This document shows positions 1 to 64,000 of a stretch of DNA of 64,000 bases, in pieces. The notes beneath the pieces were generated by a model. It ran no database searches and was not told the DNA's origin. It saw nothing but the letters and a program-made list of their open reading frames with translations. Both the position numbers and the translations under genes were made by a program. Source of the DNA: Cyanophora paradoxa CCMP329 (Eukaryota > Plantae > Glaucophyta); the NCBI GenBank assembly GCA_004431415.1, contig QPMI01000035.1:124001-188000 (forward strand). The letters run 5' to 3'. How positions within the stretch are numbered: position 1 is the stretch's first letter; every line of letters starts with the position of its first letter.

Positions 1-10125: not shown

Positions 10126-11660
10126 CCGCCCAAGAACTCGAGTCGAGCTCGCCCTCCCCGACCCCTCCCTGTCGCCTCTAACCGAATACAACTTAGAAAC
10201 AAAGCAAAGCGCTAGCCGTGCGTTGCACACAGCACGCATCGTGTACGTATACGTATATACATGCATGTGCTGCACTCAGTGACTGCGGCAGCTTATATTT
10301 AATTATCGATACAGAATGATTTATATTACAGATCGAACCGCCGCGGCACCACGTCGCCCGCGCGGCCGCGCCGCGCGCGAGATCGAGAGTCGACGTCGCG
10401 ATCGCGATCGGCCCGGCGCCGGCGTCGCGATGGTGTATGGCACTAAACGTACACGGCATCACGGCAGCGGTCCGAATCACCGTGGCACGGGCCACTGCCG
10501 CCGCGGCGCGATGCGGCAGCCTGACAGTTCATCGGTTCATGAGTCATGACCAAAATTGAAACATCAACGGCGCGCGATACGATCAGCCGCCTTGCAAAAT
10601 TGCCGGGCCGGGGCCGGAGCCCGCGGCCTGGCCCGCGGCCTGTGGAATCCGGATCATCCGATGATCGCGATCGGATCCAGCGCCATGCCGTAGTGCACAG
10701 CTGCAGCCTGCAGGTCGGCCTGATCGAAGGAAGCGAACTTCGGAAAGCGCGGCGCCGGCGCAGCGGCGGCCGCGCGCCGCGCCGGCGGCCGGAGGCCGGC
10801 GCCCGTCGCGCGCGACTCGGCGAGAATTCGAAGTGCACTAGGCTATATAAAAATTATTATAAATAGGGGACGATGTCAGTGCATCATGTCACGATGCACA
10901 TCGATATCTGCAGCCTGCCGGCGCTGCCGCAGTCCGATGATCGCTGCCGCAGTCGAAATCAATATTAATATCCGATGATCGCGCACAGTGCGGCGCACTG
11001 CGGAGTCTGCGCGCGGCGCCGCGCGGCGGCACATGTATAGACTCTGAGATGTACATGCACATCAAATCTGGCAACATCACGTGCGTGCGCATGCGAAGGC
11101 GCCGGCCTAGGCTCTCCGAGGCGCCGGCTCAGCAGTGAGTCCCAGTGACTCGGCACATGGATCCGGACAGCAGCTTCAAAGGCTTCGATTCCGAAGACTC
11201 GGACGAGTCGGACCGAACTTACGGCGAAGTTCGCGAAAATTTAGCCGGCGGCGCGGCGCCAGAAGTTCCGAAGTTCGTCGGTCTTAGTTCGAATTCGATC
11301 GCGATCGCGAAAAATTAGCACGAGCTCAGCTCAGCGGCTATTCGATTCATCCGCCGCCCTCTTGATAGTTTCGCACATGTGCATTGTGCACTATTCGAGT
11401 ATCCGGCTGCCTTTTTTTGGCCATGACTCCACGGAACCTGAATTCGACTCTCGAGCAAACTTCCAAGAAATCGAAACTCGAAGGCTGCTTGCCGACTCAA
11501 TGCCGAGTTCTCAGATCATGATCATGAGCTCGAGACTCGGACTCGAATGAAAAAAAATGTAGGTAGGTGAGTAGTACACTGAGCACATGTACATGTGACC
11601 GTGACAAGTACCGTGCCACGCCGGCACGGTGTCGTGTCACAGACTCACAGTGTTGCCGTG

Positions 11661-13838
11661 TAGGGTTGGTGAATTTCATGAAATTCAAAAATTTGGCGTT
11701 GAAACTGAAAGTCGACCCTTCGAAAGCTTTGAAAATTCAATTGAAGTTTCAATCCGCAGTTCATAATCACTAAGACAAAAGTACTGAGCCAACACGGCAC
11801 AACATCCAAGGATGAGGCACAATGACACACATGCGCATGTACAAGGTGGATCATGGAGCGAGCCGGTGCGTGCACGATCAGCGATCAGCGCGAATGCAAT
11901 GAGATGCACTGTTAATGCCTCGATCGATCGCCGGCGTGCGCGGCGCATGCGCAGCCGGCGCTGCGCGCGCGCGGCGCCGGCCGACCGGCCACGTTATCCG
12001 CGCGCCCTGCATGATCGCGATCGTGGAGCTGGTAAACTCGCTTTGTTAAGGCGGAGCGACTGTACCCCGGCAGCTGCATTCGCAACCCCAAACTCGCGGC
12101 GGCGGCGGACGATCAACGAAGCGCGCTCACCGGCCTGCTATAGGGTTGGTGAATTTCATGAAATTCAAAAATTTGGCGTTGAAACTGAAAGTCGACCCTT
12201 TGAAAGCTTTGAAAATTCAATTGAAATTTCAATCCGCAGAGCAGCACGTGCAGGGACCCTACGCACTGCGGAGAGTCTCTCTCACACTAAATTATCTCTA
12301 ATGGACTTTGCTCTCACTCTCTGAGTCTCTTTACGGGCTGGGAGGGCTCCTGGGAAGGCCGGAGGGGCTGGGAAGGGGAAGTTGAGGGTGCAAAAACGGA
12401 TAAATTCAATATATTTTATTAAATTTATATTCTATTTCAATGCAACTTCAACGGGCGGCATTGAAACTGAAATTGAAATTTCAATCAGGCGAAGCCTCTT
12501 TCTCAGACCCAGGCGAAGCCTCTTTCTCAGACCCGGTCACCGCCGATCTAAATTCCGATCGGATTCGAACCCGATTTTTTTCATCCCCCCTGTGAATAAT
12601 TTCCCTGTCCAGCCTCCTCGTGAAAAATTAATAATTTTTCCTCGACACGGACGTGACGCTTCCCCCATCACACACAAATGACTCAGCTCCCCGAACCCCC
12701 ACAAACCTCTCTAGATCCATTCTTAGCGTCCAGGCTCCCCTAGGACGACCGCTCTCCCATGGACGTCGCGCGAATATCGAATTTCCCTCATGGATCAATT
12801 CCGGTACTTGAGCCCCGACAAATGCGGTCCGAGTCAGAAGGTGGGACCCGGTCCCTCCGGTCCCGCGACGAAAATGCGCCAGGAACACCCCAGAACGATA
12901 CAGAATGACGCGCGAGCGCGAGCGGATCGCCGCAAGCTCGATTTCGGGCGCCCTCCGAGGCTCGACGCTGCAGTGCGAAGAGTCGGCCGAAAATTTGATC
13001 CGGCCGGTCCCGTCCGGTCCCGCGACGCGCGCAATCGATGCGTACCGACGCGCATAGACATAGCAAGGCCTGCGCATCCCACAAAACCGCTTTTCGGAGG
13101 CGGAACAGTGCAGGAAGGTACCGGACGGCAAAAATTCGATCCAGGCCTGGGCATCTTTCCGCGCGCCCACGCCGCGGCGCATGCGCGGAACAATAGTATA
13201 AGCATTTGAGATGTAGAACATGCATTCCGCATGCCTTGCAGATGCGCCGGGCCGCGAGAACCCAGCCGACCCCGAAAATTCGATCCTGGACGGACTTGCA
13301 CATCTTTCCGCGCGCCCTCGCATGCTCACGCGGGCCGCATCGCTGGTATATTCATTTGAAATCTTTGTAAAGATTTTCGCGAGCTCTGCGGGCGCAACAG
13401 GGCACGAGAACCCAGCCGACGCAAAAATTCGATCCTGAACGGGACTGCACGTGCACTGCTTTAATTTCCGCGCGCCCTCGCCTCCGCAGCCCTGCACATC
13501 GATGCTATATGCGTTCGAGATTCTTTTTAAGCGATTCGCAAGCTCTGTGCATGCGCCTGGCCGTGAGAACCTCGCCCCTCCCGGGCCTCCTTCGAATTCC
13601 CAACAATATTATATAATTAATCTCCTCTCAATCTGCTCCACCCTTTATTTCCTCGGTACATTAATATTCCTCTAGCCGGCCAGCGCTAGCTGGACTGGCC
13701 GTCAGCCAGCCAGCTTCTAGCCTACTGTAACAGCCGCGAGGGCGTCCGCGAGGCTTCGCCGTACTTAGTGCTCCGCAGGAGCACGGATCTTGTTTCAATG
13801 CAATTTCAATGGCTTGAAATTTCAAGCGGCCAACCCTA
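11661..13838. mobile_element. Non-autonomous hAT-like DNA transposon with internal duplicate of its left end
   Basis: Termini TAGGGTTGG...CCAACCCTA. Flanks TTGCCGTG (11653-60) and TTGCCGTT (13839-46) give a 7/8 8-bp TSD. TTGAAA/TTTCAA subterminal motifs. The left ~100 bp recurs at 12141. Confidence 0.75.
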
Positions 13839-14809
13839 TTGCCGTTGGCCACTGGCGATGGGCCGGCCCGCCACGGACCACGGTACAAATTTCGCGTCGC
13901 AACTTCTCGCAAGGGCCTTGTTTCTTGCTTTAACGCTGAAAGATTCGTGTCCGAATCATTCCGAACTATACGGTTGGAACTTCGCTCGAATTTCGGGGGG
14001 GGGGGGGGGGGGGGCATGCCAAAGTTGTAGGTGGAGCGGCGACCTCATCTATCCGATCGAGGCCAAAAAACTTTAATTATTAACAAAATATCCCACGCGA
14101 TAATTTTTGACCGTGACTCCACGGAACCTGAACTCGACTCTCGAGCACAAGTTTCCAAGAAATCGAACTCGAAGCGGAGGACTCGAGCTTTATGATTTTC
14201 CACGGCCGTTATCAACTTACACAAATTATCATGATCACGATCATATCATACTAAAAGTTTTTGTATTAAATATCGACTTTATATTTCCCGCCTGCCAAAG
14301 CCGAGAATTCGAAGGGGTAGCTATATAGCCCCGTCCGACGGTCTCAGCTGCATGCAGTGTTTAGGCCCTACTAGTAGGGCTACTCGATTAGGCCTGCAAA
14401 GCTCGAATTTGAAGGCTGACCTTACTCCGCATGCTCATGATGCGCGGGCTGGGCCAGGCCTGGCGGCCGGCCAGCGCGGCGCGCGGCCCGCGCGGCCGCA
14501 GGCTAGCGCAGGCGGGTTTCGTTAAATTCCCCCCGGGTATTCGGAATTCCCCGGCGCAAGCTAGTGCATTCTACCCGGTAGCTTGCCGGCTACAACGTCC
14601 TGCAGCGCGACTAGCCGGCGTGCATCGGGTGAAAAGTTATCGCGATCGCCGGCTACCCTTGCCCATTTCCGGGCCGTGTTGGGTCGATTAGGAAAAAAAA
14701 CGAGCTGTCCAGCTGCGCGCGGCCCGGGCCGCCCGGCCCGGCCGCGCGTGGCCGCCGGGCGCGCGCGCGCCGCGGCGCGCGCGGACAACGACATCCGTCG
14801 GAAGGACCG

Positions 14810-14940
14810 TCGGACTCGGGAGTCGGAAGACTCGGAAGAGTCGGAACTCGGGATCCGGACTCGGAGTCCGACGGTCGGGAGACTCGGGAGTCGGGACTCG
14901 GGAGTCGGGAGTCGGGACTCGGGAGTCCGACGGTCGGGGC
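14810..14940. repeat. Short tandem/inverted GACTCGG-GAGTCGG array
   Basis: Many copies of gactcgg and gagtcgg in alternating orientation. Confidence 0.8.
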
Positions 14941-15516
14941 CGCGGGCCCGCGGCCTGCGGCCGCAGCGCGCGGCGCGGTCCTAGGCCTAGACTCCCCTAG
15001 TACTGTAACCCCTAGTAAAGCAGGAAATATTTAAGAGGTTGGATATTAATAGTACTAAAGTTCTGAGGCCTGAGTGCTAATGATTTAATACTATTAAACC
15101 CGAGGCCCGAAGGGGGTACGTAACGCAGTGGCGTCGGCGCGGCTGTAGTCGCGCGCAGAGCGGAGTCGCTGGGAGAACTGAAGTTTGGGACAGTGGGAGT
15201 CTGTGGGACTCCGGGACTCGCGTTGCAATTGGCCCGTAGGAGTCCCAGTGAGTCTCTTGACTGTCTAGTAGCTAAAGGCTAGTAGATCTATACTGGTATC
15301 TCGGTAGATCTGCTAGCGGCTAGCCTAGTAGTAGACCGTCGGACTGTGCAGCTCGTGCCGTTCGCCCCAACCGAATACACAGACATATAGCCAGATATCG
15401 GGATGCAATTGCAATCGCACCCAGCTGCAGCTGAAGCAGCACAGCGAGCGCGCACGCGCATGCACACGTCGAAGCAGCTGTTCCCAGCGGCCGCCTGCAG
15501 CCGCACGGGTATTCGT

Positions 15517-18194
15517 ATGCGAACGTGTACGGCCGCGGCGGCGGTCCTCTTCGTCGCGTGCATACTGAGCACCGCGACGCCGGCGACCGCCGCGGGCCTG
15601 CCCTGCGGCCTCGTTCTCGACGCGGCGAAGACATTCCAGGTGGTGTCGGTTAACGACACCGCCAAGTGCTGGGAGGCGGGGACTCTTTCCAAAAATGGGG
15701 GGACTGAAACTCCCCACGGCATCAAGATGGCCCCCTGCGATGCGAGTGCGCCCGCCCGTTATTTATATACCTTGAAGCTTACGGATGCGCCCGCGGCCTG
15801 CGTCGGTGGCCTTCATTGTTATGACACCGAAGGGCAGATAATGCGGCGCAGTTCTTCAACGTAACCGTTGGCTCCGTGCAGAATGGCGTACAGCGCTATA
15901 GTATCAACTACCCAGCAGCAATGGTGGTCAAGTCTGATTCGGCTTTTGCTAATATGAATCTCGACCTCCGCTCAAAGCCTATATTCAAAACATCTTTCTC
16001 TTTCCCAGCACTGGAGGGAGTAAGTTGATTTAGATCGAGACCTTGAGGCTCGAAACTGATTTCAAGTCAGATTTTCGGAAACGCCGGATCCGCAACCATC
16101 CCTCCTGGAGACTCATGGACTCTCAACGTGACTGCTTCAAACACGACCGTTCGTTTCGCCCTCAGCGGGAGCACGCTGGCGTTAGTCGCCCCAATCTCGT
16201 CGAAGTACAACTACACCGCCTCCGCGCTGCTCGCCAGCATGAGCGGGAGCCCCCTTATGGTTGCGAATAATGTGGATAGTGCGTGAAACTTGCTCGCGAT
16301 CGGCCGATTATTCATGTATAGATTAAAACTTGAAACCGAGCCGCCCCTCGCCCGCTCGCAGCTGATACGGAGTTCGACTGGACCGTTCGTTATTCGGATG
16401 GCATAATTTTTCCGGACGCTCAACGTACAGTTTGCTCGGCCGTGGTGAGTGTTCCATTGTGTCGCTTGCATGATTAAAGCAGTTCCACATATATGTTTGC
16501 ATCGCGACAATCGACTTCAGTGATTTTTCCATCTTCGCCTTCAGACCCCAAGCCCATCGCCCTCGCCGAGCCCCTCGCCGAGCCCCTCGCCCAGCGCGAG
16601 CCCCTCTCCCACCGCTTCGCCCAGTCCCTCGGCCATGGCCAGCCCCTCCCCGAGCCCGTCGAGCGCGGCAAGCCCCACCAGCACCCCGGCCGCGACGCCC
16701 GGCGCCGGGGCCCCGCCCCCATCGGGGGCACCCTCGAGCTCGGTGAGTGCCACTTGTTCTTCTTCACGGTTCTATACACATACAAATTTAAAGCTACTTG
16801 GATCAACGAGAATTACTAAGTTAATATTCGGGGGTCTCTCTTCTCTCGACTAAGCGCTTCTCTGAAATGCGTAACAGGAACCGGTCATCGTCCAAGTGAT
16901 CATCAACGGGCAGTCGGTGCGCGTCGATAAAATATATATTGCGAGCTCGCAAATTAAAGAGAATTCGGCGCGCGTGATTTGATCGCGTTCTCGCGCGCAG
17001 TACGACGTATCTGGTTCGAACGTTGCCACGTCGACCGATAACGACGGAACGAGGCGCATCACACTCAACGCGGCCCCCCTGACTGCCCCCGCCGAGGCAA
17101 GTGCTTCAAACCCGTAAATTTATTAAAAGGAATTTGTAACACTGTTTGTTTAATTCTCATGTTTTGTGCCAGACCGGGAGCACCGATTACGTGGTCATCA
17201 GGGGCAACAATCTGCCGGTCTTCGCGATCGCCTCACATTACCCATCTCGCTCCTCGTCTAAATTCTAAATTGTCTCCCGTAGAACTGACAGTGAGCGGCG
17301 CCGGCTTCTAAATCAAATCTGCCCGCAGGCCAACCGGCCCGTCAGGGTGTTGATCGTCGATCCCAGCGACAGCAGCCGGAGGGTCGAGGCTCTGGACGTC
17401 TCCATTCCGGACAACACAACCATGCGTTTCAGTGCGCATGCGGTTTTAATTTCGTTGCTGTAGCTACTCGGAGATCTAAAATTCGAATCCGCTTGTGCGC
17501 TAAATCGCGCGCAGAGATCCCGCCGCTCCCGAAGAACGCCCGCCGCGGGCGCTCCCTGCTGCAGTTCGTCGCCGGCTCCACCGTGCGCCATCGCCTGCCC
17601 CCGGAGATTAATATTGCCGGATATCCCTGTAATTATAATCGGTCCTGTGCGCGCAGTACGACCTGCGCATCGAGTCGGCGTCAGCCACTCCAGAGTTCAG
17701 GTCGTTCGTCCTCGTCCGGGTGCGACGCTCGCCCCCTTTTATAAATCGAGCCGCAATTGGCAAATGCAGCACAAATTGAAGCTTAAGAAAGACTGAAAAC
17801 AGAGCTTACAATTCGGACTTGATATGCATTAATAATTAATCTGCTCACGCGATATTAATTGCGCAGTCCGTCCGTTGGCTTTCGGGGTCGACCTCCGCGA
17901 TCGTCAGCGTCCCCTACTGTGCGCTCTGAGTCGCTAATTATAATTTAATCGATTTCGGAATGCTCACCAGCCTTTGACGATCTGCAGGGCCATCCTACGC
18001 AATCCCTTCGGCTACCATCTCTGTGCGTTTAATTATGCGCTGTGATCATGATCACACATCGATTTGCTTCCACCGCGAAAATCAGCTGATTGAAAATATC
18101 TTCCGTCCCCGAACAGGTGCCGGTGGCTGTCTTCACGAGCCTCGTGGCGACGGCGCTCGCTGCCGCCGTGTCACGGGCCAAGACCTCTCTGTGA
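15517..18194 (+). CDS. Multi-exon host gene, probably secreted/surface protein with (SP)n region and hydrophobic C-terminus
   Basis: Signal-like MRTCTAAAAVLFVACILSTATPATA; SPSPSP-rich exon ~16545-16740; last exon VPVAVFTSLVATALAAAV...stop at 18192-94. Exon boundaries not fully resolved. Confidence 0.5.
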
Positions 18195-19839
18195 TATGCC
18201 GGCGTTGATCATCGGATCGCACGCGACCGGTGGCGCTAGCGCGTCATGATCTATTCTGGCACCTTTCTCAAAAAAAAACCCGCCTATCTGGGCTTGTTTC
18301 GCTTTCGTTAAATTGCGGCAATCGCTTTCATCAAATTGCGGCAAGCTATAGTGGTTAGTTCTTTTTTTTGATGAATGTAGTGTTTGATCTAGCTGTAGAT
18401 CGCGGATCCTTTGTGTCATACTGCGCATGCTGCGTTTCGAATCTGAATAAAATAAATCCACGCCACGTGCACACGACTCGCCGAGTCGAGCTCTCAGCGA
18501 AGACGACGACGCGAGCCCCACCCCACCCCCCACCCACGCCCCTTTCCGCGGCCGAGGCTGCACCAGCTGCCTTCCTGGTCCTCCGAGATCTAAATTTAGA
18601 GCGCAGCCCTGGGCCTGCTGCCGGGCCGGGCTCGCCGGGGGCGGTCCTAGCCCGACCGGCCAGTCCTCCCCGCCGGGCGCCAGGGGAGGTACCGGTCCTG
18701 GCATGCCATGATGGCCTGGTTTTCCGCCACCCAGCTGCGAAATTAAATTAAAGCCGCCGCCGGAAATAAAACGGCATACAATTTCTCACGACACATATGC
18801 ATGACTCTCGAGTCGTTGAATACGTATACCAATAAGCTTAAGGATCTCTCGAGCTCAGCTCGAACATTGCTAAGGCACTCGCATAGTAGCCACATTTCAA
18901 TCTACTGAGTATATGGCTACTCACTCATACCTGACCGTTACCTAGCTATTGATCGTGAACGATAAGATAACTGGTGATCATTTCTACTTTGCCCAGTACT
19001 CAACCGACTCCACGTGCACAAATCACTGACCATGATCGAAAGCCAGCGGGGGGGCGCCGGCGGGCTTACCCTAGGCCTTAGACACGCTTGCAATTGCGAA
19101 AATAGACACGCTTGCAATTGCGCCTCGATTCTAGCCACAGCGCGAAAGGCTTGCATGGTGGGATAGTTCCGCGAAACATCGCGTGGATTACCATAGTACA
19201 GATCGATTAATATTTAGGTGGAGAGAAACTTGAAAGGAAACTTTACATGTGCGGAAATAAAGGCGGCCTGACTACGAAGTCGAATAATGTGCCACAACTA
19301 AGTATACACATTTTGTGAGTTCCTACATCATAGTGTGTGCGAATTCATTGATTAAACGAGTTCCTACATCATGCAGGCCCCGGGCATATCATAGAACGAA
19401 GCGGATTGAATAGCGGCTTCCATGCATATGGCCCAGTGGCATGACACGACCAGGAAAAGGTCTGCAAAATTGTGAGGCGTCGGAGAAGGCTAGGCCTGAC
19501 TGATCCGTTGAACACTGATTGAACACTTTAATTGAATTGATTGAACACTATAATTACATCGGAAGCATTGTCGTCTGAAGCGGATCTACGCGTGCACGGC
19601 GCGACGCGGCTGGGAAAGGTCTGCAAAATCAAGCGGCGCCGGGGCGGGCCCCGCGGTCACGGCGAGGGTTCCGAGCTCGCGGGGCCGCAGGGGGCCGCGC
19701 CCCGCGCCGGGGGCGGGGCGGCGGGGGTGGGCGGCCTTCGATGCCCTTCTCTTCCCGCCCTTCTCGCACCCGACTCGCCGGGCTCGGCGATCCCTTACAG
19801 TGCTTGGCCTGCCGCCGGCGGGGCGGCGGGGGGCGGGCG

Positions 19840-20245
19840 GCCCTCTCCGACGCGCGCTCCTCCAGGAGCGCCCGCAGCGCCTCCAGCTTCACCGGCTGCG
19901 CCCCCGCCGCCCCGTCGGCCCCGGCGCGCGCGCGGGCGGGAGGGGCCGTCGTAGATCGAATCGCGGGCGAACCTTGGGGAACCTGCGGGGCGCCCGCGCG
20001 TCAGAGGCCGGCGGGCGGGGGGCGGGGGGCGGGGGGCGCGCCATATGTCCATGCCGGAGGCGAGGCAGCGCTCGCGGTCCGACTCGAACGCGTTCGCCGT
20101 CATCGCCTGCCCCGCCCCGCCCCGCCCCTCAGCCCGGGGCGTGGGGGCCGGGTCGGGGGCGGGGCGGGGCGGACGACGACGGGGAGGTGGCCGGGGAGGG
20201 CCCCCGCCGCCTCCAGCGCCCGTATCTCCCACGTCGCATCCAGCC
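19840..20245 (-). CDS. C-terminal part of a response-regulator receiver domain (host two-component-type gene)
   Basis: Splicing 20245-20175, 20106-20042, 19982-19973 and 19895- gives GLDATWEIRALEAAGALPGHLPVV-AMTANAFESDRERCLASGMDIWFPK-PVKLEALRALL. Confidence 0.8.
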
Positions 20246-22237
20246 CTGCCCGCCCCGGGCCCCGGGGCCCGCTCGCACCCGCGCCGCTGGGGCGGACGGC
20301 AGACGTCGCCGACCGCCCGTCCTTCACCCTCCGCCCGCCGCTCGCCGCCCTCCCCCCCGCCCTCAAGGCTGCCCCTCCGCCCCCCCCCCTGAAGCCGGCC
20401 GCGCGGGGGCCGGCACCTGAGGCTGCGCAGCGCTCGCGCCCGGAGGAGGCCCGGCCGGCCCGGGAGGGGCGGCGGAGAAGGAGAAGGGGAGCGCTCCGCG
20501 GCCGCCCGGCAAGGAGGGCAGGGCAGACTCGAAGGCGGGGGGCGGGCGGAAGGGGAATCCGGGGCGGGCGGAGGCGTGGGAAAGTCGAGGCGAGCTTGGG
20601 CACGAGCTGCAGGGCGAGCTGGAGCTAGAGGACGAGCTCGAGGCGGTCGCGGCCGCGGGTGGCGGGACAGGGGCGGCGGCTGCGGCGGGCCCGGGCCGGG
20701 CGGGCGGCCGCGGGCGGATCCGGACGGCCCGCCGCGTGAGCACCCGCCGCCCCCGATCGGAGCCCGGCCCGGAGGCGGCCGCCGGCTCGGCGGAGCTCGA
20801 AACCGTCGCTCCCGTTGCGGCCAGCAGCGGGCCGCAGCCGGCTGCGGGGGGCGTGCGGGACGAAGTCACGGGAGCGGGCGGATGCGTGTGGAAGGGGAGA
20901 TCGGCGCCGGCGGCGACGTTCGCGGAGGGGCTGCGGAGGGCGCGGAGGCGGCGGCCCCGGAGGCGCCGCCGGGCCGCTTGAGCACCCGCCGCCGAGCCGA
21001 GCCGCCCGGCGCGGGGGAGGGGGCGGCCGTGGGCTCGAATTCAGACTCGGGCAGCCGATAGAACCGCAGGTCGACCGCGCCCGCGGGAGCCGTCGTGGGC
21101 GCCCCGCCACCAAAGATTTGACGCGAGGCAGCCGCCGGAGTTCGGAAGGCGATCGGAACGCCCGACGGCGACGGCGCCGAAGGCGGGTCGAAGTGGAAGC
21201 CGCCGCCGGAGCGGGCGGCCGCGGGCCCGGCGCCAGCTGAAGCGGGCGGCTTGAGGTCTACGGAGAAAGAGAAAGGGCCCGCGGCCGGGGAAGGGAAGAA
21301 AGGGGCCGCGGAGGGCGAGAGGCGGCGGGGCGCCTCCGAAGGACTGTGGGAGGGCGCAGAGCCGGCGACGTTTGGGGCGCCCAGAGCCGAAGTTTCGGGG
21401 GGCGGGCGGCGGGGCTCGACGCGGCCGCCCCGCCGCGGCTCGCGCTCCCGGCGCCGCGAAGGAGAGCCCGCAGCCGGCCGAGGGGAAGAAGGGCGCGGCG
21501 GTGTGGGAGAGGCGGGGGGAGGGCGCGGGCGGCGGGGCGCGGGGCGCCGCGGGGACCGACGCCGGCCTGCCTCCGCTTGCCGCGAAACCGAAGCCCTCTA
21601 CCTCCTCCCCCTCGTCCTCAAAATCTTTCTCCTCCTCATCCTCCTCCTCCTCCTCGCCGCCTGCACCGTGGCCGTCCACGCGCCATGCGGCGAAGCGCAC
21701 GCAGAGCCCCCGCGCCTCCTCGTCCTCCTCCTCCTCTTCCTCTTCTTCCATCTCCTGCGCGCGATTCGTCTCATGAGATTTTTCTCTTCATATAAGCGCG
21801 CGGGGGAAGGAGAGCGGAGCGGAGCGCTCGCTCCCAGGAGAACCCCACCAATTGCGCGCCCTCTTCTTTCCTTCCCCACTACCATTCTCAGTAAGCCCAT
21901 TATCCATTTTCAAATTTCTCAGTAAGGCTCAGTTACAAATTATAAAATAGCACTGTATTTTTCAAACATCTAACTCCTCCTTACTGAAACCAATCACGAA
22001 ACCCTTTCATTCTTCATTTTTCTAATTCCTTACCATTCCCAGTAAGCCCTTTAACTTTCCCCCGATCTCTCAGTAAGGACAGTAAGACCCTCATTTTTAC
22101 GAAATGTTCCCGATCGTTTCCATACTGTTTTCAGTTAGCCAAATTGAAAAATCAAGGTGAGCCCCACCGATAGGTTAAAACAACTTATGAAGTGCGTATA
22201 TCCCCACTTAAAGATTTCCCACTATACAAGTATAAAG

Positions 22238-22561
22238 ATGCCGGGTAATCAGCTCCCCTTACCTAAAAGTAAACTGTGCAATGTGTGCAAAGAGGTCAAG
22301 CCTGCATCGTGGTTCCCTTTGCGCAAGTGCAAGTCGGGAAATATAACATTATATTGGAGATGCATAGAGTGCCACCGTGACTATCAAAATGATCACTATC
22401 ACAATGTCTTAAAAACGCGTCCGAAAATCGAAGTACAATCGAAAATATGCCCCGATTGCAAGATTGAGAAGCCTGCAAGCGAGTATAATAAAAAGCAAAG
22501 TACGAAGGATGGTCTCTACTATAAATGCCGACAGTGTTATAGTGAGACTCGGACAAGCTAA
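22238..22561 (+). CDS. Tandem CxxC zinc-ribbon protein (endonuclease-associated type)
   Basis: KLCNVCKEVKPASWF...CIEC and KICPDCKIEKPASEY...KDGLYYKCRQC repeats. Confidence 0.65.
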   Translation: MPGNQLPLPKSKLCNVCKEVKPASWFPLRKCKSGNITLYWRCIECHRDYQNDHYHNVLKTRPKIEVQSKICPDCKIEKPASEYNKKQSTKDGLYYKCRQCYSETRTS

Positions 22562-23016
22562 TCAATGAATACCTAACCGAATTTCATTTTATATTTTTTA
22601 AAGCAAGTTTGTGCTGCCGAAAATGCCCACCTGCACAAACTTGCGAGATCAAGGTAAGCCCCATCGACAAAGTACGATGATCGACAAAGTACGACGATAG
22701 ACCACGTTAAAATAAACTCGCGCCCCGCCCACTATGCAAGATACATGCAAACTACATGCGAGTTCTATGAAAACAATAACGATTTAGTCATGTATATATT
22801 TCGTATATATGTCCGAACCTCCGTGTGTGTGATCCAGCACAACTTTGAATTTTTTTGTTTTTTTGTTTTTTCGCATATGACGACATATACATATATACAG
22901 ACCGGCGTCACCGACGTATTCGGGGTCATCACATCGCGGCGATTCCGAATATATATAGAATGCCTCAAAGTAGTTTTTTATGTTTTTTAGACTTCCAACC
23001 AATCACCATGAGTTTG

Positions 23017-23117
23017 TAACCGCAACTTGCCCCCCTATGTAACCAATTTGTCCCCCTATGTAACCAATTTGTCCCCTTTGTAACCAATTTGTTCCGCCCA
23101 GAGGCTTTGTAACCAAT
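23017..23117. repeat. TGTAACC(AATTTGTCCCC) short tandem repeats
   Basis: Five tgtaacc-led units, mostly ~19-22 bp apart. Confidence 0.85.
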
Positions 23118-23326
23118 ACTATAACAAAAAGGTTGGATTATCCACTTTCTCGGTTGATATTGTTAATGCTGTAAATGAACCAATTGATTTTGAGGGTCAA
23201 CCTGTTCATCTGACCTTTGAAATTCGCTATGGTGATGAGCCAGCTGGGGACCCAGTTTATGAATACTTTAAGATGCGAATGTCACAGCTTCACCCTTCCT
23301 ATCCAGTTATTACAAGCTTCGCATAA
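23111..23326 (+). pseudogene. 5'-truncated minor capsid (penton) protein
   Basis: Reading LSTFSVDIVNAVNEPIDFEGQPVHLTFEIRY matches the typical Polinton/PLV penton C-terminus (IDFxG...LTxEI). Lies immediately upstream of the MCP; no start codon. Confidence 0.65.
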
Positions 23327-23379
23327 ATTAAGGATCATTGGTAGATTTTTTATGTTGCAGTATAATAAAAGAGAATATA

Positions 23380-24747
23380 ATGGATATCACTTCCACTCTT
23401 CAAAGACTTTCGCTGAAAGAAGCCCTAACAACCCCAGAGGAGGCGAAAGCCTTTTTCCTGGATAACTCCCTTATGCTTGGTCTCGAATCCAAGTCTAAGC
23501 CAGTTCTAGTTGTTGTGAATCCCAGCAATACTTTTGAGAATAATGTTGGAAATCGCATTTCCTTCAAGCTACCTCGCTACAATTTCTGTGGAAAACTCGA
23601 ACTTGCTTTCGACCTACTAGAAATCACTTTTGCTGGTGAAGATCTAGTTCGCAATGGATACACTCGCCCAGTTGGTGCTTTAGTTCAGCGACTTGAAATT
23701 ACCTATGGATCTTACACCTACCACATCCCTTCTGATTTCCTTGCTCATTTCCCCCTGGTCTATTATTCGGAGGATCAACTAGCTAAAAAGAAACGCTCAA
23801 TGGGCATGGTTCATGGTATCCCTGCTCATGGAACCAACCGACTTGGTGGCTCATTTTTCGTTGAGATCCCAGTGCCTTGGCTAAATCACTTTCTTCCCCT
23901 TGGTGCTTTATCTGGTGAAATGGTTGTTACTGTTTGGTTTAAGGATGCTGGAAAGGGTTATGTTGAAACTTCCTATGGTGGTCGCTCTCTCCCTGTTGTT
24001 GGTGGGACAGCTGCTGATAAGACAGAAGATGATGGTCTTGGTGATACTGCTAATGCTACACTTGCCCATGTTGGTCAAAACATCACCACTTTCAGTCTTG
24101 GTGCAACAAACCCTGCTATTTCAATTACTTCTCCTCGCCTTTACATGCATGCTATTAATGTTTCTGATGAGCTTTTCGCTACTGTAATTGAAAAAGTAAA
24201 GACAACTGGCATGGCTATTCCCTCCCTTGATATTGGATTTGTAGATGCCATTGCTTTCCCTGCCAAGGGCAATGCCCAGCCCAATCGAATTAACCTCTCT
24301 CAAATCTCAGGTCTTGTCTATGCTCTGCTTGTTTCAGTTCGTGATTATGAGACTGTTGACAAATCCAATGGCTCCCACAGTGTTCTTAAGACCTATGCCA
24401 ACTCCAAAGAGATAACATTCACTGTGGAAATAAATGGTCAGCGTCTCTATGCCACTGAGCCAATTTCCCTACTCAAAGGTGCTGAGCTAATTGCTGATGC
24501 CTTCAAATGCTCTAACATGGATAAGGTTGCAGATAAATATGTCCTTTCAGGACTCCCATTCTGCCTTGATGGAGAAAAGGCAATTCGAAATATTGCTCAA
24601 AGTGGATTTGTTGACCTGACAAATTCCTCATCTTCATTCCTCACACTCTACATGCCCACAGATAAGACAATCAATGTTCAAGTTCGCGCTTTAATGCATA
24701 GTTTCCTCATTATAGACGGTTCAGGTGTTCGTAGAATCAATTTATAG
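23380..24747 (+). CDS. Major capsid protein (double jelly-roll, PLV/NCLDV-like)
   Basis: 455 aa, beta-rich. ISFKLPRY, LVQRLEITYG, FFVEIPVPW...FLPLGAL...VTVWFK and PRLYMHAINVSD resemble DJR MCP motifs. Flanked by penton remnant and ATPase. Confidence 0.8.
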   Translation: MDITSTLQRLSLKEALTTPEEAKAFFLDNSLMLGLESKSKPVLVVVNPSNTFENNVGNRISFKLPRYNFCGKLELAFDLLEITFAGEDLVRNGYTRPVGALVQRLEITYGSYTYHIPSDFLAHFPLVYYSEDQLAKKKRSMGMVHGIPAHGTNRLGGSFFVEIPVPWLNHFLPLGALSGEMVVTVWFKDAGKGYVETSYGGRSLPVVGGTAADKTEDDGLGDTANATLAHVGQNITTFSLGATNPAISITSPRLYMHAINVSDELFATVIEKVKTTGMAIPSLDIGFVDAIAFPAKGNAQPNRINLSQISGLVYALLVSVRDYETVDKSNGSHSVLKTYANSKEITFTVEINGQRLYATEPISLLKGAELIADAFKCSNMDKVADKYVLSGLPFCLDGEKAIRNIAQSGFVDLTNSSSSFLTLYMPTDKTINVQVRALMHSFLIIDGSGVRRINL

Positions 24748-24806
24748 ACCATTTTCAGTCTCCCTGCATTATTTTTATCTGTCTTTATTTAGGAAGATCT
24801 ACAACA

Positions 24807-25601
24807 ATGCCTATACCAAGTTCTGATTTGGATGAATTTGTGGCTGGTGAAATGATAGAACCCCCTTTCAGACTACTCATACTAGGTAAAAGTGGATGCG
24901 GAAAAACTGAAGCTGTAAAATATTATTTGAAACAGCTGCATGATGCCAAAAAGATTGATACAACACTTATTATATCGGCTTCCTCATTTTCACATTTTTG
25001 GGACAAAGCTGCTACTGTTCAACTGGGTGCATGGGATCCCCAATACATGTCGAAAATTATAAAAGAAAGAGAGGCAAAAAGGGAGAAAGGAGAAGAACTT
25101 AACCATATGCTGGTGATTTTAGAGGATATGATAGAAAATGACCAGCTGGATCTCAGTCGAGATAAAACAGTGGGAATGCTTTATATTCGTGGCAGACATG
25201 TCAATATATCAATTATTACTATTTCCCAAAAATTAAGAAAGGTCGCAAGTGTTATTCGCTGCAATAGTGATATAGTAATTATGGTTTGTGCAAGCAATCA
25301 AAAAGAGCTGGAAGCATTTGCAGAGGAGTTTTCGACTTTTCCTCGCAAAGAAGATTTCTATAAACTTTTTGAAGAGTATGTCCACTCATACCAATTCCTT
25401 GTTTATACATCTTTCAAGTATAATGTGGGCTACTATGTCGATAACGCCGATTTAGTAGGTGATTTCGATTTTCCTCGCTTCCACAGGAAGCCCAAAAAGA
25501 AAGAAGATGAACTGAAGCCACCAGAGAAAGAGGAAGCCCCCAAAGAAGTGAAAAGCCAACTTCATACTAATAAATTGATGCGATATAAGCGCGGTTTATA
25601 A
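24807..25601 (+). CDS. A32/FtsK-HerA family DNA packaging ATPase
   Basis: Walker A GKSGCGKT, Walker B LVILEDM, RGRHVNISIITISQ and IRCNSD motifs. Confidence 0.93.
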   Translation: MPIPSSDLDEFVAGEMIEPPFRLLILGKSGCGKTEAVKYYLKQLHDAKKIDTTLIISASSFSHFWDKAATVQLGAWDPQYMSKIIKEREAKREKGEELNHMLVILEDMIENDQLDLSRDKTVGMLYIRGRHVNISIITISQKLRKVASVIRCNSDIVIMVCASNQKELEAFAEEFSTFPRKEDFYKLFEEYVHSYQFLVYTSFKYNVGYYVDNADLVGDFDFPRFHRKPKKKEDELKPPEKEEAPKEVKSQLHTNKLMRYKRGL

Positions 25602-25629
25602 AATTATCTCTCATTCTTATAAAGATACA

Positions 25630-26361
25630 ATGCCTCCCAAACGAAAGATAGGGATTCCAGCTGGGGCTGTTGGCTATTCAGGTGGTGGAAACAATGGATC
25701 TAATTACACTGAACCCATAAAATTCAATGGTATGAACGAAATCAAACCCTCACAACCCCAAGAAGACCCCCTAAATGCTGCCTATGAGGAATCAGTTGAT
25801 GACAAAGCCCCACAAAGTTCAACTGCTGACCGACTCAACATCTCACCAGAAGCCTCAAAAATGAAAGCTGTTGCTGAGGGTGCCAGGCGAATTATTGGTG
25901 CTGCTGATGATAAAGGTCTAGGCTTGCAAGATCTTTCACTGGCTCGCAAAGGTGAAGGTCTTAGTAAGGAATCAGACAAGGTAATCCAGTCTATGGCTGG
26001 TGAAGTCACATACAAGACTGCTCCCACTCAGAATGTTCATCGAATTCCCAAGGCTCAATGGGATGAGATGACTGCTAAACTCAAAGATCTGGAAGCCAAA
26101 TCAAGTGCCTTGGAGCAGTATGTTACTGAGAAGAAAGAGAGAGCCAAGCTAAAGGAGATGCTTCGAAAGGAAGTTTATAAAATGGGTATTACTGGTGTCC
26201 CAGATAAACAGTTTATTGCTAAGAAAGAGAACCAAATCGATGAGCAGGCAGTAGATGAAATGAAAACAAAAACCCAAAAGGGAACCATTGAACCTGGTAC
26301 CAAAGCTGAAGTAGAAAAGGGAGTAGCCCCAGCAGTATATAAAAGACGAGTTTGGCTTTAA
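25630..26361 (+). CDS. Hypothetical viral protein (basic N-terminus, coiled coil)
   Basis: 243-aa ORF, MPPKRK start, co-oriented with the morphogenesis module. Confidence 0.6.
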   Translation: MPPKRKIGIPAGAVGYSGGGNNGSNYTEPIKFNGMNEIKPSQPQEDPLNAAYEESVDDKAPQSSTADRLNISPEASKMKAVAEGARRIIGAADDKGLGLQDLSLARKGEGLSKESDKVIQSMAGEVTYKTAPTQNVHRIPKAQWDEMTAKLKDLEAKSSALEQYVTEKKERAKLKEMLRKEVYKMGITGVPDKQFIAKKENQIDEQAVDEMKTKTQKGTIEPGTKAEVEKGVAPAVYKRRVWL

Positions 26362-26383
26362 TTATCTCTGTTTTATTAGAGAT

Positions 26384-26686
26384 ATGGACATAATACGAAA
26401 GTTCTTCGAGATGTTCAGTTTGCATGTGGTGAGCAATTGCCACAGTGGATGTTGTGAGACAACAGTGGAGTTTGAGATGTCAGATAATGAGGATAATGCC
26501 TCAGAAGCAAGAGAGAGAAGGAGGTCTACAGTTTTTGTGGAGTCAATGCCAGCAGACCCCACAGAGTATACATATGAGCAACAGGAGCAACAGGAGTATC
26601 CAAGGAGAAGTTCTCTGCCAGCAGAAAACGTTTTCTCTGGGAATATAAATGGAGGATACTATCAGTTTAATCGAGTTTACCAGTGA
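26384..26686 (+). CDS. Small viral protein, paralogue of 8587-8913
   Basis: Shared amphipathic N-terminus and CCETT motif. Confidence 0.7.
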   Translation: MDIIRKFFEMFSLHVVSNCHSGCCETTVEFEMSDNEDNASEARERRRSTVFVESMPADPTEYTYEQQEQQEYPRRSSLPAENVFSGNINGGYYQFNRVYQ

Positions 26687-26894
26687 TGAATCTGTTACTG
26701 AGGGTTCTATAAGACACATTCTAGCAATGCAGAAACGATATAGAGAGGACCCAGCATATAGAGAGTATAAGAAGCAACAAGCCCTGGCATCCTATTATCG
26801 CAGAAAAGCCCAAAAAGAGGAGCAGAGACCCAGAGGAAGACCGATTAAATATTATTTGCCAACTGATAGTAGCAATGGACCCCCAGGTCTATAA
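26649..26894 (+). CDS. Small basic protein with AT-hook
   Basis: RPRGRP motif after a basic helix. Confidence 0.55.
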   Translation: MEDTISLIEFTSDESVTEGSIRHILAMQKRYREDPAYREYKKQQALASYYRRKAQKEEQRPRGRPIKYYLPTDSSNGPPGL

Positions 26895-27266
26895 GAAAAT
26901 TGAGAAAAAGCGGTCTCAGTATGCTACTGAGGCAGCTATAAAAATATATACAAAGGAATTGGCTTTATACTTGCAATCAAGCAGATAACTTTTGTAAATA
27001 TGCTTTTGTTGTTTTTTGTTTGCATTCTCAGACACTGAAACATTTATGTGAATGTAAACTGATCTATTTCTCTTTGGTTTAGCTGCATACATATTGTAAC
27101 CTATCAATCTCTGTGACATTTCGATATATGCTCCAATATCTCCATGCTTTATGCATTTATCTAACTCAATCATGGTCATTTCTTCAAGAGCCTTTGCCAT
27201 TTTGTCTTCACTATACACAATCAAGTAAGCTTTAAGTATTCTTGTCAAATTTTGGTCTTTTTCGAT

Positions 27267-27359
27267 AGGTGTCACAGGTGTTCACAGGTTTTTATCGTCC
27301 CCTGGTCATTTTTCTTTTTAAAGCCCCCCGATGGACCTGTGACACCTGTGAACAACACC
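27267..27359. promoter_or_regulatory. Inverted GTGTCACAG iteron cluster 1 (putative replication origin)
   Basis: aggtgtcacaggtgttcacagg ... acctgtgacacctgtgaac around a T-rich spacer, just downstream of the helicase stop. Confidence 0.55.
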
Positions 27360-27414
27360 ATTTCCAGTAAGGCTATAAAAAATACATATACATTTCAATC
27401 ATAAATCGTTTTGT

Positions 27415-30400
27415 TTAATATTCAACATCCTCTCCATTGTCTTCTTGAACCCTTGTTATCTTTCGAAGTCCAATGTAGCCCCTTGCTCTTGTTCCCTGAA
27501 TTCGTTTAACCTCTGATTTCACATTGAAGATTTCCCTTACTCTCTTCATCACAGAAACACATTCAACTTTATCATCGACACTTCTGTATGATTTGTAAAT
27601 GGTATCACTCGAAACAAAGTCGTTTGCATTATGGGTGACTTCGAAATACTCCCTAAGCCATTCACCAATCTTGTCATTTTCAGCTGTAAAGTTTATTCCC
27701 TGTTCAATAATCGATTGAGGGGGATTTCTTAAGATCTCTTCAACCTCTTTGTTCTTCCACATATCCAGTAATATCTTCATGTGAGCCATCTTATACTCAT
27801 TATCATTGTGAAGAAGTGTGAACAGTGTTGGGTCAGCTTTCTTCTGACCAGCTTCAGGCTTCTCTCTGAATATATTATTGAATCTCTGGTATGAAAGCCT
27901 TCTTTGAATTGCAAAGTCTCGTTTATTTATAGTCAAATTGTCATTAGTTGTAATGTAAACCTGGAACATTGGAGTGAGGATTACTGGGTCTTTGAACACG
28001 GCTCTCACAGTCATTTCATTTCCACCTGTGGCCTCCTTAATTTTGGAAATTTGCAGTTTATCACCATCTTCAGCCTCATTACTGCAAGTCGCTTTCCAAG
28101 GAGTTTGGCAAGTTCAGGAGTAGCATCTGATGAGTTCTTTTTAGGTTTGGTCCAATAGGATATTTCGAGAGGGCTATAATAAGCCCCTGAAATCTGTTTG
28201 CAGTATTCCTGAACAAGTGATTTACCATTTGCACCAGCACCAGTCCACATGTAGAACTTCTGTGATTTTGTTGATCCACTGAGGGCAATGGCAATAGATG
28301 CCAGAAGGTAGTTTCGCTCTGCTGGATCATCTACAATCTCTCTATAAATCTGATTGAGATGGTCTACTTTCTTGTGGTCTACATTCTCAGTATAATCATA
28401 ACTCACACTCTTGCTCACCATATCTTCCAGTTTCCCCTTTCTGAAAGTCATAGTTGTCAGATCAAATACACCATTATCGAATCCAATTACATATGGAACT
28501 GTATCAATCTTTTCATAGAATTCATCATCATTCAGCAGAGGGAGCAGATCAGTCAGAAGGGATTTGCGATATCCTGATTGTTTAAGATTTTTGGCAATAG
28601 AAATTAATGTTTTCGATTTCTCTTCGAAAGCTGTTCTATTCTCTTCATCCTTCAAAGCTCTTTGGCTATAATGCACAGCCCTGCCAAGGTATTGAGGGAC
28701 AACAAGGCAACTTATGTCTAGGTAAATCTTTTGGTTTGTGTCATCATGCTCCCAAATCCCAGTATCAGTATTGAGTTTGAACCATGACTTTTTGGAGTAT
28801 CTCCAAGTATGTTGTAGTACTGTTGTAGTACCTCTTTGCACACAAGACTGACATCATAATGAGCGCCTCCAGAACCAGCGGACTTATCAATGAGATTGAA
28901 GATATCAGATTGCATTCCAATGAAGATAAATCGTTTTTTGCAATTGCCACTGTAGCTGGACACAATATACTTTTTATCTTCTCCTTTGGCTTTCATAACA
29001 TACCAGTTATTCGATTCATGGGACCCATTGCAGCATGGGCAATTAAGTCCCTTATTAGCAGCATCAAAGTTAAAGCCCAGTTCAGTTTGAGAGATTATAT
29101 TGGGATGCATAAAGCCCATATCCACCAGCTCTTTAAGAATACTCTTTTCCAATGCATCATGTGAGGTAGCATTAGCAGGATACTCACTCTTATAGATATA
29201 GTTCTCTACAATCCACTTTTTAAACTCATCAGTAGGCTCATTGAAATCACAGGTAAGTCGCTTTCCAAGGAGTTTGGCAAGTTCAGGAGTAGCATCTGAT
29301 GAGTTCTTTTTAGGTTTGGTCCAATAGGATATTTCGAGAGGGCTATAATAAGCCCCTGAAATCTGTTTGCAGTATTCCTGAACAAGTGATTTACCATTTG
29401 CACCAGCACCAGTCCACATGTAGAACTTCTGTGATTTTGTTGATCCAGTGAGGGCAATGGCAATAGATGCCAGAAGGTAGTTTCGCTCTGCTGGATCATC
29501 TACAATCTCTCTATAAATCTGATTGAGATGGTCTACTTTCTTGTGGTCTACATTCTCAGTATAATCATAACTCACACTCTTGCTCACCATATCTTCCAGT
29601 TTCCCCTTTCTGAAAGTCATAGTTGTCAGATCAAATACACCATTATCGAATCCAATTACATATGGAACTGTATCAATCTTTTCATAGAATTCATCATCAT
29701 TCAGCAGAGGGAGCAGATCAGTCAGAAGGGATTTGCGATATCCTGATTGTTTAAGATTTTTGGCAATAGAAATTAATGTTTTCGATTTCTCTTCGAAAGC
29801 TGTTCTATTCTCTTCATCCTTCAAAGCTCTTTGGCTATAATGCACAGCCCTGCCAAGGTATTGAGGGACAACAAGGCAACTTATGTCTAGGTAAATCTTT
29901 TGGTTTGTGTCATCATGCTCCCAAATCCCAGTATCAGTTTTGAGTTTGAACCATGACTTTTTGGAGTATCTCCAAGTATGTTGTAGTACTGTTGTAGTAC
30001 CTCTTTGCACACAAGACTGACATCATAATGAGCGCCTCCAGAACCAGCGGACTTATCAATGAGATTGAAGATATCAGATCGCATTCCAATGAAGATAAAT
30101 CGTTTTTTGCAATTGCCACTGTAGCTGGACACAATATACTTTTTATCTTCTCCTTTGGCTTTCATAACATACCAGTTATTCGATTCATGGGACCCATTGC
30201 AGCATGGGCAATTAAGTCCCTTATTAGCAGCATCAAAGTTAAAGCCCAGTTCAGTTTGAGAGATTATATTGGGATGCATAAAGCCCATATCCACCAGCTC
30301 TTTAAGAATACTCTTTTCCAATGCATCATGTGAGGTAGCATTAGCAGTATACTCACTCTTATAGATATAGTTCTCTACAATCCACTTTTTAAACTCATCA

Positions 30401-33400
30401 GTAGGCTCATTGAAATCACAGGTAAGTCGCTTTCCAAGGAGTTTGGCAAGTTCAGGAGTAGCATCTGATGAGTTCTTTTTAGGTTTGGTCCAATAGGATA
30501 TTTCGAGAGGGCTATAATAAGCCCCTGAAATCTGTTTGCAGTATTCCTGAACAAGTGATTTACCATTTGCACCAGCACCAGTCCACATGTAGAACTTCTG
30601 TGATTTTGTTGATCCACTGAGGGCAATGGCAATAGATGCCAGAAGGTAGTTTCGCTCTGCTGGATCATCTACAATCTCTCTATAAATCTGATTGAGATGG
30701 TCTACTTTCTTGTGGTCTACATTCTCAGTATAATCATAACCCACACTCTTGCTCACCATATCTTCCAGTTTCCCCTTTCTGAAAGTCATAGTTGTCAGAT
30801 CAAATACACCATTATCGAATCCAATTACATATGGAACTGTATCAATCTTTTCATAGAATTCATCATCATTCAGCAGAGGGAGCAGATCAGTCAGAAGGGA
30901 TTTGCGATATCCTGATTGTTTAAGATTTTTGGCAATAGAAATTAATGTTTTCGATTTCTCTTCGAAAGCTGTTCTATTCTCTTCATCCTTCAAAGCTCTT
31001 TGGCTATAATGCACAGCCCTGCCAAGGTATTGAGGGACAACAAGGCAACTTATGTCTAGGTAAATCTTTTGGTTTGTGTCATCATGCTCCCAAATCCCAG
31101 TATCAGTATTGAGTTTGAACCATGACTTTTTGGAGTATCTCCAAGTATGTTGTAGTACTGTTGTAGTACCTCTTTGCACACAAGACTGACATCATAATGA
31201 GCGCCTCCAGAACCAGCGGACTAATCAATGAGATTGAAGATATCAGATTGCATTCCAATGAAGATAAATCGTTTTTTGCAATTGCCACTGTAGCTGGACA
31301 CAATATACTTTTTATCTTCTCCTTTGGCTTTCATAACATACCAGTTATTCGATTCATGGGACCCATTGCAGCATGGGCAATTAAGTCCCTTATTAGCAGC
31401 ATCAAAGTTAAAGCCCAGTTCAGTTTGAGAGATTATATTGGGATGCATAAAGCCCATATCCACCAGCTCTTTAAGAATACTCTTTTCCAATGCATCATGT
31501 GAGGTAGCATTAGCAGTATACTCACTCTTATAGATATAGTTCTCTACAATCCACTTTTTAAACTCATCAGTAGGCTCATTGAAATCACAGGTAAGTCGCT
31601 TTCCAAGGAGTTTGGCAAGTTCAGGAGTAGCATCTGATGAGTTCTTTTTAGGTTTGGTCCAATAGGATATTTCGAGAGGGCTATAATAAGCCCCTGAAAT
31701 CTGTTTGCAGTATTCCTGAACAAGTGATTTACCATTTGCACCAGCACCAGTCCACATGTAGAACTTCTGTGATTTTGTTGATCCACTGAGGGCAATGGCA
31801 ATAGATGCCAGAAGGTAGTTTCGCTCTGCTGGATCATCTACAATCTCTCTATAAATCTGATTGAGATGGTCTACTTTCTTGTGGTCTACATTCTCAGTAT
31901 AATCATAACCCACACTCTTGCTCACCATATCTTCCAGTTTCCCCTTTCTGAAAGTCATAGTTGTCAGATCAAATACACCATTATCGAATCCAATTACATA
32001 TGGAACTGTATCAATCTTTTCATAGAATTCATCATCATTCAGCAGAGGGAGCAGATCAGTCAGAAGGGATTTGCGATATCCTGATTGTTTAAGATTTTTG
32101 GCAATAGAAATTAATGTTTTCGATTTCTCTTCGAAAGCTGTTCTATTCTCTTCATCCTTCAAAGCTCTTTGGCTATAATGCACAGCCCTGCCAAGGTATT
32201 GAGGGACAACAAGGCAACTTATGTCTAGGTAAATCTTTTGGTTTGTGTCATCATGCTCCCAAATCCCAGTATCAGTATTGAGTTTGAACCATGACTTTTT
32301 GGAGTATCTCCAAGTATGTTGTAGTACTGTTGTAGTACCTCTTTGCACACAAGACTGACATCATAATGAGCGCCTCCAGAACCAGCGGACTAATCAATGA
32401 GATTGAAGATATCAGATTGCATTCCAATGAAGATAAATCGTTTTTTGCAATTGCCACTGTAGCTGGACACAATATACTTTTATCTTCTCCTTTGGCTTTC
32501 ATAACATACCAGTTATTCGATTCATGGGACCCATTGCAGCATGGGCAATTAAGTCCCTTATTAGCAGCATCAAAGTTAAAGCCCAGTTCAGTTTGAGAGA
32601 TTATATTGGGATGCATAAAGCCCATATCCACCAGCTCTTTAAGAATACTCTTTTCCAATGCATCATGTGAGGTAGCATTAGCAGTATACTCACTCTTATA
32701 GATATAGTTCTCTACAATCCACTTTTTAAACTCATCAGTAGGCTCATTGAAATCACAGGTAAGTCGCTTTCCAAGGAGTTTGGCAAGTTCAGGAGTAGCA
32801 TCTGATGAGTTCTTTTTAGGTTTGGTCCAATAGGATATTTCGAGAGGGCTATAATAAGCCCCTGAAATCTGTTTGCAGTATTCCTGAACAAGTGATTTAC
32901 CATTTGCACCAGCACCAGTCCACATGTAGAACTTCTGTGATTTTGTTGATCCACTGAGGGCAATGGCAATAGATGCCAGAAGGTAGTTTCGCTCTGCTGG
33001 ATCATCTACAATCTCTCTATAAATCTGATTGAGATGGTCTACTTTCTTGTGGTCTACATTCTCAGTATAATCATAACCCACACTCTTGCTCACCATATCT
33101 TCCAGTTTCCCCTTTCTGAAAGTCATAGTTGTCAGATCAAATACACCATTATCGAATCCAATTACATATGGAACTGTATCAATCTTTTCATAGAATTCAT
33201 CATCATTCAGCAGAGGAGCAGATCAGTCAGAAGGGATTTGCGATATCCTGATTGTTTAAGATTTTTGGCAATAGAAATTAATGTTTTCGATTTCTCTTCG
33301 AAAGCTGTTCTATTCTCTTCATCCTTCAAAGCTCTTTGGCTATAATGCACAGCCCTGCCAAGGTATTGAGGGACAACAAGGCAACTTATGTCTAGGTAAA

Positions 33401-34355
33401 TCTTTTGGTTTGTGTCATCATGCTCCCAAATCCCAGTATCAGTATTGAGTTTGAACCATGACTTTTTGGAGTATCTCCAAGTATGTTGTAGTACTGTTGT
33501 AGTACCTCTTTGCACACAAGACTGACATCATAATGAGCGCCTCCAGAACCAGCGGACTTATCAATGAGATTGAAGATATCAGATTGCATTCCAATGAAGA
33601 TAAATCGTTTTTTGCAATTGCCACTGTAGCTGGACACAATATACTTTTTATCTTCTCCTTTGGCTTTCATAACATACCAGTTATTCGATTCATGGGACCC
33701 ATTGCAGCATGGGCAATTAAGTCCCTTATTAGCAGCATCAAAGTTAAAGCCCAGTTCAGTTTGAGAGATTATATTGGGATGCATAAAGCCCATATCCACC
33801 AGCTCTTTAAGAATACTCTTTTCCAATGCATCATGTGAGGTAGCATTAGCAGGATACTCACTCTTATAGATATAGTTCTCTACAATCCACTTTTTAAACT
33901 CATCAGTAGGCTCATTGAAATCACAGGTAAGTCGCTTTCCAAGGAGTTTGGCAAGTTCAGGAGTAGCATCTGATGAGTTCTTTTTAGGTTTGGTCCAATA
34001 GGATATTTCGAGAGGGCTATAATAAGCCCCTGAAATCTGTTTGCAGTATTCCTGAACAAGTGATTTACCATTTGCACCAGCACCAGTCCACATGTAGAAC
34101 TTCTGTGATTTTGTTGATCCACTGAGGGCAATGGCAATAGATGCCAGAAGGTAGTTTCGCTCTGCTGGATCATCTAGTTGCCAGCGCTTCCTCATACTTT
34201 TCCCAGGACCAAGCACCTCCCTTATGCTTGAAAACAGGGTCTTTGCTGTCAGGTTTCACTGGGATAATCATGTTTTTGGCAAGTTCCTCATCAGATCTGA
34301 GCCAGTTAGCGAGCGAGTTGAGCGATTTAGTCTGTTTGGCGTTCATTTCAGCCAT
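27415..34355 (-). pseudogene. Primase(-polymerase)/D5-like SF3 helicase, frameshifted, partially deleted and internally amplified
   Basis: N-terminal remnant IIPVKPDSKDPVFKHKGGAW (34355-34177); CPCC...H Zn-like region; IGFDNGVFDL (D5-N); Walker A WTGAGANGKS; ATPELAKLLGKRL; C-terminal TTND...DFAIQRRL and winged-helix-like end (27415-28014). Confidence 0.88.
28086..34176. repeat. Tandem array of 1169-bp helicase-gene segment, 5.2 copies
   Basis: aagtcgctttcc at 28086, 29255, 30424, 31593, 32761, 33929. Confidence 0.97.
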
Positions 34356-34510
34356 TGGGGGTCCCTTTTATATATATTCAGCGATTGGGGGTCCCTTTAT
34401 GAAATTTATCCACATGATATATCGAGTGGTTTAGATACAAAAAGGATGAATTGGTATTTTAGCGAATAAACAGCATATCCCCAGCCTAGTAATATGCTGG
34501 GAAAAATAAT

Positions 34511-34765
34511 TTAGACATGTTTCGATTTTCTCCCTCTGTTTGAGTAAGGGACATCATACAAATACTTGACAAAGCAGACTGCATTGGCTACATACTTTCG
34601 CTGACATGAACTTGCAATTTTCATTGCTCTATAGGTATCATCTGTTTGATATAGATCTCTAAGCTGTGTGGCTATTTTTTCGTTAAACTTTTTGATTTGA
34701 GCCTTACCTTTTTCAGTTTGCTGGTTCCTCTTCAGAGCTCTCTTCTGGGCTTCACTGAGTGGCAT
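34511..34765 (-). CDS. Small basic hypothetical protein
   Basis: MPLSEAQKRALKR...RGRKSK, 84 aa. Confidence 0.55.
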   Translation of the reverse strand: MPLSEAQKRALKRNQQTEKGKAQIKKFNEKIATQLRDLYQTDDTYRAMKIASSCQRKYVANAVCFVKYLYDVPYSNRGRKSKHV

Positions 34766-34821
34766 TGTTCCTCTGTCTCTCTTAATATATATAGAGAATT
34801 CTTTAAATCATTTTTTGTTGC

Positions 34822-35139
34822 TCAGCCAAATGTAATTGTTTCAACATCACATGCATTGTAGTCCAGAATGTTGAACAAGGTGAACTCTGGATACTGTAAT
34901 GTGTTTCTACAGAATGGGCATTTTGTATTCCCGACTATTTCCTCTTGCTGTTTCATACACCCTATACAGATTGTCTTGAAGCACTGATCACACACAAACT
35001 GATCATAGCTAGTCTCATCACATTTACATAAACTGCATAGAATTCGTTTATATTCTGAGTTTTCACAGGTTTCGTTTCTTTCTTTAATGCTTCTCATGAT
35101 GGCTGGAACACTAAGCGTTCTTTGACCGTCCGGATTCAT
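34822..35139 (-). CDS. RING-finger protein
   Basis: CSLC...CDQCFKTICIGC...KCPFCR. Start codon uncertain. Confidence 0.7.
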   Translation of the reverse strand: MNPDGQRTLSVPAIMRSIKERNETCENSEYKRILCSLCKCDETSYDQFVCDQCFKTICIGCMKQQEEIVGNTKCPFCRNTLQYPEFTLFNILDYNACDVETITFG

Positions 35140-35250
35140 TCTTGCTATTTGGCTTCTATATATATACAATATAAAAATTCCTTAAGTATTTTTGCGTTCG
35201 GAATATCCTTATTTAAAACCTCCCCTTTTAGTAGGAACAAGTTAGGAACT

Positions 35251-38200
35251 ATGCCCCGAATCAGCAACAGACTCATTAGAGAGAAGAAATGGGAACTCAT
35301 GGGATTACTTGGAACACTGTATGCAGCCCATGAAATCACAGAGGCTGAATATGACCGGGAAATCGGATTTATTTCAAGGGGCAGACCCACTTTAGCAAAA
35401 TCAACCAGAAAAGCCAATAACCTCTATGATAAAGTTGAAACTCTTGATGAACTGGATCGCCTGAGGCAAATAGAACCAGAGGCAGAAGATGGTACAGCAA
35501 TGAATGCATTATATCGCTGGCTCACATACAGAGCCAGAAGGGAAGTTGTTGTAGATGTGATTGAATATTTAGATAGAATTGCAACCTCTCTACCAAAACG
35601 TTTAAGAGACAGTCTAGATCAATTCAGGGCAATCAAAGTTCGCTTATCGTTTATCTGCAAGTTCGTAAAAGTCAGCAATCCACAGGTTTGGATATCGAAA
35701 TACATTTACAGCGATTATTTTGTATTAACCAAATCGAACAGAATGTGTCAGGAACAGATGAATGTGGTCGATAGCTATCGATTGGAGAGAATCGAAATGC
35801 TAAGAGTTGCTATTATGAGTTATGCCCCAACTGGTGCTGCTATGTTAAAACACCAGAATCAATTGCAGCCAAGGGAGCCACAGTGAATATTCGAAATATT
35901 GATGATTCTTGCTTTGAAAATGCCATTTTGGCATGGATCCATAGGAAAGATGTGAATTCCCACAAAAGAAGTGAGCTTACACAATATCGCAAATGGAAAT
36001 ACTCACCAACTACATACAATCCTTTGGCACTCAATTTCGATAACATCCCATTCCCTGTTCCCTGTGATGCTGAAATCATTGATAAATTCGAATCTCAAAA
36101 TGCAGGCATCAGCATAAACATATTTGGAATGGATCGAGATGTTATATATCCCCTACATCCATCCAGCAACCCAGGCAGAAAGCAAAAGATTAATCTCATG
36201 CTCATTCATGATGATGAAGGGAATGGTCACTATATAACAATCATGTCCCTTTCAAGACTTCTCAGAGTTGCCCTTGATAAAACCAAGGATCAAAAGTTAC
36301 ACTACTGTGATACATGCTTATCTCGATTCAGGTCTGAAGCTAAACTCACTGCTCATGTGGACTGAAACAGATGCTTTGATTGGAGACTCTCAAAGGGAAT
36401 CACACCAAAACCTGAGACCACCATAGAGTTTGGACTGAAAAACCTCAGGAAAACTGTTTCGCTTCCTGTTGTGGTCTACTGCAAGATTGAACATAGAAGC
36501 ATCCCCATTGATGCATCGAAATCCAAGAGAGAAGTCTCAGCAGTCAACCTGAGAGTAGTCACTGGGGCAGATGTTCAAGATTTTCGATTTGAGGGCAGGA
36601 TCCAATGGGAGGTCTGTTTGAATGCTTGGAATCCAAAGCAAGAGAACTGATCGATTTCCTGTTTACCAATATTCCCATGAATGAACTCACAGATGAGCAG
36701 AAAGCAATTTACAAGGCTACTAAACACTGTTACCTTTGCAGTGAAAGGTTCACCAAAGAGAACTTCAAATGCAGGGATCATGATCATCACACAGGTCAGT
36801 ACATTGCTCCTGCATGCAGAAACTGCAATCTACATAGGAGAATCTCAAAGCAAACCAAAGTTGCAGTGGTTGTTGACCAAATGGATGACTGTGGGACATT
36901 CATTTTCAGAAAAATAGCAGGCATGGGTGATAAAAAGCGAATCGAAATCCTTTCGAAAAACTTTGATCAATACCAATCATTGCAATGGGGTCTTTACAAG
37001 TTCATTGATGCAAGTAAATTCATGGATTTCGGAGCTGCTGATGTGACTGAGTTAATGAACAAATTCCAGGCTTTTAGAAGGCTTTCACACTCAGTATATG
37101 GACTTGACCCAGTTCATTATGTATCTGCACCTGAGTTATCTTGGGATGCTATGCTTAGGACCACCAAGGCAAAAATAGAGCTAATAATTGATGTAGAGCA
37201 ATACGAATTTGTTGAGAGGGGAATCAGGGGTGGCTTTGCAACAATGCCTTGTAGGTATGCTGAGGCTGATGGTGAGAACTCCCATATTATGCTGTTTGAT
37301 GCTAACAACTTGTATGGCTACTGTTTGAGTCAGCCAATTCCAGTTAGTGATTTAAGATGGGAGACCGAATTCAACCCACAAGATAACAGATCCAGTTTCC
37401 TAGAAGTTGATCTGGATTACCCAATTAGGCTGTTTCTAGATCACAGTGATTTCCGCCTTATTATTAACAAGAAAATAGTAGAATATGCAGAATTATCACA
37501 ATATCAAAAGAGCCTATTGGATCTCTCAGGAGAAGAGCTTGATAAAACCCCTTAGCTTACTGCAACTTTTGGTTCTGTGACCAACTATGTGATTTCTGAG
37601 CCTCTTCTACAGTATCTGTTGGACAAAGGTGTGAAATTAAAGAAAATTCACAGGGTCCTATCATTAACTGTGGCTCCTGTAATGAAACCCTAGATTGAGC
37701 TGAACACTGAGATGAGAAGGAAAGCAGTGAATAAATTCGAGGCTGATTTCTATAAACTGATGAATAATTCAATCTATGGGAAATGCATTGAATCATGTAG
37801 AGGTCGATCTGTGGTTAAGATTGCCAACACTGAGAAGCTATTTATGAAATATGCTGCCTCTCCTTTAGTGAAATCAACAAGTCCCTGCATAACTACAAGT
37901 TCTTCTATGATACTGTGAGGTCCCAATGGTCCAAAGCCAAGTTACTATTCCATGATACTGATTCCTTTTGTCTATATATTGAATCTAAGACCATTGCAAA
38001 AGATATAGAGAGTATTGCTGATTCTTTGGACCTTGGAGGTGATTCAAGAATGACCCCAGGTAAATACAAAAATGAAATGCCTGGCTCTGCAATACTGGAG
38101 TATGTAGGTCTGAGAGCAAAAGTTTACAGTTTCAGAACTGCTGAGATTGAGAGGAGTAAGCTCTCTGGGACTTCCACTGAGGAACTCCAATTCAATGATT

Positions 38201-38367
38201 TTAAGGAGTGTTTATTTGCAGGTATCAGCAAGACTGTGACTGCAAAGCAGAAAAGAAGGACAGATCACACAATAATAGATACTGTGAGTAGAAGGGTTGC
38301 CCTAAACTGCTTTGATGCAAAGAGATACATCTTACCAGATGGTATTAATTCTGTTCCTTTTAATTAA
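35251..38367 (+). pseudogene. Protein-primed family B DNA polymerase (Polinton/Maverick type), fragmented
   Basis: Successive frames give VNIRNIDDSCF, the EndoVII-like insert CYLC...RDHDHHTGQY...CNL, FDANNLYG, YKLMNNSIYGK, HDTDSF, GKYKNE, GLRAKVYS and DAKRYILPDG. Several frameshifts/stops and an apparent deletion near 37890. Confidence 0.92.
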
Positions 38368-38370
38368 GAG

Positions 38371-39756
38371 ATGCCAGCAACTGGAAGAATAGTTAGGAGA
38401 ACCACTGAGCAACTACACGGTAACCTACTGCCCATCACAGTTCCAAAGGAGGAAAAGGGGGAATCTCGAATTGTAAAAAAGTCTGAAATGAAAGAGCTTG
38501 TCCCAGTAGAGATCCCAGTTGCTATTGCAGTGAAAGAAACCAGCAAGATTGCTAAGAGATTCTATGATGTGAGAACTGGTTACAAAGGGCTTCAAGCAAT
38601 GAGGGCTGAGTTACCAGATGAATCCTATAAGCAGTTGCAAGAGTTCTATAAAAAGCAAGAGGTAGTTCAGATCAATGCACCTGCTATATCTAGAAAGAGA
38701 GATCCCATGGTCCCAATAAGGCAACCCCTTGATACCTATGTGATTGATTTGCTCTTTTTCCCAGCTTATAAGAAACAAAACAATGGCTATGATACCTTTA
38801 TGACTGCAATGGAATCCACACTGAGAACTGGGTATATTATACCTATAAGGGATAAATCAGCTCTCACTACATTAGCTGCATTTAAACAGCTTGAGATGAG
38901 AGTGGCAAGACCCATAGTAAAAGTTCAATCAGATGCTGGGAGTGAATTCCAAAATCGAATATTCCAGGAGTATCTATCTAGTAAATACATAGAACACCAA
39001 GTGAGTGGAACTGCAGACCACAGAAGCCAAGGTCGAATTGAAGCCTTTAACAAGCAGATTAAGAGATTGATCACAAACTACTGCATAGCTAATAACACAG
39101 CTAGATTCTTTGATGTGTTGGGTGATATTGAGTTTAATTACAATAATACAGTTCACTCAGCTACTAAGATGAAGCCAGTTGAAACTACAGAGGAGCATTA
39201 TAGGTATATAGTGGGATTAGAAGATGAAAGATTCAAGAAATCAATAGCTTATCTTGATACCATGCAGCCTGGCATGTTTGTTAGAGTGAAAGTTGAGAAG
39301 AACCCCTTTGCTAAACAGGGTAACAATTGGTCTAGGATGGTTTACACTGTTGATAGTAGAGAAGGCTTTAAGTTTAAGCTAAAGAGTCCCACTGGTGAGA
39401 TCATAGATAACAGGTTTGCTTTCCATGAGCTTTTGCCTGTGAATGCAGTTGAGTATCTGGAAACCCCTACAGTGGATGCCTTAGAGCAAGCTAAAGAGGA
39501 AGCCAGGGTTGATGCTGCTATAAGGAGAGAAGGCATAGAAGCTGCTAATGAAGTCCCAGATAAGCCTTTGATAGAGGCTAGAAAGGAGAAGGCTGGCAAA
39601 GTTAACAGGGAACTCAAAAAGCTCACTATAGCAGGCACACAGAAACTTTCAGAAGTGAATAGCCAGAGATGGTATAATGACTTTCAGACTACTAAGGAGT
39701 CATATACAGCCCCTAAACCTCAAAGAACACTAAGAGAAAGGACCAAAACTAGCTAG
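38371..39756 (+). CDS. Retroviral-like (rve) DDE integrase, intact
   Basis: VIDLL, VQSDAGSEF, GRIEAFNKQIK (D,D,E), YNNTVHSATKMKP and a C-terminal GMFVRVK...NWSRMVYTV region. Confidence 0.93.
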   Translation: MPATGRIVRRTTEQLHGNLLPITVPKEEKGESRIVKKSEMKELVPVEIPVAIAVKETSKIAKRFYDVRTGYKGLQAMRAELPDESYKQLQEFYKKQEVVQINAPAISRKRDPMVPIRQPLDTYVIDLLFFPAYKKQNNGYDTFMTAMESTLRTGYIIPIRDKSALTTLAAFKQLEMRVARPIVKVQSDAGSEFQNRIFQEYLSSKYIEHQVSGTADHRSQGRIEAFNKQIKRLITNYCIANNTARFFDVLGDIEFNYNNTVHSATKMKPVETTEEHYRYIVGLEDERFKKSIAYLDTMQPGMFVRVKVEKNPFAKQGNNWSRMVYTVDSREGFKFKLKSPTGEIIDNRFAFHELLPVNAVEYLETPTVDALEQAKEEARVDAAIRREGIEAANEVPDKPLIEARKEKAGKVNRELKKLTIAGTQKLSEVNSQRWYNDFQTTKESYTAPKPQRTLRERTKTS

Positions 39757-41984
39757 TTTGCTAGGCAAAAACTCGTTTTTTCCAAATATATGTATGACTG
39801 ATATACATATATGGATATGATATACACATAGTCTTGTAGATCTTATCAAGCGCTTCACAGCGCTATGCAGAACGTTGCGTTTTGATGATCTGGTGATGAG
39901 ATATAACAGTTTGAAGATGCGAAAGTCACTTGCCATAGTGGACTTGGTGAAACACTAGCCCGGGAGTCGGCTCAGAGAACACTTGCCATAGTAGACAAGC
40001 AGGGGGGCTCCGCCCCCCCGCATCCCCCCAGTGTTATTTAGGAATCTTTGATTTCTTGTTGTCTATTCTTCTTTGTCTACGTACTACGGTACTACTACTT
40101 CTACTTATTAATTGAACAAAGAATGAGAATGAAGTACTAAAGTTGTGAAGACAGAACAGAAGAAGCTGAAGCACTGAACATAAAGAACAGAACAGATCTG
40201 AGTGCATGAAAGATGTAGAAATTAAACACTGATCATGTAATCTAGAAACAATGCACGAGATGCAATGTAGTCCAAAGCTAGGCTTCATCATTTCTGGTTT
40301 GTCATGAAACATAATGCTTTGCAATTGGTGTTTAATTCTTGGCTGGCAAAGAAATTAAAGGGCGATTTGATATTCTTAGCTATAGCTTTGGCCAGGAAGA
40401 TGAAAAGAAGAGCTAAAGCACTGAACAATTGCAAGAAGTTTGAAATTGCACACATGAATCTCTTGTGGTTCAATCGTATTACAAAGAACAAAAATGAAGC
40501 TGAAGCACTGAACTTCGGAAGAAGAGAGCATTTCAGAACAGATCCAGAAACAATGAAGTGATCACAAAAACAATACAAAAGAAGCACATGCAATGTATTT
40601 CAGGTTTGATCATTTATGTTCTAGATCTGTCATCAAACATCGAGTTTTGGTGTTAAATACTGGCCATGGCTGGCAAAGCAAGGGCAATTCTTAGCAAGAA
40701 AGTGGGCAATAAGCTTGAACGTTAACATTTATTGCAGCAGTGATATACTGTCCAAGTCCCTGTAGCTTTGTACCCCTGTACCTCAGTCTGCCTGTACCCC
40801 TGGGGGTACCCCCAATACACCACCTTGCCAGCTATATATATAGCTATCTAGCCTGGCAATACATTGCAGCACTGATCATGAAAAATTGCAAGAAGCTTAA
40901 GAATTGAACACTTCAATTGACAACTTGGCAAAAACAACCTGGCAAGGTTGTAGAAGAATTGATCATGAACAAGTCAATCATTGATCATTTCATTTCATGC
41001 ATGTAACACGCAACAATATTTTATGCATGCAATGATGCCATGATGAATAATGCATGCATCATGATCAAAATAAAGATCTAGATGCCACTGCAGCTGGGCC
41101 ATCTAGAAGAGAATGTTGTTTGTTTTGTTAAACAAAAACTGCAAGTACAATCTCTTCAATTTCAATTTGGCAAGTTTCTGTTTTGTTTGTTGTGAATGTG
41201 TGAACGTTGTGCTAGTGTTGTGTTTTTATTTTTTTGTCTTGTGTTGTTGTTTGTACATTGCCAAAGTTGTGGAACATATGCTTTTCTTTTTGTTGTACCG
41301 TAGTACATGCCAAGATGTTTAATGCATTATTTATTGTTTGCCAAGAATCAAACCGGCTCTGAATCGGCACTGAGCAGTCAAGTGCACCACAGCACTTCAG
41401 GAAGAAAAAAGGAAAAAAGGGACTTTCCATTGACAGAACTGCCGGATACCCAATTTCAGCCACCAAACTCCACTCTGTGGCAGATCTTCCCACTTCATAC
41501 TTCCAAGCTCACTGGCATAAGCAGCGGCTGCCGCTACTTTTTTAAGAAGTCACAGAGTCATACATCACTCAGTGACTTTTGCTTCTCATGTGGAGCCTGT
41601 CTCAGTGACCACAGTGAGTCAAGGCAGCACTGGCAGCCTTCAAGTGCATATCAAATTGAGTATGCCAATGAGAGCGACAACTCAACCACTGGCCTGCGAT
41701 TCACAAGTTCCCCACTTACCAAACATGCTGGCACGACTGTTGGTAGCCCAGGCTGGACCACCCATGGAGTGCACTCCACTCAGTGAGTTTGACTGTTCGC
41801 ACCGTAGACAATGCTGGCAGTTTGAGTCTGCCGTAGTACTAAACGGAATTGTCTTCCAAGGGGAACATGGGTTAATCTACTATGTAGCACTTGGTGAAAC
41901 AACAGTAATGGCTCAGAGAATAAAGCGCTCAGAACTACGAAGTACAAATCCGACAGGGAACCTTTACTTCGCTGCTCGGTGAAA

Positions 41985-42056
41985 GCCGTTTTTGGCTCAG
42001 AGAGTAGAGCGCTGGAATTCGGACTCGGGACTACGCGGTTCAAATCCGATCGGGAA
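41985..42056 (+). ncRNA. tRNA-derived Pol III-like element/pseudo-tRNA (degenerate second copy at ~41905-41970)
   Basis: A-box-like TGGCTCAGAGAGTAGAGC (D-stem GCTC/GAGC) and B-box GGTTCAAATCC. Acceptor and anticodon stems pair poorly. Confidence 0.45.
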
Positions 42057-42121
42057 CCTTTACTTCATTCGCCGTGAAACTTGAAAAGTAAAAAAAAACG
42101 CGGTTTTTTCTAGATTAATGC

Positions 42122-44604
42122 TGTACCCGTCTAGAAAATCAATATTCACGTTTGCTGCGATATCTCAACACCAACTTATCAAATCGATGCGCTGAAAACG
42201 TCATAAAATCGAGCATTTCAAGGCGGTCTGAGCGCTTATCAGCCATATCGACATTTCGATAACCCTGACTCGAAATCGTGATGAAACCGATTTAGAATTT
42301 TGATTTTAAATTCGATTAAAATGCATTAAACGTGAGTTTTTAATATAGATCACCAGGAAGTTATCAAATCGATGCACTGACGGTGCAATATTATCAAATA
42401 TATCATACATAACAATAACTTGCAATCACATATACGAATCTCGATGTACCCGTCTGGAAAATCAATATTCACGTTTGCTGCGATATCTCAACACCAACTT
42501 ATCAAATCGATGCGCTTTAAACGTCATAAAATCGAGCATTTCAAGGCGGTCTGAGCGCTTATCAGCCATATCGACATTTCGATAACCCTGACTCGAAATC
42601 GTGATGAAACCGATTTAGAATTTTGATTTTAAATTCGAATTAAATCCATTAAACGTGAGTTTTTAATATAGATCACCAGGAAGTTATCAAATCGATGCAC
42701 TGACGGTGCAATATTATCAAATATATCATACATAACAATAACTTGCAATCACATATACGAATCTCGATGTACCCGTCTGGAAAATCAATATTCACGTTTG
42801 CTGCGATATCTCAACACCAACTTATCAAATCGATGCGCTTTAAACGTCATAAAATCGAGCATTTCAAGGCGGTCTGAGCGCTTATCAGCCATATCGACAT
42901 TTCGATAACCCTGACTCGAAATCGTGATGAAACCGATTTAGAATTTTGATTTTAAATTCGAATTAAATCCATTAAACGTGAGTTTTTAATATAGATCACC
43001 AGGAAGTTATCAAATCGATGCAATGACGGTGCAATATTATCAAATATATCATACATAACAATAACTTGCAATCACATATACGAATCTCGATGTACCCGTC
43101 TGGAAAATCAATATTCACGTTTGCTGCGATATCTCAACACCAACTTTTCAAATCGATGCGCTTTAAACGTCATAAAATCGAGCATTTCAAGGCGGTCTGA
43201 GCGCTTATCAGCCATATCGACATTTCGATAACCCTGACTCGAAATCGTGATGAAACCGATTTAGAATTTTGATTTTAAATTCGATTAAAATGCATTAAAC
43301 GTGAGTTTTTAATATAGATCACCAGGAAGTTATCAAATCGATGCACTGACGGTGCAATATTATCCAATATATCATACATAACAATAACTTGCAATCACAT
43401 ATACGAATCTCGATGTACCCGTCTGGAAAATCAATATTCACGTTTGCTGCGATATCTCAACACCAACTTATCAAATCGATGCGCTTTAAACGTCATAAAA
43501 TCGAGCATTTCAAGGCGGGTAGCTACGATGTCGATAGATTTTAAACAAATGACGCCTGGTCAATGACTTGTGTATGTAATCTGTTTTCTGGTCTGAGCGC
43601 TTATCAGCCATATCGACATTTCGATAACCCTGACTCGAAATCGTGATGAAACCGATTTAGAATTTTGATTTTAAATTCGATTAAAATGCATTAAACGTGA
43701 GTTTTTAATATAGATCACCAGGAAGTTATCAAATCGATGCACTGACGGTGCAATATTATCCAATATATCATACATAACAATAACTTGCAATCACATATAC
43801 GAATCTCGATGTACCCGTCTGGAAAATCAATATTCACGTTTGCTGCGATATCTCAACACCAACTTATCAAATCGATGCGCTTTAAACGTCATAAAATCGA
43901 GCATTTCAAGGCGGGTAGCTACGATGTCGATAGATTTTAAAAAAATGACGCCTGGTCAATGACTTGTGTATGTAATCTGTTTTCTGGTCTGAGCGCTTAT
44001 CAGCCATATCGACATTTCGATAACCCTGACTCGAAATCGTGATGAAACCGATTTAGAATTTTGATTTTAAATTCGAATTAAATCCATTAAACGTGAGTTT
44101 TTAATATAGATCACCAGGAAGTTATCAAATCGATGCACTGACGGTGCAATATTATCAAATATATCATACATAACAATAACTTGCAATCACATATACGAAT
44201 CTCGATGTACCCGTCTGGAAAATCAATATTCACGTTTGCTGCGATATCTCAACACCAACTTATCAAATCGATGCGCTTTAAACGTCATAAAATCGAGCAT
44301 TTCAAGGCGGGTAGCTACGATGTCGATAGATTTTAAAAAAATGACGCCTGGTCAATGACTTGTGTATGTAATCTGTTTTCTGGTCTGAGCGCTTATCAGC
44401 CATATCGACATTTCGATAACCCTGACTCGAAATCGTGATGAAACCGATTTTGAATTTTGATTTTAAATTCGAATTAAATCCATTAAACGTGAGTTTTTAA
44501 TATAGATCACCAGGAAGTTATCAAATCGATGCACTGACGATCGAATATTATCAAGTATATCATACATAACAATAACTTGCAATCACATATACGAATCTCG
44601 ATGT
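42122..44604. repeat. Non-coding satellite: 4 x 323 bp + 3 x 396 bp
   Basis: tgtacccgtct at 42122, 42445, 42768, 43091, 43414, 43810, 44206. The last three units carry an extra 73 bp. Confidence 0.97.
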
Positions 44605-45053
44605 GTATACATCGCTATTATGATTAAAGCGAGTTTTGAAATTCAAAATAATTCGATTAAATTCGATTACAACTCAAAAATCGCGATTTTTAACCATATA
44701 CTTATCAATTCGATCCACTTATGATATCGAATAATCAACTATATTATATAGCTTCGATAAACGTGATCACATATATGAAAACATCAATCTAACATTGCAT
44801 TTATTAAGCATCTCCCCTAGATTCCCCCTATTATTAAAGTGGACTCAAGGTTGACTCATATTAATCGTAAAAGTAGTAATAGTATATGGATTTTGTTACG
44901 AATTCAATGCAAGGGTTGACTAAGTGGGTTGAGTTGACTCAAATTTCACAGGAAATAACAATGAATCAGAGTATAAAATGCATTTTTTGAATCAACTACA
45001 CCAACTAACACTGAGATTTTAACAATATATGAGGTCCTTACTGAATATGGTTT

Positions 45054-45156
45054 GTGTCACAGGTGTCACAGGTCTATCCCGTGGATTTTAAAAATCAATT
45101 TCTCACTAGGACTTTCCTTGGGATTGACCTGTGACACCTGTGACACCTGTGACACC
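45054..45156. promoter_or_regulatory. Inverted GTGTCACAG iteron cluster 2 (27-bp arms)
   Basis: 45054-45080 and 45120-45146 are reverse complements at 26/27 positions, followed by an extra repeat. Confidence 0.6.
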
Positions 45157-45395
45157 CAATTTTCTAAGGGTCCCCCCTTAGACTTATAAAAACATGATAA
45201 AAACATATCAATTTCATGTATAATTACGATTGGATTCAATAAGAGATCGATTTGTTTATATAAACAAATGAATCATTTATGGATCTTAATCGAGTTTAGC
45301 GATATGTTTCCGAATAAATTAATTAAATTTAATTAAATTTAATCGAGAAAGTACATGAATATAATATCGATTAAATCAATTAAATTTTAGACCAA

Positions 45396-45683
45396 TCACA
45401 CATAGTAAAATGCGGAGTTTTAACCAGAGGCAAGATCTAATTGAGATTCAGTTATATTATTCGGAAATATATACAGATTATCGATTAACTCAGTAAGACT
45501 AATCGGAAAATAAGAGAAATTTACGATAAAATATCGAAAAGAATACAAAATAATCGAAATAAATGAATATTCGATAAGATATACACAGATTATCGATTGA
45601 TTAAAATAGAATATACGAGATATATCAACAAAATCAAGTAAGATTAAGCCGAGGGTTAAAACTCCGCATTTTACTATGTGTGA
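45396..45683. repeat. 288-bp unit with perfect 30-bp terminal inverted repeats at the AT/GC boundary
   Basis: TCACACATAGTAAAATGCGGAGTTTTAACC (45396-45425) and its exact reverse complement (45654-45683). Confidence 0.9.
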
Positions 45684-46320
45684 CGGGGGGACGGGGGTCA
45701 GAGCGAAAGCGCTAGGAGGGGGAGGGGGAGAAGGGGGTGGAAGGGGGGTATGGGGTGGGGGGGGGTGGGAGGCAGAGAGAAAGATTGGGAGAGTTCAGGA
45801 GGAGTGGAGGGGGCGGAAGAGGAAAGAGGATGGGGCGAGGGTGGGGGGCAAGGCAGATAGAGCAAGGCATATGGGGGAGGAAAAGAAGACAAGAAAGAAG
45901 GGGAAGGGGGGAGGAAGAGAGGGACGAAGCGGGAGGGAGGGTACGAGGTACGACGTAGGTAGGAGGGACGAAGGGGGATGGGGTGTATGAGGTGAGGTGG
46001 GTGAGAGAGAGAGAGGGTGGGGCCAGGGGGGGGGGGGGAAGGGGGGGGGAGGGGGCGGGATGGCAGGAGTGGGGGCGGCGGTACGTGGAGAAGGGGGATG
46101 GCTTAAAGGGGGGGTTTGAGGTGGGTAGGGGGAAAGAGAGGGGCAGGAGGAATTCGAAGAGCGGCCAGAGGGGGATAGGAGGGGGCGGCAGGTGAGAGGG
46201 GTCAGGAAAAAAGACCACCTTGGCGAGAGAGGAGGGGGGAGGGGAGATGGGGAGGGGAAGGAGACATGGGCGCAAGGGGAAGGGGGTACGGGATGCAAGG
46301 GAGGGGGAGGGAAAGGAAGG
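45684..46320. repeat. G/A-rich low-complexity tract
   Basis: Strongly purine-skewed, with many G runs. Confidence 0.8.
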
Positions 46321-49032
46321 AGCGGCCGACCTCGCCGCTGGCGACCTCCTCGTCTCGGATGCCCCACCTGACCCCATCATGGCATCGCGATGTGCAGGAT
46401 CAAAACAGAAGCACAGAAAGGCCGAGCTCGAGCGGCGGGCGCGGACCGCAGGTCGCCGATGTGGAGGAAGAGGCCGCGCTCGGCGCAGAGGGCGCGCAGC
46501 CGCGGGTGCACCACCGCGCGGATCTCGTCGCGCTCCGCCATCATGTCCTCTGCGAGCGCGGGACGCGGGGCGCCAGCGTTATAATCATCCGCGCAGCGAG
46601 CCTCGGAGCGGGACGGGATCCGAGCAGGAAAGGCGCACGGAAGGTGGACGAAACGAAGACGCGGAGGGCGCGCCCGGCCGCGGGGGCGCCCGAGCGGGCT
46701 GCAGGGCCCGCGGCCGCGACCGGGCCCGGGGCGGCAGCGACGGACGCGGCTCCGACGCTGCCGAGCCGCACGGGCACTCCGTGGACGATCACGGGCGCTT
46801 CTGCAGCCGATGGTGCCGGCACCGGCGCCGCGGCCGCGGCCGCTCGACTCGGCGAGCTCCTTGACCGGTCGGCGGCGGACCCGAGCGTCCTTCCGCGGTT
46901 GTCTAGATCTGCTCTGTCTGCAGCTGCGGTGCTAGCTGCTCGGCTAGCTGCGGTGCTGGCACTATTAGTAGAACTGCAACTTCCCATTCGACGACCTTGA
47001 GAGCAGAGGATGCGACTGTGCGACACCAATGTGCTCAAGCGTCGCCGGCGCGCTCGCGTCGACGCTCCAGAAATGCACGCGGCTATTCGTGCACGTACCC
47101 CCTTGACCAACCACTAGTCTTTGTTACCAAGAAGGCACTTGAAGCTTTTAAGCCCTAGAGAGCCGTAGAAACGTGAAGGCGAGGTGCGCCCGCCCCCGGA
47201 CACGGCGCACCCGCGGCCGGCAGCAATTATGATCGCAGGCGCGACCCTCCGACAGCACCGCCGATGGCCGATCGCCGCATGTACATGTGCACGTCCGGGC
47301 ATGTACATGTTGCGCATGCGGCGCTGCAACCCGCACGCTCAGAGCGCGGGACCGCCCATCGCCGCGCCCATCGCCCACGATGGCCGCTCACCGCCTGCGC
47401 ACGTTCGTTATGCGGCGCAAATTCCGCTCGCCTCTAGCTCCGCGGCCGCGGCGTCGTCGCCGCTGAGCGCGAGCGCTGCCCCCGCTGGGCCGGGGCGCGG
47501 CGGCGGCAAAAGCGCAGCGGCGCTCGGCCTCGGAATCCCGCAGTTCCTCCTCCGCAGCCCGTGCCCGTGTCCGTACAGCCCCTCCCGCAGCCCGTGCGCG
47601 GTGCTCCGCGCCTGTCCTTCGCGCAGCCTCGCGGGCTGCGGTCCCCCGCCCCTGCGGGCGGCCCGGGCGGCGGGGCGCTTCTCGGGCCGGGGCGCGCGGG
47701 GCGGCCGGGGCGGCCCTCCGGAGCACCGGCCCCGCCGCCTGCGCGCGGCCCGCGGCCCGACTCCCGGCCGCGGAGTCCCTCGCCGCGGGGCGAGGAGTCG
47801 GGCCGCGGGCCCGACGCGCAGCTCCCCCCCGCGGCCCGCGCGCAGCTCGAGTCTCGTACCTCCTTCCGGGGTACCCTCCGCCGGCCGCCGCCTGTGGCCT
47901 CCCGCCCCTGCTCGCGGAGAAAGGTCCCCCCTCGCCCCCGCCCCTGCCAGGGGGCCCGCCCCGCCCTCCCCGGGGGCCCTGCCCGCAGAGGGCGGGGAGC
48001 CCGGCAAGGGCCCGGCCCGGCGGCGCTCCGGCCTCCTCGGCCCGGGCCCCTCGGGGCCCCCGCCCCGCCCCGGAGGCCCGCCTCCGCCCTTCCCGTACCC
48101 CCCCGCGGCCGCCCCCACAGAGGACGCCCCGGACGCCCGCCCCGAGGTGCTCTACCCCACCCTCTACGCAACTCTCTACCCCGCTCTATCCCCGCTGACG
48201 TCACGCGCGCCCGGTTGCAGCTCGCGCTCCCACGACTGGCGACGTTCGAGCTCGAGTCTCGTACCTCCTTCCCGGGGGTACCCTCCCGCGTGACGTCGCC
48301 CGGTCCGCCGTATCCCGTACCCCGCGCTGTGCTCCGTTTCCCTCCGACCCCGCCCGTCCCGCAGTCCCGCAGGGAACCGGGCAGCCTGCGTTCTCGCGGG
48401 GTAACGCTGAAGGCCTCCGCGGGCCGCCCGTCCGTGTCCGGCCTCGCCCTCGCCCCCGAAGTTCAGGTGAGAGCGTACCCCCCCTCTCTATCTCCTGCAC
48501 CCCGATGAGCTCCCCTCTCCCCTCCGGCTGCGCTCCCTCTCCCCCGTCCCATGCGCCGTCCGGTCCCGTACCCTGCCTCCCTGCCCCCCCCCCCCCCCGT
48601 TGTGACGTGATCCGAGAAGAGGGTACCCCCACAGGCGGCCGGACGGAAGGTGCCTTCTCCCTCTCGGCCCTCGAGCTCGCGCCGGCGGTTAGGCTCCAGC
48701 ACTCGTACCCCGGTCCCAGCCCGCGGCACCGGAGGGGCCCGCGGCTCACCTGAGCCGCCGGCCTGGGCCCCCTCTTCCTCCCGGCCCCCCGCGAGCCCTC
48801 CGAGGCCTCCGCCCCCTCCCGCTCCGCCGTACCCCTCCGTCCCGCTGTCCTCCACCTCCTGCCGCCTCCTTAGGATTCTCGAACAGCCAATATTGTACGT
48901 GTTCTGAACTACGTGCATTCGATTCGAATTCGATTCCAAGTCCGCGACTGGGGCTATATAGCTAGCTGCGTGCAGCGCCGGCGCCGGCTCAGCGGCTGGG
49001 GGTAGCGGCATGCAGCGCCGGCGCCCGCCCGC

Positions 49033-49462
49033 TCAGCGGCCGCAGCGGAGCTCGAGGAGCTCGTCGGCCGACGCCGCGCGCCCCGTCACGAGCGCCGCCG
49101 TCAGGTCCCCGTACATCGAGGGCGGGGCCTGCGCCCCCGGGCCCGCCGCCGGCGGGGCCTCCAGCACGCGGACGGAGAGCGAGGCGGCCGCCAGCGCCGC
49201 CGCGAACGAGGCGGCCGAGCCGTCGTTGACCAGGAGGAGCGCCAGCGGGCGGGCGGCCTCCAGGTGCGGCGTCAGGCCCCCCATAACCTGCCCCAGTTTA
49301 GCGAGCGTAATATTATTAGCTTTGCTAAGCTTTGAATTAAGCGCTAGTGCGATATAGGCTTCTACAGACCTCAGAGACGACGTCGGCGAAGCGCGGGGCG
49401 CGGGGAAGTCCCGCAGGACCTTCGGCGAAGGACGGACCTTCAGGTCCCGCATTCCGCAGGGG

Positions 49463-49496
<34 letters not shown>

Positions 49497-52400
49497 AGGA
49501 CCTTCAGGTCCGCGAAGAGGAGGGGCCGCGAGGCGCCGCCCACGGCCGCCGGGTCCAGCCCCAGCGCCCGCAGCGCCGGCCCCCGCGCCGCCGGCACCCG
49601 CCCCGAGAGCACGAAGCGGGGGTACAGCGCGTCCCCGCATTCGTGGCCCTGCGAGGTGCCGGCCCCGGGCCTCCGGTACCAGACGTCCCACGGCTCCCGG
49701 CCCCCCGTCGGGGCGAGCGCGGGGGGGTACCGCCTCGCCAGCTCCGCCGCGATGGGCGCCAGCGCCCTGCGCGACCCCTAAGAAGAAGAGAGGGCGGCCC
49801 GCTTCGCGTCCGATCGGACCTCACGTGGGCCTCCGAGTCGGCGAAGAACAGGACCCAGAGGCCGGGGGGTACGTCCAGCGTGTGGGCGTGCCTGCGGAGG
49901 GCCGGGCCGCCTCAGCGGAGCTCAGAGCAGAAAAGAGGAGCGGAAAGCGAAGGGCGGCAGTTTAGAGGGAAAAGCTCAGAGATAAAGATAGAAAATAATA
50001 AAGAGGCACAGGGTTTTAGCTTAGTCCAAGATCTAGAGGGCTAGATCTAGATTCTCTCTCGAAGGGCGCACCGGTTGCCGCGGCCCCACTGGTGGTAGTG
50101 GGCCTCAGAAGCTTAGAAGAATGAGATAGAAGCTTAGAGATAAGGGTCTAAATAAACTGAAAGCTAGAGTGGAAAGTAAGAGGCACAGGACCGTAGCTTA
50201 GCAGCTCGAGCAGAAAACAGAAGCGGTCTTAGATCCCAGGGCCGCACCGGTTGCCGCGGCCCCACTGGTGGTAGTGCGCCTCGTCGCGCAGCGATCCGTG
50301 CATGCGCCCCTCGGGCGCCTCGAGCCTGCCCCCCGCGGAGGAGCCGGCGGCGCCCTCGCCGGCCTCCTGGCCCCGCGCCGCCATGTACTCCACCATCGCC
50401 CGCGGCTCCCGCCCCGCCTGCCCGCGAAGAGGCGACGTCAGGATAATAATAGAACACTATCATACGGAGGCGGCATAGTTCAAGGCATTGGGCATGGGCT
50501 TTAGCGTCGCCCGCGGCTCCCGCCCCGCCTGCCGTCGGCCGAGATCCGTCGCCCGGCTTCATTTGCCCGAGAAGGAAGCCGGCTAAGATTGCTAATCCCT
50601 TCAAGGCTCTAAGTCTATTAAGCCTTCTAAGGCCCCAAGTCCATCCAGCGCACCTCGGTCCAGATCCAGCTAAGGTTGTTAAGCCCTTTAAGGCTCAAAG
50701 TTTATCAAGCTTTGAAGGATCTTATCCCGGCGCACCTTGGTCCAGATCTCGGCGGAGGTGGCGTCGACCCAGGAGCGGTGCGTGGCGCCGTAGTCGGGGC
50801 GCAGGTTCCCCGAGTTCCCGGGCTCCCCGTCCGTCGGCACGTTGAAGACCCGCAGCGCCGCGTGCTGCCGAAAGAATCGGCTTAAGAGCTGGCTCGCGCC
50901 CGCAGCGCCGAGAAGCACGCTAGCTAGATCAAGCGAGGTCTTCCTTAGGAAGAGCTAGCAAGCGAAACGTTAAGAGCTTCAGCTAGCTCGCCTTTAGCTC
51001 AAACTCAAGCTCAAGCCAAGCCAAGCCAGCTTAAGCTGACGCTTGGCTAGAGTGAGCTGCCTGGCTCGAGAGCCGGATGCGAGCCGGCCGGGGCGGGGCA
51101 CCTTCCTGACGGCGTAGGCGAGCTGGGAGTCAAGCTAGGCCTTCCTTAGGAAGAACTAGCAACTAGACCTCAAGAAGCTAGAGCTTGAGCTCAAGCCAAG
51201 CGAAGCCAAGGCTGGACGCCAAGCCCAGCCAAGCCGGCGCACCTTCCGTACGGCGTAGGCGAGCTGGGAGTCCTCGGAGGTCTTCCACGTGTGCGGCTCC
51301 TCCCGGAACAGCACCTAGGGAGGGGGGGGGGGGGGGGGGGTCAGAGCGGTGGGCGGGGGAGGCTCGACAGAGCGGCTGATAAGCTCAAGAGCGCGGCCGA
51401 GATAGAGGCCGGGGTGGTGGGTCAGAGAGGGTGGGGGCGGTGGGGGGTGGGGTTGGGGGGCGGAAGAGAGAGGGGGGGGGGGGGGGGGGGGTCGGGGCGG
51501 CATCAGAGTGGCGGGCGAATTCGAAGCTCGAGAGCGAGAAGCGGGAGGGCGAAGCTCTAGAGAGAGGAGAAGGAGGAAGGGGGGGGGGGGGGGCGGAAAG
51601 GGAGAGGGGGGGGGAAGAAATCGCCTTCAGGAGTCGGGTCTCGAGGATGTGCATCGCGAACAGGTGGTCCAGCTCCACCGCCGCGTAGTACCCGTCCTGG
51701 AGAGAGGGGGGGTATGAGAAGAGGAAGACGGAAGGGGGGGGGGGGGACGGGGGTAGAAGGCGCGCCATGGTGTTGTACTCGTCGAGGCGGGAGCCGACGG
51801 TGCCGTTGATGGGTCGGAGCATGCGGCAGCCGCGGGAGCCGACGATACCCCTGCCCGGCGGCCGGTGAGGCGGCGCCGCGGATAGGAGGGGGGCCGAAGC
51901 ACCGGTACTCCTCCGTCCCGAGCATGTGGACGGCGTTCGCGAGGAAGTTGTACCCCAGGACGATGTCGTCGTCCACGAAGGCGACGTAGCGCGTGGGCGC
52001 CTGGAGCCCGAGCTGGAGCCGCCCGTAGTACCCCAGGTTCTCGTCGCTCGAGAAGAAGCGCACGCGCGCGTCGCGCTCCCGCGCCAGGCGCGCCTTCTCC
52101 GCGAAGACGGCGACGTGCGGGCTGCCGAGCGCTGCGCGGCCGCGGGGCGGGGCAGCGTCAGCGGCGCGCTTGCGGCGGCGGCGGCGGCGGCGGCGGAGGC
52201 GCGAGAGAGAGGCCGGGCGAAGGCGCGCCGTTGACCCACACGGCCCGCACGTCGGCGGTCTGGTTCAAGATGGCGTCGAGGACCTGCGGCGCGGGACGCG
52301 CGTCGGACGCGGCGGGCGGGCGCGCGGTGGGGGCTGCACCTCGTCGAAGACGTGCGCGCGCTGGAAGACGGTCAGCACGACCGTGACCGCGGGCTCGCAG

Positions 52401-52984
52401 GGCGCGTAGTCGCAGGGCCGCTGCGGGAGCGCCAGGACTTCGGGGAGGAAGAGGACGGGCGCCGGCTCCAGGAAGGCGCGGTACGCGTGCGAGAAGAAGT
52501 TCGGGTCCTCCACGTCCTCCGCGCCCGACACGGGCTGCAGCGTCGCCGTCGCGACGCGGGCGAGGCCGCCCTCCCACAGGATCGCGGCGGAGAAGAGGAA
52601 GGCCAGCAGCGCGCAGGAGCTCGATCCCGGCGGCGGCCGCCTGCGTGATCGTGCCGCCCGCCGCGCACGGTCGGCATCGCCGGACCGCTGCCTTGCTGGC
52701 ACTGCGGTCAGCGCAGTCCCTCGCGGATCGGGCGCCCCCGCTGTGCTCTCGAGACCTGCGCGAGCTGTGCTCAGGCCAAGGCCGAGTCGAGGAAGCGCTG
52801 GCGGGAGCGCGCGGGGGCCCGGGAAGGGACCTGCAATGAGAGGTCGTGCGCGCGACGCCAAGGCGTCCGCTGTTACGGCCGGATCGCCAGCTTCTACCCT
52901 GCGCCTCCGCCCGAGCGGCATCGCCAGTTCCCGGAATTGATCGTGTCGGTCGCTGTACCCGTCTGGCCAACACATGATACACAT
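49033..52984 (-). CDS. Multi-exon GT2-like glycosyltransferase (type II membrane); start uncertain
   Basis: TM ALLAFLFSAAILW; exons VTVVLTVFQR, QVLDAILNQT, FFSSDENLGYYGRLQLGLQAPTRYVAFVDDDI (DxD), VLFREEPHTWKTSEDSQLAYAVRK. Resembles the plant 'GT family 2' proteins with a YYGRFQ motif. Confidence 0.72.
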
Positions 52985-53105
52985 CGCGGTTTTCGGCGAG
53001 CTAAGGCCGCTTCAGGCGCCATTTTGCGAAGCCACTGAGGTGCTGCAGCGTTTCGGCTCAGAATTGGCTGGCCAGCGGCTCCGCACCAGCGCGATCTGAG
53101 CCGCG

Positions 53106-56100
53106 ATGGCCGCTCGCGCGCCTATCCGGCGTCCGGTCGCCGACGTGGCTGCCGTGAAGACCGTGGAGGAGGGCTGCGTGCTCCTGCAGGCCCACGTTGA
53201 GGATGGCTCGCTCTCCACCGAGCTCTACGCCCAGCTCCCGAACGTGCTGACGGCGATATTCGGCGTAGAGGGTCGTCGGTCCGTGCATGCTCTGCGCCTT
53301 CCGCGTCACGCTCTCACCGCCGGCCGCAGCGCCTGGGTCGACTCCGTCCTGCCGCGCAAGGCGAGCGCCCCGGGGCCGAACCAACTTGAATCGCGCCCGC
53401 TCAGACCGCCGCGCAGGACATGGATGCTCTGTACCGGTTCCTGAACGCTCAGGGCCCGCTCATGAACCTCGTCATGAACAACAAGGCCCGCCGGCCCTGC
53501 GCCCCGGCCGCCCCGGCCGCCCCGCCCGGCGCCAACCAACCCGCCGCTCGCAGGACGAGGATTCTTTCCGCTTCGAAGTTCCCATTAAGCACGTGCCGGT
53601 GCGCCCGCGGTCCCGCCGCGCCAGGAGCCGAAGCGTGCGCTTCCTCCGGCTCACGCCCCGCCCGCAGAACTGGATGGCAGTGGATGCGCAAGGTCGTCGC
53701 CGCGCAGATCCAGTGAGCCCGCGCGCGCGCCCCGCCGAACGCATCCCGCGGTTCGAATCCCGCGCAGGCAGTTCTACGGGTTCGCGCCCTTCACGACCAG
53801 CCATGTCTACGTCCTCCAGGACGCGAACGGGGCGCCCAACCCCGTGCTCATCCTGAGTGCGCGCGTACCCCCTTCCCGCCGCTTTCTTGCTCCGCTCACG
53901 GGTACCAGACATCCTGGAGTACTTCGTCTCCGCTCTTTGCGGGTACTGCCAGAATTCCCGTCCCCCCCTGGCCGCGGACCCGTCCCCCCCCTCAGGCGCC
54001 ATCGCCTCCCCCTCCTCCTCCTCCGGCGCCGGCCGCGGCGTCCCGGGGCCCTCCGCCCTCTCCCCGCGGCTGCACCTGTACCCCTCCGCATCCACCGCGC
54101 GGGCGCCGCCCCCCGCCCCCGTCGTCCGCCCCTACTTCCCCGTCCTCGCCTCGTACCTGCGCGCGGCGTACATGGGCGAGGAGGCGGCGGCGGCCGCCCC
54201 CGCCCCGGCGTCCGGAAAGGGCGCCCCTACCCCCACCCCGGCAAGGGGCGTGGGGGGGCTACAGCAGCTCCGCCAGGCGGCACTCGCGCGTGCCTTCACC
54301 CAGATCGCAGTCGAGCACTGGCTTTTGCAGGCGCGCCGAACCCCTTTCTGTCATCTGCTTCATCCATTCTTACTTGTTCCCGCAGAACCCGCCGCCGCCG
54401 GCCATAGCCGCTGCGACGCAGGCCGCCGCGGCCGCTGCAGCCGCAGCAAAGGCAAGCCTCGGCTCCGCCTTTGATCTCCGGCGCGCCGGCCTGACGCCCC
54501 CCGCAGGCAGCCGCCGGGGCCGCCGCGGCTGCCGGCGCGCCGGCCCCCCAGCCCGCCGCCCCCGCCGCCCCCGCCCTCGCAGAGGTCTGCCCCCCTTTTC
54601 CCACGCCGCCCGCACCCCCTCTTCTCTGACCCCGTGCCCAGGAACCGTACCTGCAGCCCACGCCCGAGCTCCTCGACGCCGTGCACGTACGTACCCCCTC
54701 TCTCGCATCGCCTGTACCCCGGACGAGCTTTCCCTTCCCCCCCTCACCCGACCCTCGACCGCCAGCTCTTCGTCCTACGCCTGCACGCGGGCGTGACGCT
54801 GCCGGCTCTGGCGGCCCCCGAGGGCCCCTCCGCCGCCCTCGCGGCAGAGCTCTCGGACCTGGTCAAGGTTCGCGGAGGCCGTACCCCCATTCCAAACTGG
54901 GAATCACGTACCCCCCCGCCCCGCGCAGGTACCCCTGCACGGCTTCCTCTCGGGGGCCATGTCCCGCTCGTCCTCTCAGACCGTCTTCCTCCGCGCCGTC
55001 GGTGCGATCCGCGTACCCGTACACCCTGCTGGTACCGTACCCCTGACCCTCTCCCCCCACCAACAGATATCTGGTGCAGCTACCTCGAGCCGTGGGCGGC
55101 CCCCGACGCCCTCGCCGAGTGCGCCGTACCCCCCCGAGTGTTCCCTCTACCCTTCACGCCCCGGGGGTACCGCAGCTGGATGTCAAAGAACCTGGAGCAG
55201 GCGCAACGGGGGGCGGCGTACCCCCCGCGGAAGGTCCCCCTCGATAACCCCGCAGCGGCCCTCCAATCCTTCGCCGTCTCCAACTTCGCCTTCTACGTAC
55301 CCCTCCTCGGGGCCTTCGTCGAGAAGGTCCGTTTTGGAGCACACCTCCCTCCCTCCCTCCCCGTCGGCAGCCCTTGCTTATCCCGTACCCCCAGGTGGCC
55401 GCGGTGGACTTTGCCGTACTGGGCCTGGCCTCGCTCCCCACCCACCCCATGTACCAGAAGCTCCTCCAGGTACCTCCCCTGCTCCCCTTCCCTCTTCTTC
55501 CGGGCGAACTCGAGCCCCCGCAGGTCCTCCGGGTCTTCGCATCCGACGGCGCCGGCGGGGCCGTGGGGCCCCTGGACGCTCTCTCGGCCCCGGACGCGCC
55601 GGCGCCCGCCGACCCCGCCGCCCGTCGTACCCGAGGCGAGCTTAATCCTTCTCCCCCGCCCCCCAAGTTTCCGCCCCTCTTAATCTTCCGCAGAACGGCT
55701 TCTGGCGGAGCTGCAGGCGGCGGGCCTGAAGGAGCACAGGCCGCTGCTGCAGGGGAGCGGCGCCGCCTGCGACGCGGCGCGCCGCCTCCTGCAGAACCTG
55801 AGGGCCCTCCGCGGCCAGGAGCTCGCATCGGCCGAGGCGGCGGCGGCCGCCGCCTCCGCCGCCTCCGCCGCGGGCGCACCTGGGAGCCCCTCGGCTTCTG
55901 CGGAGCGATCGCCTGCGCCCGGGTCGCCGCGGGGGGCGGGCCCGGGGGCGGCCCCGAGCCCCTCGTCGGGGGGTACGTCGAAGGGCATGTCTGGCCCCGG
56001 GTGGCCTATCCCAATCTCAGCCCTTCGAGCGGCAGTCCGATAGCCCCATTTCTGGATCAGCAGTCTCTCTCCACGAGCAGATGCTGTGTATTCTTATTTC

Positions 56101-56117
56101 CGTCGTGTTCTCAGTAG
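53106..56117 (+). CDS. Multi-exon host gene resembling SMPD4/neutral sphingomyelinase-3 family; 3' end uncertain
   Basis: Exons LEYFVSAL, AFTQIAVEHWL, PLHGFL, DIWCSYLEPW and FAVSNFAFYVPLLGAF recall SMPD4 motifs (WLSYLQPW; FVxxNxxxY). Confidence 0.5.
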
Positions 56118-57349
56118 CTATAGGGTTGTATCCGATACAGTAGTCTAGTAAGTAGTATTGGTGCAGCCCTCGTGCTGCTAGGGCCGATGTCGGCGTGTAG
56201 TTCGCGCCTCGGCCACCCCTATTCAGTTAATGCTCTACACCGAGCAAACTTGTACACTATCTATTTCTTCACTGCGGCTACTATATCATTCATTCTTTAT
56301 ATTTCACTACGACTTACAATACATACTCCGCTATTGCATGTACAGATTGCTTGCTCTATACTATTATTTGATTTCCTTGTACTATATCTTCATACACCCT
56401 GATCTTTTTATCTTTTTAAGATCACGAGGACGTGATCTCACGAAAAGGGGAGTTGTTGCAGTAGAGATTAGTACTCTGTACCAAGTACACCCCTAGTACT
56501 AGTACTTAGTACCCCTACCGGGGTACACCTGTACTCAGTCCTGTACCCAGTAACACTACCAGCTGCACCTGCACTGCAGCCCACTTGCCTAGCAAGCCAA
56601 CCCAGCCTACCACACATATGCATGGGCCATATGCATATTGATAATTGCGCTTTCGAACTCGTTGTTTTTTTGCAAAGAGCGGGACTCGCGATCAAACGGA
56701 ACTTTCGGTTAGCGATGGCTAAAAACCGTTGAACCAACGCTGCTCGCGATCGGGCCTTTTTCTTCTTCGATTTTGAAATTTTAGGAACCGCTCGGCTCCG
56801 CAATGCACTCGACTCGGCGAGAGGCTACTACTAGGCTAGCTACATGCAGCGCCGGCGACCGCTCAGCGGCCGCACTGCGGCTAAGCATGCGGAACTCGAG
56901 AAGCTTAAGCTCGTCGGCGGGCGCGCAGGCGCCTTCTCCCAGGGCTCCGGCCGGGTCCAGGCTGCCTCGCCAAGTCCGACGTCGACGGTCGATCGCGAAC
57001 TCGAGTCCGCCGCAGCCCCGCCGGGCCGACCCGGCCGCCCGTGACGTCGCCAGCTGCTGCTTGGGGCGTTGCCATACACTCACAGAGTCATCAGATGGAG
57101 ACGTGTTTAAGGCTGGAGGTATTGCGATTCATATCTGGGCCGCGCTGCAGCGCTAGCTGGCCCCTAGACAGTAGAGTCAGCAACAACGACAGTCACAGAG
57201 CTGTCTTAAGCTTGCCAGTGTCACGAACACCGAATTCGAACTATAGATAATAACAACACTAAACGACAGCCATATGCATGAATTATACAAATTGAAGGAT
57301 CAAAAGAAATGTGAATTGTGGACTTGAAATTTGCCACCGCGCTTCATGA

Positions 57350-60300
57350 TCAAGAGGCTGGCAGAGCAGAAAGGGCGGCGGCCGTCTCCCGCGTCTTCGG
57401 GTGCGCCTCCCCGAGCCGCTCCCGCCGCACCGCCAGCGCCCGCTGCAGGGGGCACTCGCGATCGGCCCGCGGCGAGGCGCCCCGCGCCCCGCGCCGGCGC
57501 CGCGCACCTCGAAGTGGGCGCGGGCCTCGTGCGGGCGGCCGCGGGCGGCGGCGAGGGCGCCCATCGCGTGCAGCGTCTCCGCCGCGTCGGGGTGCTCGGG
57601 GCCCAGCGCCGCCTCTCGGACCGCCAGCGCCCCCTGCGCCGAATTCAGAGGGGATTTGGAGGGAGGAAAGAGGGACCAGGGCGCCTTGAGGAGGCGTTGG
57701 GCCTCGGCGTGCTCGCCCGCCCGCGCGAGCAGCTCCCCCAGTGACGTCGCGGAGGCTGCAGTGGCCTTGTGCTGCTCCCCGAGCTTCTCCCGCCGGATCC
57801 TCAGCGACCGCTGCGCTCATCTCAGTTAGCATCACTGATGATCAAAACGAAGAACGAACTGTGCACTATAGCACTAGCTATAGCACTGATATGCGCGTTG
57901 AGGAAGCACCTCAAAAAGCAGGCGTGCTGAGACGAGGTCCTCGTGTTTCATGTGCAGGCGCCCCATCGCATGGAGTGCTGTTGCTGTGTCGGGGTGCTCG
58001 GGGCCGATCGTCTTCTCCAAGATCGCGATGGACCGCTGCGCGAGAGGCCCAGCCCCGTCATGTTATAATTATTAGCCGCGCAGGCGCCACCAGCGCTCTC
58101 GTGATTGAGGAGGATCTGCTCCACGCACTTCGAGCATTGGCAGGGCCTTTTCATAATCACCCATCGCCTGGTGCAGTACCGCGAGCGCGTGGAGCGGCGC
58201 CGCCGTCCTGTGGTGCTCGGGGCCGAGCGCCTTCTCCGAGATCGCGAGGGACCGCTGCTCCGCAAACCCCGCCCCATTGCGTCATCAGCAGTCTCGTCGG
58301 GCCCTACGTCTCTCAAGCTCTTTCGCCAAAAGCAGAACCATTAATATTTCGACCGCGCACCTCGTACAGCGGTAGCGCCTTCGCGTACTCACCTGTATCT
58401 TGGAAAAGCCCTGCCAGCTGGTGGAGCGTCGCCGCTGTGCTGGGGTGCTCAGTGCCGAGCGCTTTCTCAGACATCTCAAGGGAAAGCTGCGCCGGAGGGC
58501 CGCCGCCCCGCCCTCAGTCAGCCATGCTGCCCCGACTCCGCCCGAACTCTCTTAAATTTAAAACTTGATTGAAGCCGTCAGCCATCTCTTCCCGACGCGG
58601 TCTATAGCTTCTTATATTTTGACAACTCTTAAAGTGAAGGATGCAGTGTGAACGTTTCTGCACCTCGTAAAGTGGCAGCGCCTCAACGTAATTGCCCATC
58701 GCCTGGTACAGCACTGCGAGTGTGTGGAGCGCCGCCGCCTTGCTGGGGTGCTCGGGTCCAAGCATTCTCTCGTACATCGCGAGGGACCGCTGCACCAGCC
58801 GCGAAAACCGCGCCCCATCCCGCCGTCAGCCGTCCCGCCCCGACCCCGCCCGCGCTCTCTCGATCGACTCTCTCTCTCTCGGCGAAACACATCCGCTGCG
58901 GCCCGCCGCGCACCTTGCAAAGTGGCAGAGCCTTTGCGTACTCACCCGTTGCTTGGTATAGCCCCGCGAGCTCGAAGAGCGTTGCAGCCGTGTCGAGGTG
59001 TTCTGAGTGGAGTGCCTTGTCCGAAATCGCAAGCGATAGCTGTAACAAAAGCCCCCGCCCCGTCACACAGTAAGCTATTACATATATATGCGCGCACCAA
59101 TCCCACCGCGTGTTCTTTAAATGAAATTAAAAATTGGCTCCGTTGCTAAAATGGCCCCGTTGCCGCATATCCGCTGCGGCCCGCCGCGCACCTCGTACAG
59201 CGGCAGAGCTTTCGCGTACTCGCCCACCGCCTGATATAGCTTTGCAAGTCTGTTGAGCATTGCGGCCGTGCTGGGATGCTCGAGACCTAGCGCCTTCTTC
59301 ACGGTGGCAAGGGCCCGCTGCAACAACCCCGGTCATCCTGACGTTAGCACCCTGCTGCTGCTCTGCCGTGGCCCTGCTGCAAATCCCAGAGCACCTCGCA
59401 CAGTGGAAGCGCCAGTGTGTACGCTCCCATTGCCTGGTGCAGCCCTGCAAGCATATAGAGCGATGTTGCCGTGTTGGGGTGCTCGGGGCCGAGTGCCTCC
59501 TCAGAGATTGCGAGGGACCGCTGCGCAGGAGGCCCCGGCAATTTCCTTGTCAGCCGCTCCACCTCAAACGCAAACCAGGCCCGCCCGTATTCTTTTATGT
59601 CTCTTACTATTTTATGACCAAATTCCCCAAATCAAGTCAGCCCGTGCCATTTTTAATTTGCTGATTGCAGATATCGATCCACCAGCTATAGCTATAAATC
59701 CTACTAGTGCTCCAGCCTACTGCGCACCTCGAACAGCGGCAGTGCTTTCTCGTACTGGCCCATCGACTGGAACAGCCCTGCAAGTTGGAGGAGTGCCGTC
59801 GCGGTGTTGGGATGCTTGAGTCCGAGCGTCTTTTCCGAGATTAACAGGGAGCGCTGCGCCGGAGGCCCCATGGTCATCGAATCTCGAGCTTGTTATCGAC
59901 TGCACCGCTACAATAATAATGCAGCTAGTGCTTATACTCTAGTGTTGATGAAGTTAAAGGGAATCGAGCGCAGACCTACTGCGCACCTCGTAGAGCGGCA
60001 GTGCCTTCTCGTACTGGCCCATCGCCTGGTACAGCCCTGCTAGCGAGCGGAGTGTCGCTGACATGTCGGGGTGCTCGGGTCCAAGCACTTTCTCGGAGAT
60101 TTCAAGGGAATGCTGCGCAGGAGACCCAGAGTCGTCCTTCCGTCAGCCGCCCTGCCTCGACCCTGCCCGAGCTACGGCTCTTGACACGGCGCACTTTGTG
60201 CATTGGCAGCGCCTTCTCGTACTTGCCCATCGTCTGGTACAGCACTGCAAGAGAGTGGAAGGTTGCCGCTGTTGCGGGATGCGTGAGGCCGAGCACTTTC

Positions 60301-63300
60301 TTAGAGATCTTGAGAGCTCTCTGCGCGGCCATCATTCAGTCAGCCAATCCTGCCACGTGCAGGCCAGCTTTTTAAAAATGAAAGCGGCTCAGGTTTGCGC
60401 ATTCCCGTACCTTGTACAGTGGCAGCGCCTTTGTGTACTCGCCTGTTTCCTGATACAGCTCTGCGAGCTCGCGGAGCATCGCCGGCATGTCGGGGTGCTC
60501 GGGGCCGCGCGCCTTCTCCTTGATCCTAGGGTGGTCAGAACTGCATGCATATTCCTCTTCGATTTTGCAGGCCCGCTGATCATGAGCCAGAGACCCAAAA
60601 ACATCCCGCCGTCAGCTGCTCACTCCGGCACCACCCGTGAGCTCTATACTGTTGCTCGTAATTACTGCGCACCTCGCACAGTGGTAATGCCTTCGTGTAC
60701 TCGCCCATCGCCCTGTACAGCCCTGCAAGCGTGTTGAGAGATGCTGCCGTATCCGGGTGCCAGGGACCGAGCGCTTTCTCAAGGATTGTGAGGGTCCGCT
60801 GCACATGAGACCCAAACCCAAATTTCATGATCAGTCAGCCGTTCTCGACGCTTTTCTGATAAAAGCAGATTTGCAATCGCTGCCGCCCACCGCGCACCTC
60901 GTACAGTGGAAGTGCCTTCGTGTAATCTCCCAACTTCTGGTGCAGCTTCGCGAGCGAGTGGAGCGCCGCCGCTGTGCGGGGGTGTTCGGGGCCGAGCGCC
61001 TTCTCGAAGATCGCAAGAGACCGCTGTGCCGGAGGCCCCGCCCGTCCCGCCGTCAGCCGCCCCACCCCGACCCCACCTACGTTCTCTCGATTGAAGTGCA
61101 TCCGCTGCAGCCCGTCGCGCACCTCGTTCAGCGGCAGCGCCTTCGCGTACTTGCCCATCGCCTGGTACAGCCCTGCGAGCTGGTGAAGCGCCATTGCTGC
61201 TCTGGGATGTTCGACTCCGAGCGCCTTCTCCTCAATCGTGAGGGATTGCTGCGCATGCGCCGGAGGCCCCACACCATCCCAGTCAGCCCACGCCCTGCTC
61301 ATGTTGATATCGATGCGTATGCTCGATTAATGGAAGTGACCTCTGAAAGTGGCAGCGCCTTTGCAAATGCACCCATCGCCTGGTATAGCGCCACTAACGA
61401 TCCACACATTGTCACTGTCTTGAGGTGCTCAGGACCGTACGCCTGCTCGAAAATCGCAAGGGCCCGCTGCGCAGGGTAAGAGCCCCCGCCCCCTTCGTCG
61501 GCCGCCCTGCCCCGCCCATTGCGGTCCATCTCGCACCTCATACAGAGTCAATGCCTTTCCGTACTTGCCGGTCACCTGGTAAAGCCCTGCGAGCGAGTGG
61601 AGCACCATCGCCGTGTCGGGGTGCTCGGGGCCAAGCGCCTTCGAATTCTCGGCAATCGTGAGGGACCGCTGCGCCAGAGGCCCCACCCCGTCCCGCCGTC
61701 ATGATCAGCCGTCCCGCCCCGACCCCGCCCGCGCTCTCTCGATCGAAACACATCCGCTGCGGCCCGCCGCGCACCTTGTACAGTGGCAGCGCCTTCGCGT
61801 AATCACCCATCGCCTGGTACAGCCACGCGAGCCCGTGCAGCGCCCCTGCCGTGTTGGGGTGCTCGGGGCCGTCGGCCCTCTCGTTGATCGCGACGGACCG
61901 CTGCAAGGACATCAAATCGAGCAGCTCCAAGGTAACAATAAGCGCTTCAGCACCTGCGAGAACGGGATTCCTTCTGCCGAGCGGCCCATTTTGTCAAGGA
62001 CTTGCGCGGCACGGCAAAGGTTGTATGCATCATCGGTGGTGCTCGCCGCGTCGAGGTGCAGGCGCTTCGCGTAGCATGCTGCTGCATCCTCCAATCGCCC
62101 GCTGCGGAGCCACAGCTCCACGAGCTCGAAGTCGTCGAGCCGCCTCAGCACGTCCGCGTCGCAGAGCAGGTTGGCGAGGGCGTCGCTGTGCCCGGGCCCC
62201 GCCCGCGCGAGCGCCCACGGCCCCTCCTCCGCGCGGCGCTGCGACGGCTCGCGAGCGCCAAAGAAATCCCCGAGCCGCGCGTGCGCGGCCTGCCGAGCTG
62301 CCCCGGCCTCCTCCAGCCCGAACTCGAGCTCGGCCGCCTGTTATATATACAATATTTATCAAATTGCAATTGTACGGGCCTCTCGACTTTAACAGTATTC
62401 TCACCTCCACGGCGCATCGATGGAAGAAGCCAAACACGCCATCTAATTATAATCAACGGAAGTGGAGAGTGAAGAAACACGTGGCTTTCAACAGAAAAGA
62501 AGTGGCTGCGTTTGTACCTCGATCCACGAGCATCGGAAGCATCCCGTACCACAACAGGCTCCATTGTACCTGTCACGGAAAACTGTCAGCGTCAGTGATC
62601 AAAATATTCTCTGCACACGATGTGCACCTCCGTCGGCCCGCCGGGCTCCCCGACCCGAAGTAGCGCCAGGAGCTCGCTCTCCGCCATCCCGTGGCGCGAG
62701 CAGACGATCGCACCCGCCACTGCTGCCACTGGGTTCTCCCCTTCTCCCTCGGCGTTGTACCTCTGCATCAGCCGGCGAAGGACGATGCATATTAGGTCCC
62801 GCGGCCCGCCGCAGGCCAGGCACGACTCGAGGACCGCGTCCAGAGTCGCGTGCACCGCCACCGCTGACAGCTCCTCCAGTAGCGTCCGCAGATACAGCCT
62901 GATCCAGAGTTGTCGGTCATGGATAAATCAAAACACGAAATGAGAAGAAAGCGACTCCTGGCGCACGCGTTCGCGCAGGCGGGCGAGTGGACTATCTTAT
63001 CGATGCGATCATCGCTCAGAGTACGCCCCTGCTCCTGCAGCACGCGCCACACGACTTCCCTCCGCTGTTCCGTTGTCAGCACCGCCAGCTCGCGCTCTCG
63101 TGTGCGAGGCAGCGCCCGTGTCGCGCTCAGGGCAGGACCTGACCCAGCAATCGACGTCAGCTCAGAACCGGCCGAGCTCAGCACATGTACAGATGCCCAC
63201 AGAAGCGCACCTGGAACACAGGACACGACGATGCGAAGCTCCGGGCCCGCAGCGGGCGGGAGCCAGGCGAGCGAGCGGGCGGCGGGGTCCCCTCGCAGCT

Positions 63301-64000
63301 GGTCGAGCGCGTCGAGCACGAGGACCACCCGCCCCGGCCACCGTGCCACCCCCGCGGCGAGCCACGCCTTCAGCCGGCCCGCCACCTCCGCATCACTCCC
63401 GTGCGACTCGACACCCTCCTCATTCGGCCACCGCTCCTTCACCTCCTCGCTGACCCGCCTGCGCGAGCGTGAGCAAAGGTTTGCAGATCCTGTACAGTCA
63501 CGACCCAGCGCAGCGACCGGGCGATGGAAGAGAGGAAGGAGCTGCTCTGCGAGCCGCCAATGAAGTGGGCGATTGTTAGGTCGCCCGGGTGCGCGCCACC
63601 CCACTGCGCCGACCAGTTTGCGAGCACGGCTGATGGCTGAATGAGAGAAGCCAACAATACTAGCGCACACACCAACGCGACGCACAGCTCTTCCCGCATC
63701 CGACCGCGCCGTGCAGCACGAAGATCTCATGCCCGCTTGCCGCAGCATAGGCATCGAGGGCGGCCGCGTCCTGCGGGTCGATGATGAAGGTCCGCCGTCG
63801 AGCTTCCGCAAACGAAGCCTGCGCTGCCCGCTCCTTTTGCAGCCACGTCTGCTGCTGGCCCAGCGGGTAGTCCCGCTCGATCATCTGCGCTCAAAGCGAG
63901 TCGGGCCAAGCGAGGCTCGGCAGTAAACAAAAGGTCAGACCGCGGCAAGGGCGTCGCGCATGGCGAGAGCTAGCTGCTCGGGGCCGTCGTAGTTCGAGAC
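57350..64000 (-). CDS. NACHT/AAA_16-type NTPase + TPR array (NPHP3-like, NLR-like); 5' end outside window
   Basis: Walker A VLHGAVGCGKS (~63700), HFIGGS, Walker B VVLVLDALDQL, LAWLP, LYLRTLLEEL, SRHGMAESEL, then 19 TPR exons and a terminal exon with stop at 57350. Confidence 0.9.
57508..61900 (-). repeat. Array of 19 single-TPR exons
   Basis: Exons 61900-61775, 61668-61537 (132 nt), 61466-61341, 61248-61123, 61023-60898, 60798-60673, 60540-60411 (130 nt), 60320-60195, 60112-59987, 59853-59728, 59520-59395, 59317-59192, 59039-58914, 58789-58664, 58486-58361, 58254-58129, 58035-57910, 57810-57685, 57633-57508. All are 126 nt unless noted, each CAG|...|GT (one GC). Confidence 0.92.

Follow-up and report, generated by a model that had tools for sequence, protein, structure and literature searches.

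A gene on the minus strand at one end of a 64,000-nucleotide stretch of Cyanophora paradoxa DNA (hereafter, the window) carries a long array of tetratricopeptide repeats (TPRs) with one repeat per exon behind an NTPase. A sequence-only reading had proposed that any of these cassettes can be skipped, duplicated, or swapped in frame, giving a combinatorial receptor-diversification system. 

Identity and domain architecture of the gene

The gene was identified as that of the C. paradoxa EukProt protein tig00000145_g8838.t1 (P0153), because 10 TPR exons match this protein exactly. These exact matches also speak against a brown-alga origin of the window. The annotated model ends in intron 10, and exons 11 to 19 are absent from P0153, yet they are present in spliced RNA contigs. 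The public gene model is truncated, and adding up the exon lengths suggests a product of about 1,674 residues, compared with the annotated 1,273. Some 320 codons at the 5' end of the gene fall outside the window.

The protein has a nephrocystin-3-like architecture, DUF4062(NIR)-NACHT-helical-TPR_12. In P0153, the Pfam models for NACHT (31.4 bits; cutoff, 26.7) and NPHP3_hel (32.8 bits; cutoff, 27.9) were matched above their cutoffs, and DUF4062 was found at residues ~60 to 225 (E = 8.3e-11), in the part encoded beyond the window edge. The NACHT call rests on P0153, as single window pieces of this domain score under the Pfam threshold; Walker A (GAVGCGKS) and Walker B (VVLVLDALDQL) are both readable in the window, and the Walker A exon is 52% identical to residues 283 to 347 of the paralogue P0003. 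Besides, the helical/winged-helix exon matched NPHP3_hel (E = 9.9e-5) and, weakly, HTH_NWD1 (E = 0.019), and the NPHP3_N, NPHP3_hel, and TPR_NPHP3 models all match the gene family. These matches support the earlier description of the gene as NLR-like, with an NTPase, TPRs, and an NPHP3-like NACHT scaffold; the NTPase is of the STAND class.

The surroundings had also been called virus invaded, which proved correct: 11 kb separate the gene from an integrated element that is polinton-like/virophage-like. The sole homologue found for a viral open reading frame is 64% identical to it, and the C. paradoxa genome is rich in integrated viruses (polinton-like viruses [PLVs] and giant-virus relatives). 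The 5' end of a second family member is located in the same window.

Table 1. Exons and other features of the gene, in window positions
Feature	Position	Strand	Size or evidence
Linker exon end, after N-terminal DUF4062/NIR domain	63941..64000	-	Exact match to P0153 aa 320-339
NACHT Walker A exon (HGAVGCGKS)	63686..63884	-	Exact match to P0153 aa 340-405; weak NPHP3_N
NACHT exon (VLANWSAQW...IAHFIGGSQSSS)	63517..63629, borders +/-2 nt	-	P0153 aa 407-443
NACHT Walker B exon (VVLVLDALDQL)	63209..63459	-	P0153 aa 444-526; RNA joint 63136/63209 sets lower border
NACHT C-terminal exon	62966..63136	-	171 nt; RNA joints at both borders; P0153 aa 527-583
NPHP3-type helical/winged-helix exon	62625..62897	-	RNA contig 62626-62897; P0153 aa 584-674
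Two small exons (62566-62519 and 62443-62405), 75-nt intron	62405..62566	-	RNA joint 62442/62518; P0153 aa 675-703
Helical linker exon preceding TPR array	61954..62337	-	Exact match to P0153 aa 704-831; RNA pieces 61954-62336
TPR exons 1-6 together	60673..61900	-	TPR_12; exact match to P0153 aa 832-1085; RNA joints
TPR exon 1	61900-61775	-	126 nt
TPR exon 2	61668-61537	-	132 nt
TPR exon 3	61466-61341	-	126 nt
TPR exon 4	61248-61123	-	126 nt
TPR exon 5	61023-60898	-	126 nt
TPR exon 6	60798-60673	-	126 nt
TPR exon 7	60411..60575	-	165 nt, phase 0; RNA contigs of four runs end/join at 60411 and 60575
TPR exons 8-19 together	57508..60320	-	Sequence, exon HMM, RNA joints
TPR exon 8	60320-60195	-	126 nt
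TPR exon 9	60112-59987	-	126 nt
TPR exon 10	59853-59728	-	126 nt
TPR exon 11	59520-59395	-	126 nt
TPR exon 12	59317-59192	-	126 nt
TPR exon 13	59039-58914	-	126 nt
TPR exon 14	58789-58664	-	126 nt
TPR exon 15	58486-58361	-	126 nt
TPR exon 16	58254-58129	-	126 nt
TPR exon 17	58035-57910	-	126 nt
TPR exon 18	57810-57685	-	126 nt
GC-AG intron between TPR exons 18 and 19	57634..57684	-	51 nt; sequence; joint in all four RNA runs
TPR exon 19	57633-57508	-	126 nt
Terminal exon, partial TPR	57350..57442	-	30 codons, then TGA; exon HMM match 57362-57442; RNA joint 57442/57508

The repeat-exon array and its transcripts

The minus-strand array consists of 19 full TPR exons (17 of 126 nt, 1 of 132 nt, and 1 of 165 nt) and 1 terminal partial exon. 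The 126- and 132-nt exons had been counted correctly, but the exon described as 130 nt long and out of phase is exon 7, which uses an acceptor 35 nt farther upstream and so measures 165 nt and stays in frame. This form is the one used in RNA and annotation, and it matches residues 1086 to 1140 of P0153 exactly; it bears a 13-codon insertion predicted to be disordered (pLDDT, <50; model residues 266 to 276). Because all 19 repeat exons, including this supposed exception, are symmetric (phase 0-0; RNA contigs and P0153), every cassette is removable or duplicable in frame, and in-frame skipping or duplication is possible in principle, as had been claimed. That each exon encodes one TPR was also corroborated, as every single exon tested matched TPR_12 at 32 to 43 bits (cutoff, 30.1 bits per unit).

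An HMM built from the exons detected exactly 20 units in the window, and its search in six frames revealed no spare or inactivated TPR cassettes, intronic or antisense, in these 64 kb. No stop codon or frameshift occurs in the 20 units, and the splice sites are all intact: an AG acceptor is present in 19/19 repeat exons and a GT donor, mostly GTGCGC, in 18/19, exon 18 having a GC donor. The introns of the array are 51 to 207 nt long and carry strong splice sites throughout (GTGCGC...CAG); neither competing nor mutually exclusive signals were seen. The repeats diverged long ago (median dS, about 0.9; mean nucleotide identity, 63%), and the last three exons, 17 to 19, are by far the most diverged, with 42 to 64% nucleotide identity to the other repeat exons.

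The gene is transcribed, as seen in assembled RNA contigs from four runs of two studies. These contigs use exactly the predicted borders, include all exons in genomic order, and reach the terminal exon; in two of them, the distance between exon 7 and exon 16 (58254 to 60411) is exactly 1,008 nt (8 × 126). There were 26 joints reported versus 25 expected constitutive introns, and each of the 15 joints listed among these 26 links adjacent exons, 113 further contig pieces lying outside that list. The contigs point to constitutive splicing, with all exons joined in a single long mRNA. Exon-skipping or cassette-variable isoforms were not seen in the assembled contigs of the four runs, although low-level skipping would still be possible because assembled contigs drop rare isoforms.

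Variable residues, predicted fold, and duplication history

Repeat positions 16, 20, 22, 23, and 26, singled out in the sequence-only reading, were indeed among the 10 most variable, but position 19, also named there, was only moderately so, and the equally variable positions 6, 30, 33, 35, and 41 had been missed. Variability correlated with that in repeats of non-Cyanophora homologues (rho = 0.58), and because the same pattern occurs there, it is a generic feature of TPRs; the variable positions likewise match those varying in TPRs in general (PMC1261162). Parsimony counting on an exon tree of the 19 sequences gave an overall omega of 0.52. The highest per-site values (1.05 to 1.34) were those of sites 6, 16, 23, and 26, and no site showed significant dN>dS (lowest P = 0.13) in this test, the power of which is low given the short sequences, the high dS, and the small set of 19 exons. 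The pN/pS ratio was 0.94 at concave-face/groove sites versus 0.29 at scaffold sites, the former being near neutral and the latter constrained.

An AF2 model of P0153 residues 832 to 1266, which covers exons 1 to 10 only, shows a continuous helical solenoid of paired helices (pLDDT, 91.6) in which the exon borders fall in the middle of helix B and the variable sites lie mainly on helix A, facing the groove. By fold, the model is closest to the TPR superhelices of KLC1/2, LGN, and OGT, and the KLC TPR structures also match by sequence, with E values down to 1.7e-23.

About 20 or more divergent paralogues were found in C. paradoxa, and the 10 best phmmer matches of the NACHT piece were all C. paradoxa NACHT-TPR proteins. 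Five paralogues share 78 to 87% identity over the NACHT region, and their TPR arrays are set apart by gaps of 42, 43, 84, 126, and 168 residues; some of these 42-residue indels may be annotation errors because the paralogue sequences are automatic gene models, and P0153's own is wrong at intron 10. Introns 1, 4, and 13 (I01, I04, and I13) are homologous over their full length (77 to 85% identity; E values as low as 1e-23), and in several others the similarity is confined to 20 to 26 nt at the 5' end. A CTRAY motif is found 19 to 40 nt from the 3' splice site in the introns, and the intron similarity may partly reflect such splice-signal constraint, since the exon pairs beside homologous introns show no clear excess of similarity over other pairs (65 to 75% nucleotide identity). 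Taken together, the homologous introns and the indels of about 42-residue multiples point to germline duplication and loss of exon-plus-intron units, as far as sequence comparison can tell.

Origin of the array and its place among known systems

The explanation that we favor, with a probability of roughly three in four (0.75), is an expanded NLR-like family with germline duplication of repeat units, constitutive splicing, and diversity between paralogues. The gene would be a member of a lineage-expanded STAND family that combines a DUF4062/NIR (TIR-like NADase-type) domain, NACHT, an NPHP3-type helical region, and a TPR_12 solenoid. Its array would have grown in the germline by tandem duplication of a unit of ~200 to 330 bp (a 126-nt phase-0 exon plus its intron) via unequal crossing-over or replication slippage, and the intron at the same point of every repeat, in mid-helix B, would be the footprint of this process. 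By homology, the TPR superhelix may be the ligand-sensing, autoinhibitory part, such that ligand binding would cause NACHT oligomerization and activate the N-terminal NIR domain for NAD+ hydrolysis or signaling. In bacterial Avs-type defense and in human TEP1, DUF4062 acts as a TIR-like NADase, and many eukaryotic NLR-like proteins have it at the N terminus, although the same preprints saw no such activity for human NPHP3 (in vitro), NWD1, or NWD2 (bioRxiv 10.64898/2026.05.01.722283; bioRxiv 10.64898/2026.09.04.749371). Receptor diversity would thus arise between paralogues over evolutionary time, through gain and loss of whole units and near-neutral change in the groove, and probably not from cassette choice within a cell.

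Combinatorial alternative splicing of the cassettes is very unlikely. Any subset of the 19 symmetric exons would stay in frame, rare isoforms may be missed in assembled contigs, and alternative splicing of repeat exons has been reported in Ectocarpus ROCO genes and, by Teng et al. (2023) as cited in PMC11378527, in NB-ARC-TPR genes. Against this stand the ordered inclusion of all exons in the contigs of four runs, the 1,008 nt between exons 7 and 16, the listed joints, which all link neighbors, the near agreement of 26 joints with 25 constitutive introns, and the strong, uniform splice sites without competing signals. The window holds no spare cassettes, intronic or antisense, and no site has a significant nonsynonymous excess; the combinatorial system inferred from the cassettes found no support. 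A VLR-like somatic DNA recombination of cassettes from a reservoir, which was speculated upon for brown algae in 2012 (PMC3341825) and which here has only the cassette architecture in its favor, is extremely improbable: a later brown-alga study found no somatic recombinants (PMC11378527), the 64-kb window holds no spare, inactivated, or antisense cassettes, the introns measure only 51 to 207 nt, and 99% of the locus words were unchanged in 14 DNA runs, possibly all of the source strain.

It is also unlikely that the gene encodes a nonimmune nephrocystin-3-type scaffold with a ciliary or housekeeping role, its exon structure being a neutral by-product and its variable residues an unconstrained surface. 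Cyanophora is a flagellate, the full architecture is that of NPHP3 (NPHP3_N, NPHP3_hel, and TPR_NPHP3 matches), and the groove, with its pN/pS of about 0.94 and generic variability pattern, looks neutral rather than positively selected. However, a set of some 20 or more divergent paralogues that differ in repeat number has the look of a lineage-specific expansion, unlike a single conserved ciliary orthologue; a second member begins in the same window, and DUF4062 has a bacterial defense role. The much-diverged exons 17 to 19, the disordered insertion in exon 7, and the public model that stops at intron 10 could suggest a decaying or pseudogenized array with nonfunctional distal repeats, but 20 units without stop or frameshift, intact splice sites, transcripts reaching the terminal exon, and constrained scaffold sites (pN/pS, 0.29) leave this reading hardly any credence.

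An exon-per-repeat design is already known, having been described for Ectocarpus NB-ARC-TPR genes in 2012 (Zambounis et al., PMC3341825), so that the brown-alga precedent invoked for exon-modular receptors is genuine; what is new here is a glaucophyte member on a NACHT scaffold. Like those genes, the Cyanophora gene places a TPR array behind a STAND NTPase and devotes one 126-nt phase-0 exon to each 42-residue repeat (PMC3341825; Teng et al. 2023, to the extent cited in PMC11378527), and both belong to multigene families with variable repeat number and variable surface positions and have been proposed to be pathogen sensors. Unlike them, it has an NACHT/NPHP3-type NTPase with an N-terminal DUF4062/NIR domain instead of NB-ARC, its host is a glaucophyte (Archaeplastida), and it is without inactivated intronic cassettes, alternative splicing (in contigs), or detected site-wise positive selection. 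Brown-alga LRR-ROCO genes (PMC3341825; PMC11378527) share the single repeat per symmetric exon and variation driven by exon duplication, whereas their 72-nt LRR exons, ROC-COR GTPase, intronic or antisense spare exons, and splice variants were not seen in the Cyanophora gene.

The order DUF4062-NACHT-helical-repeat is that of the Nephrocystin-3/TTC41/NWD1-2/TEP1 group (bioRxiv 10.64898/2026.05.01.722283; bioRxiv 10.64898/2026.09.04.749371), from which the Cyanophora family differs in its about 20 or more paralogues and one TPR per exon. One repeat per exon was absent from the Balamuthia and Acanthaster DUF4062-NACHT-TPR homologues checked, which rules it out as a general trait of such eukaryotic genes. 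Judging from sequence, the gene also resembles bacterial Avs2-type NIR-STAND-TPR antiviral proteins in its putative NADase-type effector, STAND ATPase, and TPR sensor, and many bacterial DUF4062-NACHT-TPR proteins are homologous (31 to 38% identity over the NACHT region); it differs in being eukaryotic and intron rich, and no PADLOC model matched (P0153:1-830 and P0003:1-800, 0 matches at E ≤ 0.001). NCBIfam likewise gave no match for the N-terminal 830 residues. With fungal NLRs (42-residue TPR-like repeats; PDB 4Y6C/4Y6W) and kinesin light chain, it shares the 42-residue TPR_12/TPR_10 class, the superhelical fold, and variable sites mainly on helix A that face the groove, but fungal NLR repeats are near identical, share a single exon, and undergo shuffling by recombination, whereas those of Cyanophora are old and intron separated.

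A broader reading, possible but rather doubtful, is that glaucophytes and brown algae independently reached the design in which a STAND ATPase is followed by TPRs of 42 residues, each on its own 126-nt phase-0 exon. It might be favored since unequal crossing-over could add, delete, or swap sensor repeats without breaking frame or fold, which would be spared because the best-conserved half-helices are where the cut falls. The Cyanophora sensor would then be coupled to a putative NIR NADase effector against PLVs and giant-virus relatives, perhaps with low-level regulated cassette skipping on infection as an extra layer.

Our literature search found no report on Cyanophora NACHT-TPR genes: a paper found on Cyanophora, tetratricopeptide, and NLR says nothing on such genes in this organism, and the 2019 Cyanophora genome paper mentions neither TPR nor NACHT. 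As the present gene shows, neither a symmetric-exon architecture nor variable groove residues count on their own as evidence for combinatorial diversification. Furthermore, the exon-per-repeat NLR-like design, described before in brown algae on an NB-ARC scaffold, now has a glaucophyte member on a NACHT/NIR scaffold, so that a recurrent versus an ancient origin of this design becomes testable, for example, by the intron position within the repeat, and the gene provides a concrete candidate, predicted from sequence, for the recently described NIR (DUF4062) NADase effector in a eukaryotic alga whose genome is rich in viruses.

A repeat array with one TPR per exon

The studied nephrocystin-3-like gene carries, at 61900-57350 of the minus strand, 19 complete TPR exons (exon 1 at 61900-61775 to exon 19 at 57633-57508; intron n follows exon n) and a terminal partial one. 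Seventeen of the repeat exons are exactly 126 nt, and all 19 are in phase 0 at both ends. AG precedes every repeat exon, and GT, mostly as GTGCGC, follows 18 of them, with GC after exon 18. Each exon tested matched Pfam TPR_12 above the 30.1-bit cutoff, and a profile built from the exons, scanned against all six frames of the 64-kb window, detected exactly the 20 array units and no intronic or antisense TPR copies. The one-repeat-per-exon organization is real and far exceeds what chance would give. The sequence-only reading had correctly listed the 17 exons of 126 nt and the one of 132 nt, but its 130-nt out-of-frame exon is actually 165 nt and in phase 0, the sole factual error in its observation.

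Features of the studied gene and of the neighboring elements in the window
Feature	Position	Strand	Remarks
TPR exon 2	61668-61537	-	132 nt, two extra codons
TPR exon 7	60575-60411	-	165 nt; acceptor GATCAG/CGG, 35 nt upstream of that chosen in the sequence-only reading
GC-AG intron, exon 18 to 19	57634-57684	-	51 nt, very short; in use in 4/4 RNA runs
Terminal exon	57442-57350	-	partial TPR, 30 residues, then TGA stop
Low-G+C block (~39%)	~22000-45700		integrated polinton-like/virophage-like element
Pox_A32-type packaging ATPase	24807-25601		in low-G+C block
D5_N primase-helicase ORFs	28718-32348	-	in low-G+C block
Endonuclease VII and protein-primed PolB fragment	36605-37555		in low-G+C block
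rve integrase	38371-39756		in low-G+C block
Second low-G+C block	1723-5969	+	ORFs with C1q domains (3869-4927, 4950-5969); phage-tail-repeat-like segment (1723-3843)
Second DUF4062-NACHT-TPR family member, three 5' exons	46693-46322	- (as studied gene)	RALRVFVSSTFR / EDMMAERDEIRAVVHPRLRALCAERGLFLHIGDLR / VRWGIRDEEVASGEV

In an AF2 model of exons 1-10 (pLDDT 91.6), taken from the annotated EukProt product of the gene (tig00000145_g8838.t1, here P0153), the exon borders lie mid helix B. The two most conserved half-helices (...KALPLYE and RSLAI.EK...) meet at each junction, so any two cassettes, i.e., single repeat exons, would be structurally compatible. Exon 7 has an insertion of 13 codons, for which disorder is predicted.

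Gene identity and transcript structure

The Walker-B piece of the NTPase was used as a phmmer query and gave 146 matches, of which the best 10 were looked up and proved all to be Cyanophora paradoxa proteins (EukProt). P0153 (1273 aa) was retrieved by a second search, via a paralogue; it agrees exactly with TPR exons 1-10, including those of 132 and 165 nt, and with all in-window NTPase exons. These matches place the window in C. paradoxa, with which its high G+C and the published genome (PMC6704402) are in keeping. A Pfam run on P0153:1-830 identified DUF4062 (E = 8e-11), NACHT (31.4 bits versus a cutoff of 26.7), and NPHP3_hel (32.8 versus 27.9); the earlier description of an NPHP3-like NACHT scaffold was right. 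Walker A (GAVGCGKS) and Walker B (VVLVLDALDQL) motifs are in the window, and the DUF4062 portion lies outside it, past coordinate 64000. About 20 Cyanophora paralogues were recovered with the same DUF4062-NACHT-TPR_12 order, an architecture shared by many bacteria as well as by Balamuthia, Nuclearia, and Acanthaster.

Contigs from four runs of two studies, guessed to be RNA and holding 38 to 42% of the locus's words, were compared with the locus, to which they map as spliced pieces. The displayed joints all fall at predicted borders and read CT..AC on the plus strand (GT..AG on the gene strand), except at the GC-AG intron. Two long contigs span exons 18 to 7; the distance between their pieces at 58254 and 60411 is exactly 1008 nt (8 x 126), which means that none of exons 8-15 is missing. 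Other contigs connect the linker exon with exons 1 and 2. The joints reported numbered 26 (25 constitutive introns are expected in the stretch), and no exon-skipping joint occurred among the 15 displayed, in assembled contigs that suppress rare variants. Every cassette is included in the dominant mRNA.

The C terminus of P0153 (...PLFE VRSRLEH) is a read-through into intron 10 (59521-59727). Because the RNA contigs splice this intron out and go on through nine further TPR exons, the public model is short by about 400 residues; by arithmetic alone, the real product would be ~1266 + 9 x 42 + 30 = 1674 aa.

At 57530-57615 and 58779-58975, several RNA contigs match short stretches only and then run into unrelated sequence, with loose ends at 57540, 57556, 57584, 57613, and 58787; summed contig depth there is 2 to 3 times that of neighboring exons. 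These contigs are probably transcripts of paralogues with common GC-rich TPR or intron-13-like sequence.

Origin and variability of the repeats

Introns 1, 4, and 13 are homologous over their entire length (77 to 85% identity), the first 20 to 26 nt of introns 5 and 12 are common to them, introns 8 and 14 share internal segments, and most introns have a CTRAY motif 19 to 40 nt upstream of the acceptor. Since the introns share homology, the duplicated unit would be an exon plus an intron. Nucleotide identity between exons averages 63% (maximum, 78%), and neighboring exons are no closer in sequence than distant ones; the array is old. Among five paralogues with NACHT domains 78 to 87% identical, TPR-region gaps of 42, 43, 84, 126, and 168 residues in automatic gene models point to gain and loss of whole cassettes over evolutionary time. 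The best-supported reading is that exon-intron units were amplified in tandem and turned over in the germline, after which the array would be constitutively spliced. Somatic diversification of the cassettes lacks support, as does the combinatorial splicing proposed from the sequence, given that the contigs show all exons included.

Variability over the 19 repeats is greatest at ten positions (6, 16, 20, 22, 23, 26, 30, 33, 35, and 41); they include five of the sites highlighted by the sequence-only reading (16, 20, 22, 23, and 26) but not the sixth, 19. Aligning one exon to consensus TPR structures set exon position 18 at TPR position 1, and those six sites, in the order 16, 19, 20, 22, 23, and 26, at TPR positions 33, 2, 3, 5, 6, and 9. 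Magliery & Regan (PMC1261162) showed that TPRs in general vary most at positions 2, 5, 9, 12, 13, 33, and 34, which lie along the concave, ligand-binding face. With TPR position 6 added, this set takes in five of the top ten (hypergeometric p = 0.012), and exon positions 6, 20, 33, 35, and 41 fall outside it. Because 88 Cyanophora paralogue repeats and 45 non-Cyanophora repeats, mostly bacterial, show the same enrichment and correlated entropy profiles (rho = 0.65 and 0.58, respectively), the variability pattern belongs to the TPR fold in general and does not single out this gene.

Parsimony counting on the exon tree gave an overall omega of 0.52, with the highest dN/global dS at sites 6, 16, 23, and 26 (1.05 to 1.34). 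No site showed a significant excess of nonsynonymous change in this low-power test (lowest p = 0.13). Pairwise Nei-Gojobori pN/pS was 0.94 at groove sites, 0.80 at other variable sites, and 0.29 in the scaffold (median dS between exons, 0.89). This puts the groove sites close to neutrality, a result that, in a test of low power, fits either relaxed constraint or weak diversifying selection.

Viral neighbors and related systems

The description of a virus-invaded region was fair, because the larger low-G+C block carries a packaging ATPase (one database relative only, 64% identity), a primase-helicase, a PolB fragment, and an integrase. The D5_N-type ORFs have a 1169-nt period (28718-30010 and 29887-31179 are each 430 aa), and chance tblastn matches recur at 29341, 30510, and 31679, a pattern resembling a tandem triplication within the viral primase gene. 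The ORFs at 1723-5969 may encode fibres of another integrated virus.

One of the three 5' exons of the second family member is 91% identical to P0153 aa 57-91. On the gene strand these exons give way to a pyrimidine-rich stretch, which the viral element follows directly. Since no NACHT or TPR exons were found downstream of 46693-46322, this member may be a paralogue cut short by the viral insertion or at its site. At the junction (45650-46300) the two strands differ extremely in composition (GC skew up to 0.8; plus strand purine-rich), and a similar pyrimidine-rich read-through in the annotated P0153 N terminus (PPPPPLFRSPSFPFF...) suggests a CT-rich intron conserved in the family.

A literature search found no paper on such a gene in Cyanophora. 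The same design is known from Ectocarpus, in which 13 NB-ARC-TPR genes contain 124 TPR exons of 126 nt/42 aa and show exon shuffling, clustering, gene birth and death, and limited positive selection (Zambounis et al. 2012, PMC3341825). Alternative splicing of such NB-ARC-TPR genes is reported by Teng et al. 2023, as cited in PMC11378527. The Cyanophora gene, however, belongs to another STAND clade and another supergroup, and neither splice variants nor spare cassettes that have been inactivated, both known from Ectocarpus, were seen in it. It does not belong to the PADLOC Avs families either. In control DUF4062-NACHT-TPR genes of Balamuthia and Acanthaster, the one-repeat-per-exon arrangement is absent; among the DUF4062-NACHT-TPR lineages checked, the design is specific to that of Cyanophora.

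According to two 2026 preprints, DUF4062 ("NIR") is a TIR-like NADase, the effector of bacterial Avs-type anti-phage proteins and human TEP1, and N-terminal in many eukaryotic NLR-like proteins, and human NPHP3, NWD1, and NWD2 are inactive in vitro (bioRxiv 10.64898/2026.05.01.722283; 10.64898/2026.09.04.749371). From homology, we reasonably infer that the studied gene may have an immune or NADase function. The gene is real, expressed, and NLR-like, and its architecture is striking but precedented.
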